A stretch of 64,000 nucleotides of DNA from Hyphomicrobiales bacterium (GTDB lineage Bacteria > Pseudomonadota > Alphaproteobacteria > JAPOUT01), in contig JAPOUT010000054.1 of the NCBI GenBank assembly GCA_026708545.1, forward strand, positions 5,195-69,194. The letters are read 5' to 3'. Below, piece after piece: positions 1 to 64,000 of this stretch. Each line of letters starts with the position of its first letter. Position 1 is the first letter of the stretch. Position numbers and translations under genes: made by a program. The notes under the pieces were generated by a model. That model was not told where the DNA came from. It worked only from the letters and a program-made list of their open reading frames with translations, and did no database searches.

Positions 1-285
1 CGGAATAATTATTGCCAGCCTTATCATGAACGGAGTAAGGAGGTAGCCCCATGGCGGGTTTCTAAAACTCAAGCCTCATCACCCGTTCGTCGCTGTATTA
101 CCAAAGACACAATTAACTCTCAACCGACGGCACATAATCTCTATCGTCGGCGCCCGGATTGAAAATACCTCTCGTGCCGGCGTTTCTACAAGCACCGCGC
201 AGCGGTGTATTTTTCGGATTCATTCCAATCAATGCGATGCAAGTATTATTGACATCTTGCGGAAACTACGGCAGGATAATTGCTT

Positions 286-392
286 GGTTCACCAAACCTC
301 CCCGTGAAGTGACCCTTGTCGGGTCGCCCACTGAATAAAATACTGTCCCCACAGAAATAGGTGGGATCCTTCACGGTTTGTTTTGGTGAACC
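286..392. other. Candidate structured RNA element (three-way junction) inside an ORF-free 835-nt region
   Basis: The outer helix pairs GGTTCACC(AAACC) at 286..298 with (GGTTT..)GGTGAACC at 375..392. It is extended by CCGTGAAG 302..309 pairing with CTTCACGG 369..376. Two internal hairpins are present: GACCC-ttgtc-GGGTC at 311..325, and CCCAC-agaaatag-GTGGG at 348..365. No convincing ORF overlaps it. I do not recognise the family. Confidence 0.25.
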
Positions 393-835
393 GACCCGGC
401 GCTCGCTTGGGTAATCGCAACAAACGGAGGTGAAGACTTTCAGAGAAAAACAATCTCTTTGTTTCGGGATGAATTCCTTACCGATATTTCATCCGTTTTC
501 GCTGCGTTTCGTAGAGTTTTGGGCGGCGGAGGGTGTTGGAAGTTTACCAAAAACTCTACGATACGACTTTCGACATTCCTCCGCCGTTCTCAATGTCACA
601 CCGGCGGCAGGATCAGAATCCGGAAAACAACCGTCGGCTGAATCTTATGCAGCAACGCTAACGACAAGAAGCCAACGCACCGTCGGCAATCCTTTTCTCT
701 GAAATTCGCGCATTGTCCCGTTGTGAGCAAGGCGACTTGAGAAACTATGTCAGCAGATAACGGACAGGCGGGTTCGAGAAAACGCGCCTAATGAGCCATG
801 TCGCCGGCAGCGGGCGAATATTCCGAGAAGAAGAC

Positions 836-1444
836 TCATGCCGGCGTTCGTGTGAGTCGATTTGTAATTGAGTAAATAGAGATGACAATAAACAGAATCG
901 GAGGCACATAGTTGTACCATTTGCTTTCCTCGAGCAATCGGGCAACGAAGCCGGACAGAATGGCAACCGCGCCGTTCACCAAAACCCCGCCGATATTGAA
1001 AATAATGCCGTAAAGTATGAAGGTTTCCGTCGGGCTTCCTGCCGGGACGAACTGCGGTAAAAGGCTTAAGAAAAACAGGACGATTTTCGGGTTCGTCAAG
1101 TTGATGAAAAGCCCGCGCACAAACACTCCGTAACCGGAGATTTGCGGAATTGAAAGGTTTGCACCCTTGCGCGGCCAGCTTTGATAAGCGAGATAAAGCA
1201 AATATATCGCGCCGCAAATCTGAATGCCGTTATAAATTCCGGGGTATAGTTCAAAAATAGCGCTTATCCCGAATACCGTCAAAATGACGTAGATGAACAC
1301 ACCCACTTCGATTCCGAGTGCGGCGAGCAATCCCATGCGCACACCGTTGCGCTGAGATTGTTGAAGGACGAACATCATCGCCGGTCCGGGAGTCACGTTG
1401 ATGACAAAAACCGCTATCAGAAAATAGACGAACAGGGAGTCCAT
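836..1444 (-). CDS. LysE/RhtB family amino-acid exporter
   Basis: 202 aa with about six hydrophobic helices. The N-terminus FLIAVFVINVTPGPAMMFV and the later NLTNPKIVLFFLSLLPQFV are typical LysE-family motifs. G+C is lower than in the core genes. Confidence 0.8.
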   Translation of the reverse strand: MDSLFVYFLIAVFVINVTPGPAMMFVLQQSQRNGVRMGLLAALGIEVGVFIYVILTVFGISAIFELYPGIYNGIQICGAIYLLYLAYQSWPRKGANLSIPQISGYGVFVRGLFINLTNPKIVLFFLSLLPQFVPAGSPTETFILYGIIFNIGGVLVNGAVAILSGFVARLLEESKWYNYVPPILFIVISIYSITNRLTRTPA

Positions 1445-1543
1445 GTGGTACGTTTCCTATAGACGTGGAAAGGAGGCTATCGGTTCAACGGGGCGCATGG
1501 GCGAAGTATAGATGGCGTAAAAAAAGAAGTCGAGCCTTTTTCT

Positions 1544-1571
1544 TTGACCTGCAAAATTTGGGGGATAATAT
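1544..1571 (+). promoter_or_regulatory. Candidate sigma70-type promoter (TTGACC-16 nt-TAATAT) facing a hairpin repeat and terminator, with no ORF downstream
   Basis: TTGACC lies at 1544..1549, followed by a 16-nt spacer and TAATAT at 1566..1571. The only thing downstream on the + strand is the 1584..1647 hairpin and the 1672..1707 terminator. Confidence 0.3.
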
Positions 1572-1647
1572 ACTTTATGTCACAAGCCCTGATTCGTCTG
1601 ATTCGTCCATAGTCACTGAAAATTCAACTGAAATTGTGAATCGGCTT
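1564..1647 (+). repeat. Hairpin-forming repeat element, copy L
   Basis: The sequence GATAATATACTTTATGTCACAAGCCCTGATTCGTCTGATTCGTCCAT occupies 1564..1610. The 5' arm AAGCC..GATTC (1584..1597) can pair with GAATCGGCTT (1638..1647). Related copies lie at 2696..2780 (inverted), 48825..48870 and 49181..49208. Confidence 0.6.
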
Positions 1648-1671
1648 GCCTTTAGCCCTGTCCGAGAGAAA

Positions 1672-1707
1672 CCCCCTAGCCAAGAAAGAAGGCTAGGGGG
1701 TCTTTCT
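1672..1707. terminator. Bidirectional intrinsic-terminator-like hairpin
   Basis: CCCCCTAGCC (1672..1681) and GGCTAGGGGG (1691..1700) flank a 9-nt loop. The + strand continues with TCTTTCT and the - strand with TTTCTCTC. It lies 52 nt downstream of the stop of the 1759..2565 (-) CDS. Confidence 0.55.
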
Positions 1708-1758
1708 AGGAGATTATAGACTCAAATATGCAGTCTATAATCCTGATTTACTTAAGCT

Positions 1759-2565
1759 CTATGGTACCCTCGTTGCTCCAAATGCGCCTCTCATTATACC
1801 ATTTTTTCTAAATTCGCCTACAATACCATCATTGTCGTTTCCCATAATTTCGCCACGGATTTCCCCGTCACCTCTTCTGGTTTCATGAATACTATACGGC
1901 TCAACTAAAGGCACATCTTCAAATCCAAAATCTGTTCCCTCTACAGAAAACATAAAATCCAATAAAAACTCATTACCAGGCTTTTTCAAATCAATTGTAA
2001 CATCACCTTCTGCTATTCTACCTTCTTCTCTAAGATTACCTATTACATCACCTGTATATGTTCCTTCTATTAACTCTGCCCGACCCTTTGATAAATCAAA
2101 ATGATTTTCCTCATAACTCCAATCGCCATCTTTGAATAAATCGTATCCAAATCGTGTGGTAACCCCGTCCTTCGTTGTTATCGATTTATCCCAACCTCCA
2201 AATGTTTCATGGGTAGGTAAATTAGGAGAAGGAGGAGGATTGGTAGGAAGATAATCTTCACGGGTTTTACCCTGAGGAAGATTACCATTTTTCCAATGGT
2301 CTCCATCTATATCGGGATCACCACCAGTACCAGGAATGACAGGTTCTTTATCAGGTGTAGGTGCAGGTGGATTATCATTCACAGGTTTGCTTTCCGTATC
2401 TTTCGTTTCACCCTGTGGAAGTTCATCAATTTTGGCAATCTTCGGTTCTGGCTGTGAAGTCGTAGATGTAGACCCTCCGCCACCTAACGCAAACGCTTCT
2501 GGTGCAATAACAGCCAATCCCAATACCATTGGAAGCATTATCGAAATCGTCTTTAAGGTTTTCAT
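1759..2565 (-). CDS. Secreted protein with a Pro/Thr/Asp-rich linker and a C-terminal TbpB/fHbp/hemophilin-like beta-barrel domain
   Basis: 268 aa. The signal peptide MKTLKTISIMLPMVLGLAVIAPEAFA|LG has no lipobox Cys. A low-complexity region spans about residues 27-125. The C-terminal pattern GTYTGDVIG...DVTIDLKK...GEIMGNDNDGIVGEFRKNGIMRGAFGATR resembles the AxYxG...vdF...GxFxG...GaFGAkr barrel signature of the TbpB_B_D family. A strong RBS AGGAGA sits 6 nt before the ATG. The gene is AT-rich. Confidence 0.75.
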   Translation of the reverse strand: MKTLKTISIMLPMVLGLAVIAPEAFALGGGGSTSTTSQPEPKIAKIDELPQGETKDTESKPVNDNPPAPTPDKEPVIPGTGGDPDIDGDHWKNGNLPQGKTREDYLPTNPPPSPNLPTHETFGGWDKSITTKDGVTTRFGYDLFKDGDWSYEENHFDLSKGRAELIEGTYTGDVIGNLREEGRIAEGDVTIDLKKPGNEFLLDFMFSVEGTDFGFEDVPLVEPYSIHETRRGDGEIRGEIMGNDNDGIVGEFRKNGIMRGAFGATRVP

Positions 2566-2608
2566 GTTCGTTCTCCTGCATTAAGTCTATGCATCCCACC
2601 ATATTTAT

Positions 2609-2638
2609 ATTATAGAGATACCCCCCCCCCCCCGTCAA
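2609..2638 (-). promoter_or_regulatory. Near-consensus sigma70 promoter whose spacer is a poly-G tract
   Basis: Read on the minus strand, TTGACG (2638..2633) is followed by an 18-nt spacer of G12 plus TATCTC, then TATAAT (2614..2609). This sits about 44 nt upstream of the ATG at 2565, and an RBS AGGAGA lies at 2577..2572. Confidence 0.6.
2621..2633. repeat. Homopolymeric tract C13 (G13 on the coding strand of the downstream gene)
   Basis: There are 13 uninterrupted C residues at 2621..2633. It is the longest homopolymer I noticed in the window; the others are 7 nt or shorter. Confidence 0.95.
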
Positions 2639-2695
2639 GCAAATAAGGCAAAAATTTCAAAATTTTTTCATTAATTATTGTCCATAAACAAAAAC

Positions 2696-2780
2696 AACCC
2701 CCGAAACCTCGCGATAGACGCTGAAATTCCCGCCATTATGGACGAATCTGGCGAATCGGGGCTTAACTCATATTAGTCGC
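2696..2780 (-). repeat. Hairpin-forming repeat element, copy R (inverted relative to copy L)
   Basis: The reverse complement of 2738..2780 reads GCGACTAATATGAGTTAAGCCCCGATTCGCCAGATTCGTCCAT. It matches copy L at 24 of the last 27 positions. The arms CCCCGA (2698..2704 region) and TCGGGG (2756..2761 region) can pair, and on the minus strand the hairpin is followed by GTTTTTGTTT. It may double as the terminator of the 2773..3021 ORF. Confidence 0.6.
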
Positions 2781-3021
2781 AATCCTCGTCATCCAGCCTT
2801 TCAAAGAAGACCTCCACCATCTCCGGCTGTCCATGCTCGCTTTCGACAATCATAAACCGCCTATTCAAGTCATCCTCGGTCGGTTCGGGCAGCTCGTCAT
2901 CAGTAGGGGATGCAGTCGTCTTCCCACCAGTCCCTCTGCTGCTCTTCCCTCGCTTTCCTGAGGTCACGATTGAATGCAGGATCCCTTCTAACTGCTCCCG
3001 TTGTGTTTTCTTCCGTGTCAC
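2773..3021 (-). CDS. Hypothetical small protein (basic N-terminus, strongly acidic C-terminus)
   Basis: 82-aa ORF with no recognisable family. Its composition is protein-like (MTRKKTQREQLEGILHSIV...EMVEVFFERLDDEDCD). It lies between the MFS gene and the repeat element. Confidence 0.4.
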   Translation of the reverse strand: MTRKKTQREQLEGILHSIVTSGKRGKSSRGTGGKTTASPTDDELPEPTEDDLNRRFMIVESEHGQPEMVEVFFERLDDEDCD

Positions 3022-3083
3022 GCTTGATAAGCTCCTTGTAGGTTATCGTCTTGCCAACCATAGCAGAGAACAACGATACGGCC

Positions 3084-4277
3084 TCAGGCGTAATTTGCGC
3101 CCCCCTTCCCCGCTTTCACATAAATCCACAAAACCGCGGACAGAAACGCCATAAAAATTGCCGTAACCTCAAAAGCAGTACCGAGACCGTGCTGCTCCGC
3201 GATGTTTCCGGCGACAGCAACGCCAAAAGCCATGCCTAAAGACAGGCTGATAAAAGTCATTCCCCACCCGAGTGACAACCTATCATTGTAAATGTGATTG
3301 GCGAAAACCAAACATGCCGAATTTGGAACAATGGAAAAAACACCAAAAACAACCCCTGAAATTAAGATGGAATTCACATTCCACAATTCAAAGATAAAAA
3401 ACGAAATAGATAAAAACAAATATGACACGGCAATCGTGGCAATCACGCCCAACTTGCTTATCAAAAACGCGGTTACCAAAAAGGCGAGCAGGCCCGAAAC
3501 ACCCACCAACGACCAAAAAAGATACGTAAAACTTTTCACACCTAATTCCAAATCAATAAACGATACACTAAAAGTGTAATATACATTGAGGGCTATCCCG
3601 TAAAAAAACGACATGGCAAACAACATTGCCCAGCCTTTCGGAAAAAGTTCCCGTATGCCCTCGGCCAATATGTTTGGCGAAACTTTCGGAGCATGGATTT
3701 TCCCCCAAGGAAGCAGAAAGACGTTCAAGAGCAGCATCGCCAGGGAAATCAGGCTGAAAGAAAACCAGGCGGACTGCCACTCTTCAAGGAATTGATACGC
3801 ACATACCGCACTCAACACCAATCCCGGCGCTCCGCCCGTGCTAACGATGATTGTCACTAAATCGCGTTTGTTTTCCCTTACAGCCTTTCCGATGTATTCA
3901 AAGTAGGCAGGGGGCATAATTCCTGCACCAAGCGATGCCAAAACAATACCCGCTGAAAAGGATAAATAGTCGGGAGAAACCGTGACCAGGGATATCCCGA
4001 TTGTAACAACGCCGCCCCCTGACACGATCAGAAAAATCGGCCTGATTTTATTGGCGTAGAAAACACTCACAAGCGAGACTATGGCATATGCCGTTGTAGC
4101 GGCGCTGGAGAGATAACCTGTGTAAGACAGGGAGAGGTCGTATCTTTCAATAAAAACCGGCAGAAAGAAGCCGTAGGCATACCGCCCGATTCCATACGTC
4201 ACCGCGATGCCAAACACGCTTGGCAACAAAAACAGCCATGGAGAAATTCTTGTTTCTTTTATGCATGCATGGGTCAT
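3084..4277 (-). CDS. MFS transporter, YbfB/YjiJ-like
   Basis: 397 aa with about 12 predicted TM helices. The N-terminal motif GIGRYAYGFFLPVF resembles the YbfB family signature GIGRFAYTPLLP. The gene is AT-rich. Confidence 0.75.
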   Translation of the reverse strand: MTHACIKETRISPWLFLLPSVFGIAVTYGIGRYAYGFFLPVFIERYDLSLSYTGYLSSAATTAYAIVSLVSVFYANKIRPIFLIVSGGGVVTIGISLVTVSPDYLSFSAGIVLASLGAGIMPPAYFEYIGKAVRENKRDLVTIIVSTGGAPGLVLSAVCAYQFLEEWQSAWFSFSLISLAMLLLNVFLLPWGKIHAPKVSPNILAEGIRELFPKGWAMLFAMSFFYGIALNVYYTFSVSFIDLELGVKSFTYLFWSLVGVSGLLAFLVTAFLISKLGVIATIAVSYLFLSISFFIFELWNVNSILISGVVFGVFSIVPNSACLVFANHIYNDRLSLGWGMTFISLSLGMAFGVAVAGNIAEQHGLGTAFEVTAIFMAFLSAVLWIYVKAGKGGANYA

Positions 4278-4356
4278 CTAGAAACTATACGTTCAACAAT
4301 GCCGACTCAATGACTCCTTTTTCCGATGAAAAGGCGTCCATCCTGCCCCATGCGCA

Positions 4357-4974
4357 TCAACTCATCCCGAACAACTCGAAGGTCGTGCTGCCTTTCAAAA
4401 TCTGCGCGCGCATTTCTTCTTCTTTGCTATCAACCTCAACCGCCGCCTGATAGAGACGCTCGGCGATATCGACCGGAATGACGATAACCCCGTCTTCGTC
4501 ACCGACAATGATATCGCCGGGACGAACCGACGTCCCCCCAACCTTAACCTCGATATCAATTTCGCCGGTCTCGCTTCGGGACGCACGGGTCGGATTCGTA
4601 CCGGTTGCAAAAACCGGAAACTTCATCTTCTTCAACTCAACGGTATCGCGAACGGAACCGTCAATCACGACACCTATGGCACCGCGTGTCTGGCAGCAAG
4701 TCGCAAGCAAGTCACCGAAATGCCCAAAGTCGCGACTTCCCTCGGCATCAACCACAAGAACCTCGCCGGGCTGAATCTTGTGCGCCGCCCGGTGGATGCC
4801 TCCGTTTTGTCCGTAACCTACCTTCGCGGTCGCGGCATACCCCGCAACCTTCGCTTCCGGATAGAGCTGCCTGATTGCCGCATCCATCGCGCGCGCTTTT
4901 GGGTCGGCGTTGCAGAGCGTCCCTGTCGGAAATGCCTTGAGGCGCTCGATGACATCTTTGTTTGCATCATTCAT
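4357..4974 (-). CDS. RraA family protein (4-hydroxy-4-methyl-2-oxoglutarate aldolase / oxaloacetate decarboxylase-like)
   Basis: 205 aa. The motifs GDLLATCCQTRGAIGVVIDGSVRD and GDIIVGDEDGVIVIP are typical of the RraA/DlpA fold. Confidence 0.8.
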   Translation of the reverse strand: MNDANKDVIERLKAFPTGTLCNADPKARAMDAAIRQLYPEAKVAGYAATAKVGYGQNGGIHRAAHKIQPGEVLVVDAEGSRDFGHFGDLLATCCQTRGAIGVVIDGSVRDTVELKKMKFPVFATGTNPTRASRSETGEIDIEVKVGGTSVRPGDIIVGDEDGVIVIPVDIAERLYQAAVEVDSKEEEMRAQILKGSTTFELFGMS

Positions 4975-5001
4975 AATTCTACCTTTCTCTAATTTACGAA
5001 T

Positions 5002-5838
5002 CTACGGGTCGGGTTGATCAGACAAAAAGTTTCGTCCTTGTTGAGTCTTCGGCCGATGGAAAAACAACGCTGCATCGGATTGCTCGACCATCTTACCACG
5101 ATGCAAAAATAATATCTCGTCGGCAAGACGCCTTGCCTGTGCGATGTCATGCGTGCTCATAACTATCTTAACGCCCTCGTCATGCATGGAGAGTATCATT
5201 TCCTCGAGCTGCTTGGTAGCGGCGGGGTCAAGATTGGCGGCAGGCTCGTCCAAAAGAAGAAGTTCGGGACGCAACACCCATGCGCGCGCCATCGCGAGCC
5301 TCTGCTGTTCGCCGCCCGACAACAGCGTTGCCGGGCGTTCCGCGTATTCGACAAGGTTGGCCACCTCAAGGGCGACATCGGCGCGCTCGTTGGCATCATG
5401 CTTGGAAAGCCCGTGAAGGGCGAGCGGATAAAGAATATTGGCGCGCACCGATCTCCTCATCATCACGGGTCTTTGAAACACCATCGCCTGAAATCGCAGT
5501 TGCGCGTCTTTGAGCGCGCTTCCCCCGGGAAGCGGAGGGCGCTCCTGTCCGGCGTTGGGGCCGCACCAACGAAGAGAGCCTTGCGAGGGTCGCAACAATC
5601 CGTGAACGATTCGAAGCAACAAGGATTTGCCGGCGCCGTTCGCGCCAAGCACAACCGTGCGCTTGCCGTGCTCAAGGCGAAAGCTAAGCCTCTCAAGAAG
5701 CACCCGCCCGTTGGTTTGATAACAGATATCCGTGCACTCGAGGGGAAGGATGGACGCGCTTCGGCGCACCACGCCCGTGGGAGCGATGCAATCTGACCGC
5801 TTCCTTTGCGTTGAAAGTTTTTGTAGGGTTGCTCTCAT
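5002..5838 (-). CDS. tupC: ABC transporter ATP-binding protein (tungstate/oxyanion TupC-like)
   Basis: Walker A is GANGAGKS, the signature is LSGGEQQRLAMA and Walker B is LLLLDEP. The start is uncertain: the ATG at 5838 gives a ~28-aa N-terminal extension, and GTG codons at 5772 or 5769 are alternatives. Confidence 0.8.
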   Translation of the reverse strand: MRATLQKLSTQRKRSDCIAPTGVVRRSASILPLECTDICYQTNGRVLLERLSFRLEHGKRTVVLGANGAGKSLLLRIVHGLLRPSQGSLRWCGPNAGQERPPLPGGSALKDAQLRFQAMVFQRPVMMRRSVRANILYPLALHGLSKHDANERADVALEVANLVEYAERPATLLSGGEQQRLAMARAWVLRPELLLLDEPAANLDPAATKQLEEMILSMHDEGVKIVMSTHDIAQARRLADEILFLHRGKMVEQSDAALFFHRPKTQQGRNFLSDQPDP

Positions 5839-6550
5839 GGACCTGCTTATTGATGCCTCCGCCTCGGCGATTCGCCTGATTGTCTCGGGTGACGGCGACC
5901 TGATCGAGATTCTACTGCTATCCTTCTATGTGAATTTGACCGCGGTTGCAATTGCAATGGCTCTCGCGATGCCCTTCGGCGCGTTGCTCGTGTTCGTGCG
6001 CTTCCCCGGACGGCGGCTCGTAATCGTCCTGCTGAACGCGGCAATGGGATTTCCTCCCGTAGTCGCGGGGCTGATTGTTTACATCGCCCTGTCACGCTCG
6101 GGTCCTTTGGGTGTGCTCGGATGGCTCTATACACCTGCAGCAATGATCCTCGTCCAAGTATTCCTTATCTTCCCCATTATAGCAGCACTAACACGCAGAG
6201 ACATCACCGAACTTTGGGAAAATTATCAAGAACAATTGTTATCTTTTGGCGTTGGGCCCGTCCGCGCCGTGCAAACAATGCTCTGGGAGGCGCGTTTTTC
6301 GCTGGCAACCAGCGTACTCGCGGGCCTGGGGCGTGCAAGTGCCGAAGTCGGCGGCGTCATGATCGTCGGCGGAAACATCAACCACCACACCCGCATCATG
6401 ACAACCGCCATCGCCTTGGAGACGAGCAAAGGCCAGCTCGCCCTGGCGCTGGCGCTGGGGATGATTCTGCTGGTAGTCTCGCTCGGCGTCAACGCGCTGG
6501 TCGTTCTGGTGGAAGAACGTCGGCGGCGGATTTGGGTGTCAAACTCATGA
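5837..6550 (+). CDS. tupB: ABC transporter permease (TupB-like)
   Basis: The start MDLLIDASASAIRLIVSGDGDL is followed by NAAMGFPPVVAGLIVYIALSRSGPLG, a typical permease core. The stop overlaps the next gene's ATG (ATGA at 6547..6550). Confidence 0.8.
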   Translation: MDLLIDASASAIRLIVSGDGDLIEILLLSFYVNLTAVAIAMALAMPFGALLVFVRFPGRRLVIVLLNAAMGFPPVVAGLIVYIALSRSGPLGVLGWLYTPAAMILVQVFLIFPIIAALTRRDITELWENYQEQLLSFGVGPVRAVQTMLWEARFSLATSVLAGLGRASAEVGGVMIVGGNINHHTRIMTTAIALETSKGQLALALALGMILLVVSLGVNALVVLVEERRRRIWVSNS

Positions 6551-7404
6551 ACATGTTGAAAAGGGTTCTGGCGGCGGGCGTCTTGCTAACGATGTTCGAG
6601 GCGAACGCTCTCGCGCGCGAGAGCATCGTTCTGGCGACAACAACCTCGGTCGAAAATTCCGGCCTGCTCGCCTATCTGCTCGAACAATTCGGCAAAGAGA
6701 GCGAAGTCGAGGTTAAAGTCGTCGCGCGGGGAACCGGCCAGGCGTTTCGAATCGCCCAAAACGGAGATGCGGACCTGGTGCTTGCGCACCATCCCGCTTC
6801 GGAAGAAAAGTTCGTTGCCGAGGGCTTCGGCGTGGCGCGCGTTCCGGTGATGTTCAATTATTTCACATTGGTGGGACCGCGCAATGATCCTGCAGGTGTC
6901 ACGGGCTCGGAGGACGCATTTGTTGCGCTGTCTCGAATCGCGCGCGCGGGAGAAACCGGCACGGCGAGATTCTTATCGCGCGGCGACGAAAGCGGCACGC
7001 ACAGACGCGAACGGGAGTTATGGGACGGAGCAGGCAAGTCGGTAGGCGCGCGGGAACAGGAATGGTATCTTGAAACCGGCGCGGGCATGGGCGCAACCTT
7101 GAGCATCGCCGCAGAACTGGACGCTTATACGCTCACGGACAGGGGCACGTGGCTGTCGTTCGGCAACCGGGGCGATTTGATGGCGTTGCTCGAAGAGTCC
7201 GAAGCATTGTTCAACCCCTACTCGGCGATTCTGGTGGACAGGGAACGCCATGGACATGTCTCGGACAAGGCAAAAGAATTTTTGGAGTGGCTGACATCGC
7301 CGCGGGGACAAGAGTCAATCGCCTCGTTTCGAATTGACTCGCAGGCCTGCTTCTTTCCGGCAAATGTTTCGAGTTGGGACTCGTTTCAACCGACTGCACC
7401 TTGA
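6547..7404 (+). CDS. tupA: Periplasmic substrate-binding protein, TupA-like (tungstate)
   Basis: The internal start MNMLKRVLAAGVLLTMFEANALA provides a signal peptide. The motif ATTTSVENSGLL matches the TTTS..SGL motif described for TupA. The protein is 285 aa. Confidence 0.65.
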   Translation: MNMLKRVLAAGVLLTMFEANALARESIVLATTTSVENSGLLAYLLEQFGKESEVEVKVVARGTGQAFRIAQNGDADLVLAHHPASEEKFVAEGFGVARVPVMFNYFTLVGPRNDPAGVTGSEDAFVALSRIARAGETGTARFLSRGDESGTHRRERELWDGAGKSVGAREQEWYLETGAGMGATLSIAAELDAYTLTDRGTWLSFGNRGDLMALLEESEALFNPYSAILVDRERHGHVSDKAKEFLEWLTSPRGQESIASFRIDSQACFFPANVSSWDSFQPTAP

Positions 7405-9569
7405 GGGGAATCTTCCGCTTCAGCGCCCGGGGTGCCCGAGGCGCCCGACTCGTCCGTTGCACCCTCTTGCGGTGAATCCGGAGACTGCGGCTTGCGTCGA
7501 CGCCCCCTGCCGCCGCGCGCGCGCCCGGACTTCGACGGCTTTGTCTCCTCTGACTCCGCTTCATTTTTTGACTCGCCGTCCTGTGCTCCGGAAACCTCGG
7601 CATTCTCGGAAGGCTTCGACTTGCCCCGTCCGCCGCGCGAACGCCTCGAGCGCCGCTTTGACGAACCACCCTCTTCCTTCTTGCCGGAGGCACCGGCCTC
7701 TTCCATATCGACGCCATAAGAGAGTTCTCCCGCATCCGAACGCTTCTTGCCCGAGCCGCCGTTCACACGTTCGATGGCAAAGTCATCGATGCGTGCATCA
7801 CTTGCTTCTTCAACGCGCACGCGCATGCCGAACATTTCTTGAATCTCATGCAGCGAATCGCGTTTCTGGTTGAGAACATACAAAGCGACCTGCCGCGGCG
7901 CCTTGGCGAGCATATCTCCCCCGCGCTTCGAGAGCGCTTCGGCGCGAAGCGCCCGCAACAGACGCAACGCCGCCGCCTCAACGGACAGAATCTTCCCCAG
8001 TCCGCGGCAATGCGGACATGTCTGCGAGCTTCCCTCCAGGATGCCGGTGCGCATGCGCTGGCGCGACAACTCCAGCAAGCCGAACTCGCTTATCGAACCG
8101 ACTTGGTAGCGGGCCCTGTCCGTCTTCAAGCAATCCCTCAGTTTGTTTTCCACCGTGCGGCGATTCTTGTTCTCCATCATGTCGATGTAATCAATGACGA
8201 TGAGTCCGGAGAGATCCCGCAAACGCATTTGCCGGGCGGCCTCCTCGGTCGCTTCGAGATTGGTCCTCAGTGCCGTGCTTTCGATATTGTGCTCCCGGGT
8301 GGCCTTGCCGGAGTTAACGTCAATTGCCGTCAACGCCTCGGTTTGCTCAATTACCAACGAACCACCCGACTTCAAACGCACCGAAGGCTGCAACAATCCG
8401 AGCAGGTTGTTCTCGACGTTGTGTTTTTGAAACAGCGGAACCTTGTCCTTGTACAGATGCACATTCTTGACATGACTCGGAGTAAGCATGCGCATGAAGG
8501 CGCGGGCATCATTGTAACCCTCCTCGCCTTCAACGATGACCTCGCTCACACCCTTGCCATACAAGTCGCGAATGGAGCGCTTGATGAGATCCCCCTCCTC
8601 GTAAATAACCGAAGGCGCGACGCTCTTCATAGTGAGATCGCGAATGGTTTCCCACAGGCGCAGCAGATATTCGTAGTCGCGGCGGATGTCCGTCTTCGTG
8701 CGCTTGGCGCCGGCGGTTCGAACAATCAGGCCCATCCCCTTGGGAAGTTCAAACGTCGATAAAATCGAGCGTAGATTCTTTCGCTGGGCTCTGTGGGTAA
8801 TCTTGCGCGAGATGCCGCTGCCGCGCTCCGTGTTCGGCATCAGCACGCAATAACGCCCCGCCAGGGAGAGGTAGGTCGTCAACGCGGCGCCCTTGTTGCC
8901 CCGCTCTTCCTTCACGACCTGGACGAGAAGAATTTGCCGATTCTTGATGACCTCCTGCAGATGATATTTACGCTGCATCGGACGGCGGCGCGGGCGGTCT
9001 TCCCTGCGTGAACGCGACTCGCGCGCTCCATGCGCCCTGCCGTTGGATTCGTCTGCGGCGGACTCTTGAGAATCTTCCGACTCCTCGGACTCATCCGCAC
9101 CGCTCATCGAAAAACCGTCTTCGGTCTCTTCGGTGTTTTCGACACCCTCATCGCCCCCGGCGTCCTCGTCGCGTTCCTCGATGTCGTCGCTTTCGGCATC
9201 CTCGTCGTTTTCGACGTTTTCTCCGATAGCGTCATCGGTTTCGCCGAATTCCTCAAGTTCGCGGGCGTTTGCTTCCGCCTCGGCCTCGGCTTGCTCGGCT
9301 AGAAGCGCCTGGCGGTCCTCCAAGGGTATTTGGTAATAGTCGGGATGAATGTCATTGAACGCCAAAAAACCGTGGCGGTCCCTCCCGTAGGAGACAAATG
9401 CCGCCTGCAACGAGGGTTCAATGCGCACTACTTTCGCAAGATAAATGTTCCCGCGTGTCGGTTTCCTGAGATTCGATTCAAAGTAGAATTCATCGATATG
9501 GTTTCCGTTCGATACAACGACGCGGGTCTCTTCGGGATGACCCGCATCGATAAGGATTCTTTTTTCCAT
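7386..9569 (-). CDS. rne: Ribonuclease E
   Basis: 727 aa. The N-terminus KRILIDAGHPEETRVVVSNGNHIDEFYFES...GNIYLAKVVRIEPSLQAAFVSYG is the S1 domain. It is interrupted by an acidic insert and followed by the catalytic core and an Arg/Ser/Glu-rich tail. Confidence 0.95.
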   Translation of the reverse strand: MEKRILIDAGHPEETRVVVSNGNHIDEFYFESNLRKPTRGNIYLAKVVRIEPSLQAAFVSYGRDRHGFLAFNDIHPDYYQIPLEDRQALLAEQAEAEAEANARELEEFGETDDAIGENVENDEDAESDDIEERDEDAGGDEGVENTEETEDGFSMSGADESEESEDSQESAADESNGRAHGARESRSRREDRPRRRPMQRKYHLQEVIKNRQILLVQVVKEERGNKGAALTTYLSLAGRYCVLMPNTERGSGISRKITHRAQRKNLRSILSTFELPKGMGLIVRTAGAKRTKTDIRRDYEYLLRLWETIRDLTMKSVAPSVIYEEGDLIKRSIRDLYGKGVSEVIVEGEEGYNDARAFMRMLTPSHVKNVHLYKDKVPLFQKHNVENNLLGLLQPSVRLKSGGSLVIEQTEALTAIDVNSGKATREHNIESTALRTNLEATEEAARQMRLRDLSGLIVIDYIDMMENKNRRTVENKLRDCLKTDRARYQVGSISEFGLLELSRQRMRTGILEGSSQTCPHCRGLGKILSVEAAALRLLRALRAEALSKRGGDMLAKAPRQVALYVLNQKRDSLHEIQEMFGMRVRVEEASDARIDDFAIERVNGGSGKKRSDAGELSYGVDMEEAGASGKKEEGGSSKRRSRRSRGGRGKSKPSENAEVSGAQDGESKNEAESEETKPSKSGRARGGRGRRRKPQSPDSPQEGATDESGASGTPGAEAEDSPQGAVG

Positions 9570-9949
9570 GTAAGATTACTCCGTGACGCGCCAGGCGCGT
9601 GTATGATAAATGGGACCGCAAGCGGCGCGTCGCAACAACAGATGTGTTCGCGTAGTCGCGTTTGCGGTAATTCGAATGGTCGATAAGACCGGCACGGCCT
9701 CTTGGGCCGGAAGTCTGGAGACATGAAGCCTGCGTCTGCTTGTGTTTTCTTGTTGTCATCGCAATTACGCGCTCCATGGATTGACTCTATGTGAAGGACG
9801 GCTCTCTCGACTTAACCGTTGCGAACGCAACCGTCCGGGAAAATGCGACGATTCGCCGCACTGCGCAAAAACCAGCCGTAGAAGTCACTCCTCCCATCGC
9901 CTGTTTGCCGGGAGCAGTCTAACAGAAAAACTCCAGCGACGCAAATCCC
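9570..9949 (-). promoter_or_regulatory. Long ORF-free leader/promoter region upstream of rne
   Basis: A 380-nt non-coding gap lies between the GFA gene stop and the rne start. rne genes commonly carry long autoregulatory 5' UTRs, but I have not mapped a structure here. Confidence 0.35.
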
Positions 9950-10342
9950 TTAGGACGCCACCTGCAAGTCCGCCCCCAAACTGGTCATAAAGGAGAGTCG
10001 TCCTTCCGTGCCGACATGGCAGCTCGGAACCATCGACTCGGGTTCATCAAGACTCGAGACGCTCACATCAAGTTTCTCGGGATTTTCGGAGGTTTGGAAA
10101 ACGATCTGTGTTCCGCAATCACCGCAGAACTTCCGCTCGCCTTTCGGCGACGAATTGTAAATCTTCAACTCACCTTTGGTAATATGAAAGTTCGAACGCG
10201 GCAGCACCAGCCAAGTCTGCACAGGCGCTCCGGCAGAGCGTCGGCACACTCCGCAGTGACAATGCGCCACAACCTCGGGTTCGGCATCGATTTTGTAGCG
10301 CACCGCGCCACACAGGCATCCGCCTTCTTTAACATTACTCAT
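9950..10342 (-). CDS. GFA family protein (CENP-V/glutathione-dependent formaldehyde-activating fold)
   Basis: The internal start MSNVKEGGCLCGAVRYK...HCHCGVCRRSAG...FCGDCGT shows the Zn-binding Cys pattern of the family. An RBS AGGAGA lies upstream of the ATG at 10342. Confidence 0.85.
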   Translation of the reverse strand: MSNVKEGGCLCGAVRYKIDAEPEVVAHCHCGVCRRSAGAPVQTWLVLPRSNFHITKGELKIYNSSPKGERKFCGDCGTQIVFQTSENPEKLDVSVSSLDEPESMVPSCHVGTEGRLSFMTSLGADLQVAS

Positions 10343-10362
10343 AACGACTTCTCCTTTGATTG

Positions 10363-11148
10363 TTATTTCAGTTCGACCCAAATGGGTGCGTGGTCGGACG
10401 GTTTGTCCCACCCGCGAGGTTCCGAATCGATATCGCAAGCCTCAAGGCGATCCATCGCCTGGGGAGAGACTAGCATATGGTCAATGCGAATTCCATCACC
10501 TTTTCTCCACGCACCCGCCTGGTAATCCCAAAAACTGTATCGTCCGCCTCCCTGCCAACAGGCTCTAAAGGCGTCCTGAATGCCGAGATTCGTCAGCACA
10601 CGAAAATGTGAAAGCGCATCGGGATGGTAGAGGGCGTCACCCTCCCAGGTGGCGATGTTTTTGGCATCGAGCGGGGCAGGAATAATGTTGAAGTCGCCTC
10701 CAAGCACAAACGCCTCTTCCTCCTTCAGCAATTCCTCGGCGCGTTCGCGCAACAGGGACATCCACTTGAGTTTCCGCTTGAACTTATCGCTCGAAACGGG
10801 ATTGCCGTTGGGAAGATATATCGATGCGACGCGGACGGGCTCGCTACCGTCGGGAAAAAGGGTGAGTTCCATATAACGTGCGCCGAAAGTCTCGACATCC
10901 GCGCCCGGAAGTCCGTAGAGAACATCCTCGGCGGGAATCTTCGCCGCAATCGCGACGCCGTTGTAGCTTTTTTGTCCGTGGAAAAAAACCTGGTAGCCGG
11001 CTTCTTCGAAAGGCCCTGTCGGAAAGGCGTCGTCGGTGCACTTGGTCTCCTGCATGCACAACGCATCGGGGCGCGCGCCCGCCAACCACTCGGTCACCAC
11101 GGGCAGGCGCGCCTTGATGGAGTTGACGTTCCAGGCGGCGAGTTTCAT
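10363..11148 (-). CDS. xthA: Exodeoxyribonuclease III
   Basis: 261 aa. MKLAAWNVNSIKARL...LCMQETK...IDHMLVS...SDHAPIWVEL is the typical EEP/ExoIII pattern. Confidence 0.93.
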   Translation of the reverse strand: MKLAAWNVNSIKARLPVVTEWLAGARPDALCMQETKCTDDAFPTGPFEEAGYQVFFHGQKSYNGVAIAAKIPAEDVLYGLPGADVETFGARYMELTLFPDGSEPVRVASIYLPNGNPVSSDKFKRKLKWMSLLRERAEELLKEEEAFVLGGDFNIIPAPLDAKNIATWEGDALYHPDALSHFRVLTNLGIQDAFRACWQGGGRYSFWDYQAGAWRKGDGIRIDHMLVSPQAMDRLEACDIDSEPRGWDKPSDHAPIWVELK

Positions 11149-11149
11149 C

Positions 11150-11476
11150 TCAGAGCGAAAAGGACACGCCGCAACTGCATGACGCCGATGCCTGCGGGTT
11201 CTTTACTTGAAACGCCGATCCGACGAGATCCTCGACATAGTCAACCTCGGCGCCGGTCATGAATGCAAGCGAAATGGAATCGACCACGAGCCTGGCACCA
11301 TCGCGTTCGACAACGGTGTCGTCCTCCTTGGGCGCGGCGTCAAGCGCGAAGTCATATTGAAATCCGGAGCACCCGCCGCCACGGACGGATACGCGCAATA
11401 CGGCGTCGTTGCCGCGTTGAAGGCAAAGGCGGTTGAGATGTCGTGCGGCGCGCTGTGAAAGGGTAAGTTGTGTCAT
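11150..11476 (-). CDS. erpA: Iron-sulfur cluster insertion protein (HesB/IscA/ErpA family)
   Basis: 108 aa. It has GGGCSGFQY and the C-terminal CSCGVSF motifs. Confidence 0.9.
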   Translation of the reverse strand: MTQLTLSQRAARHLNRLCLQRGNDAVLRVSVRGGGCSGFQYDFALDAAPKEDDTVVERDGARLVVDSISLAFMTGAEVDYVEDLVGSAFQVKNPQASASCSCGVSFSL

Positions 11477-11505
11477 CTTGTTGCCGAATTCGGGGGGTTG
11501 CGTCT

Positions 11506-13269
11506 ATGATAGCACGGATGAGCGGTTCGGGTCACCTATTTGAGAGATTGCGCCACAAGCTTCTAGCGGCGCTGGAGGCTTTATGCAAAGCGGGAGAGTT
11601 GCCCGTGTCGGATGTCTCCGGCGTGGGCGTGGATGTTCCCAAAGAGCGCGCCCACGGCGATATCGCGACCAACGCGGCGCTGGTGCTGGCAAAGCCCGCG
11701 CGCAAGCCTCCCCTCGAGATAGCCGAAATGATCGCGCGGGAAATGCGCAAGGACGAGTCGTTCGAAAAGGTCGAGACCGCGGCGCCCGGCTTTGTGAACT
11801 TCACGCTGAAACCCGAGAGCGTCGTTGCCGAGTTGACGGAGGTTCTGCGCGAGGGCGAGAACTATGGCAAAAACACATCCGGGGCAGGGAAGAAGGTGAA
11901 TGTCGAATACGTCTCGGCAAACCCGACAGGGCCTTTGCACATCGGGCATGTCCGCGGCGCGGTCTTTGGCGACGCACTGGCAAACCTGCTGGAATGGAGC
12001 GGCTTTGACGTGTGTCGCGAATATTACATCAATGACGCGGGCTTGCAGGTGGACGTTTTGGCGAGGTCGACGTTTTTGCGCTATCGAGAAGCGCTTGGCG
12101 AGGACATAGGCAAAATCCCCGATGACATGTATCCGGGAGAATATCTGTGCGCGGTCGGCAAAGCGCTCGCGCAAGAGCACGGCGAAAGCCTGCTGGAAAA
12201 GAGCGAGTCGGAATGGCTGCCTGCGGTGCGCAAAACCGCCGTCGCACTGATGCTCAAGATGATCAAGGAAGATCTTCAAGAACTGGGCATCGTGCAGGAA
12301 TATTTTGCCTCCGAGCGCGAAGTTCTCGAACGCGGCGGCGTTGAGCGCGTTTTGGAACGGTTGAGCGAGAAAGGCCTGCTCTATGAAGGCGTGCTGGAAC
12401 CTCCCAAGGGCAAGGAAGTTTCGGATTGGCAGCCGCGCGAACAGACGCTGTTTCGCTCGACGGCGTTTGGCGACGACACCGATCGCGCGTTGAAGAAAGC
12501 GGACGGGTCGCCGACTTACTTTGTTAACGACATTGCCTACCACTTCGATAAATTCGAACGGGGTTTCAGCGAAATGATCGATGTATGGGGCGCGGACCAT
12601 GGCGGCTACATCAAGCGGCAGCAAGCGGCGGTGGAAGCGATGACGGACGGAAAGGGCTGCCTGGACATCAAGGTTTGCCAACTGGTTCGATTGCTTCGCG
12701 ACGGCGAGGTGGTGAAAATGTCGAAGCGCGCGGGAACGTTTGTAACCTTGCGCGAATTGGTGGGCGAAGCCGGTCGCGACGCCACGCGCTTCATGATGTT
12801 GTACCGCAAGAATGACGCGGTGCTGGATTTTGACTTCGCCAAAGTCGTGGAACAGTCGAAAGACAATCCGGTCTTCTATGTGCAATACGCCCACGCGCGC
12901 GCCCGTTCGGTCCTGCGCGCGGCCGACGAGATGCCCGAACTGCGCGACAAGGATGCGGCGCGCGACTTTGCCGGTCTCAGACACCCCAAAGAACTCGATG
13001 TAATCAAACAAATGGCGGTTTTTCCCCATGTCGCGGAGAATGCCGCCAAGGCGCACGAGCCCCATCGCATAGCTTTTTACCTTTACGAACTGGCTTCGGC
13101 CTTTCATGTTTTGTGGAGCGAGGGAAAGCGAGATCCGTCGCTGCGCTTTCTCAATCCGGAGGATTGCAAAACCACACTCGACAGGGTAGGCTTGATACGC
13201 GGTGTGTCGCGTGTTTTATCAAACGGCTTGGGTATTTTGGGAGTTGAGGCTCCCGAGGAAATGCGTTGA
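11506..13269 (+). CDS. argS: Arginine--tRNA ligase
   Basis: The HIGH-type motif is PTGPLHIGHVRGA and the MSK-type motif is KMSKRAG. The C-terminal anticodon-binding region is present. The start is either ATG 11506 or ATG 11518. Confidence 0.95.
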   Translation: MIARMSGSGHLFERLRHKLLAALEALCKAGELPVSDVSGVGVDVPKERAHGDIATNAALVLAKPARKPPLEIAEMIAREMRKDESFEKVETAAPGFVNFTLKPESVVAELTEVLREGENYGKNTSGAGKKVNVEYVSANPTGPLHIGHVRGAVFGDALANLLEWSGFDVCREYYINDAGLQVDVLARSTFLRYREALGEDIGKIPDDMYPGEYLCAVGKALAQEHGESLLEKSESEWLPAVRKTAVALMLKMIKEDLQELGIVQEYFASEREVLERGGVERVLERLSEKGLLYEGVLEPPKGKEVSDWQPREQTLFRSTAFGDDTDRALKKADGSPTYFVNDIAYHFDKFERGFSEMIDVWGADHGGYIKRQQAAVEAMTDGKGCLDIKVCQLVRLLRDGEVVKMSKRAGTFVTLRELVGEAGRDATRFMMLYRKNDAVLDFDFAKVVEQSKDNPVFYVQYAHARARSVLRAADEMPELRDKDAARDFAGLRHPKELDVIKQMAVFPHVAENAAKAHEPHRIAFYLYELASAFHVLWSEGKRDPSLRFLNPEDCKTTLDRVGLIRGVSRVLSNGLGILGVEAPEEMR

Positions 13270-14198
13270 TGGTAAGAAGAAACAACTCCCTGCCCTTTTC
13301 CAGGGATAGAAGAACAGGCAGGAAGCGCTCGTCGGGGCGGAAATTTTTGTTGTTGCTGCTTTTATTTGCGGCGGTCGGAGGGTTTTTCCTGTTTTTTACG
13401 GAAACGGAAGACGAGAAGCCTCCGCCGGTTGCCGAAATAGCGGCCCCCCCGATTATCGCGTCCGAGGAATTCAAGAGTCCTCCCGATGAGCCCGGGGGTT
13501 TGGAGATAGCGCATCAGGACAAGTTGATTTACGAACGATTAACTCCGGAGGGTGCAGCCGTCTCCAGTGAAGACACCTTGAACGAGGTGATGATGGGCTT
13601 GGTTGCCGAGGAGCCGTTGGCGGATTTTTCGACTGCCAATTCCGGCGAGGATTCCGCAAGACCTGCGACCCCCTCCGTATCCGCCGAAGATTCCTCCCAA
13701 TCGGTAACCCTTCCCGACTTCGTCAAGGATTTCTTCGAATCGTCGCCCCTTCCCGACCTCATCGAGGATACCTTCGAACCGGCGACCGCCTCCACTGAGT
13801 CGGAGGCAAGCGAGTCGGGGGCAGATGATCCCGAGGCAAGTGAGCCGAAGACAAGCGAGCCGGAAGAAAGCACGCCCGAAGAGGGAGCCGAACCGGAGCC
13901 CGAACCATCCGCAACGCCCTCGCCGGATTCGCCGGAATTGAAAAGCTCGGGCGACTATGTTGTCCAACTGGGGGCATTTACGAGTGACACGGCCGCGAAT
14001 GCCGCTCTTAAGCGGACGGCGTTGCAATTTTCCGATGCGGCCGGCGTGGACATGCTTTTCGTTCAGAGGGCCGACCTCGGCGACAGGGGTGTTTGGTATC
14101 GCCTTCGCGTCGGCTATTTTGCCACGCGCGACGAGGCGGAGGAGGTCTGCGCGGGGTTTCAATCGCTCGGACAAGACTGCCTGGCCACAACCCGTTAG
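13266..14198 (+). CDS. SPOR domain-containing protein
   Basis: It has an N-terminal TM helix and an acidic low-complexity middle region. The C-terminal YVVQLGAFTSDTAANAALKR...WYRLRVGYFATRDEAEEVC is a SPOR domain. The start overlaps the argS stop. Confidence 0.85.
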   Translation: MMVRRNNSLPFSRDRRTGRKRSSGRKFLLLLLLFAAVGGFFLFFTETEDEKPPPVAEIAAPPIIASEEFKSPPDEPGGLEIAHQDKLIYERLTPEGAAVSSEDTLNEVMMGLVAEEPLADFSTANSGEDSARPATPSVSAEDSSQSVTLPDFVKDFFESSPLPDLIEDTFEPATASTESEASESGADDPEASEPKTSEPEESTPEEGAEPEPEPSATPSPDSPELKSSGDYVVQLGAFTSDTAANAALKRTALQFSDAAGVDMLFVQRADLGDRGVWYRLRVGYFATRDEAEEVCAGFQSLGQDCLATTR

Positions 14199-14209
14199 GG
14201 CACGCCTGA

Positions 14210-15325
14210 ATGGAAGAAGCCGGATGCGTTGTTATCGGCGCGGGTGTCGTTGGTCTGGCGGTCGCGGCGGAGTTGGGGGCGAGAGGGCGCGAAGTTCTTG
14301 TGCTGGAGGAAGCGGATTCTTTCGGCGCAGGAATGTCATCGCGCAACAGCGAGGTGGTTCATGCAGGCCTGTATTACACTCCCGGCAGTTTGAAGGCGCG
14401 GATGTGCGTTGCGGGGCGCAAGCGTCTGTATGAATATTGCCGAGCACGGAACATTCAACACAAGCGTTGCGGCAAGATGGTGGTTGCAGTCGATGGCAGC
14501 GAGCACGCGCGTCTGGATGCGCTCTGCAGCCGCGCCAAGGACAACGGCGTTGATGACGTCAGGCGCATTGACGGCACGGCCGCAAAAGCATTGGAACCGT
14601 CGCTAACCTGCTCCATGGCGCTGTTGTCGCCTTCAAGCGGCGTGATAGATTCCCGCGAGTTGATGTTATGCCTGTTCGCGGACGTTGAGTCTTCCGGCGG
14701 CGTGGTTGCGTTTTCGAGTCCGTGCCTGTCGGGCCGCCTGTGCGAAAACGGCGGTGCAATACTCGAAGTCGGCGGCGCGCAGCCGATGCTTTTGCGAGCG
14801 AATCTGCTGGTTAATTGCGCGGGCCTGGGAGCGCAGAAACTTGCGCGTTCCCTGGAAGGCTTTCCCGGGGAAAAGATTCCGCCGTTGTATTTCGGCAAGG
14901 GAAATTATTTTGCATTGAATAAATCCTTTGCCGAGCCGCCCTTTTCGCATTTGATATATCCGTTGCCGGGGGAACATTTTCTTGGCGCGCATGTAACCTG
15001 TTCGCTGGACGGCCGCGTTCGTTTGGGACCGGATTTGGAATGGGTTGACGCGCCCGATTACCATGTCGACCCGGCGCGCGCTTCGAGTTTTGAGGAGGCG
15101 GTTCGACGTTACTGGCACGACATGCCGGAGAATTCGCTCGTTCCCGACTACGCCGGCATTCGTCCGAAACTCGCGCGTGCAGGCGAGCCTGCCGAGGACT
15201 TCCGCATTCTCGCACCTGCGCATCATGGCTGCCGCGGCGTGGTCCATCTTTTCGGAATCGAATCGCCGGGTTTGACATCTTGCCTTGCAATAGCCGATTA
15301 CGTCGCATCCGTGGCGGTGCAATGA
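14210..15325 (+). CDS. FAD-dependent oxidoreductase (L-2-hydroxyglutarate oxidase-like)
   Basis: The dinucleotide-binding motif VVIGAGVVGLAVAAEL...VLVLE is followed by SSRNSEVVHAGLYY. Confidence 0.8.
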   Translation: MEEAGCVVIGAGVVGLAVAAELGARGREVLVLEEADSFGAGMSSRNSEVVHAGLYYTPGSLKARMCVAGRKRLYEYCRARNIQHKRCGKMVVAVDGSEHARLDALCSRAKDNGVDDVRRIDGTAAKALEPSLTCSMALLSPSSGVIDSRELMLCLFADVESSGGVVAFSSPCLSGRLCENGGAILEVGGAQPMLLRANLLVNCAGLGAQKLARSLEGFPGEKIPPLYFGKGNYFALNKSFAEPPFSHLIYPLPGEHFLGAHVTCSLDGRVRLGPDLEWVDAPDYHVDPARASSFEEAVRRYWHDMPENSLVPDYAGIRPKLARAGEPAEDFRILAPAHHGCRGVVHLFGIESPGLTSCLAIADYVASVAVQ

Positions 15326-15420
15326 CGGACAGACGACAACATTCCCTTTAAGTTGAAGGAACCGCCGGAAACGTCGGTTTCAAATGCAAATTCCAAACGA
15401 ACCGCTTGCGCAAACGAGGA

Positions 15421-18291
15421 TTATTGCGGAGCTTCGAGTTGCTCCAGGATTTGCCCGAGGCGCGAGTTTTCCAGCGCTTGCTCGAGGGCAATGCTGTCGT
15501 AGGAAACGGTAGGCGCGAAAACATCGCCTTCAATACGATAGGTGAGCGGCGCGCTTTCACCGTTCGATCCGGCCGCGACGGGCAAGTCTGCTTGCAATTG
15601 CAATGTGCGCCCGCGCAAATCCAGTTCCCCGGAGGCGCTCGAAACACCTTCCAGCGAACCCTGCGTACGCTGCTCAAGAATGCCGCTTTGGAGCGCAAGA
15701 AGAAAGCTTGCATCTCCGATTGGCATCCAGACATTTCGCTCCAAACTCGGTGTTGCGAACACCGATACCACCACAACACCCTCAAGCGCCTGCGAACGCA
15801 AACCCTCGATATCAACACAGCAGACTTCGAGGCCGGCGATGCGTGCGCTGCCGTTGCCCGTCAGCATATCGATGTCGAGGGGATTTCCGGTTGCCTCAAG
15901 CGATGCATTGAGAACGCCGCGCACGAGCGTCTCGCCCCACAACCATTCACTCGCTTGCGCCAAATCGCTGTGATCCAGCGTTGCGCGCCAACGTGCGCGC
16001 GATATGTCTGCCGAGATATCGACCTCGATGCTTGCTTCACCGCCAAACAGATTTCCGCGCATTGTAGCCAAACCTACGCCCGTGCCGTCTAAGACGCGCG
16101 AAAACGTCTCTCCCAGAAACGACAAAGAGCGCCACTGCGAAACCGGCACCGTCTCGATGTTATTGGCGTCAAAATCGCTCTGAAACCGCCAAACATCGTT
16201 GTTGACACCCTCGGCAATCCATCCTGAACCGCGCAGGGTGTCGCCCGTCTTGGCAAACCGCAATTCTTCCCACAAAATCCGCCGTCCCTGGTCGTCGGAG
16301 ACGGCGGAGACATCCGCCTGCAGCGCCAGCGGAAACTCTGCATGGAATCCTTCGGCCTTGAGAGTGCCGCTGAAGAAATTCGGAAACGGCTCGAGGAAAC
16401 CTTCCAACAGGATGGAATCCTCCTCCCGCTGCCAAAAAGCCTGCAGCCGCGCATGCGTCGATTCCCGCACGGACTCCTCCGCGAAAAACACATCGAAGAC
16501 ATTTTCGGCTTCAAGGCGCATCCGCGCACCGCCCATTTCCCCGCTGAGTTCGAATTTGTCGAATTGCAACGGCGTAAACTTCCACTCGCCCTGCAAAGAC
16601 AGAGGTTCGGTTCCCCTGAACCAGTCGCCTTCCTTGATCTCCAGCGTCGTAAGCGCCGCGGCAAGATTGTTGCGCGCCTGCTCCGAGGGAGCCGACAGAC
16701 GCGCATCGAGAAACCCTTCGGGCTTTTCCCGCGACCATGACAAATTGCCGGATGCCTCCAGCAACAATCCCGATGCATCCTCGTCCAAGCGCAAACCCTT
16801 CAGCGAAACCCCTTCACGCAAAAGATGCAAATTCATCTCCAGTTCTCCCACTTGCATCGAACCCGCAAGCAATTCTCCAACGGAAAGGGCGAGCTTCGAC
16901 TCTTTCGAAGAATTCGCCGCCTCCATGAGTTCGAACAATTCCACACCGTCGCTGACAAAGAGACTTTCGGCGCGCAAGTCCGCATCCCAAACCAAATCCT
17001 CGAGAGGATTATAAAGAATGCGTCCTTGCAGTTTGTTGGCACCGTAATCAATCTCGAGATTCTCAAGGCGCGCACCTTGCAAGGACCCGTTTAGCATCCC
17101 TTTCAGGTGGAACGGCCTTTTCAGGTCGCTCAGGAACGGTGCGAACGCAACGTATTCGGGGCGCTCCACGGAGAAGTTCAAGTTGCCGACGAGAGACCCG
17201 GAGTCCTGCCCCACCCGGCCCTGCCAGCGCACAAACCCCCCGCCGGGCAGATGCTCCAAAGCGACGCGGAGGTCGGGTCCTTTGTCGCCGTCAAAGCGGA
17301 CAGTAAGCATGCCCTCGCCCAGCGATTCGCCCTGCCACGAAACACTCCGTGCTTCCAGCGCAACCTCCCCGCGGGCCCATGCGCCGGCCTTGCTGTACAC
17401 CCCGGTAAGGGACTCCAATAATTCCAGCCCGCGGGATACATCAAAAATACCGCTGTGCAAGGAAGCCTTGAGCATCGGATTGGTCGTGAGGGCGTCAATC
17501 CCCCCGTTGCCGCGCCAGTGGCTTTCGCCCCATTGCACCGACATTTCCGAAAGTTGCGCCGCGTCTTCCTTGACGCTCACCTGCGCGCGCAGATGAACCT
17601 CTTCGCCCGCTATTTTGCTATCGAGACGGGCGTCAAGCATGGCTTCAAGGGCGAGAGCCTCGGCGGTTAGCGCGCCGGTTCCGGAAAGGCGCAGTTCGCC
17701 CCCTTCGGCGCGCGCCTGCAACGAGAAGTCGGCATTGCTGCGGCTGAAACGCACTTCCAGAGATTCTCCCAGAGGAGAATCGGGAGTCGCCAGCAGCATG
17801 GAAATGCGTCCCGGCTCCACCTGCGCCGAGGTCAACGGGACCTTCTCGTCCACTCCCAGAATTTCATCGCGTACGAATATCGTGCCGCCAAAGACATCGA
17901 GACTCTCGAAAGGCAGTTCTCCGACAGGCAGACGCCAGCCTTCTTCGCCGGTGCGCTCGACGAATATTTCAGCCCCGCGGGCCTCGGTGCTTCGAACTTG
18001 CAACGAGCCCTTCAGGAGCGTGAGCCAGTCGCTTTCGAGTGCGAGAGTGTCGGCACGGGCGAACGTTCCTATTGAAACCTCCCCCACCGATATCCCCGGC
18101 GTTGGCAGCAGATGCAGAGAGACGTCGCCTTCAACGATCACATTCACTCCCAGCACGTCCGTGAGGAAGCCGGCGAAATCACCGCGGTACCGGCTCCAAT
18201 CCAGCAGAGGCGCGAAGACCAGGACAGCCAACGCCGCCAGCAATAACGTCGTCGGCACTGCAAGCGCGAAATTCCGATATGAGGGGGTCAT
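15421..18291 (-). CDS. AsmA family protein (large envelope protein with N-terminal anchor)
   Basis: 956 aa. The N-terminal TM segment is followed by DWSRYRGDFAGFLTDVLGVNVIVEGDVSLHLLPTPGISVGEVSIG, which is typical of AsmA N-termini. Confidence 0.75.
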   Translation of the reverse strand: MTPSYRNFALAVPTTLLLAALAVLVFAPLLDWSRYRGDFAGFLTDVLGVNVIVEGDVSLHLLPTPGISVGEVSIGTFARADTLALESDWLTLLKGSLQVRSTEARGAEIFVERTGEEGWRLPVGELPFESLDVFGGTIFVRDEILGVDEKVPLTSAQVEPGRISMLLATPDSPLGESLEVRFSRSNADFSLQARAEGGELRLSGTGALTAEALALEAMLDARLDSKIAGEEVHLRAQVSVKEDAAQLSEMSVQWGESHWRGNGGIDALTTNPMLKASLHSGIFDVSRGLELLESLTGVYSKAGAWARGEVALEARSVSWQGESLGEGMLTVRFDGDKGPDLRVALEHLPGGGFVRWQGRVGQDSGSLVGNLNFSVERPEYVAFAPFLSDLKRPFHLKGMLNGSLQGARLENLEIDYGANKLQGRILYNPLEDLVWDADLRAESLFVSDGVELFELMEAANSSKESKLALSVGELLAGSMQVGELEMNLHLLREGVSLKGLRLDEDASGLLLEASGNLSWSREKPEGFLDARLSAPSEQARNNLAAALTTLEIKEGDWFRGTEPLSLQGEWKFTPLQFDKFELSGEMGGARMRLEAENVFDVFFAEESVRESTHARLQAFWQREEDSILLEGFLEPFPNFFSGTLKAEGFHAEFPLALQADVSAVSDDQGRRILWEELRFAKTGDTLRGSGWIAEGVNNDVWRFQSDFDANNIETVPVSQWRSLSFLGETFSRVLDGTGVGLATMRGNLFGGEASIEVDISADISRARWRATLDHSDLAQASEWLWGETLVRGVLNASLEATGNPLDIDMLTGNGSARIAGLEVCCVDIEGLRSQALEGVVVVSVFATPSLERNVWMPIGDASFLLALQSGILEQRTQGSLEGVSSASGELDLRGRTLQLQADLPVAAGSNGESAPLTYRIEGDVFAPTVSYDSIALEQALENSRLGQILEQLEAPQ

Positions 18292-18362
18292 GCGTACACC
18301 CTTATCCCGGGGGCTTCGATGTGGTAGGCTGTCATAATCATGGCGTGTCCTTTGTTAATCAT

Positions 18363-18863
18363 ATGACCAGCATACCCCATTTTGCCGCTCCCGTGCAGTC
18401 CCTCGGGTTGCGCGTGCTATCCGAGTGGATTGATTACAACGGACACATGAATGTCGGTTATTATGTCCTTGCATTTGACACGGCGCTGGATGTTCCTTTG
18501 AGCGCCCTGGGCTTGGGAGCCGAGGACATTGCCGAATCAGGGGGATCCTGTTTCACGCTGGAATCCCACGTCCGCTACCTTCAAGAGTTGCGCGAGGATG
18601 CGCCGCTGCGCATTACCTTCCAGTTGCTTGATGCGGATTCGAAGCGGTTGCACTATTTCATGTGCATGCACCACGCCGAAGAGGACTATCTCGCCGCAAC
18701 CATCGAGGAAGTGAACATTCACATTGACATGAAAGAGCGCCGCGCGGCCGCATTTCCCGAAAACGTGCGCGAACGGGTGGAAGCGATGCGCCTGGCGCAT
18801 GCGGAACTCGGGCGTCCGGAGGGCCTGTGTTCGAGCATCGGCCTGCGCCGCAAGCGCGCGTGA
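18363..18863 (+). CDS. Thioesterase superfamily (hotdog fold) protein
   Basis: Internal start MTSIPHF. The segment LSEWIDYNGHMNVGYYVLAFD resembles 4HBT-type acyl-CoA thioesterases. Confidence 0.7.
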   Translation: MTSIPHFAAPVQSLGLRVLSEWIDYNGHMNVGYYVLAFDTALDVPLSALGLGAEDIAESGGSCFTLESHVRYLQELREDAPLRITFQLLDADSKRLHYFMCMHHAEEDYLAATIEEVNIHIDMKERRAAAFPENVRERVEAMRLAHAELGRPEGLCSSIGLRRKRA

Positions 18864-18864
18864 G

Positions 18865-21021
18865 ATGGATGCCCCCGGTGCCACCGATTATCTCGACGCG
18901 TTAAACGAACAGCAACGCGAAGCGGTCGAGACGCTTGACGGGCCTCTTCTGGTGCTCGCGGGAGCAGGCACGGGAAAGACCCGCGTGCTGACGTTTCGGC
19001 TGGCGCACATATTGCGGCAGCGACGCGCATGGCCCCGCCAAATCCTCGCCGTCACCTTTACGAACAAGGCTGCATCGGAGATGCGCCGTCGCGTGGTGGA
19101 TATCATCGGCGAGCAGGGCGAAGAGATGTCGTGGCTGGGAACATTCCACCGCATGGGAGTGAGAATATTGCGCATGCACGGCGAAGCGCTGGAGTTGAAG
19201 TCGGACTTCGGCATCCTTGATCAAAGCGATCAGACCCTGTTGTTAAAACGCCTGATTCAGGACAACAACATTGACCCGAAGCGCTGGGACCCGAGGCAAT
19301 TGAGCGCGCTAATCGACGGATGGAAGAATCGCGCTCTCATGCCGGACGAGGTTCCCGAAGTCGAGGCGAATGCATTCGGAGGCAAGGGAATCGGGCTCTA
19401 TCACAAATACCAGGAAAGGCTTGCGACCCTCAATGCCGTCGACTTCGGCGATTTGCTGCTTTTGCCGCTGCGCATTTTCCTCAAACACCCCGACATCCTT
19501 CTCGATTATCAGGATCGCTTTCGCTACATTCTCGTGGACGAATACCAGGACACGAACATCGTGCAATATCTCTGGCTTCGGCTTCTGGCTCGAAAGCACC
19601 GAAACCTTTGCTGCGTGGGAGACGACGATCAGTCAATTTACAGTTGGCGGGGCGCGCAGGTCGGCAATATCCTCAACTTTGAGAAGGATTTTCCCGAGGC
19701 GAAAATCATCCGCCTGGAGCAGAACTACCGCTCAACACACCACATCCTGAAGGCCGCGTCGGGCCTGATAGCGGCAAACGGCAACCGTCTCGGCAAGGAG
19801 CTTTGGACTCCGTCGAACGAAGGCGAACGCGTCGCCGTTCGCGGCGCGACGGACAGCAGCGAGGAGGCGCACGGCATCGGCAGGGACATCCTGCAACTTG
19901 GAAACGCAGGCAAGCGCTTTGACGAAATTGCGGTGCTGGTTCGCGTATCCATGCAGATGCTCGAGTTGGAAGGCTGTTTCCAGAGGTTATCGATTCCCTA
20001 TCGCGTGATTGGAGGTCTGCGTTTCTTCGAACGCGCCGAGGTTCGCGACATCAACGCCTACCTGCGCTTGATTGCCTCGGGCGATGATGATGTCGCTTTT
20101 GAGCGCATCGTGAATCGCCCCAAACGCGGGGTCGGCGACGGAGCGGTGGAAAAATTGCGCGGAATTGCCGGTGCACGGAGGCTTTCGCTGCTGGAAGCGG
20201 CACGGGCGGCGGCGGGAGCGGACGGAGGACTGCGTTCGCGCAAGCAATTAGAGGATTTTGTCGGCTTGGTGGACGGCTGGCGTGTTGCGCTGACCGGCAG
20301 GATTTCGCCGGCGCTGCTGGCGCGCAAAGTGATGGACGAATCCGGCTATCGCGATGCGCTGCGTGTGGACAAGTCCGCGTCCGCGCCGGGACGTTTGGAG
20401 AATCTCGACGAATTGCTGCGCTTTATGGAGGACTTTGAGACTTTGGAAGCCTATCTCGAGCATGTCGCTCTCGTACTCGATGCCGACCAGCAGGCAGCAA
20501 GCAACAAGGTTCAGTTGATGACACTGCACAGTTCGAAAGGATTGGAGTTCGACACGGTGTTTTTACCGGGCTGGGAGGAGGGTCTCTTCCCGCACCAGCG
20601 CTCGCTGGACGAAGACGGGCAGGAAGGCCTGGAAGAAGAGCGTCGCCTGGCGTACGTGGGAATCACGCGGGCGCGGCGTTATGCCTGTATCAGTTTTTGC
20701 GTTCGACGGTTTTTATACGGCAGCTGGCAGAATGCGCTGCCGTCAAGGTTTTTGGACGAACTGCCGAAGGAATCGCTGGCGCTGGGCGAGGAATTGCGCG
20801 GAGGAACGACGGTAGCCGCATCACCTTCGCCAAGGTCGACGCGCGCCTTCACCGGCACAAAAGAAGACTCCCCCACTTTTGAGGTGGGGGAGCGAGTCTT
20901 TCACCGAAAATTCGGCTACGGGTTGGTGAGGCAAGCGGACGGCGACCGGCTTCGAATCGACTTTGAACACGCAGGGGAGAAGTCGATCATTGCCTCGTTT
21001 GTCGAGACAGCGCCGTCTTAG
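18865..21021 (+). CDS. uvrD: ATP-dependent DNA helicase UvrD/PcrA/Rep family
   Basis: LNEQQREAV, LVLAGAGTGKT, ILVDEYQDTN, VGDDDQSIYSWRGA, TLHSSKGLEFDTVFL and YVGITRAR are the canonical SF1 motifs. Confidence 0.93.
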   Translation: MDAPGATDYLDALNEQQREAVETLDGPLLVLAGAGTGKTRVLTFRLAHILRQRRAWPRQILAVTFTNKAASEMRRRVVDIIGEQGEEMSWLGTFHRMGVRILRMHGEALELKSDFGILDQSDQTLLLKRLIQDNNIDPKRWDPRQLSALIDGWKNRALMPDEVPEVEANAFGGKGIGLYHKYQERLATLNAVDFGDLLLLPLRIFLKHPDILLDYQDRFRYILVDEYQDTNIVQYLWLRLLARKHRNLCCVGDDDQSIYSWRGAQVGNILNFEKDFPEAKIIRLEQNYRSTHHILKAASGLIAANGNRLGKELWTPSNEGERVAVRGATDSSEEAHGIGRDILQLGNAGKRFDEIAVLVRVSMQMLELEGCFQRLSIPYRVIGGLRFFERAEVRDINAYLRLIASGDDDVAFERIVNRPKRGVGDGAVEKLRGIAGARRLSLLEAARAAAGADGGLRSRKQLEDFVGLVDGWRVALTGRISPALLARKVMDESGYRDALRVDKSASAPGRLENLDELLRFMEDFETLEAYLEHVALVLDADQQAASNKVQLMTLHSSKGLEFDTVFLPGWEEGLFPHQRSLDEDGQEGLEEERRLAYVGITRARRYACISFCVRRFLYGSWQNALPSRFLDELPKESLALGEELRGGTTVAASPSPRSTRAFTGTKEDSPTFEVGERVFHRKFGYGLVRQADGDRLRIDFEHAGEKSIIASFVETAPS

Positions 21022-21254
21022 CAGCGACCCTTGCGGACGTAATGGCCGATAAGGTGGCGGTTTTCGATGCCGATGTCGCGGAGGAGATGCTCGTCCAGGC
21101 TGGCAAGCCGGCTGGCCGCGGCGCGATTCTCCTGCCATCTGTTGTAAGCGCGCACAAGGACATCGCCCCGTTTGACGAGCGAGTAGACCTTTTCAGCAAT
21201 GTACATGCCGAGGGGGAGTTCAAAGTGCCGAGCGGTGTAGTGGTGAGCCGACAT
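21018..21254 (-). CDS. DUF1127 domain-containing small protein
   Basis: 78 aa. The C-terminal LASLDEHLLRDIGIE matches the DUF1127 signature (L.D..L.DIG). Confidence 0.75.
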   Translation of the reverse strand: MSAHHYTARHFELPLGMYIAEKVYSLVKRGDVLVRAYNRWQENRAAASRLASLDEHLLRDIGIENRHLIGHYVRKGRC

Positions 21255-21475
21255 GGTGTGTTTTCCTTTCTTGGTTGGATGGCGTTTTGCCGGTTAAAGT
21301 TAATGACTCAACTGAAAACAGTATGAGACCCTTTATGACAAAAGAAAATTGTTATTTTCTAGGCTCTGCCATGCACTACCTGCATAGCTTGGAGTTCCTC
21401 TAACACGACCGCTACAGCCTCCATTAGACTCTCAAAGTGTAAAGATTCGGTTAACCTTGATAGGACGAAGACGGC

Positions 21476-27177
<5,702 letters not shown>

Positions 27178-27246
27178 GATTACCGCCTAAAAGAACCGCT
27201 CCCTGACCCCGTCGAATAAAGAGGATGGGAGCTCATCTCCCAATCA

Positions 27247-27996
27247 TCAGTAGGACGGGTCGCCAACGAGGATATAACTGTATTCATACCACTCGCTTGC
27301 GGGATAGTTGTGTCCGAGGATTGCCGCGGATGCTTGCGCTTCCTCGCGAAGCCCGAGCGCGAGATAGGCTTCGGTGAGGCGATGAAGGGCTTCGGGGGTA
27401 TGGGTGGTTGTCTGGTATCGCGCCAGCACCTCGAGGAAGCGGCCAATGGCGGCCGAATAGGCTTCCTGGTCGAGATAATAGCGTCCGACTTCCATTTCTT
27501 TTCCGGCGAGATGGTCGCGCGCAAGGTCAATTTTGAAAGCGGCGTCCCTGGCATATTCCGTATCGGGAAACCTGCGCACGACTTCCTCGAGGGCGGCAAG
27601 CGCCTCTTCGGTCCGCCGCTGGTCACGCGTAACGTCGGTGATTTGCTCGTAGAAGCAAGTGGCGACGAGATAGTAGGCGTAGGGTGCGCTCTCGCCTCCG
27701 GGATAGAGCATGATGTAACGTTGCGCGGCGAGGATGGACTGGTCATATTCCTCGTCGACGTAATAAGCGTAGGCGGACAGCAGGATGGCGCGGCGCGCCC
27801 AGACGGAATAGGGATGCTGCCGTTCGACCTCAATGAATTCCGTCGCGGCGGTCTCGTAGTCGCCCGCCTGAAGGGCGTCAAGGGCGGTGTTGTAAATCTC
27901 TGTGGCGGGACGTTCGTTGTAATCGATCTCGTCCGAGGTTGAACAACCGGCGAGGAAGATAATCCCGCATATTGTCAGTAAAATGCAACGACTCAT
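27247..27996 (-). CDS. bamD: Outer membrane protein assembly factor BamD (lipoprotein)
   Basis: The internal start MSRCILLTICGIIFLAGCS provides a lipobox. TPR-like repeats follow. The gene sits in the conserved ligA-recN-bamD neighbourhood. Confidence 0.88.
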   Translation of the reverse strand: MSRCILLTICGIIFLAGCSTSDEIDYNERPATEIYNTALDALQAGDYETAATEFIEVERQHPYSVWARRAILLSAYAYYVDEEYDQSILAAQRYIMLYPGGESAPYAYYLVATCFYEQITDVTRDQRRTEEALAALEEVVRRFPDTEYARDAAFKIDLARDHLAGKEMEVGRYYLDQEAYSAAIGRFLEVLARYQTTTHTPEALHRLTEAYLALGLREEAQASAAILGHNYPASEWYEYSYILVGDPSY

Positions 27997-28252
27997 GTCT
28001 GTAACTCCAATGTTTTCGAGCGAACTCCGTATGCCATGAGGGATAGCACGGCCGGACTGAAAAAACAACATGGACAATGCGGGCGGGCGGATTCAGCCTT
28101 TCTTCAATCCCTGCGGGTCGGGGTCCGGGAATGTTTGCTGCATTGACGGCAAAGGGCCTGCCTCCCCCTTCGAGCACGAAGCGAGGAGCGGGCAGGCGCA
28201 AGCCCGGGTGGTTGCGGCGGACGACGGGAGGCGCTCGAGCGCGGGGACGGCG

Positions 28253-29353
28253 TCAAGCGGCGCCGGTTTGAGCGCGATGGCGAAGGTAATGATCGGCGAG
28301 CACGAGCGCCATCATCGCCTCGCCCACCGGAACGGCCCGAATCCCGACGCAGGGATCGTGACGCCCCTTTGTGCTGACTTCGCCCTCGCGCCCCTCGCCG
28401 TCAACGCTTTTGAGCGCCGTGGGGATGGAAGAAGTCGGCTTGACGGCAAAGCGCACGACGACGTCCTGTCCCGTCGAGATGCCTCCGTTGACGCCGCCGG
28501 AGTGGTTTGAATCGAAACGGATTCTATCGCCCTCCATGCGCATTTGGTCGGCATTGTCTTCGCCGCGGCGCTTTGCCGCGGAAAAGCCCGCGCCGATTTC
28601 GACGCCCTTGACCGCATTGATTCCCATCATTGCGGAAGCAAGATCGGCATCGAGTTTTCCGTAAATCGGCGCGCCCAGGCCGGCGGGAACGCCTTGCGCA
28701 TGCACTTCCACCACCGCCCCGCAGGACGACCCTTCCTTGCGCAAACCTTTAAGGTAGTCTTCCCAGAGCGAAACACTCTCGATATCGGGGCACCAAAAAT
28801 CGTTGTTTTCGGTTTCTTTCCAATCCCAATTCCCGCGGTTGATTTCGTTCTCGCCGAGCGCGACCAGCGCACCTCGAATTTTTACCGACGGAATTACCAA
28901 TCTTGCCAGCGCGCCCGCCGCGACGCGCACGGCGGTTTCACGCGCCGAGGCGCGACCGCTGCCCGAGACGTCCCGAATGCCGTACTTTGCCTGGTAGACG
29001 TGGTCGGCATGGCCGGGACGGTAGAACCCCCCGAGCGACTCGTAATCCTTGGGACGCGCATCGACATTCTCGATAAGCATGGAAACGGGCGTTCCGGTCG
29101 TGGTGAGTTCAACGTCGTCGCCGCTGTCAGCGCGGGGCAGGACTCCGGAGAGGATTCTGACCTTGTCGGCCTCGCGCCGCTGGCTTGTGAATTTACTCGC
29201 GCCCGGACGTCGTTGGTCGAGATATTTCTGCACATGGGTGAGTCGAAAGGATATGCGCGGCGGCATCCCGTCAACAACGCCTCCGATGGCGGGACCGTGC
29301 GACTCGCCCCAAGTGGTTACGCGAAGGAGATGCCCGAAACTGTTATGCGACAT
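28253..29353 (-). CDS. aroC: Chorismate synthase
   Basis: 366 aa. [20 protein letters not shown]...GRHDPCVG are the canonical motifs. Confidence 0.95.
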
Positions 29354-30177
29354 TAAACCGTCGAGATGTCCGGAGCGTCTTCGGCTTTCATCCCGACAAC
29401 ATGGTATCCGGCATCGACGTAATGGACTTCGCCCGTAACGGCTTGTCCCATGTCGCTTAGCAGGTAGAGCGCGGCGTTGCCGACCTCGTCAATGGTAACG
29501 GTTCTGCGGAGCGGGGAGTTGTGCTGGTTCCATTTGAGAATGTAGCGGAAGTCCCGGATGCCGGACGCGGCCAGCGTCTTGATGGGGCCCGCCGAGACGG
29601 CGTTGACGCGGATATTGTCGGGACCGAGGTCGACGGCAATGTACCGGACGGAGGCTTCAAGAGCGGCTTTTGCAACGCCCATGACGTTATAGTGCGGCAT
29701 GACCTTTTGCGCGCCGTAGTAGGTAAGGGTCAGCATCGATCCCCCGTTCGGCATGAGAGCCGCAGCGTGCTTGCACACTTGCGTGAACGAAAAGCACGAC
29801 ACATGCATGGAGAGGAGGAAATTATCAAGCGTCGTGTCGACATACCGGCCGTTGAGCTGGTTTTTGTCAGAGAAAGAAATGGCATGAACGAGAAAATCGA
29901 TACTGCCCCATTGTTTCGACAATTCGGCGAACAGCGCCTCAATGCTTTCCGGCTCGGTGACGTTGCAAGGCAGGACATGCTCGACGGAGGGAAATTGCTC
30001 ACCGAATGCCTTGACCCGCTCCTGCAAAGGTCCCTCCTGGTAACTCAGGGCGAGGCTCGCGCCCGCATTCGCACAGGCGGACGCGATGCCCGCGGCGATA
30101 GAGCGTTCGTTTGCAACGCCCATGATCAGGCCGCGCTTGCCCTTCATCAAACCGGATAACGCCGATGACTCGTTCAT
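29353..30177 (-). CDS. fabI: Enoyl-[acyl-carrier-protein] reductase (NADH) FabI
   Basis: The internal start [28 protein letters not shown] is followed by the SDR-like core. The stop overlaps the aroC start (TAATG). The longer 386-aa ORF upstream is low-complexity and unlikely to be translated. Confidence 0.9.
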
Positions 30178-30196
30178 GGTCTTCGAATGCGCCGGC

Positions 30197-30682
30197 TTAG
30201 CTGACGATTTCCCAGTCACCGTCCGGTTTGCGGCAAGCGGTGCCGAAGGCGTCGTGAACTTCGCCGCCGATGGTGATGGTTTGCTGGAACTCCCTGCAAT
30301 ACGCGCCCGTGCTGTTTTTGAAAGCGGGTTCGGCTGTGATGGTGCCGGAGTTTCCGGAATCCGGATTGCTCCACTCTCTGATCGTTCCGCTTGGCGCGCT
30401 TTCGAGGGTCTGTTGCGTGGTTTGCTGGAGATGGAGTCTGTCGGCCCTATCGAGGGATTTTCCGATTTCGGAACCGGCGAGCGCGCCGAGCACCGCGCCA
30501 AGTCCTGTCGCAATCAGTTGTCCCTTGCCATCACCGATGTGCGCGCCTGCAACCCCTCCGAGGATTGCGCCTCCGAGCGCCCCAAGCCCTTCCTTGTCGC
30601 CCGTCGCGCCGCACGCGGCAAGGGTTAGCCCCATAACGGAAGCGGTGGCAACGGCGAGAATGTTTTTAGAGTGTTTCATCAT
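30197..30682 (-). CDS. Glycine-zipper outer-membrane lipoprotein (17-kDa surface antigen family)
   Basis: The internal start MMKHSKNILAVATASVMGLTLAAC provides a lipobox. The glycine zipper is GALGGAILGGVAGAHIG...GLGAVLGALAGSEIG. The C-terminus reads YCREFQQTITIGG...GTACRKPDGDWEIV. Confidence 0.8.
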   Translation of the reverse strand: MMKHSKNILAVATASVMGLTLAACGATGDKEGLGALGGAILGGVAGAHIGDGKGQLIATGLGAVLGALAGSEIGKSLDRADRLHLQQTTQQTLESAPSGTIREWSNPDSGNSGTITAEPAFKNSTGAYCREFQQTITIGGEVHDAFGTACRKPDGDWEIVS

Positions 30683-30770
30683 GAGTGTGATCCTTAATGT
30701 TAAATCGAAAATTGACGGAAAGGCTATTATAGCATAGACTTTTCTCGTTGTGGAATAGTGCGGGGCCGGG

Positions 30771-31394
30771 ATGAATATTTTTGATGACGGAGCGGCGGAG
30801 GAAGTAGAGGAATCCACGCCGTTTTCGATATTCGCTAAATGGCTGGAAGAGGCGCGTGCAAGCGAGAGCGCCGACCCGGAGGCTTGCGCATTGGCGAGCA
30901 CGGATGCCGACGGGTGCCCGAACGTTCGAATGTTGCTGGTTCGCGAGGCCGATGAGCGCGGATTTGTGTTCAACACCAATCTTGAGAGCGTGAAAGGCGT
31001 GGAATTGCGCGAAAATCCGCAAGCGGCGCTGTGTTTTCACTGGAAGAGTCTGGAACGGCAGGTCCGGGTTCGCGGCAGGGTTTCGCGCGTCGAAGGAAAG
31101 GAAACGGACGCCTATTTTGCGATGCGTCCCCGCGGAAGCCGGATAGGCGCGTGGGCGTCAAAACAATCCAAACCGCTGGAAGGCCGTTTTGCCTTGGAGG
31201 CCCGTATTGCAAAATATACGGCGCGTTATGCGGTCGGGGAGGTTCCCCGGCCGGATTGGTGGGGAGGGTTTCGGCTACGTCCCGTGTATATGGAATTTTG
31301 GCAGGCGGGAGGACTCTTCCGCCTGCACGAGCGCGTTGTGTTCACGCGCGAAGAAACCGAAGCAAAATGGAGCCGGAAGCTGTTGTTTCCCTGA
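30771..31394 (+). CDS. pdxH: Pyridoxamine 5'-phosphate oxidase
   Basis: 207 aa. [10 protein letters not shown]...RQVRVRG...[16 protein letters not shown]...WGGFRL...EFWQ...RLHER is the typical PdxH pattern. Confidence 0.93.
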
Positions 31395-31396
31395 GC

Positions 31397-33499
31397 CTAA
31401 GGGTGCAAGCCGACCATCTCGCGCCGGAACAACCCCGCTCGAATCTCTCCCTCGTCCATGTCCGTCTCTTCGGCGTAGCGGCGCCCTTCGTAGACGGCGT
31501 GCGCGACGGTCGCCGGCGCAAAAGCGTCGCCGATTAAATCCACCGCTTCGACCCCGCGCTCGCTCCATTCGTCCCGGCGCTCCTGCAGTCCGACAAATAA
31601 TTCATCATTGGGAACGCGCGCTCCCACCAGCACAACGGCATCCGCGCAGACACGCTTGCGCTTGCCGGTAAAACCGCAGGCGAGTTCGGCCTCCCCCTCG
31701 GAGATCCCGCGCAAGATTTCATTGCTCCGAACCTCCACGCCCAAATCCAGCAAACGCTTCTGAATAAAATGCTGCTCCATGGTGTTACGCGTCCATGCGG
31801 ACACCTCGCTCGCCGGAGTGGCATAGCAAACCGAATGCCCCTGCCCCGCCAGCCACTCCGCTATCACGCTTGCCATGTAGTAGTGGTCGTCATCCCAGAC
31901 GAGCACGCGGGCGTTTTCGGGCAAGGCGCCGGCCGCGTGCGGCTCTCCCGCGACTATCGACATGACGTCGTCCGGCGTGAGAGGTTCGCGCGCGCCTTCG
32001 CCCACGGGCACGCCGAGCGGATTGCATGCGCTGACACCGTCCCGGCGCCATCGGCATCCGGTCGCGATAACGACGCGCGGGATTTGATATTCGAGAATAT
32101 CTTCGCAAGTGAGCCGGCTCTTCAAGTAGCAGCTCGCATTTCCCATTTGGTCGAGTTGAAGTTTTCGGTGGTCGCGCACACGGACATAGGAGGACAATCC
32201 GGGCAACCTTGCTTCGCGCGCCACGCGTCCGCCGAATTCGTCCGCGGCTTCGGCGAGAACAATCTCGTATTCCCTCTGCGCGAGTGCCCTTGCGGCTTCG
32301 AGTCCCGCGGGACCCGCGCCCACTATCAACACGGACTTATCGGATTCGCGCTTGCGAATGTGTTCGGGATGCCACCCGCGGCGCCACTCTTCTCCCATTG
32401 CAGGATTTTGCGTGCATCGGATGGGCGCGGCGAGAAAATCCCCGGTGACGCAGATATTGCAGCCGATGCACTCGCGGATGTCTTCGTAGCGGCCTTCTTC
32501 GATTTTGCGCGGCAGGAACGGATCGGCAATGGACGGACGCGCCCCGCCGATGAGGTCGAGCACGCCGTCCCGAACCAGTCGCGCCATTTTATCCGGCGAG
32601 GTATACCGCCCCACCCCGACGACCGGCTTGGAGGTGAGTCGCTTGATATCGCGGATATACGGTTCCTGAAAACCTTCCTCCCGGAAGCGCGCGCTCGCGG
32701 AATCATTCGCCCATTCCGCCAGCGCCAAATCCCAGAGGTCGGGAAGTTCCGCCATCGATTCGATGATTTCCTCGACCTCTTCCTTGTGCGTCCCCTCGGC
32801 GCCGACGAGTTCATCAACGGCAATGCGCACGGCGACGGCCGTGCGCGGATGCGCGGTTTCAACGGTCTCCTCGACCAGCTCGCGCAAGAGACGCGCGCGA
32901 TTTTCCGTCGACCCGCCGTATTCGTCGACGCGATGGTTGTGCCGGCGCGAAAGAAAGAAACTGACGATGGAGAGTGCGTGTCCGGCGTAAACATGGATGA
33001 GGTCGAATTCGGCTTGGACGGCGCGTTTGGCGGCATCGCGGTGCCACCGGCGCAGTTCGCGGATGTCTTCCTTGTCCATCCGGCGCGCCTGGACGGGAGC
33101 GTGGCCTCCAAACACCGGGAAGTCGGAGACGTTGCGCGAAGGGGTGCGGCTGTAAAGATTGAGTGCGTGGGGCCCGTTGTGCGCGAGCTCGATTCCGGCA
33201 AGGGAGTCGTGCAGGTGAATCTTTTCGGTGATGAGACGCAGCGCGGGCAGGTCGGCATCGTCCCAGATGCGTCCCTCGATATGCGGCGAGACGTCCGTGC
33301 TCGGATGTATCTCGACCTCTTCCGTGCACACGACCGCCCAGCCGCCCTCGGCTTTGACGCGGCGCATTTCGGCGCAAGCATTCGGATGCCGATGCCCCAT
33401 GCCGTTGCAATGCGGCGCTTGATAGAAACGATTGCGCGCGACAACCGGACCAATCGCCACAGGCTCGAAGAGGATGTCGTGGGCGGGCGCGCGACTCAT
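31397..33499 (-). CDS. Trimethylamine/dimethylamine/histamine dehydrogenase family iron-sulfur flavoprotein
   Basis: 700 aa. HDILFEPVAIGP...RNRFYQAPHCNG contains the Cys equivalent to the 6-S-cysteinyl-FMN site. CIGCNICV...C is the 4Fe-4S motif. VLIVGAGPAGLEAA is the ADP-binding fold. By memory it is collinear with Methylophilus TMADH. Confidence 0.85.
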   Translation of the reverse strand: MSRAPAHDILFEPVAIGPVVARNRFYQAPHCNGMGHRHPNACAEMRRVKAEGGWAVVCTEEVEIHPSTDVSPHIEGRIWDDADLPALRLITEKIHLHDSLAGIELAHNGPHALNLYSRTPSRNVSDFPVFGGHAPVQARRMDKEDIRELRRWHRDAAKRAVQAEFDLIHVYAGHALSIVSFFLSRRHNHRVDEYGGSTENRARLLRELVEETVETAHPRTAVAVRIAVDELVGAEGTHKEEVEEIIESMAELPDLWDLALAEWANDSASARFREEGFQEPYIRDIKRLTSKPVVGVGRYTSPDKMARLVRDGVLDLIGGARPSIADPFLPRKIEEGRYEDIRECIGCNICVTGDFLAAPIRCTQNPAMGEEWRRGWHPEHIRKRESDKSVLIVGAGPAGLEAARALAQREYEIVLAEAADEFGGRVAREARLPGLSSYVRVRDHRKLQLDQMGNASCYLKSRLTCEDILEYQIPRVVIATGCRWRRDGVSACNPLGVPVGEGAREPLTPDDVMSIVAGEPHAAGALPENARVLVWDDDHYYMASVIAEWLAGQGHSVCYATPASEVSAWTRNTMEQHFIQKRLLDLGVEVRSNEILRGISEGEAELACGFTGKRKRVCADAVVLVGARVPNDELFVGLQERRDEWSERGVEAVDLIGDAFAPATVAHAVYEGRRYAEETDMDEGEIRAGLFRREMVGLHP

Positions 33500-33510
33500 T
33501 GTTTCCGTGC

Positions 33511-34527
33511 TTACGGCTCCTGTAATGTCACGGTGAAACGGGAATCGCCGTTCGTGTTCAGGCGGTAGAACCCGCGTTGGTCGTAGTTGCGGGAATCACA
33601 TGACCCCTGCTCTTCAATGACAAAGCGAATGGCGCTCACGCAGAACAGATGCGCGCCGCCCCAGGAAAGCCTCCTGTCGTTGATGCGAACGGTAAAGCCC
33701 TCTGCGTCAACGGCTTCGGCGAAGAAATAATATGCATGCGCATCAAGGGGCTCGAGCAGCATGGAAGCGCATTTGTCGGCATCCATGGGAAGCCATCCGC
33801 GCGTTTGCACGGCATCGCCTTTTTCTTCCTCGATGCCGACGGCCGCCCAGATTTGATGCCGCGACTCGTTGCAAACCTCAAGTCCCGTGTCGGAGCGCTT
33901 GGCCGCGGCGGCGTCATAGAGGGCGTCAAAGATTTTTTCGGTATCGTTTTCGATGCCTTTCTCTTTGCGAAAAGCGTCAAGGGCGAGACGCGTTCTTGAA
34001 CCGGCAACCCCGTCGAACGAGCCGACGGAATAGCCCAGCCGCGAAAGAAGCCGTTGCGCTCCGGCGACGGCCGCACGCTTGAGATTATAGTTTGTTTCCT
34101 CGGAAAAATACGTCGTCCACTCGCCGCCTTTGAAGTCAATGTTGGCAAAACGCGCGTGTTGATAGTCGCGCATCTGGCACAAGCCCACGCCCTCAATGAG
34201 AAAATCTTCGCTGGCGATGCAAAAAGGCGTGTCGCCGTGGTATGTGATTCCCTGCGCGCCGTAGATGTCGGCGCTTCGAGCAAAGGCGAAGAGTTCAAGT
34301 TCGTCGGGCAGGTCGGAGCGCAGCACTTCGTGGCAATCCCCCGGCGCAAGCCTGAACCATCCCTGCGAGATGGCCCCCAACTCCGAAAGGCTCGCAACAG
34401 CCATCTCAAGAATGTAGCTGGTCTCGTTGCACGCCCGGTATTCGGCGTGCGAGTGCGTCGTCCACGCTCCCGGGAACAATGCGCCTCCCGACAGCAGGAG
34501 CGCCATGGCTGCCAGACGCAGCCGCAT
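33511..34527 (-). CDS. DUF1036 domain protein with central peptidoglycan-binding domain
   Basis: It has a signal peptide and two CN(E)(T/S)..-type DUF1036-like modules. They flank AQRLLSRLGYSVGSFDGVAGSRTRLALDAF, a PG_binding_1 motif. Confidence 0.7.
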   Translation of the reverse strand: MRLRLAAMALLLSGGALFPGAWTTHSHAEYRACNETSYILEMAVASLSELGAISQGWFRLAPGDCHEVLRSDLPDELELFAFARSADIYGAQGITYHGDTPFCIASEDFLIEGVGLCQMRDYQHARFANIDFKGGEWTTYFSEETNYNLKRAAVAGAQRLLSRLGYSVGSFDGVAGSRTRLALDAFRKEKGIENDTEKIFDALYDAAAAKRSDTGLEVCNESRHQIWAAVGIEEEKGDAVQTRGWLPMDADKCASMLLEPLDAHAYYFFAEAVDAEGFTVRINDRRLSWGGAHLFCVSAIRFVIEEQGSCDSRNYDQRGFYRLNTNGDSRFTVTLQEP

Positions 34528-35423
34528 CAGCGAACCTCGCGCACGAGGGTTCCCGCCCCGTGGGCCGTAAGGAGTTCAAGCAGGAGAGCGTGCCGGACCC
34601 GGCCGTCAAGAATGGCCGCGGCTTCGACACCCGACTCCACCGCGTTCATCGCGGTCTTGAGTTTGGGAATCATCCCGCCTTCAATAATTCCGTCTTGTTC
34701 GAGCAAATGCCCCGCTTGTGCGAGCGACACCTCTTCAATAAGTTTTCCTTTTTCGTCGAGTACTCCGGATACATCGGTAAGCAGCAACAAACGCGTTGCA
34801 TTCAAAGCCGCCGCCAGCGAACCCGCCATCGTATCGGCGTTAATGTTGTAGGTGTTGCCGTCTTCATCAATGCCGATGGGTGCGACCACCGGAATCATTC
34901 CCTCGTTCAAAAGTGCGACAACAACGGAAGTATTGATTTCTTCCGGCTCGCCGACGAAACCGAGATCCTTGGAATGCCTTATCTTGCGCGCACGCACGAG
35001 GTTCGCGTCCTTGCCGGAGATTCCCACGCCCGCGCCCCCGACACGATTCAAGCACGCCGCAAGCTGCTTGCTAATTTTTCCGCTCAGCACCATCTCGGCG
35101 ACTTCGACGGTTTGCGCATCCGAGATGCGCAAGCCGTCGGCGAAACCGGAGTCGATTCCAAGCCTCTCGAGCATGGATTCAATTTGCGGCGCTCCTCCGT
35201 GCACGACCACCGGACGCAGGCCGCTATGGTGAAGCAGAACGACATCACGAGCGAAGTTTCTGCAGGCTTCGGCATCAAGCATGGCGTTGCCGCCGTATTT
35301 GACCACGATGGTTTTGCCGGCATAACGCTGCATGAAAGGCAACGCCTCGGAAAGCAGATGCGCCTTGCGCAGCCATTCTTCCGCCAATGCGCGCTTGCCG
35401 TCTTTGCCGGATGCGTCACTCAT
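34527..35423 (-). CDS. argB: Acetylglutamate kinase
   Basis: 298 aa. [25 protein letters not shown]...VVVHGGGPQI-type motifs are present. Confidence 0.93.
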
Positions 35424-37203
35424 GGGTTTTGTCGCTCTTGTTTTTTGAGAGAAACGGGAGGTTGTCGAACAGCGCGATGGGAACGCCCTGCCTGCGCATG
35501 ATGACGCCTTGCTGCAGTATGGAAAGGAAATTGTTCCACGCCCAGTAAATAACCAGCCCGGCCGGAAAACCCGCGAGCAGGACGGTGAAGAGCACGGGCA
35601 TCCATGCGAAGATTTTTTGCTGGATGGGATCGGACGGCGCCGGGTTCATGCGCATTTGCGCCCACATGGTCACGCCCATGATGAGCGGCCAGATGCCGAT
35701 GAGCAGGAAGGCGGGAACTTCGAAGGGAAGCAGCCCGAACAGGTTGAAGATGGAGGTGGGATCGGGCGCGGAAAGATCCTGCACCCAGCCGTAAAAAGGC
35801 GCATGGCGCATCTCAATGGTCACAAACAGCACTTTATACAGCGCGAAAAAGACGGGGATTTGCACCAATACCGGCAGGCATCCCTGCATCGGGTTAACCT
35901 TCTCGCGCTTGTAGAGCGCCATGAGTTCCTGCTGCTGGCGCATTTTGTCATCGGGGAACCTCTCGCGCAGTTTGACCATTTCGGGCTGGAGTTTTTTCAT
36001 CCGGCTCATCGCAACGTAGGACTTGTTGGCGAGCGGGAAGAAGGCGAGTTTGATGCACACGGTCACCAGCAAAATGGAAACGCCGAAGTTGCCGACAAGA
36101 TTGTAAAAATAGTCGAGAAACAAAAACAGCGGTTTTGTGAGAAAGTAAAACCATCCCCAATCGATGAGAAGATCAAACTGCGGAACATTGAAGGCCTGCT
36201 CGTAGCTGTCGAGGAGCGCGACCTGTTTGGCGCCTGCGAAAAGTTGATTCTCGACACTCGCGCGCGCGCCGGGCTCAACGGTAACGCCGCCGAGGAGATA
36301 GTCGCTTTGGTAGACATCGACGCCGGGGCGGTTTTCCCTGAAGAAGCGCGCATCGAAACCGCCGCCCTGGCTCGGGACGAGGACGGTTCCCCAGTATTTG
36401 TCGGTGATGCCGAGCCAGCCGTTGTCGGACCGGTATTTGGTTGCAATGCCGTCTTCCAGATCGTCGTAGTCGATTTCCTGCAAGCCTTCCTCGTCGAAGA
36501 TGCCGATGAGTCCTTCGTGCAAAATAAAAAAGCCGCTGATTTCGGGAGCGCCGTGCCGCGTGATGAGACCGTAGGGAAAAAGTTCGACGCTTGAGTCGTT
36601 GTTGTTGGTCACAGACTGGGTGACGGTGAACATGAAGTTTTCATCAATGGTGATGGTGCGTTCGAAAACGAGTCCCTCGCCATTGTCCCAAGTAAGCCGC
36701 AGGGGGGACTCGATCGTGAGCGTCGCGTCGCCGGGCGCCCGCCAGAGTGTCTCGGCGTCCGGCGTGGCAACGGCGCTGTCGCGCGGCGTCCAGCCGAAAG
36801 CAACAAAATAAGGCTTGAGCGAATTCAGCGGCGCGAGCAAGCGAATCTGCGAACTGTCGGGGTCGAGTGTTTCGGAATAATCCTTCAGATAAAGGTCGTC
36901 AAAATACCCGCCTCGAAGCGCGATGGAACCGCGCAGCCTCGGCGTATCGATGGCAACCCTCGGCGAAACACCCGCGCTTGATGCCGGCGTTGCCGCCTCC
37001 GCGCCGGATGCTTGCGGCGTCGGCGTGGCGACGTCATCGGACGGCGTCGGCTGCGCAAGGGTTGCTTGCGAAGTTTGCTCCCTTTGCTGCTGGAGGGCCT
37101 GTTCCTGCTCCATGCGAGGCAGGACATAGAAGTACTGCCAGAGAATGAGCACCAGCACGCTCAGCGTTGCCGCGAGGATAAAATTGCGATTGTTATCGCC
37201 CAT
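35416..37203 (-). CDS. yidC: Membrane protein insertase YidC
   Basis: 595 aa. It has an N-terminal TM segment, a large periplasmic domain and a C-terminal 60-kDa insertase core ([20 protein letters not shown]...[18 protein letters not shown]). Confidence 0.95.
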
Positions 37204-37564
37204 GTTCGCGACCGTTTTGGTGTTTGAGCTTTTTCAAGACGCGCTGGATGTCTCTGCGCACGAGTTGGTAGGGACGCGTGAGACCGTCGCGCTTGGCAAC
37301 GAAAACATAGTCGTGCCCGTCTTGTCCGTATTGCGGCAGAAGTTCTTTTGCGAGAGCGCGAAGGCGTCGGCGGATTCGGTTGCGCTTGACGGCATTGCCG
37401 TTTTTTTTGGAGACGGTAAGACCGAAGCGGATGCCTTCGCCTCCGTCAACTTGGTGCACTTGCAGAATCGCGGCGGGCATGAAAATTTTCCGCCCCTTTT
37501 TTGTCAGCGTGATGAATTGGCTTCGCTTCTTGAGGCTGCAAAGTTTTTCTGCGGCGTTCGTCAT
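37193..37564 (-). CDS. rnpA: Ribonuclease P protein component
   Basis: 123 aa. The sequence GLTVSKKNGNAVKRNRIRRRLR is the RNR motif. The gene lies between rpmH and yidC. Confidence 0.9.
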   Translation of the reverse strand: MTNAAEKLCSLKKRSQFITLTKKGRKIFMPAAILQVHQVDGGEGIRFGLTVSKKNGNAVKRNRIRRRLRALAKELLPQYGQDGHDYVFVAKRDGLTRPYQLVRRDIQRVLKKLKHQNGREHGR

Positions 37565-37605
37565 GGAAATGGTTGTGCTAAAGGCGCCGTGCTCGACGCG
37601 GGATA

Positions 37606-37740
37606 CTATGCGCTGAGACGTTTGCGTCCTTTGGCGCGACGACGTCGCAGGATTGCCTGTCCGGCGTGTGTGCGGGATCTTGCCCGGAATCCCATGCGGC
37701 GTTTGCGCACGAGGGTGCTTGGCTGGAAAGTGCGCTTCAT
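37606..37740 (-). CDS. rpmH: 50S ribosomal protein L34
   Basis: The internal start gives [44 protein letters not shown] (44 aa), the canonical L34 sequence. Confidence 0.95.
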
Positions 37741-37942
37741 AGGTCTGCGGCTCCGTTTTGGTGTATTATCAGGGGCTTGGGGGTGCAAGCGGAGCGAGCC
37801 TAGCGCAAAATCCCGCGGGTGGCAACCTTTCCTGCGGCAATTATTTTTCACGCCCCCTATTGAAACATCAACGGTTTTGTGGAATCAATATATAAGTTCG
37901 TGGAATTAGCCCTTCCCCTTCAAGCAGACTTTCGAGACTTCC

Positions 37943-38749
37943 ATGACCTCCTCTTCCCGCACAGACAAGCCTCGCTTCTCCGTAAAACGCCTGTTACCCT
38001 TGATAATTCTCCTGGCCGTGATGGCCGTGGTCATCTGGCAGGAGTGGTATTTGTATATCAGTTTTTCCAAAATCGTCGAACACGAAGGCGCCCTGAAGCA
38101 ATTTGTCGATGATTATCTGCTCCTGGCGATTCTCGCCTATATGTCGCTTTACGTGGTCGTGGTCGCGCTCTCGCTCCCCGGAGGCGCGTTGCTCACCATC
38201 ACCGGTGGCTTCCTGTTCGGACTCGTGCTGGGGGGATTCGCAACGGTGGTTGCCGCAACCATCGGCGCTTCGATTATCTTCCTCATCGCAAAGACCTCGC
38301 TGGGAGAACCCCTGGCCGCCCGCGCGGGACCGTGGCTGGAAAAACTGCGCCAGGGATTTCAGGAGAATGCTTTGAGTTACCTGCTGTTCCTGCGTCTGGT
38401 TCCGGCGTTTCCGTTCTGGCTGGTAAATCTTGCACCGGCGGTGCTGGGAGTGAAACTCCGCACCTATGTCCTGGGCACTTTCTTCGGAATTATTCCCGGA
38501 TCGACCGCGTTTACCTTTTTGGGCGTCGGCTTGCAATCGATTATCGACGAGCAGCGCACCGTCTACGAAAATTGCCTCGCCGCAACGGGCGAGAGCGCGA
38601 GCGGGACGGTTGCGGGCGAGGCGGTCTGCAAGTTCGAGTTTTCACCAGCAAGCCTGGTGACAACCGAAATGCTTGTGGCGTTTACGGCATTGGGCGTAGT
38701 AGCATTAATTCCGATCGCGTTGCGCAAGTTGCGGGCTCGGGCAGGTTAA
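37943..38749 (+). CDS. TVP38/TMEM64 (DedA-related) family membrane protein
   Basis: 268 aa, multi-TM. It has LRLVPAFPFWLVNLAPAVLGV and the typical SNARE-associated/VTT domain pattern. Confidence 0.8.
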   Translation: MTSSSRTDKPRFSVKRLLPLIILLAVMAVVIWQEWYLYISFSKIVEHEGALKQFVDDYLLLAILAYMSLYVVVVALSLPGGALLTITGGFLFGLVLGGFATVVAATIGASIIFLIAKTSLGEPLAARAGPWLEKLRQGFQENALSYLLFLRLVPAFPFWLVNLAPAVLGVKLRTYVLGTFFGIIPGSTAFTFLGVGLQSIIDEQRTVYENCLAATGESASGTVAGEAVCKFEFSPASLVTTEMLVAFTALGVVALIPIALRKLRARAG

Positions 38750-38765
38750 ACTTGAGGGAAACAAG

Positions 38766-40196
38766 ATGGCAAAAGCAAGCAGTGTGGATTTATGCATTAT
38801 CGGCGCCGGATCCGGCGGACTGGCTTTAGCGGCCGGAGCGGTGCAGATGGGGGCAAGTGTTGCGCTCATCGAGAAAGGCAAAATGGGGGGCGATTGCCTC
38901 AACTACGGATGCGTTCCTTCAAAAGCGATGATAGCGGCGGGCAAGCATGCGCATGAAATGTCTTCGGGCGAGTCGTTCGGCGTTGCACGCCAGCCCGCCG
39001 AGGTGAACTTCTCGCAGGTTGCGGCGCATGTTCGCGGCGTGATAGGCGCGATAGCTCCCCACGACTCGCAAGAGCGCTTCGAGGGCCTGGGCGTGGAGGT
39101 CCACCGCGCCGAGGGGAAATTTCTTTCGAGGAATGTCGTTGAAGCCGGGGAATACCGCATCCAGGCCCGGCGGTTTGTAATCGCCACAGGCTCGTCTCCG
39201 GGAGTTCCTCCGATTCCCGGTCTCGAAGACGTGCCGTTCTTCACCAACGAAACCATCTTCGATAACGAGCAGCGCCCGGAGCACCTTATCGTCATCGGCG
39301 GGGGTCCCATCGGCATGGAACTGGCACAGGCGCATCGGCGCCTGGGATCGAAGGTCACCGTGCTGGAAATGTTCCAAACCCTCGCAAAAGACGACCCCGA
39401 GCTTACGCAAATCGTCAAAGACAGCATGATTGGAGACGGCGTTACGCTGCTTGAGGGCATCGCCATCGACGGCATCTCCAAGTCCGAGGGCGGCGGCATT
39501 TGCGTGCGCCTGCGCAAGGACGAACGCGAGCAGGAAGTCCAAGGCTCGCACTTGCTGGTGGCCGCGGGACGGCGTCCCAATGTTTCAAATTTGGAACTGG
39601 AGAAAGCGGGCGTGGCGTATTCGCCCCGCGGAATCGAAGTGGATGCGCGCCTGCGCACGACCAACAAAAAGATATTTGCGATAGGGGATGTCACCGGCGG
39701 CTTGCAGTTCACGCATGTTGCGGGCTATCACGCCGGCATTGTCATTCGCAACGCATTGCTGCGGATACCCGCGAAGGCGGACCATTCCTGCGTGCCGTGG
39801 GTGACCTATACGGATCCCGAACTTGCCCATGTCGGCTTGGACGAGAAGCGCGCGAGGGAGATTCACGGCGACAAACTCCGGGTGTTGCGCTGGTCGATGG
39901 AAGAGAACGACCGCGCGCAGGCGGAGCGGCGCACCAAGGGCATGGCGAAGGCGCTGGTAAGCCCGCGCGGACACATCCTTGGCGTCTCGATCGTCGGGCC
40001 CCATGCAGGCGACTTGTTGCAGCCATGGGTTCTCGCGATGACGAAGAAATTGAAAATAGGGTCGATGGCGGGTTTCATCGCGCCCTATCCGACGCTGGGG
40101 GAGATTAACAAACGCATTGCGGGTTCGTATTTCACGGAGAAGTTGTTCTCAAACTCAATGCGCCGCATTGTGCGCTTCCTGTCGGCGTTTGGCTGA
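38766..40196 (+). CDS. Pyridine nucleotide-disulfide oxidoreductase (dihydrolipoyl dehydrogenase / mercuric reductase-like)
   Basis: It has IIGAGSGGLALA, the redox-active GGDCLNYGCVPSK and a C-terminal dimerisation domain. Confidence 0.85.
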   Translation: MAKASSVDLCIIGAGSGGLALAAGAVQMGASVALIEKGKMGGDCLNYGCVPSKAMIAAGKHAHEMSSGESFGVARQPAEVNFSQVAAHVRGVIGAIAPHDSQERFEGLGVEVHRAEGKFLSRNVVEAGEYRIQARRFVIATGSSPGVPPIPGLEDVPFFTNETIFDNEQRPEHLIVIGGGPIGMELAQAHRRLGSKVTVLEMFQTLAKDDPELTQIVKDSMIGDGVTLLEGIAIDGISKSEGGGICVRLRKDEREQEVQGSHLLVAAGRRPNVSNLELEKAGVAYSPRGIEVDARLRTTNKKIFAIGDVTGGLQFTHVAGYHAGIVIRNALLRIPAKADHSCVPWVTYTDPELAHVGLDEKRAREIHGDKLRVLRWSMEENDRAQAERRTKGMAKALVSPRGHILGVSIVGPHAGDLLQPWVLAMTKKLKIGSMAGFIAPYPTLGEINKRIAGSYFTEKLFSNSMRRIVRFLSAFG

Positions 40197-41625
40197 GAAG
40201 GACCGCATCAAGGCGCGAAAACTCTCGCGCGAACGGCTTGCGTCCCTGTGGCAGCGAACGGGCCTGTCGGGAAAATTGCTGCTTTTGACAATATGCTTCG
40301 TGATGCTGTCGGAGATATTGATTCTGTTCCCCTCGCTCGGAAACTATTGGGAGAATCGTCTGCGCGACCATCTTGAGGCTTCGAAAATCGCCGTGTTGGC
40401 GTTGGAAGCCTCGCCGGACCACACGGTGACCCAGGACTTATCGAGGATGCTGCTGTCGAATGCGGGAGTGTCATCGGTGTCGTTGAAGCGGGCCGACAGG
40501 CGCGCGCTGGCACTGGGAATGGAGCACCCCGAATCGATTCGCGGCAGCATTGACTTGCGAACACCCGCAAATTTTTCCGCCATGATACACGCGCTGCGTC
40601 TGCTGGTGCTTGGCGGCGAAGGGTCCATCCGTGTAATCGGCAACTCAAACATGGGTGAAGACGAGAGAATCGAGATAGTCATAGCACAACCGCCGTTGCG
40701 CGCGGCACTGTTCGAGTTCAGCGAACGAATCCTTTTATTGTCAACGGTGATATCGGTAGTAACGGCGACATTGGTGTTTTTCGCGATCGACCGCTTGATG
40801 GTTCGGCCGACCCGCCGCCTGACTTCGAACATGATTGCCTTCCGCGAAGATCCCGATAATGCGGAGCGTGTGATAAAGCCTTCGCCCCGCCGCGACGAGA
40901 TTGGCACGATGGAGCAGGAACTCGCCCACATGCAAACGAAAATACGCGCAGACTTGCAGCGACGGAAGAAACTGGCGGCGCTGGGTTTGGCGGTTAGCAA
41001 AATTAATCATGACTTGCGGAACATGTTGTCGAGCGCGCAGTTGATATCGGACAGGATTGCCGAGTTGAAAGATCCCGAAACGAGCCGCCTGGCGCCCCGT
41101 TTGGTTGCATCGATCGGCAGGGCGATTGCCCTGTGCAAGCAAACGCTTCGCTTCGGCAGGGAAGAAGAACGCAAACCCCGCCTCGACAAGTTGGACCTGC
41201 ATGCGCTTGTTGAAGAGGTCGGACGCTCCGTCGGCATTGTCGAGACAAGCGGCATTGTTTGGCGCAATAACGTCGATGAAGGTTTTCGCCTATACGCCGA
41301 CAGTGAGCAATTCTTCCGCATACTGATGAATCTCGGACGCAATGCGGTTCAGGCGATGGAGTCCTGCCACCGCACCGGGGATATTTGCGTGTCGGCGAAG
41401 CGTTTGGACCAACACGTTGAGATAGAAGTCCGTGACAACGCCCGCGGCGTTCCCGACGAAGTTCGAGAATGGCTGAAGAAGGATTTTGCGGCGCCGCTGT
41501 CAGGGAGGATAGGATTGGGTTTGGCAATAACCCGGGAATTGATTCGCTTGCACGGCGGCGAGATGTCTCTGGCATCGACAAGCGAAGCCGGATCAAGTTT
41601 TCGGATAGCGCTGCCGCACGGCTAA
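40117..41625 (+). CDS. Sensor histidine kinase (no adjacent response regulator)
   Basis: It has TM segments, an H-box (LAVSKINHDLRNML), an N-box (NLGRNAVQAM) and a G-box (GLGLAITRELIRLHGGEM). The start is uncertain: the ATG at 40117 overlaps the upstream gene by 80 nt, and a TTG near 40273 is an alternative. Confidence 0.8.
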   Translation: MRVRISRRSCSQTQCAALCASCRRLAEKDRIKARKLSRERLASLWQRTGLSGKLLLLTICFVMLSEILILFPSLGNYWENRLRDHLEASKIAVLALEASPDHTVTQDLSRMLLSNAGVSSVSLKRADRRALALGMEHPESIRGSIDLRTPANFSAMIHALRLLVLGGEGSIRVIGNSNMGEDERIEIVIAQPPLRAALFEFSERILLLSTVISVVTATLVFFAIDRLMVRPTRRLTSNMIAFREDPDNAERVIKPSPRRDEIGTMEQELAHMQTKIRADLQRRKKLAALGLAVSKINHDLRNMLSSAQLISDRIAELKDPETSRLAPRLVASIGRAIALCKQTLRFGREEERKPRLDKLDLHALVEEVGRSVGIVETSGIVWRNNVDEGFRLYADSEQFFRILMNLGRNAVQAMESCHRTGDICVSAKRLDQHVEIEVRDNARGVPDEVREWLKKDFAAPLSGRIGLGLAITRELIRLHGGEMSLASTSEAGSSFRIALPHG

Positions 41626-41647
41626 GGCGGCGGGGACGCCCGCCGCC
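41626..41647. terminator. GC-rich hairpin between convergent genes
   Basis: GGCGGCGGG-gacg-CCCGCCGCC forms a 9-bp stem immediately after the kinase stop. There is no clear U-tract on either strand. Confidence 0.35.
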
Positions 41648-41666
41648 CGGCGAGCGCCCCGTGTTG

Positions 41667-42077
41667 CTATGAAAGCTGCGATTTGTCTTTGAAATCGTTT
41701 GACCAGCGCAGCGCCGCCTGCCGGAGTTGATTGGTCGGACGGTAGAGTTCCGAGCGTCCGATTTTTTCCTTGCAGACCGCAAATCCGTTGCCGGTGAACC
41801 TGCGAAGCATGGCCCGCACGGTTCCCATGGACCTGGCCGAGGCTTCCTGGAGGTGCTTTGCAACGAGGGGTTTGCCCCGCATATCGAGATCCAGCAGCAG
41901 CAATGTCATGAGCCAGTCGGAGTGATTCGCGATTTGCCCATCGAGTTGTTCTTCGGCGATGGAGTGGGCCGTGACAATCGTGTTGATGTTTTGCATCACG
42001 GACGTCCACTGGTCCTGAAAGGAGAGGTTTGGCGAGGGGGGTGTGGATTGTCGGGAGACGAGTTTGAGGGATTCCAT
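41667..42077 (-). CDS. Hypothetical winged-helix-like DNA-binding protein
   Basis: 136 aa from MESLKLVS. The segment GKPLVAKHLQEASARSMGTVRAMLRRFTGNGFAVCKEKIGRSELYRPT looks like a wHTH. I do not recognise the family. Confidence 0.5.
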   Translation of the reverse strand: MESLKLVSRQSTPPSPNLSFQDQWTSVMQNINTIVTAHSIAEEQLDGQIANHSDWLMTLLLLDLDMRGKPLVAKHLQEASARSMGTVRAMLRRFTGNGFAVCKEKIGRSELYRPTNQLRQAALRWSNDFKDKSQLS

Positions 42078-42310
42078 GCAGCTTTCTTTTCCTTTTATTA
42101 TCGTGTTGCAAGCATTTACCAAGTAAATACTTGTTTTATTACGCTAAATTTACAGCATATTGTTGAAAAAGGGAAGTAACAAAATGTAACAAGGCGTCAC
42201 ATTGAGGCGAGAAAAGTTCAAGAAAGGTTAACGGCTTTGGCGCAAGGACGCCCGGCGGAGGGATTGCTGCAAAGTTTCCGGCCGCTCGCGCGCTTCGGGG
42301 AATTTCCGGC

Positions 42311-43270
42311 CTAACCGACTCGCGATTCGACGCAATCCCAGAAGAGCGCGGCAATATCTTCGCCGCCGAAGTTTGCGATTTCCCTGATTCCGGTCGGGGA
42401 AGTGACGTTGATTTCGATGAGATAACCACCGATAACATCAATGCCGGCAAACAGCAGGCCGCGTTTGCGCAGTTCGATTCCCACGGCATCGCAGATAAGC
42501 GCATCACGATCGCTCAACTCCGTCGCCGCCGCTTTACCGCCGACATGCATATTGGCGCGCACTTCACCGGACGAAGGAAACCGGTCGATGGCGCCGACAG
42601 CCTTGCCGTCAAGGAGAATGATTCGCTTGTCTCCGTCAAAAACCTGGGGAAGGAATTTTTGCGCTACCAGCGGCAATGCGCCATATTGCCGCGCGAATGT
42701 GTCGAGCAACACATTCAGATTGACACCGTCCTCGCCGATGCGGAAGACGCCTTCGCCGCCGTTGCCGTAAAGCGGTTTGATGATGATGTCTTTATATGCA
42801 TCGTGGAAATTGCGGATATCCTCGGCGTTTGCGGAGACGAGCGTTGGCGGAATGAGATCGGGGAATTGCCCGACCAGCAATTTTTCGGGAGCGTCGCGCA
42901 CGGCGGCGGGTTCGTTCACCACCAACACGTCCGAAGCAACACTCTCGAGCAAATAAGTCGCGGTGATGTAATTCATGTTGAAAGGCGGGTCTTGCCGCAT
43001 GAGCACGACATCCGCATCGGCGACTTCACGCGTAACGGGCGCCTCGGCAGTGAAATGGTTATCGACCTCGTCACGCAGCTGCAGCGGTGTCGCACGCGTC
43101 CAAAGCTTGCCGTCACGCAACAGCAAGTCCCCGGCCCCATAGAAACTGACGCGATGTCCCCGCCGTTGCGCCTCAAGCATCATGGCAAAACTGGTATCAC
43201 CTTTGATGTCGATGGAATCAACGGGATCCATCTGGACGAGTATGTCGAAACTCACTGCTGCCCTTTCCAC
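42311..43270 (-). CDS. gshB: Glutathione synthetase
   Basis: 319 aa. It has MDPVDSIDIKGDTSFAMMLEAQRRGH at the N-terminus and an ATP-grasp C-terminus (GLLFAGIDVIGGYLIEINVTSPTG). Confidence 0.93.
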   Translation of the reverse strand: MERAAVSFDILVQMDPVDSIDIKGDTSFAMMLEAQRRGHRVSFYGAGDLLLRDGKLWTRATPLQLRDEVDNHFTAEAPVTREVADADVVLMRQDPPFNMNYITATYLLESVASDVLVVNEPAAVRDAPEKLLVGQFPDLIPPTLVSANAEDIRNFHDAYKDIIIKPLYGNGGEGVFRIGEDGVNLNVLLDTFARQYGALPLVAQKFLPQVFDGDKRIILLDGKAVGAIDRFPSSGEVRANMHVGGKAAATELSDRDALICDAVGIELRKRGLLFAGIDVIGGYLIEINVTSPTGIREIANFGGEDIAALFWDCVESRVG

Positions 43271-43343
43271 AATCTAACTTCGGCGAATGCGAGCATACCA
43301 CCGCAACGCATGACGGGGTCGACTTTTTTCTTTTCTTCGAACT

Positions 43344-44216
43344 TTATGCATCGGGTAAATCCTCTTGCTGCAGCGCGAGAGCGCGACGATAGACGGCGCT
43401 TCGGGGAAGCCCGTTGTTCTGCGCGACCTCCCGGGCGGCGGCGGAAAGCGTGCTGTTTTTCATGGCGATTCGCAGTTGGGCTTCCACATCAACGCCGATA
43501 TCCTTTGCCGTGTTTGCGGCGGCGCCTTCGACCAATACGACCATTTCACCCTTCGGCGCCTGCCCGGCGTAGAAATCCGCCAATTTTCCAAGGGCTCCCC
43601 GCTTGATTTCCTCAAAACGTTTGGTGAGCTCGCGCGCGACGGTTCCGTTTCTTCCTTCGAAGATGCCTGCCATGTCTTTGAGCGACCCGGCAAGCCGGTG
43701 CGGACTCTCAAAAAAGACGAGCGTCGCGGGGATGTCTTCCAGCTCGGACAAGAACCTCCGCCGGGCCGATTGCTTTGAGGGAGGAAATCCGGCGAAAAAG
43801 AACCGGTCGGATGGCAGTCCCGAAAGTGTGAGGGCGGTGAGCACCGCGTTGGCGCCGGGCGCGCAAGTCACATCAATGCCGCGTTCGAAAGCATCGCACA
43901 CCAACCGATAACCCGGATCGGACACCAGCGGCATTCCCGCCTCGGACACCAACGCGACCGCCTTGCCGGCTTCGACATTATCGAGGATGTCGCGGCGGAT
44001 TTTATCGCTGCTATGGTCGTGATAGGCGAGAATGCGCGAGTCGCGCGCGCGCTTCACGGAGTGTATCTCCAACAGCCGTTTGGTTGTACGGGTATCCTCG
44101 CAGAGCAATATATCTGCGAGGCGCAAAATTTCCAGCGCCCGCAGAGTAATGTCTTTTGCGTTTCCGATGGGGGTCGCGGTGATATAGAGTCCGGCAGGAA
44201 GGCTTGTTTGGGACAT
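43344..44216 (-). CDS. rsmI: 16S rRNA (cytidine1402-2'-O)-methyltransferase
   Basis: 290 aa. LYITATPIGNAKDITLRALEILRLADILLCEDTR...SEAGMPLVSDPG is the tetrapyrrole-methylase fold pattern typical of RsmI. Confidence 0.9.
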   Translation of the reverse strand: MSQTSLPAGLYITATPIGNAKDITLRALEILRLADILLCEDTRTTKRLLEIHSVKRARDSRILAYHDHSSDKIRRDILDNVEAGKAVALVSEAGMPLVSDPGYRLVCDAFERGIDVTCAPGANAVLTALTLSGLPSDRFFFAGFPPSKQSARRRFLSELEDIPATLVFFESPHRLAGSLKDMAGIFEGRNGTVARELTKRFEEIKRGALGKLADFYAGQAPKGEMVVLVEGAAANTAKDIGVDVEAQLRIAMKNSTLSAAAREVAQNNGLPRSAVYRRALALQQEDLPDA

Positions 44217-44266
44217 TGCGGGCCGAAGGGTTCCATCCTTGGAGAATTTAGGCTAGGATTGCGGTT

Positions 44267-45652
44267 ATGATGGCACATTCGAGGATTTTGTGGAACGCGC
44301 TTTGTGCCGGCCTTTTGGTTTGGGCGGGAGGCTGCGGGGAGCTTGATGCTCCGATCGAAGACACGCTTGGCTGGAGCGGGGAAGCCGTGCCGCAGCAGAC
44401 GGACGTCCCCGAGAGCACCGCTCCCACTCCTGCCGAAACGGAAGCGGCAAAAATTAAGGATTTGCTGGAAGAGTTGACGGTTCCGATTGATCCCTATGCT
44501 GCCGGCGAGTTTGAGGGAAACGTGTTCGGCAGGGTTGAGGTTGCCACGCCGGTGCGCGAGAACCCAAAGGCGATTCGCGTAGGATTGCTGCTGCCAACGG
44601 GGGCGGGGCAGCCGGAGCTGGCACGCATAGCGGCGGACATGCACAATGCCGCGGAGCTGGCAATGTTTTCATTGAATATGGAAGAGATCGTGTTGCTGCC
44701 GTTTGACACGAAAGGAACGCCTGCGGGCGCGAGTGCCGCGATGCGACGTGCGATGAATTCGCAGGTTGACATTGTTTTGGGACCGTTGCTGGCATCGGAA
44801 GTATCGGCGATTTCGCCGCTGGCGGGCCAACGCGGCGTGACGGTGATTGCGTTCTCGAATGACTCTTCCTCTCAGGAAGACAACGTCTTGCTGCTGAATT
44901 TTTCACCCGAACAGGACATTGAGCGGATCCTTTCCTTTGCGTACGATCGAGGCATCCAAGACTATGCCGCATTGTTGCCGAACACTCCCTACGGGAGACG
45001 AGTGGAATCGATACTGCGACGCCATGTTTTGACGACATCATCCACCTTGCACAGAGTGGAGCACTACGAACGCGTGATTGACGGACCTTATGAGCCCGCG
45101 AGGAAATTGGGGGCGTTAATCGGGGAACCCGTGGTTGAGGAGGGTGAAGAGCAACAGTCGCCTTCGCCGTTTGATGCGGTATTGCTGGCGGACAACGGAC
45201 AGATACTTCAGATAGCGGCATCGGCCTTGGCTTATTTTGATATTGCTCCGCCGAATGTTCAGTTGCTGGGGACGCACCTTTGGGATAACAGCGAGACGTT
45301 TAACGAGCCTGCGTTGCAACATGGCTGGTATCCCGCAGCGAGATCAAAGGATAGCGAATTATTCTCGAACCGGTATGAAGAGATATACGGCGCTGCGCCC
45401 GACCGCCTTGCGGGTCTGGCCTATGATGCGATGTCGCTGGTTGGTTTGTTGGTACGCGAAGGGGATTCGTGGCGCAGCGAAAAGGCTCCGCCGAATGTGC
45501 TGTTGCGTCCGGGAGGGTTTGCAGGGGTACAGGGATTGTTTCGGTTTTTACCGAACGGGCGCAGCGAGCGGTCGCTGGCAATATGGGAGATTGAGGAAGG
45601 CAACGCAGTTCTCTTGCAGGAGCCGGATGCTTTCTTTAGCGGCGGCGGCTAG
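44267..45652 (+). CDS. Penicillin-binding protein activator LpoA-like lipoprotein (type-I periplasmic-binding fold)
   Basis: The lipobox-like sequence is LLVWAGGC. An LppC/Peripla_BP_6-like body follows (IRVGLLLPTGAG...VDIVLGPLL). It is divergent from rsmI, as in many Proteobacteria. Confidence 0.7.
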   Translation: MMAHSRILWNALCAGLLVWAGGCGELDAPIEDTLGWSGEAVPQQTDVPESTAPTPAETEAAKIKDLLEELTVPIDPYAAGEFEGNVFGRVEVATPVRENPKAIRVGLLLPTGAGQPELARIAADMHNAAELAMFSLNMEEIVLLPFDTKGTPAGASAAMRRAMNSQVDIVLGPLLASEVSAISPLAGQRGVTVIAFSNDSSSQEDNVLLLNFSPEQDIERILSFAYDRGIQDYAALLPNTPYGRRVESILRRHVLTTSSTLHRVEHYERVIDGPYEPARKLGALIGEPVVEEGEEQQSPSPFDAVLLADNGQILQIAASALAYFDIAPPNVQLLGTHLWDNSETFNEPALQHGWYPAARSKDSELFSNRYEEIYGAAPDRLAGLAYDAMSLVGLLVREGDSWRSEKAPPNVLLRPGGFAGVQGLFRFLPNGRSERSLAIWEIEEGNAVLLQEPDAFFSGGG

Positions 45653-45655
45653 ACG

Positions 45656-46216
45656 ATGCGCTTGTTTGTTTTGTTTTTGACATTGTTGGCATCGGTGGTG
45701 TTCATGCCGATGCCCCTGATGGCTCAAGTTAGCGAGTGGGCGCCGGATAATAATTTGATACAGGCAGCCCGGGGGGGTTATATCGGAACAATGCGGCAAG
45801 AATTGCTGCGCGGCGCGAATGTGAATGCGTTCGGAAGAGGAGGCGTTCCGCCGTTGCTGGCCGCGGCGGAGGGAGGGCAGCCGCGTGCCATTGAATTCTT
45901 GCTTGAGGAAGGAGCGTTGCCGGACCTTTATGACAAAAAGAATCGCACGGCATTGAGCATTGCGGTTCGCGGAGGCCATACGGAGATTGTCGGGATGCTG
46001 CTGGGCGCGGGAGCGGATGCAAACAAGTATCATTCATCGGGAGATAGCGCGTTGCGGGTTGCAGTTCGGTTCGGGCATATTGAGATTGTGCGCAAGTTGC
46101 TCGATCATGATGCCGATGTTTGGGATACGGACATCACCGGCCGGACGGCCTTGGACCTGGCCAGGGAATCCCGCAACTCCGCGCTTATTGATTTGCTCGA
46201 GCGCACGAGCAATTAA
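45656..46216 (+). CDS. Ankyrin-repeat protein with signal peptide
   Basis: The signal peptide is MRLFVLFLTLLASVVFMPMPLMA. At least four ANK repeats follow (PLLAAAEGGQPRAIEFLLEEGA, TALSIAVRGGHTEIVGMLLGAGAD, and others). It starts 4 nt after the LpoA-like gene. Confidence 0.85.
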   Translation: MRLFVLFLTLLASVVFMPMPLMAQVSEWAPDNNLIQAARGGYIGTMRQELLRGANVNAFGRGGVPPLLAAAEGGQPRAIEFLLEEGALPDLYDKKNRTALSIAVRGGHTEIVGMLLGAGADANKYHSSGDSALRVAVRFGHIEIVRKLLDHDADVWDTDITGRTALDLARESRNSALIDLLERTSN

Positions 46217-46247
46217 TTCAAACGGGTCCGCCCCCCTTGACCGGAAA

Positions 46248-47483
46248 TTAGCGCTTGCATATCTCCCGTAAAATCTTCAGCACGTGCTCAACCTCGTCAC
46301 TACTATTGTAGTGAACCAACCCCAAGCGCAACACGCCGTCATTCTCCAATTCCAGTTGCTCCACCATCGAGTAGGCATAATTGTGCCCCGACCATGCATG
46401 AACATCACGACGAGCCAGTTCGAACGCCAATTCGCCCGCCGGATGTTTGTCATGCGTGAACGAAACCGTCGGAACGCGGCGGGCGATGTCATCGGTGCTC
46501 GATAGTCCGTAAATCCTGATGCCGGGAATCTCTCCAAGCCCCTCGAGCAAGCCCGACACAAGCGACTCCTCATGCGAACGTATTCCCGCAAACGCTTTTT
46601 CCAAGGCCGTGCGTCCTTCCGCGTTCGCGCCCAGTTCGCTTCCCAGCCACTGCAGGTAGGAAACGCTCGCCGACAAGCCGGCCTGCAATTCCATCTGCGG
46701 CGTTCCCCGCTCGAACTTTTCCGCTGCGCCCTTGGGTCCGCAGCGCAGCCGATATGCGGGAATTCCGTCCAGCAACTCCCCCCTCCCCCACAAAACTCCC
46801 ATGTGCGGGCCGAAAAATTTATATGCGGAACAAACAAAAAAATCACAACCCAACGCGCTTACGTCCACCATCCGATGCGGCGCATACTGGACGCCGTCCA
46901 CATAAACCAACGCGCCGGCATCTTTCGCAATGCGCGCCAACGCGCTCACATCATTCAGCGAACCGGTCAGGTTGCTTGCATAATTCAACGCTAGCAATTT
47001 CGTCTTGTCGCTCAGAACCAAACGTAGCGCATCCTCTTCCACGCGCCAACTATCCATGTCAAACGGCAGCCAGCGAACAACCAAGCCAAAATCCTCCGCC
47101 GCCTGCAACCACGGAGACACATTGCCTTCGTGATCCATCGTCGTTATTAAAATTTCATCACCGCGCGAAAACATCCGCCCCAGGGAACGAGACATGTGGT
47201 AAGTCAGTTCCGTCATCGAAGAGCCAAGCGCTATCTCCTCGCCCGACTTTGCACCGAGCAACAACGCGGCGGCCTCATGAGCGCGATCAACCACTTCCGT
47301 TGAACGTTTTGAAGTCGAAAAATATCCGTGCAAATTGGCATAAGCATCACGAGCGCATCGTCCCATCGCATCTATGACACTCGAAGGCAGCTGCGTACCG
47401 GCGGGATTGTCAAAGCAAATTGTTTTTTCGCTCAGCGACGGAAAACGTTCACGGACCGAAGCAAGTGGAAAATCCGCTACCAT
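46248..47483 (-). CDS. Class V aminotransferase-fold PLP enzyme (cysteine desulfurase-like)
   Basis: 411 aa. FDNPAGTQLP...ITTMDHEGNVSPW...DFFVCSAYKFFGPHMGVL contains the PLP-Lys context. Confidence 0.8.
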   Translation of the reverse strand: MVADFPLASVRERFPSLSEKTICFDNPAGTQLPSSVIDAMGRCARDAYANLHGYFSTSKRSTEVVDRAHEAAALLLGAKSGEEIALGSSMTELTYHMSRSLGRMFSRGDEILITTMDHEGNVSPWLQAAEDFGLVVRWLPFDMDSWRVEEDALRLVLSDKTKLLALNYASNLTGSLNDVSALARIAKDAGALVYVDGVQYAPHRMVDVSALGCDFFVCSAYKFFGPHMGVLWGRGELLDGIPAYRLRCGPKGAAEKFERGTPQMELQAGLSASVSYLQWLGSELGANAEGRTALEKAFAGIRSHEESLVSGLLEGLGEIPGIRIYGLSSTDDIARRVPTVSFTHDKHPAGELAFELARRDVHAWSGHNYAYSMVEQLELENDGVLRLGLVHYNSSDEVEHVLKILREICKR

Positions 47484-48139
47484 GAAATCTTCTTTCTGTC
47501 GCGAAAAAACCCGCCTGTCGGCCCGTTATCCTTTAATTGCGCAAGCCACAGCGCCGTATCCGCTCCCTCCTCAACCGAACGCGTTGCATCATTTCCGCCC
47601 ATTCGCGTGCGAACCCAGCCCGGACACATCGCGTTCACCTTCACCGCCGGCGCCAATTCGCGCGAGAGCGAAACCGTCAGCGCATTTAGCCCGGCCTTTG
47701 CAACACCATAACCGTTCGGTCCGCCCAAACCCTCTCCGAACGACCCCCATCCCGACGATACATTGACTATCCGGCCCCATCCCTTCTTGCGCATTGACGG
47801 AGCCGCCAGACATATCAAGCGGAACGGCCCGGTCAACATCACGTCAATGTTCGTTATAAAATCGTCCGGATGCTCAAGAATCGTCTCGCGAAAACACACA
47901 CCCGCATTGTTAACGAGAATATCAACATCGCCGACATCCTCCATGCAACGCGAAATTGATCCCGCATCGGAAACATCCAGTTCGACGCACTGCGCGCCAA
48001 CCTCGCGCGCCGCCTTCTCCCCCGCCTTCAAATCGCGTGAACCGACCACGACGTCATGGCCAGCTTCCACCAGCCCGTGCGCGATCGCCAAGCCTATCCC
48101 GCGATTGCCTCCGGTCACCAGAGCCCGTTTTGATTTCAT
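47477..48139 (-). CDS. SDR family oxidoreductase
   Basis: Internal start MKSKRALVTGGNRGIGLAIA, then NNAG and YGVAKAGL motifs. A strong RBS GGAGGT lies upstream of the ATG at 48139. Confidence 0.88.
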   Translation of the reverse strand: MKSKRALVTGGNRGIGLAIAHGLVEAGHDVVVGSRDLKAGEKAAREVGAQCVELDVSDAGSISRCMEDVGDVDILVNNAGVCFRETILEHPDDFITNIDVMLTGPFRLICLAAPSMRKKGWGRIVNVSSGWGSFGEGLGGPNGYGVAKAGLNALTVSLSRELAPAVKVNAMCPGWVRTRMGGNDATRSVEEGADTALWLAQLKDNGPTGGFFRDRKKISW

Positions 48140-48492
48140 GTCGCACCTCCGTTCGAAAAACAACCCCGGGAGAACCGGAGCAAAGGCACATAACGACGAT
48201 ATGCCTCATATCTTTTGTATTCCATAAAAATTATCCTCATGGCTACCCGAACAACTGCTTCTCGCTTGGATTCGAAATTCCGAAACTCCCGACAAAACAT
48301 GCAAGAACCATGGCAAAAAGTATACCGTAAATGATTTGCTTATGGTATCAGCCAAGACCCGATAAAGAACTACCCCAATCCACACAAAGTGGCCGATGCC
48401 CTCCTGGAACAAGCATAGTGCAATTACCAGCAAAAGTTCGGGACAGCGGGTAATAGAAAACCGGTCAGTAATAACAGAGAAATTTCGCGCGC

Positions 48493-48771
48493 CTATGTAA
48501 AAAATTGCAGAATCGTAATAAAAACGGCTAGAACTGCAACACCAAGACTAACCACACCTATCATCCTCATGGTAATGGAATTGATGTTTTTTTCCACATC
48601 CGTGCGAAGTTCTCCGATAGCCTTCTCATTACTCAATCGTAGCCTATCGATAGCGGATTCATTCTCAACAAGGAATGCTTTGTTTTTGGCTTCCATAGTT
48701 TCCATCTTTGCCTCCACAATCTCTTTGAGAGATTCAAATTCACGTTTCAGGTTGTCGTCATTGTTAGACAT
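48493..48771 (-). CDS. Small coiled-coil protein with C-terminal transmembrane anchor (XhlA/holin-like architecture)
   Basis: 92 aa. The N-terminal ~65 aa are Lys/Glu-rich heptad-like sequence, and a single hydrophobic helix IGVVSLGVAVLAVFITILQFF closes the protein. The gene is AT-rich and has no clear RBS. Confidence 0.45.
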   Translation of the reverse strand: MSNNDDNLKREFESLKEIVEAKMETMEAKNKAFLVENESAIDRLRLSNEKAIGELRTDVEKNINSITMRMIGVVSLGVAVLAVFITILQFFT

Positions 48772-48824
48772 ACCGGCATTGTATCACGGGAAGACGAGAA
48801 GGGCGAGTGAAAATATTACGGAGT

Positions 48825-48870
48825 GATATACTTATTGTCACAAGCCCCGATCCGCATTGGGATGCCATAG
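48825..48870 (+). repeat. Third copy of the hairpin-repeat family (5' module)
   Basis: GATATACTTATTGTCACAAGCCCCGATCCG...CCATAG can be set against copy L, ATATACTTTATGTCACAAGCCCTGATTCG...CCATAG. Across the ACTT..AAGCCC core, 16 of 18 positions match. Confidence 0.55.
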
Positions 48871-48879
48871 GTTTCCCAA

Positions 48880-49750
48880 AATGGTCCATTAGTTGTACCT
48901 GATTCGCCCGGCAATGCTGCCGATACCGATAATGAGGAGGTCGCCATCCAGCTCACCGACCCGAACAACAACCTCCACCGGGATGGATTATAGTGGAACC
49001 GTCCACTATTACAGTCACTATCACAGACGAAGGCTGATCATCGTGAATCCATCTCGAGATATTCCAACAATTTCCTGATACAACACGAACGAGCAGAAAG
49101 GCTATTCCAAATCATCAAACTACACACTCAAGTGCCTCCTGCTATCTATGCACCGAATTTAGACAAAACATTTGATTATGCTATACTTGATTCGTCTGCA
49201 ATCCATCGAAGGATTAGGGAAATGGTTATGGCCCTTCCCGCCCCATTTATGGTTGCTCTGTATCGTAGAGTGGTAATGGGACAGGGGATTATACCAAGAC
49301 CGGCACAGCGTCCTATTGCTCTCGCTACGTACATCGCCCCATCGCCTCTGTCTCCATAATTCGGCAACATCTCCAAGCGCATAAACGCACACAATCTATC
49401 CTGATAGCCTATCCGATTGACAATCTCAAAACGCCGCATACAACGAAACGGCAACGTTTCAGCAAGGCTTTGCCAAAAATTTAACGACTTCGTTTGCTTG
49501 GAACTTGTATTTGAACCCGATGTTTGCAGCGTAACCCTTAATTTCGGAGCATCGTTGTGTGAAGATATCAACTTCCGCAGCATAAGCATCGTTCCCGCCT
49601 TTTCCCCACGCCTACAGATCGTCACCAGACGGTAAACAGTCCTATGTTTGCAAATTCTTCTGCAGTATCCTTGTGATTTTCTTTTTTTATGCCGTTCCTC
49701 CGAACGATTTATGACATCCAGCCGTTTTCCTGTCATAATGGGAACTTAGC
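48880..49750 (-). pseudogene. Decayed coding remnants (several frames, interrupted by stops)
   Basis: Minus-strand translation gives protein-like stretches in different frames. Examples are (ATA)KKENHKDTAEEFANIGLFTVW*, AWGKGGNDAYAAEVDIFTQRCSEIKGYAANIGFKYKFQANEVVKFLAKPC*, VIVTVIVDGSTII and VEVVVRVGELDGDLLIIGIGSIAGRIRYN*. No intact gene remains and the families are not recognised. Confidence 0.35.
49181..49208 (+). repeat. Fourth, internally deleted copy of the repeat family
   Basis: The sequence is CTATACTTGATTCGTCTGCAATCCATCG. It contains TATACTT, the exact 10-mer GATTCGTCTG and ..TCCAT, all shared with copy L. Confidence 0.45.
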
Positions 49751-49816
49751 CGGATGCGCCAACATCGAGACGAACATTTTGACGCATTAGACGAACTCTG
49801 TAAAAGGATAGGAAAT

Positions 49817-50245
49817 ATGACGAACAACGAACAATCTGCGAAAGAGGTGCGCGAGGTTTTAGACAATTGGGGGAAAGCTCTATTCCAGAAAGATCTGGAA
49901 GCCATGCATAAAAGCTATGTTGAGAATTGTCGGCTCTTTGATGTGAAGGCATCTTTGAAAGGCGTTGAGAATGCAAAGGAAACATGGAAAAAGCTCTTGC
50001 CTTATTTTGATAAACCGCAGATCGAATATAGAGATCTGGAGATTCACGCCACCGACGACATGGCTGTGGTGCATTTCCGCAATCGCATAACCGGCACTGT
50101 TGAACCCATGCCTGAAGAAATGGCAAATGTGTGGTTGCGCGGCACAGTATGCTATAAGAAAATTGACGGTGTATGGAAATGCATCCATGAGCATATTTCC
50201 TTCCCTGTTGACGGTCAGACAATGCAGGTTGCTAAAGCCGCATAA
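49817..50245 (+). CDS. SnoaL-like / NTF2-fold (DUF4440-like) protein
   Basis: 142 aa from MTNNEQSAKEVREVLDNWGKALFQKDLEAMHKSY, ending ...WLRGTVCYKKIDGVWKCIHEHISFP. This is the typical ketosteroid-isomerase-like pattern. Confidence 0.7.
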   Translation: MTNNEQSAKEVREVLDNWGKALFQKDLEAMHKSYVENCRLFDVKASLKGVENAKETWKKLLPYFDKPQIEYRDLEIHATDDMAVVHFRNRITGTVEPMPEEMANVWLRGTVCYKKIDGVWKCIHEHISFPVDGQTMQVAKAA

Positions 50246-50261
50246 GATAAGGAGATTGCAA

Positions 50262-50615
50262 ATGACTTACGTGGATGGATTTGTGGCAGCCGTGCCAACT
50301 GAAAACAAAGAAAAATTTATTAAGCATGCAAAAATAGCTGCGGATGTGGTGAAAGAATGCGGCGCATTGAAAACCGTAGAATGTTGGGGTGATGATGTTC
50401 CTGACGGGGAACTTACATCGCTTCCTATGGCCGTAAAGAAGCAAGCCGGTGAAACAGTGGTTTTTTCTTGGATTATCTGGCCGGACAAGGAAACACGCGA
50501 TAAGGGTATGAAACAAATAATGGAAGACCCGCGCATGCAGGAGGATGTTAATCCGATGCCATTTGACAGCAAACGCTGTATTTTTGGCGGTTTTGAAATA
50601 ATCTTAGAGTCGTAA
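50262..50615 (+). CDS. DUF1428 family protein
   Basis: 117 aa. MTYVDGFVAAVPTENKEKFIKHAK...ECWGDDVPDGELTS...VVFSWIIWPDKETRD...MPFDSKRCIFGGFE matches the DUF1428 pattern. Confidence 0.8.
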   Translation: MTYVDGFVAAVPTENKEKFIKHAKIAADVVKECGALKTVECWGDDVPDGELTSLPMAVKKQAGETVVFSWIIWPDKETRDKGMKQIMEDPRMQEDVNPMPFDSKRCIFGGFEIILES

Positions 50616-50749
50616 AATATTCCGCTGGTTTCGCAGTCCTCACAAGTTCACTTCAAACCTGCACCCACAAATCTATTGACAATCCGGCATTCTTGTATGA
50701 TGCTGATGATAGGAGGGAGGGTTACTACATCCCAACAAGGAGATTGAGA

Positions 50750-50953
50750 ATGCGTGACTTTGTGCTGAATGTTTTGACGGGCTTCTGTTTAATAGCAGTC
50801 ATAGGAGGATTTGCGGTAGGTACAGTGTTTGGCGGTGAGATATTAATTGATTGGATGCCAATTGTTGGTGATATTTTGCTGTGGACGGTTTTAGCATGCG
50901 GATCTATTGGAGTCTTATGGTTGATGGGTGGTATTTTCAGGGGAAGGCTTTAA
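50750..50953 (+). CDS. Small two-TM membrane protein (hypothetical)
   Basis: 67 aa. An RBS AGGAGA lies 5 nt upstream of the ATG at 50750. Two hydrophobic helices are present. Confidence 0.45.
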   Translation: MRDFVLNVLTGFCLIAVIGGFAVGTVFGGEILIDWMPIVGDILLWTVLACGSIGVLWLMGGIFRGRL

Positions 50954-51059
50954 GGACTTCAGGCGGGCCTGATACTTGGATTGAACCGAGACGATAGACT
51001 CGTAGACGTCCCCCGCTTCGTTTTGCGCAACCGGCATCTTAATAATCTGCTTTTAAGTC

Positions 51060-51245
51060 TGTAGCCCGCCGGGGAACTGTCTTCTATTCCGTCTCATCGA
51101 GTATATCGGAATGAGATAGAACAAGGGGGCGCGCGGTTGGCACGGGCGGTTCGTTCCCCCATGCGCTGCGGTACAAACATGGTTGTAATGTTCGCGCCAC
51201 TCCTTGATGAAAGTCTGCACTTCCTTCCAGGAGGCCTCGTCAGGC
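51060..51245 (-). mobile_element. Remnant of an IS (DDE/rve-type, IS3-like) transposase 3' end with possible terminal TG..CA end
   Basis: Minus-strand translation gives DEASWKEVQTFIKEWREHYNHV. A frameshift then leads to (R)LYRSAWGNEPP, resembling the ...W...YNxxRPHSALG..P tail of integrase-core transposases. The fragment begins abruptly after a stop at ~51245. The sequence TGTAGCCCGCCGGGG at 51060 could be the IS terminus. Confidence 0.4.
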
Positions 51246-51475
51246 TAGGGGCTTACACCATTGCTGGTCGCTCTCTTGCGCTACCGAAGTGGAACCTCAT
51301 TACCTGAAAGTGCTGGAAGCAGCCAGAAACCGCCTAAAACAGCCCGAGAAAGCGAAGTTAAGTCACACTGATGTTTGAAATGCTCGGAGTGCAAGAAGAG
51401 CCAAATACAGCCGATTCCAGCCCGTCTAGCACCCAGGAGGGTTTTTAGGCATCTGTCCGTTGCTGGAAGGGGAAA

Positions 51476-51552
51476 TGGCGCGCCCGGGAGGACTCGAACC
51501 CCCAACCTCTTGATCCGTAGTCAAGCGCTCTATCCAATTGAGCCACGGGCGC
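51476..51552 (-). tRNA. tRNA-Arg (anticodon ACG)
   Basis: The reverse complement GCGCCCGTGGCTCAATTGGATAGAGCGCTTGACTACGGATCAAGAGGTTGGGGGTTCGAGTCCTCCCGGGCGCGCCA folds as a 77-nt cloverleaf. It has a 7-bp acceptor stem, the anticodon loop CTACGGA, the T-loop TTCGAGT and an encoded CCA. Confidence 0.95.
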
Positions 51553-51603
51553 ACTCCATTACTTTTAGAATAAAATCAACAAATATGGAAGCATAACACG
51601 CCG

Positions 51604-54267
51604 TTATTTTCCCAAAGATGCAGTCGCTGCCGCCTTCACCGCCTCAAGAGCGGCATCCACACTCCCTACATCATCACCGCCACACTGTGCCATATCTTCG
51701 CGGCCGCCTCCCCCCTTGCCGCCTAATTTCTCCGCGGCGGCCTTTGCCGAAACACGTGCATCGATTCGCGGAGTCAAATCCTTCGTCACCCCGACTATCA
51801 CCCGAACCTTGCCGGACGAAACACTCGCCAAAACAATTACTCCCGAGCCGATTTCGTGCTTCGCTGAATCTACCAGCGAACGCATTTCCTTTGCGTCCAC
51901 ATCCTCCAATTTCGTTTGCCAGAAAGAGACCTTCCCCGGTAATGACTCCTTAAGCCATCCAATCGCCTGCTTGCCTTGCTTGTGCCCTTTCTTCAAGCTG
52001 CGATTCTCTTCCATCAGCCTGTTAATGCGCTCGAGCAAAACATCCGGCGTCGTCTTCAACAAACCGGCGCCCTCGAGTGCCAACGACTCAAAGCCCAGCA
52101 AATGTTTTCGAGCCGACTCGCCGCTCAGTGCCTCAACACGTCGAACGCCCGATGCCACCGAACTCTGCGAAGTGATTTTGAAAAGTCCAATATCGCCCAA
52201 CCGTGCAACATGCGTGCCCCCGCAAAACTCAACCGAGTAAGCACCGTTACGGTCGGGTGCGTTTTCATCCTTGCCCATGAACAGTACGCGCACCTCGTCG
52301 GCATAACGCTCGCCGAACAACGCCAGCGCACCGCTCGACAAAGCCTCTTCCTGGCGCATTACTCGAGTCTCAACCGCGTCATTCTCCAATATGCGTGCGT
52401 TCACCATGCCCTCAATGCGTGACAACTCTTCCGTCGACAAGGGCTTGCCATGGGAAAAATCAAAACGCAGATAGTCCGGTGAAACCAGCGAGCCTCTCTG
52501 AACAACATGCTCTCCCAGCACTCGACGCAAAGCCTCGTGCAACAAATGCGTTGCCGAATGATTGGCGCGGGTGCAGCGGCGGCGCTCCGAGTCTATCTTC
52601 AACGTAACGCGCTCGCCCACACGCAACGGCTCACGCAAAGCGCTCGCGTCCACGCAATGAACTATCAAACTCTCCGCCTGTCGGCGCGTGTCCTTAATCC
52701 TTAGCACTTCGCCGTTTCCGCGCGTCAACTCCCCCGTGTCGCCGACCTGCCCGCCTCCCTCGGCATAAAAAGGAGTCTTGTCCGTCAGAACGAATATGTC
52801 ATTGCCGCCAAAAGCCTCTTTCAAAGACCCGTTTTCCGATACCAGCGCGCAAACATCCGCATCAGCGTGCTCTTCCTTGTAACCCACGAACTCGCTCGCT
52901 CCGACATCCTCCCGAAGCGCATACCACAAACGTTCAACGTCCTCGTCGCCCGAACCCGTCCAGCCCGAACGCGACGCCTTCTGCTGCCGCGCCATCGCTT
53001 CTTCAAAGCCCGCAACATCAACTTCCAAACCCTTCTCGCGCAAAACATCCGCCGTCAAATCAACCGGAAAGCCATAGGTGTCATACAGTCTGAAAGCAAC
53101 TTCGCCTGGAAGCTTTTGCCCTTTCGACAATGCGGAGACCTCATCGTGCAATAGCGACAATCCGCGCGCAAGAGTCTCGCGAAAGCGCAATTCTTCCGAG
53201 CGCAATGTTTCCTCTATCAGTGCGCGGGCACGCAGCAATTCCGGATACGCCTCGCCCATCGAGGCAATCAACGGCGCGCCTAGGCGGTGCAGCAAAGGCT
53301 CATCAACACCGAGCAAAAACGCATGACGCATTGCGCGGCGCATAATCCGCCGCAATACGTAACCGCGCCCTTCATTGTCCGGCAACACGCCGTCGGCAAT
53401 CAAAAATCCGCTTGCACGCAAATGGTCCGCTATCACACGATGTGCAACCATATGCTCGCCGTCCGCCGGAACGCCCGACTCCTTCACCGACGCATCAATC
53501 AAAAAACGAAACAGGTCGGTGTCATAGTTGTCATGCACACCCTGCAGCACGGCCCCCATCCGCTCCAGGCCCATGCCCGTGTCAATCGAGGGACGAGGCA
53601 GCGAAACACGCTCGCCGTCCGCACGTTGCTCATACTGCATGAAAACCAAATTCCAAATTTCCGTGAAACGGTCACCCTCCGCATCCGCGCTGCCCGGAGG
53701 TCCGCCGGTAACCGATTCGCCGTGATCGAAGAAGATTTCGGAGCAAGGTCCGCACGGACCCGTCTCGCCCATCGACCAGAAATTATCCGAACCCGAAATA
53801 CGCAATATGCGCGAATCCGGCAAACCCGAAATCTTCCGCCACAAGCCGTGCGCCTCATCGTCATCAACATAAACGCTGATCCACAACCTGTCTTCAGACA
53901 ACCCGAACTCGCGCGTCACCAGCCGCCACGCCAGTTCCACTGCGCGCTCCTTGAAATAATCTCCGAAAGAAAAGTTCCCCAACATCTCGAAAAACGTATG
54001 ATGCCTGGCCGTGTGGCCGACATTGTCCAGATCATTGTGCTTGCCGCCGGCACGCAGGCATTTTTGCGCCGTCACCGCACGGGGACAAGGCCGCTCCTCA
54101 ACGCCCGTAAACACGCCCTTGAACTGGACCATCCCCGAGTTGGTAAACAACAGGCTCGGATCTTGCTCAGGAACCACCGATGAAGAGGCGATATGCTCGT
54201 GACCTTGTGCACGAAAATATTCCACAAATGCGTGGCGGATGTCGTTCAAACCAGATGAAGATGCCAT
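51604..54267 (-). CDS. alaS: Alanine--tRNA ligase
   Basis: 887 aa. The N-terminus IRHAFVEYFRAQGHEHIASSSVVP...LLFTNSGMVQFK, the editing-domain HSATHLLH motif and a C-terminal DHHA1 domain are present. Confidence 0.95.
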   Translation of the reverse strand: MASSSGLNDIRHAFVEYFRAQGHEHIASSSVVPEQDPSLLFTNSGMVQFKGVFTGVEERPCPRAVTAQKCLRAGGKHNDLDNVGHTARHHTFFEMLGNFSFGDYFKERAVELAWRLVTREFGLSEDRLWISVYVDDDEAHGLWRKISGLPDSRILRISGSDNFWSMGETGPCGPCSEIFFDHGESVTGGPPGSADAEGDRFTEIWNLVFMQYEQRADGERVSLPRPSIDTGMGLERMGAVLQGVHDNYDTDLFRFLIDASVKESGVPADGEHMVAHRVIADHLRASGFLIADGVLPDNEGRGYVLRRIMRRAMRHAFLLGVDEPLLHRLGAPLIASMGEAYPELLRARALIEETLRSEELRFRETLARGLSLLHDEVSALSKGQKLPGEVAFRLYDTYGFPVDLTADVLREKGLEVDVAGFEEAMARQQKASRSGWTGSGDEDVERLWYALREDVGASEFVGYKEEHADADVCALVSENGSLKEAFGGNDIFVLTDKTPFYAEGGGQVGDTGELTRGNGEVLRIKDTRRQAESLIVHCVDASALREPLRVGERVTLKIDSERRRCTRANHSATHLLHEALRRVLGEHVVQRGSLVSPDYLRFDFSHGKPLSTEELSRIEGMVNARILENDAVETRVMRQEEALSSGALALFGERYADEVRVLFMGKDENAPDRNGAYSVEFCGGTHVARLGDIGLFKITSQSSVASGVRRVEALSGESARKHLLGFESLALEGAGLLKTTPDVLLERINRLMEENRSLKKGHKQGKQAIGWLKESLPGKVSFWQTKLEDVDAKEMRSLVDSAKHEIGSGVIVLASVSSGKVRVIVGVTKDLTPRIDARVSAKAAAEKLGGKGGGGREDMAQCGGDDVGSVDAALEAVKAAATASLGK

Positions 54268-54360
54268 GGGACAATCGCGCTGTTTTGCGCGTCCGTTATC
54301 AAAGTCGCGGGGTAATGCCCCTTTTTAAACCGATTACACGCCCCTGTCCAGACACAAATG

Positions 54361-55263
54361 CTAGACTTTGCGCATCCACGCACGTGCAAAATCAACATAA
54401 AAACGATTGAGTTCAATTCCCAGCCAGCCAACCCCCAATTCACGGGCAACAACACATTCCGAGCCCGACCCCGCAAACGGAATCAACGCACGTCCCGCAA
54501 CGCCATTAATGCGCGAGCGAATCAGTCGACGCGTCAACTGCATCGGCTTCTGCGTCGGATGCTTGAATAATTCATGCCCGCGATGTTTATCGATGCTCGA
54601 AGGCGGAAATACCTTGCCACCACAATCATGGCACAAAAACCAGCGCTCGCTCGCCCCCGCCCCGCCCGCCAATGCAGGAACCTTCAATACATCGCGGGGA
54701 AGCGCGCCTTTCTCGTGCGCCCTGTAAATAGTTGTCCTGCCCTTCCGGTTGCCGTTGAAGCGACTCGCCGTTGATGCCCTCGATTTACCGACGTTCGACA
54801 TATAAGCCTGTGTGTAGGGCTCGCGAATCTGGTCAATTTCCAAATTCGGACGGGGTCCGTCCGATGCCCACAGGCACAATATCGACTCGTGCGAACGCTG
54901 CCAAAACCTGCCCGAAGGCGTCGTCTTGTTGGTGTAATGCCATACCAGCCAACGTTGTTGCTCTATCGGATAGTGGGCCGCCACCCGCGCTAATATCTCC
55001 GTAAAACCATAAACGTAAATTATCCCGCCCGCCGCCAGCAGCCGGAAACATTCCCCAAGCCACCGGTGCGTCCAATCGAGATAATCGGCCAACGGCATAT
55101 TATCGTTGGTTTCTCCGAAATCCTTTCCGATGTTGTAGGGAGGATCCGCAATGACCACATCGAACTTGCACGAACCCGGCAGGCCTGCCAGAACCTCCAC
55201 TACATCACCGCAAACCAGCCGGGATTTAAAAGACGGACTTTTCCCTCCCGAACCGGCCGCCAT
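54361..55263 (-). CDS. Orphan beta-class (N6-adenine/N4-cytosine) DNA methyltransferase
   Basis: 300 aa. Motif IV VIADPPYNIG precedes HPTQKP and the AdoMet motif FAGSGSECVVAREL, the permuted order of PF01555-type enzymes. No restriction endonuclease-like ORF is adjacent. Confidence 0.85.
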   Translation of the reverse strand: MAAGSGGKSPSFKSRLVCGDVVEVLAGLPGSCKFDVVIADPPYNIGKDFGETNDNMPLADYLDWTHRWLGECFRLLAAGGIIYVYGFTEILARVAAHYPIEQQRWLVWHYTNKTTPSGRFWQRSHESILCLWASDGPRPNLEIDQIREPYTQAYMSNVGKSRASTASRFNGNRKGRTTIYRAHEKGALPRDVLKVPALAGGAGASERWFLCHDCGGKVFPPSSIDKHRGHELFKHPTQKPMQLTRRLIRSRINGVAGRALIPFAGSGSECVVARELGVGWLGIELNRFYVDFARAWMRKV

Positions 55264-55271
55264 GGTCTTCC

Positions 55272-56387
55272 TTAGCCGGCTTTCTCCGCCGCGCGGGGAG
55301 CGGCCTTGCCCTTGCCGGAAGCGCCGCCTTCCTCGGCAGGCGCTTCCTTCTGCTCGGACTTGCCACCGGAAACATCCAGCTTGGCCCGCAAGGACGCCTC
55401 AATCGCGGCGGCAACCTTCGGGTGCTCCTTGAGGTACTGCTTTGCGTTTTCGCGACCCTGTCCAATCCGGTTGCTGTCATACGAGTACCAAGCACCGGAC
55501 TTCTCAACGATGCCGGCATCGACACCCATGTCCACCAACTCGCCGGTCTTGGAGATGCCTTCGCCGTACATTATGTCAAACTCGGCAGTCCTGAAGGGCG
55601 GCGCCATCTTGTTCTTGACCACTTTGATGCGGGTCTGGTTGCCGACCATTTCCTCGCGCAACTTCACCGGGCCGATGCGGCGGACATCCAACCGGACCGT
55701 TGCATAAAATTTCAACGCATTGCCCCCCGTCGTCACTTCGGGAGAACCGTACATGGCGCCGATTTTCATCCGAATCTGGTTGACAAACAACAACAGGCAG
55801 TTCGATTGCGACACCGAACCCGTCAGCTTGCGCATTGCCTGGCTCATCAAACGAGCCTGCAAGCCCGGAAGACTATCACCCATGTCACCCTCCAGTTCCG
55901 CGCGCGGCGTCAAAGCGGCAACCGAATCGATCACCACCAGATCAACCGCGCCCGAGCGAACCAAAGTATCGGTGATTTCAAGCGCCTGCTCGCCGTTGTC
56001 GGGCTGGGAAATCAACAGGTTGTCCAGGTTCACCCCCAACTTCTTCGCATAAATCGGGTCCAGCGCGTGCTCCGCATCTATGAAAGCACAGTTGCCTCCC
56101 TCGCGCTGCGTCTCCGCTACGACGTGCAACGCCAAAGTCGTCTTGCCCGAAGACTCGGGACCATACACCTCGGCCACCCGTCCCTTCGGCAGGCCTCCAA
56201 TGCCCAGCGCCAGATCCAAACCAAGCGAACCCGTCGAGACGGTCGCAACCTCCTCCACCGTGCCGGTCTGGCCGAGCCTCATCAAAGAGCCCTTGCCGAA
56301 ACTGCGCTCGATCTGCTTGAGCGCACTGTCCAAAGCTTTTTCCTTATTCATGGAATCATCCACCAACTGCAAAGATTGTCTTGCCAT
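55272..56387 (-). CDS. recA: Recombinase RecA
   Basis: 371 aa. [23 protein letters not shown] is followed by Walker [13 protein letters not shown] and the L1/L2 regions. Confidence 0.97.
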
Positions 56388-56452
56388 TGTTCTTTCTCCT
56401 TTATTTCACAAACACCCCTCCAAGAGAAGAGGTTTATCGACTGATTCGATTC

Positions 56453-56478
56453 GTTCGCATTATGTTCATATTTTGTTT
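56453..56478. promoter_or_regulatory. Alphaproteobacterial-type SOS (LexA) box, tandem GTTC-N7-GTTC-N7-GTTT
   Basis: GTTC lies at 56453..56456, 7 nt on comes GTTC at 56464..56467, and another 7 nt on comes GTTT at 56475..56478. The element is 66-91 nt upstream of the recA ATG. It overlaps a candidate promoter on the recA strand (TTGCAA-18 nt-CATAAT). Confidence 0.65.
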
Positions 56479-56511
56479 CAAATTGCAAGAACTTTTTTAT
56501 TTTCCGCGGAT

Positions 56512-57048
56512 TCAGGCGATTTTTTTGATGGAGAATCGGTCCCTTTCGGGGAGGCGGGCGAACATTTCCCTCGAACGCATCCCCGAAACCGGGTGAATCC
56601 AGTCCGGCAATATTTCCACCAGCGGCCCCAGCACAAAGGCGCGCTCCGGCATCCCCGGATGCGGCAAAAGCATCGAATCCGAAGCCACCTCGTCGCCGTA
56701 AGCGAGCAAGTCCAGGTCCAGAGTCCGCGCACCCCAGCGGGGTTCTCCGCTGCGATGGCGCGCAAACCGTTCCTCGATGCGATGAAGCGTCGAGAGCAAC
56801 TCACGTGGCGGCAGCAACGTCGCAACGCTTGCAACCGCGTTAACATATGGCTCTTGGGGAACATCCCCCATCGGTGCCGTGCGATACCACGATGAGCACG
56901 CACGCAACTCTACTCCGTAAGACGGAAAGAGTTTCAGCGCCTGTTGCAAACCTGCCAGCACGCCGCCGACATCGCCTCCGACACGATTGCCGCCAATGCC
57001 AATCAAAATTACGAGAGGTGACTTCCCAAAACACTCCCTTTGCGGCAA
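56512..57048 (-). CDS. folK: 2-amino-4-hydroxy-6-hydroxymethyldihydropteridine diphosphokinase
   Basis: The C-terminal 178 aa of the long ORF read LVILIGIGGN...SSWYRTAPMG...YVNAVASV...ARTLDLDLL...LPHPGMPERAFVLGPL. The proposed TTG start at 57048 has GGAGA 5 nt upstream. The rest of the 391-aa ORF is antisense to the NYN gene. Confidence 0.85.
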   Translation of the reverse strand: MPQRECFGKSPLVILIGIGGNRVGGDVGGVLAGLQQALKLFPSYGVELRACSSWYRTAPMGDVPQEPYVNAVASVATLLPPRELLSTLHRIEERFARHRSGEPRWGARTLDLDLLAYGDEVASDSMLLPHPGMPERAFVLGPLVEILPDWIHPVSGMRSREMFARLPERDRFSIKKIA

Positions 57049-57096
57049 AATAATCTCCAATCTCTTAAACACTCCTAAAACACAGGTCTCAAACCC

Positions 57097-57681
57097 ATGC
57101 TCCGCAACGACGAACGAACCGCCCTCTTCATTGACGGCCCGAATCTCTACGCCGCCACACGAATCCTGGAACTCGACATCGATTACAGGAAACTCCTCGA
57201 CTACTTCTCCGCACGATGCCGACTGATTCGAGCAAGTTATTACACCACCATCTATCCCGACCAGGAAGCCTCGACCCTGCGATCCCTGACCAACTGGCTC
57301 GATTATAACGGATACAACGTCATCACACGGCGTCCAAGAGAATATTTCACCGGAGGCAAGCGCAAAGTCAAAAACGACATGGAAATCGAGCTCATCATTG
57401 ACGTCCTTGAAGCCGCTCCGCATCTTGACCACGTCGTCCTCTTCTCCGGCAACGGAGATCTTTCGCGCCTGACCACGTCGTTGCAGCGAAGCGGCAAACT
57501 CGTCAGCATCGTCTCGACGTTGTTGTCCGAGCCGCCCATGGTCTCCGATGAACTGCGCCGGCATGCCGACAATTTCATCGAGCTCGACAGTTTGCGCGGG
57601 GAAATCCACCGGGAATGGGAAGATGCGCCCGACGACTCCGATTCGCCCCACTCCTACGACCCGGACGAGGATGACCAATAA
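57097..57681 (+). CDS. NYN domain (LabA-like) protein
   Basis: 194 aa. RTALFIDGPNLYAATRILELDIDYRKLL...ASYYT...DMEIELIIDVLEAAPHLDHVVLFSGNGD...VSIVST is the conserved alphaproteobacterial LabA/NYN pattern. Confidence 0.88.
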   Translation: MLRNDERTALFIDGPNLYAATRILELDIDYRKLLDYFSARCRLIRASYYTTIYPDQEASTLRSLTNWLDYNGYNVITRRPREYFTGGKRKVKNDMEIELIIDVLEAAPHLDHVVLFSGNGDLSRLTTSLQRSGKLVSIVSTLLSEPPMVSDELRRHADNFIELDSLRGEIHREWEDAPDDSDSPHSYDPDEDDQ

Positions 57682-58318
57682 GCGCATTCATCCTCCCAAA
57701 AACTGTCCCGATTGTCCGAGACTTGTTGCGTTGCGCAAACAATTGCGCCGGGAACACCCGGACTGGCACAACGCTCCCGTCCCGAGTTTCACGGCGCCGA
57801 ATGCACGACTCTTAATCGTCGGACTCGCACCCGGCAAATCCGGAGCAAACAGAACCGGCAGGCCCTTTACCGGGGATTTTGCGGGCAGAGTCCTCTACAA
57901 AATGCTTGATGAGTTCGGATTCTCAAGCGGCACTTACGCCGAAAATCCCGACGACGGGCTGCGCCTTTGTGATTGCGCCATCACCAACGCCGTTGCGTGC
58001 GTCCCGCCCCTCAACAAGCCAACCGGCGCGGAAATCTCCACATGCCGACCCTGGCTGGAGAAGCAACTGCGCTCCATGAAACAATTGCGCGCAATCCTTG
58101 CCCTTGGAAGGGTCGCGCACGAGTCCGTCGTGAAGCTTTTCTCCATGCCCCTGCGCAACGCCCCCTTCCGGCATGCCGCCGTCCATCAGCTGCAAGACGG
58201 CATCCTCCTGTTCGATAGCTACCATTGTTCGCGCTACAACATCCAAACCAAGCGACTCAACAACGACATGCTGCGCGAGGTCTTCTCGACCGTGCGCCAA
58301 CACATTCAAACCTCCTAG
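57671..58318 (+). CDS. Uracil-DNA glycosylase, family 4/5
   Basis: Internal start MTNKRIHPPKNCPDCPRL, then LLIVGLAPGKSGANRTGRPFTGD...NAVACVPP...SYHCSRYN. It overlaps the NYN gene end by 11 nt. Confidence 0.85.
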   Translation: MTNKRIHPPKNCPDCPRLVALRKQLRREHPDWHNAPVPSFTAPNARLLIVGLAPGKSGANRTGRPFTGDFAGRVLYKMLDEFGFSSGTYAENPDDGLRLCDCAITNAVACVPPLNKPTGAEISTCRPWLEKQLRSMKQLRAILALGRVAHESVVKLFSMPLRNAPFRHAAVHQLQDGILLFDSYHCSRYNIQTKRLNNDMLREVFSTVRQHIQTS

Positions 58319-58779
58319 CCTCTGTCGCGCAGCAATCGGGCGCGCCTGCGCGACCAGTCACGCTCCTTTTCGGTCTCGCGCTTGTCGCGCAACTTCTTTC
58401 CCCTCGCCAGCGCCAGCGCCAATTTCACCCGTCCGCGCTCGTTGAAATACAAACGCAGCGGCGCAATCGTCAAACCCTCCTTGCGAACCGCATCCAGCCA
58501 GCGCGACAATTCCTTCTTGTGCAGCAATATTTTCCGCACCCGGCGGGGCTCGTGATTCTCGCGGCTCGCCTGCGCATACTCGCCGATATACAGATTGAAC
58601 AGGTATAACTCCCCCTCCCTTTCCCCCGCGTACGCCTGGTCCAGCGACACCAGGCCCGCACGAAGGCTTTTCACTTCGGTCCCCACCAGCATCAAGCCGG
58701 CCTCCAATTCCTTTTCCAGGAAATAAATATGGCGCGCCCGGCGATTCTCCGCTATCAAGCGCTTGCTGCCCCGGGTCAT
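58315..58779 (-). CDS. smpB: SsrA-binding protein
   Basis: 154 aa. IAENRRARHIYFLEKELEAGLMLVGTEVKSLR...LLLHKKE...KRETEKERDW is present. Confidence 0.95.
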   Translation of the reverse strand: MTRGSKRLIAENRRARHIYFLEKELEAGLMLVGTEVKSLRAGLVSLDQAYAGEREGELYLFNLYIGEYAQASRENHEPRRVRKILLHKKELSRWLDAVRKEGLTIAPLRLYFNERGRVKLALALARGKKLRDKRETEKERDWSRRRARLLRDRG

Positions 58780-58784
58780 AAATC

Positions 58785-59666
58785 TCAGTCGTGCAGCACG
58801 CCCGCACGAGTCATCGCCGCGCGAATCTCGTCACAAACCGCGGAACTCGGGGACAGCAGCGGCAAGCGAACCTCGTCCCCGCAAATCCCCAGCAGCGACA
58901 GCGCGTGTTTCGAAGGCGCGGGAGAAGGCTCCAAAAACAATGCACGATGCAGCGCCTCCAGCCTGTCCTGCAACTCCAATGCCCGGCGGAATTCCCCATC
59001 CAGGCACGCGCTTTGAAATTCCGAGCACAATTTGGGCGCGACATTCGCACTCACCGAGATGCATCCGTGTCCTCCATGCGCCATAAACCCCAGCGCACTG
59101 TTGTCCTGGCCCGACATCTGATTGAATCGCTCCCCCAGGCGCGCGCGCGTTTCCGCCAGCCGCTCCATTGAACCGGTTGCATCCTTCACGCCCGCTATCG
59201 CCCCCTGGGCGTGCAACCGCGCCATCGTCTCCACCGATACATCCACAACCGAGCGGGACGGGATGTTGTATAAAATCACCGGCACGCTTTCCAATGCCTC
59301 GCGAACTTCCATGAAGTGGCGATACAGCCCCCGCTGGTCGGGGTTGTTGTAGTAGGGTGCAACAACCAGCACGGCGTCTGCGCCGCATTTCTCCCCGTGC
59401 CTCGCAAAATCCACCGCCTCGCTCGTCGAGTTCGAGCCCGCCCCTGCTATCACCGGAACGCGTCCCGCCGAGATATCCACGCACATGGATACGACCCGCC
59501 GATGCTCCTCATGCGTCAGCGTCGGCGATTCTCCCGTTGTCCCGCACGGGACCAAACCGTGGGAGCCCTCCGATATCTGCCATTCAACCAGGCGGGTAAA
59601 AGCCTCTTCATCAACCTCGCCGCCGCGAAAAGGCGTCACCAGTGCCGTTATCGAACCACTAAACAT
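58785..59666 (-). CDS. dapA: 4-hydroxy-tetrahydrodipicolinate synthase
   Basis: 293 aa. GSITALVTPF...GLVPCGTTGESPTL...YNIPSRS...GVKDATG is present. Confidence 0.95.
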   Translation of the reverse strand: MFSGSITALVTPFRGGEVDEEAFTRLVEWQISEGSHGLVPCGTTGESPTLTHEEHRRVVSMCVDISAGRVPVIAGAGSNSTSEAVDFARHGEKCGADAVLVVAPYYNNPDQRGLYRHFMEVREALESVPVILYNIPSRSVVDVSVETMARLHAQGAIAGVKDATGSMERLAETRARLGERFNQMSGQDNSALGFMAHGGHGCISVSANVAPKLCSEFQSACLDGEFRRALELQDRLEALHRALFLEPSPAPSKHALSLLGICGDEVRLPLLSPSSAVCDEIRAAMTRAGVLHD

Positions 59667-59791
59667 TTTTCAACCAAACCCGTTCTTTTTTTGCGCATAC
59701 CGCCCTGATAGCATAGACTGCGGCATCAGTAGTAACATTCCCCCTCAACACACACCCCGTATCATAAACACAAATTATCAAAAACGACAAC

Positions 59792-61825
59792 ATGCTTTTC
59801 CCGCTCCCTCGACAATTGCTGTTCTTATGCGCGTGCATCGCAACGGTTCCGGCCGGGGTGACGGGCGCGGCCGCCGGAGACATACCTCCTCCCGAAACAG
59901 CGGACACCTTCCAAACGCCCCTTCAATCATTCCCTCGAAAGCCCCTTGCGCGAACACTTTCCGACTACATCAAACTCATCGAGACCGACACAAAAACGGG
60001 AGCGAACTTTAAACGCCTGCAGCAATTCCTCGACGACAACGCCGAGCGCTCCGGATGGTTTCCGAAATTCTCGCGAATACAACAAAATGCCGAGATCGCC
60101 CTCGCGCGCACGAGACCCTCGCCCGAAAAAACGCTCGAATATCTGCAGCGACACCCCCCGATCACCGGGGTCGGACTGGAACTTCTCGGCGAGGCGCTCA
60201 TCGACATCGGCAAACGCGACGAAGGCGTCGCACACATCCGAAACGCCTGGCGGAAGCACTCTTACCTCAAGTCACGGCAAAGGGACTTCCTCCAACTATA
60301 CGCGCATCTCCTGACGGCCGACGACCACACCGAACGACTCGAAATGCTGCTTTGGAACGAGAGGATTCGTTTCGCAAAAGCGATGTTCCCGCTCGTCACG
60401 CCGCAGGAGCGCGCACTCGCAAACGCACGAATATACCTGATGGAGCAAAGAATCGGCGTTGACGCCGCCATCCGTGCCGTCCCGGACGAACTGCACAACC
60501 ACCCCGCGCTGGCCTATGAACGCGTCCGGTGGCGCAGGCGCAAAGGGCGCGAAGACGACGCCATCGAACTTTTGCTGCTCCAGCCTCCCACACGAACACG
60601 CCCGGACAAGTGGTGGGTGGAACGGCATCGGCTTGCCCGCTACGCCCTGCGGCAAGGACGCTACCTCGAGGCCTATCAGATTGCACGCGATCACGCATTG
60701 ACGAGCGGCATCGGATTCGCCGACGGCGAATTCCTCGCCGGATGGATTGCGCTGCGGTTTCTCGATGATCCGCAAAGTGCATACCTGCATTTCAAAACCC
60801 TGCAAGAAGGCGTCACCACGCCCATCTCCATCGCACGCGCGGCATATTGGCGCGGACGAGCCGCCGAGGAAATCCCGGACGCCAATCCGCAAATCTATTG
60901 GCGACAGGCCGCGGCACTGCCGACAACTTATTACGGGCAAATCGCCGGCACCAAGATTGTCGAGCAACCCCAGCCGAAAAACAGATTCACCCCGCAAAGC
61001 AGCACGGCCTTCAGGCATCCCGCCGAATCCTTCCTCAGCAGAGAGGCCATCGAAGACGAAAACACCGACGCAAGCGACCCGAATCTGGGCCTTGAATACA
61101 TCGTCACCCTCGCCCACGACAACGGGGACGAGAAACTCGGAAACCAAATGCTCCTGCACCAGGCGCGACAAACGGAAACACCCGGCGAATTCGAGACGCT
61201 CGCAGACATCGCCGCACAACTCGGACAAAAACACATCCAACTGCGAATCGCAAAAACCGCCGCAAGGAAGCATCTGTTCCTGCAAGAGCATCTCTACCCC
61301 ACCGACGGCTTCCCGCAAGAAGCAATACGGCAGGACGGACCTGTCGACCCCGCGTTGCTGCTTGCCATCGCGCGGCAGGAAAGCGAATTCAATCCCCTCG
61401 CCGTTTCGCCCTCCGGCGCGCTCGGCATGATGCAACTCCTCCCGAACACCGCACGGCACACTGCGAAAAACGCGGGCGTCCCGTACGACGAAGACGCCCT
61501 CACCCGGGATCCCGGATACAACGTCTTCCTTGGCACAGAATACATCCATCGGATGATCAGGCGATTCGACGGCTCCTACATTCTCGCCGTCGCGGCATAC
61601 AATGCCGGTCCCACACGCGTGTCCCGATGGATTAAAGGCGCACTTTGCGACCCCCGCAAACCGGATTGCGACGACATTGACTGGATTGAGCGGGTTCCCA
61701 TCGAGGAAACCCGCAACTACGTCCAGCGGGTCCTCGAAAACCTGCAGAATTATCGACGCATTCTAGGATACGATACGCAAACGGACATCCACGCCGAGTT
61801 TACGCGGTCGACTCAAAACCAGTGA
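59792..61825 (+). CDS. slt: Soluble lytic murein transglycosylase (Slt70-like)
   Basis: 677 aa. A signal peptide and a superhelical U-domain precede the C-terminal SLT domain IARQESEFNPLAVSPSGALGMMQL...AYNAGP. Confidence 0.88.
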   Translation: MLFPLPRQLLFLCACIATVPAGVTGAAAGDIPPPETADTFQTPLQSFPRKPLARTLSDYIKLIETDTKTGANFKRLQQFLDDNAERSGWFPKFSRIQQNAEIALARTRPSPEKTLEYLQRHPPITGVGLELLGEALIDIGKRDEGVAHIRNAWRKHSYLKSRQRDFLQLYAHLLTADDHTERLEMLLWNERIRFAKAMFPLVTPQERALANARIYLMEQRIGVDAAIRAVPDELHNHPALAYERVRWRRRKGREDDAIELLLLQPPTRTRPDKWWVERHRLARYALRQGRYLEAYQIARDHALTSGIGFADGEFLAGWIALRFLDDPQSAYLHFKTLQEGVTTPISIARAAYWRGRAAEEIPDANPQIYWRQAAALPTTYYGQIAGTKIVEQPQPKNRFTPQSSTAFRHPAESFLSREAIEDENTDASDPNLGLEYIVTLAHDNGDEKLGNQMLLHQARQTETPGEFETLADIAAQLGQKHIQLRIAKTAARKHLFLQEHLYPTDGFPQEAIRQDGPVDPALLLAIARQESEFNPLAVSPSGALGMMQLLPNTARHTAKNAGVPYDEDALTRDPGYNVFLGTEYIHRMIRRFDGSYILAVAAYNAGPTRVSRWIKGALCDPRKPDCDDIDWIERVPIEETRNYVQRVLENLQNYRRILGYDTQTDIHAEFTRSTQNQ

Positions 61826-62834
61826 GCACGTTCACAACATTCGTGCCAACCTCGGCAACGGCATAGCCGCCCTCCAGCACGAACAGGCACGGCATCCCCG
61901 TTCCCCCAATGCGCCTGCCCATGTCGCTGTAATCCGCGCTACCCAAACGAAAGAAACTGATTGGATCCTTCTCGAAAGTATCCACTCCCAGCGACACAAC
62001 CAGCGCGTCCGCACCGTAAGAAACGATGCGCTTTCGAGCATCTTCCAGAGCCTCGCACCACCGCTCGTACGTCGCACCTTTGGGCAGCGGATAGTTGTGC
62101 GTGAAACCCTCGCCCCGGCCTTCGCCTTGCTCGTCGGCATACCCGAGAAAGTGCGGAAATGCCGCAAGGGGATCGCCGTGCAGAGAAAGAAACAGCACGT
62201 CGTCGCGGTGGTAGAAAATCTGCTGCGTTCCGTTGCCATGGTGAAAGTCCACGTCCAATATCGCAACGCGCTCGCAACCGCGCCCGCGCAGATGCTGCGC
62301 CGCGAGCGCCGCATTGTTTAAAAAACAATAACCGCCAAACTGGTCGCGGGACGCATGATGTCCCGGAGGACGGCACAGGGAAAACACTCCCCGCGCGCCC
62401 CTTGCAAGCCGCTCGGCTCCGGTGAGCGCAACCTGCGCCGCCGCATACGCCGCCTCCGCCGTTCCCGCGCTGATGGAGGTCTCGCTCGCCAGGCAGTAAT
62501 ATCCCAGCCTGCCCTCGATATCGTCCGGTATCCTCGTTGACGGCATCGAGCGCGAAGGCCACACGGTCGCTATCGCCTCGCCATTGTATCCGGCGGACTC
62601 CCATTCGCGCCACGCCGAGCCGAGAAAATCCAAATAACCCGCATCGTGAATTTCGCGGACGATTCTGTCGCCCATGTCGTCGGGAGGCGAGACCTCTCCC
62701 AAACGCGCCGATTCCACCGCCTCCAGCACATATGCAACGCGCTCGGGACATTCAAACGGCGCGACCAGCTCGCCGCCGTGGAGTTCCGTCCTGGAAGCGC
62801 GCAGCACATGCTTGGAAGAGTGAATCGTCTCCAT
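61800..62834 (-). CDS. Histone deacetylase family protein (acetylpolyamine/acetoin-utilisation type amidohydrolase)
   Basis: 344 aa. RPPGHHA...GYCFLNNAA...ILDVDFHHGNGTQ...GGYA are the canonical HDAC motifs. Confidence 0.88.
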   Translation of the reverse strand: METIHSSKHVLRASRTELHGGELVAPFECPERVAYVLEAVESARLGEVSPPDDMGDRIVREIHDAGYLDFLGSAWREWESAGYNGEAIATVWPSRSMPSTRIPDDIEGRLGYYCLASETSISAGTAEAAYAAAQVALTGAERLARGARGVFSLCRPPGHHASRDQFGGYCFLNNAALAAQHLRGRGCERVAILDVDFHHGNGTQQIFYHRDDVLFLSLHGDPLAAFPHFLGYADEQGEGRGEGFTHNYPLPKGATYERWCEALEDARKRIVSYGADALVVSLGVDTFEKDPISFFRLGSADYSDMGRRIGGTGMPCLFVLEGGYAVAEVGTNVVNVLTGFESTA

Positions 62835-63060
62835 TCAAACACGCCCTGCGGCGCAACCGCACCGGAATTCCGCCACGGCGCCGCCGAATCCCCGCGAACG
62901 GGCCGCAAACAACGAGACATACAAACGCATAAGCACTCTCTTCGGGTTCGCCATGGAATACTCAATCCTTCCTCTCAAAGAGCTCCCCCCTCCGAACAAA
63001 TACACAAACACATAAGATAACGGAACCGGCGCCCTTAGAGTCAAGCGCAAAGTTTTATCT

Positions 63061-64000
63061 TCACGCGCTCGGAAAACGCGCTTTCTTCTCCAACGCGTAA
63101 ATCGGAAGATGGTTGCGGACGTAAGATTGCGCGACATCCTGCTTCGGAGCGTGATCCCAGAAGACGCGCTGCTTGCGCATCACCTTCTGTAAAAACGCAC
63201 GACGATGCTGGCTTTCCAAAACGGCCGCTTCCAACGCGGCACGGTCGTAGCGCGTGCGCAACTCCTCCAGCATCGAAGCAACCTTCTCGCGCGCTCCGCC
63301 GTCCGCCGCAAGATTGTTGCGTTCGTGGGCATCCGCTTCCAAATCAAAAAGCAGCGGCGGGTCGCCCTCGGCGTGAATGAACTTCTCGCTTCCGCGCCGA
63401 ATTAAAAATTGCGGGGTCGAAACGCCCTCTCCGTAATATTCACCGATCACTTCGTCGTGCCCGCCCGGGCCCGCCAGATGCGGCAGCAGGGAGCGTCCGT
63501 CCAACGGCGTGGCATACTCGCCCGCCTTGCCGTCGCGCGACAACTCCACCAAGCTCGGCAGCAGGTCCACCAGCGAAACCGCCTCGCCCGCACGCCTCGG
63601 CGAGAACATCTTCGGCGCATGCACGATCAAGGGAACCCGCGCCGAATGCTCCAGAAAACTCATTTTAAACCACATGCCCCGCTCGCCGAGCATGTCGCCG
63701 TGGTCCGAGGTAAACACCACCACGGTATTTTCCGCAATTCCCGCCTCGGAAAGGGATTTCAGCAACGCGGCGACCTTATCGTCAATGTCGGATATCGAAC
63801 CATAGTATGCGCGCCGCGCGCGCCGCAGGGTTGTTTCGTCCAAGTCGATGGCATCGGCGCCATAGCCATAACGCAAACGCTTTGAATGCGCGTCCTCCTC
63901 GACGCTTCCGAGCGGCGTTGCAGGAAGGTCGATATCATCTTCACGATACAAATCCCACTTCTCGGGGCGGCACAAATACGGGTCATGCGGCTGTATCATC
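63061..64000 (-). CDS. betC: Choline-sulfatase (partial; N-terminus lies beyond the window end)
   Basis: HDPYLCRPEKWDLY...RRARRAYYGSISDIDDKV...VVFTSDHGDMLGERGMWFKMSFLEHSARVPLIV is collinear with my memory of BetC-type sulfatases. The catalytic N-terminal Cys/Ser motif is not in the window. Confidence 0.75.
   Translation of the reverse strand, partial: MIQPHDPYLCRPEKWDLYREDDIDLPATPLGSVEEDAHSKRLRYGYGADAIDLDETTLRRARRAYYGSISDIDDKVAALLKSLSEAGIAENTVVVFTSDHGDMLGERGMWFKMSFLEHSARVPLIVHAPKMFSPRRAGEAVSLVDLLPSLVELSRDGKAGEYATPLDGRSLLPHLAGPGGHDEVIGEYYGEGVSTPQFLIRRGSEKFIHAEGDPPLLFDLEADAHERNNLAADGGAREKVASMLEELRTRYDRAALEAAVLESQHRRAFLQKVMRKQRVFWDHAPKQDVAQSYVRNHLPIYALEKKARFPSA

Follow-up and report, generated by a model that had tools for sequence, protein, structure and literature searches.

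A candidate poly-G promoter-spacer switch upstream of the gene for a secreted TbpB-barrel protein in an alphaproteobacterium

Homopolymeric contingency loci are textbook features of host-adapted pathogens, including Neisseria, Haemophilus, Campylobacter, Helicobacter, Bordetella, and Mycoplasma. In Mycoplasma hyorhinis, the vlp loci are paralogous surface-lipoprotein genes with a conserved module of promoter, 5′ UTR, and signal peptide, a poly-A tract in the promoter spacer, and diversified mature regions. In Neisseria meningitidis, the poly-G or poly-C tracts of the surface-protein genes porA, fetA, and opc sit between the −10 and −35 elements (PMC2791445), where slippage alters both spacing and expression; in opc, extension of the tract from 11 to 12 C raises expression (PMC3447861). 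For Bordetella fim3, a single C gained or lost abolishes expression (PMC10172299). Among secreted proteins of the kind discussed below, hemophilin is an unlipidated cargo of the type 11 secretion system (PMC12282271). Our literature search found no report of homopolymer contingency loci in Alphaproteobacteria or sponge symbionts.

The locus described here lies in a 64-kb stretch of DNA, referred to as the window, and its layout follows the same plan: a run of G is located between the −35 and −10 boxes of a candidate promoter that is the best match in the window and is kept in a paralogue. Three points set it apart from porA, fetA, and opc. The organism belongs to the Alphaproteobacteria and probably lives with sponges, whereas the Neisseria genes are those of a human-adapted betaproteobacterium; the tracts comprise 13–16 nt instead of 9–14 nt, all on the long side of the optimum; and the product is a non-lipidated TbpB-barrel protein. 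The poly(C) tracts of Bordetella pertussis fim2 and fim3 are of similar length (about 13–15), are located in the promoter of a surface-structure gene, and occur at several loci per genome, as the present tracts probably do, whereas fim transcription needs BvgA bound over the −35 region and the present locus carries a canonical TTGAC −35 box with no known activator. The mechanism is a known one; what is new, as far as found, is the lineage, the Slam-cargo type of the product, and the duplication of the cassette in modular form. We regard it as probable, with room for doubt, that the G tract is a functional promoter-spacer switch of the gene for the secreted TbpB-barrel protein.

The elements of the candidate promoter are all on the minus strand, and re-reading of the sequence reproduced every coordinate that the initial annotation had given, together with its 18-nt spacer between TTGACG and TATAAT; a ribosome-binding site (RBS) and the ATG follow. 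Positions 2638..2609 read TTGAC, 13 G, TATCTC, and TATAAT. The −35 hexamer TTGACG (2633..2638) agrees with TTGACA at five of six positions and, with the preceding GC, gives GCTTGAC, which is identical in the paralogous cassette; the σ70 −35 consensus of S. meliloti is CTTGAC. The proposed hypermutable element is the G13 tract (2621..2633; C13 on the plus strand), which has no interruption, shares its first G with the last base of the −35 hexamer, and is longer than the about 8 nt from which homopolymers are considered prone to slippage. The fixed part of the spacer, TATCTC (2615..2620), is unchanged in the orthologue and reads TATGTC in the paralogue. The −10 hexamer TATAAT (2609..2614) matches the consensus at all six positions; the paralogue has TATGAT here and the orthologue TATGCT, so that the A at position 2 and the T at position 6 are kept. 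Upstream, the −35 box is adjoined by an AT-rich block, aatgaaaaaattttgaaatttttgccttatttgc (2639..2680), which is largely kept in the paralogous cassette (L037/L044), resembles an UP element, and may act as one. Downstream, the Shine-Dalgarno sequence AGGAGA (2572..2577) is located 37 nt from the promoter site and 6 nt before the ATG (2565–2563), and is invariant in the paralogue and the orthologue.

A scan of both strands of the 64 kb for TTGACA-N16-19-TATAAT returned a single site with 11 of 12 matches, namely 2638..2609, and only 7 sites with 10 of 12. Other promoters, located entirely to one side of the tract or with TATCTC as their −10 box, offered either no T at position 6 or no convincing partner hexamer; furthermore, a 70-aa open reading frame (ORF; 2426–2638) starting at the TTG of the −35 box was dismissed as spurious. 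The tract had been described initially as the only homopolymer longer than 7 nt; it is indeed the only one above 8 nt in the 64 kb, although a T8 run at 37401–37408 corrects the lower figure. Base composition predicts about 0.008 G/C runs of at least 13 nt in the window. The occurrence of the single long homopolymer inside the spacer of the best promoter-like site is far beyond chance. The surrounding DNA is AT-rich, as had been proposed: the coding sequence (CDS) has a GC content of 40.9% and the intergenic region 41.5%, as against 56.9% for the window.

Under the proposed mechanism, the G tract would be a hypermutable simple-sequence repeat forming most of the spacer of a σ70-type promoter that serves a single-gene unit. 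Slipped-strand mispairing during replication would add or remove G residues, and each step would shift the −35/−10 distance by 1 bp and rotate the boxes relative to each other. With the spacer equal to the tract length plus 5, G12 would give 17 nt, G13 18 nt, G14 19 nt, and G15 20 nt, and the binding of RNA polymerase and transcription would be expected to fall steeply once the tract exceeds about 12–13 residues. The population would then divide, heritably and reversibly, into cells that express the surface or secreted protein strongly, weakly, or not at all. The strain of the window, with its 18-nt spacer, is predicted to be sub-maximally ON, and strains with G14–G16 weak or OFF; in a sponge-associated bacterium, selection exerted by the host, by phages, or by grazers may maintain the switch. 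From this arrangement we infer that the promoter is used, that expression follows the length of the tract, and that clonal populations switch.

Tract length was compared among 13 sequences of the locus (the window, L001–L010, L029, and L032), which apart from the window itself come from ten assemblies with ENA ERZ numbers and from one Logan assembly; the lengths are those of assembly consensus sequences, and some assemblies may reuse the same reads. Invariance among close relatives had been named in the initial annotation as evidence that would speak against a switch, and the tract is not invariant: it is G13 in three sequences (window, L003, and L004), G14 in four (L007, L008, L009, and L010), and G15 in six (L001, L002, L005, L006, L029, and L032). 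The 30 nt before and the 60 nt after the tract are identical across all long contigs, and the locus sequences show no more than one SNP in 1505 nt of upstream and 1050 nt of downstream flank; a few dozen differences separate the strains across 10 kb. Roughly scaled, two or more length changes at a single site stand against one substitution in about 2,550 sites, which places the mutability of the tract, again roughly, thousands of times above background. The sole other indel near the locus is an A7/A8 difference at 1519–1525.

Runs of G13–16 are prone to error on every sequencing platform, and 13–16 nt homopolymers are miscalled on Illumina, HiFi, and nanopore instruments alike, which raises the alternative that the polymorphism is an artefact of sequencing or assembly and that the tract is a stable, fixed G-rich spacer. 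The contigs of the orthologue described below end in poly-G, where two-colour-chemistry artefacts can add bases, and some of the assemblies may derive from shared reads. In the 13 sequences, however, the tract is internal with unique flanks. Sequences with a shared SNP pattern also share their length (the window, L003, and L004 all have G13; L001 and L002 both have G15), so that the length calls are reproducible, and different patterns differ by up to 2 nt. L008 and L009 have L001-like flanks yet carry G14, which indicates that length is not simply tied to lineage. A second locus varies too, whereas the A7 run 1.1 kb away differs in just two contigs. An artefact is thus a very improbable account of the length differences.

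The second locus is a paralogous cassette, probably on the same chromosome as the window locus. It was located through P0059, a homologue (76% identical) of the small ORF upstream of the tract, about 1.39 Mb along a 3.77-Mb contig (ena:ERZ21788730:contig_4). Downstream of P0059 follow the same AT-rich block, GCTTGAC, G16, TATGTC, TATGAT, an RBS, an ATG, and a 240-aa lipoprotein; the tract is G16 in the 3.77-Mb contig and G15 in two other assemblies. The lipoprotein has the lipobox LLLAC and a signal peptide, MRTLKTITAILPMTLLLAC, that resembles the one of the window protein, and its mature part is only 24% identical to the window protein. In one of these two (L043), an IS1595 transposase gene occupies the space upstream of the cassette and the small ORF is reduced to a recognisable 3′ end, with promoter module and gene intact. 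The proposed conserved module consists of the small ORF, the AT-rich block, GCTTGAC-polyG-TATNTC-TATNNT, the RBS, and the signal peptide. Promoter, leader, and signal peptide are alike in the cassettes and the G run is kept in each copy; the module is thus conserved, whereas the mature proteins have diverged. This is the arrangement of the M. hyorhinis vlp genes, from which the present cassettes differ in that vlp has poly-A, belongs to a mollicute, and encodes a different protein fold, and in that only two cassettes are documented here.

The only orthologue found, P0002, is 59% identical to the window protein by BLASTP and 63% by alignment. It is encoded on two short contigs that each start within poly-G, with 20 and 28 G, lengths that are unreliable at contig ends and are read here as at least 20 G. 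The poly-G leads into TATCTC and TATGCT, after which come a diverged leader, AGGAGA, and the ATG; the tract is located at the position homologous to the window tract, and both assemblies break inside it. Were a −35 box to abut this tract, the spacer would be at least 25 nt.

These two relatives bear on the alternative that the tract is a mutational hot spot without selected function, hitch-hiking in a duplicated AT-rich mobile cassette and with little effect on fitness. The cassette is duplicated and compositionally foreign (41% versus 57% GC), an IS1595 transposase gene is located beside it in one strain, the tract lengths do not cluster at the predicted optimum, and other homopolymers vary as well, namely the A7/A8 run at 1519–1525 and an A19/A9 difference between L044 and L043. 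A functionless unstable tract should, however, shrink or gain interruptions, whereas at least 13 G persist unbroken at the same promoter position in a 24%-identical paralogue and a 59–63%-identical orthologue, and the window tract is located exactly inside the window's best promoter. The maintenance of an uninterrupted unstable tract across paralogue and orthologue divergence argues for selection on the tract itself, and we judge a neutral hot spot to be improbable.

Spacer lengths bear on how such a switch would operate. Over both loci, 16 sequences give spacers of 18 nt (three sequences), 19 nt (four), 20 nt (eight), and 21 nt (one), and the optimal 17-nt spacer is absent from all 16. The initial statement that loss of one G would produce the optimal 17 nt is correct for the G13 allele; the other natural alleles have longer spacers. 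Either a low or OFF condition is the usual natural state, or the optimum or the mechanism departs from the plain σ70 rule. A longer optimum would point to an activator-dependent promoter like that of fim or to an effect of poly-G geometry. In one alternative, an activator would bind at the TTGAC/AT-rich region or farther upstream, as BvgA does at the Bordetella fim promoters, and tract length would set its spacing or helical phasing relative to the −10 box; in another form of it, a poly(dG)·poly(dC) geometry would shift the optimum to longer spacers. Alleles of 13–16 G (spacers of 18–21 nt) and an orthologue with at least 20 G fit a 17-nt optimum poorly, the tract lengths resemble the 13–15 C of the Bordetella fim promoters, and both paralogues share the AT-rich block that precedes the −35 box. 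Nevertheless, GCTTGAC is a textbook −35 box that is kept in both paralogues and directly abuts the tract, and neither an activator site nor a candidate regulator gene was identified near the locus. The G-tract spacer of porA, furthermore, still obeys the 17-bp optimum. An activator- or geometry-based switch is therefore considered unlikely, although it is the foremost of the alternatives.

The unit is flanked by two hairpins and a small ORF, all on the minus strand. The small ORF (2773..3021) encodes 82 aa with no known domain, travels with the promoter module, and is co-oriented with the cassette in both paralogous loci. Its other homologues P0058 and P0060–P0063 are without a downstream poly-G module, so that the small ORF alone does not predict a tract. 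A strong hairpin 3′ of the stop codon of the CDS (1669..1703; 13-bp stem, region MFE of −47 kcal/mol, z = −5.7) is the probable transcription terminator of the unit. A second hairpin with a T-rich run follows the small ORF (2686..2761) and is a possible terminator, with a z value of −0.97 that is not significant; its sequence is conserved in the paralogue, and a suspected compensatory change between the paralogues was not borne out in a four-sequence alignment. Since this upstream terminator has no statistical support, read-through from the small ORF is possible.

Read-through is the premise of a post-transcriptional alternative, in which transcripts from upstream would carry the G run and at least 15 G would modulate expression through an RNA G-quadruplex or polymerase pausing. 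The weak upstream terminator and the shared orientation of small ORF and cassette at both paralogous loci are compatible with it. By contrast, a complete near-consensus promoter surrounds the tract; in L043, where an IS1595 transposase gene leaves just the 3′ end of the small ORF recognisable, the promoter module and gene have remained intact; and an Rfam scan of positions 1–6000 gave no match, and thus no known riboswitch or leader. Control at the RNA level is accordingly given very little probability, and a promoter-spacer switch remains the preferred reading.

The gene that this promoter would serve is the CDS at 1759..2565 (minus strand), which encodes 268 aa comprising a signal peptide, a Pro-rich linker, and a C-terminal β-barrel. 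By inspection, the signal peptide spans approximately residues 1–26 (nt 2488–2565) and consists of MKTLK, a hydrophobic core, and AFA|L. The cleavage region is AFA|LGGGG, as against LVAC|GGGG in lipoprotein relatives; with no lipobox Cys, the product is not a lipoprotein and is probably soluble, either secreted or periplasmic. The Pro-rich region (residues ~26–127) is predicted by AF2 to be disordered. The C-terminal barrel (residues ~160–268; nt 1762–2088) is modelled at a pLDDT of 80–93 from a 35-sequence alignment, with eight strands over residues 168–266; an earlier AF2 model on a two-sequence alignment had a pLDDT of 35 and was left out of the fold search. A signal peptide and a TbpB-type barrel place the product in the class of surface or secreted proteins that such switches usually control.

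Sequence relatives of the window protein are few. An indexed protein search returned only the protein itself and P0002, an exhaustive HMMER search with a two-sequence profile added nothing further, and the GTDB species genomes contained no relative. Searches against Pfam and NCBIfam models, including TbpB_B_D (PF01298), lipoprotein C, and slam_lipo, gave no match even at E ≤ 10, and a PDB sequence search likewise gave none. A scan of JGI metagenomes with G10-TATCTCTAT yielded 11 unrelated chance-level matches, none of which encodes a relative.

The link to known proteins is made through the barrel. The last ~100 residues align with a lipoprotein encoded beside LysE in the nearest genome found, L013 (pairwise E of 1e-6), and the family of this lipoprotein comprises more than 50 metagenomic clusters, many with PF01298 TbpB_B_D matches. 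In hhalign, the window protein matches a 33-member PF01298-rich family at 97.6% probability (E of 4e-12), and the profile of that family matches the C-terminal strands of the TbpB and LbpB structures. The best PDB matches in Foldseek are the Slam-dependent lipoprotein PmSLP, NHBA-C (TM of 0.62 over the target), hemophilin (HphA), TbpB, LbpB, and fHbp. On these models, the window protein is of the TbpB/Slam-cargo type by its barrel fold only. The earlier designation as a secreted TbpB-like protein thus holds for the C-terminal barrel at the level of fold and profile and finds no counterpart in a direct Pfam match. The protein resembles the cargo of Slam and type 11 secretion in that its top Foldseek matches are these proteins and in that it is unlipidated like hemophilin, and differs in giving no direct sequence match in Pfam, NCBIfam, or the PDB and in that no DUF560 gene was found among the window ORFs scanned, i.e., the immediate neighbours and 10 large ORFs. 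Transferrin-binding protein B proper is a lipidated, bilobed handle-plus-barrel protein that binds transferrin and is encoded beside tbpA. The window protein, by contrast, comprises one barrel only and is without a lipobox, its gene adjoins none for a TonB-dependent receptor, and nothing points to transferrin or haem binding.

The alphaproteobacterium-like nature of the host, proposed initially from the sequence, is supported by comparison with the nearest genome found, the Parvibaculaceae metagenome-assembled genome (MAG) OY734805.1 (L013), with which the RNase E of the window shares 84% identity. Collinearity of the two, at 86% nucleotide identity, extends from 15349 to 4353 and resumes over the LysE gene; the segment between the RraA-like and LysE genes differs. 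The exact window protein is present in metagenome assemblies labelled ROBB21, SHAF22, and ERZ2727xxxx, and these sample labels suggest that the host bacterium is probably sponge-associated. Parvibaculales/Parvibaculaceae (GTDB family RS24) are the dominant prokaryotes of the sponge Cliona cf. orientalis, according to a statement in PMC12639293 that cites Robbins et al. (2021).

In the sister genome, the 22 kb fetched through RNase E contain two further long G/C tracts. The first, a C11, precedes the ATG of a TbpB_B_D lipoprotein by ~40 nt; a different assembly has C15 at this position, and there the gene caller carries the ORF on across the tract. The second is a G20 that follows an upstream ATG and precedes the signal peptide of a secreted 964-aa repeat protein, for which no Pfam match was found. 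With G20, the frame from the ATG runs into a TAG, and G19 would restore it. The attachment of long G/C tracts to exported proteins looks like a habit of this clade, as judged from these sequences. A wider proposal, namely that these probably sponge-associated Parvibaculaceae carry a set of simple-sequence contingency loci made up of module-driven TbpB-barrel cassettes and of frameshift G/C tracts in other secreted proteins, is put forward tentatively, as a possibility to which we give distinctly less credence than to the switch itself.

If this wider proposal is true, no homopolymer phase-variation system would have been described earlier from an alphaproteobacterium living in symbiosis with a marine invertebrate. 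The locus provides a natural series of spacer lengths (18–21 nt) on a near-consensus promoter, and with spacers of 18–21 nt or more, the promoter logic may depart from the classical 17-bp rule. It also links Slam-cargo-type barrel proteins to phase variation beyond Neisseriaceae and Pasteurellaceae. Promoter-spacer tracts, two or more of them and probably on a single chromosome, and two G/C tracts in the sister genome are attached to genes for surface or secreted proteins and vary in nature; symbionts of marine invertebrates may therefore share the bet-hedging of mucosal pathogens, for which host recognition, phages, and grazers are possible targets.

The window (1445-4353) and the sister Parvibaculaceae MAG OY734805.1 (L013:15230-19891) differ in what lies between the conserved RraA-like and LysE genes: an MFS transporter, a small ORF and the poly-G cassette in the former versus an EamA-type transporter together with two Porin_4 genes in the latter. 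This variable region of low GC is a hot spot of insertion. The 82-aa ORF located 5′ of the poly-G promoter (window 2773-3021, minus strand) contains no known domain and belongs to a small family, with homologues of 65-83% identity (L033-L038, L041); on these related metagenome contigs, its relatives are accompanied by TbpB_B_D lipoprotein, N6/N4 DNA methyltransferase, and IS1595 transposase genes. A second low-GC block of the window (48000-51600, ~45% GC), a possible genomic island, adjoins tRNA-Arg(ACG) (51476-51552); of the seven promoter-like sites that score 10/12 in the window, three fall within this block.

In the sister species, the TbpB_B_D-type lipoprotein gene adjoining LysE has a poly-C tract, read on the strand of the gene, ~40 nt before its start codon ATG. 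The tract is C11 in the MAG (L013:21637-21647) versus C15 in metagenome contig L026 (3017-3031); the encoded proteins are 98% identical, and in the C15 form the tract is read through in frame from an upstream ATG. An inverse-autotransporter (IAT_beta) gene (L026:1129-2859) lies immediately 5′ of this lipoprotein gene. Sample SAMEA7724011 is the source of both L026 and the window-type locus L008, and hence the window-type and sister bacteria co-occur. Furthermore, the sister MAG carries a gene (L013:506-3400) for a secreted repeat protein of 964 aa, which has no match in Pfam, and a G20 tract (L013:3450-3469, minus strand) lies between its signal-peptide region and an ATG further upstream (3497). 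The frame from this ATG runs into TAG with G20 and would be in frame with G19. The gene resembles a classical frameshift-type phase-variable gene, or else the tract contains a one-base assembly error.

Other homopolymers also differ in length. A poly-A run ~280 nt 3′ of the paralogous lipoprotein gene is A19 in a long-contig genome (L044:2501-2519) versus A9 in a short-read assembly (L043:2501-2509), reflecting either a further hypervariable homopolymer or a platform artefact. Within ~3 kb of the G tract, the sole further indel is at window 1519-1525 (plus strand), which is A7 in the window but A8 in two other contigs of the locus (L005 and L006). A sequence in an unrelated JGI metagenome contig (Ga0172364_10014023; L017:2066-2105), cTTGACA-acgcgt-G11-TATCTC-TATAAG, superficially shares the layout of the window poly-G promoter; its spacer is 23 nt, and the likeness is probably due to chance.

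Both contigs carrying the orthologue of the poly-G cassette protein start within a poly-G run (L011:1-20 and L012:1-28); short-read assemblies are broken by the poly-G tract. With assemblies breaking at poly-G, such loci would escape routine MAG surveys.
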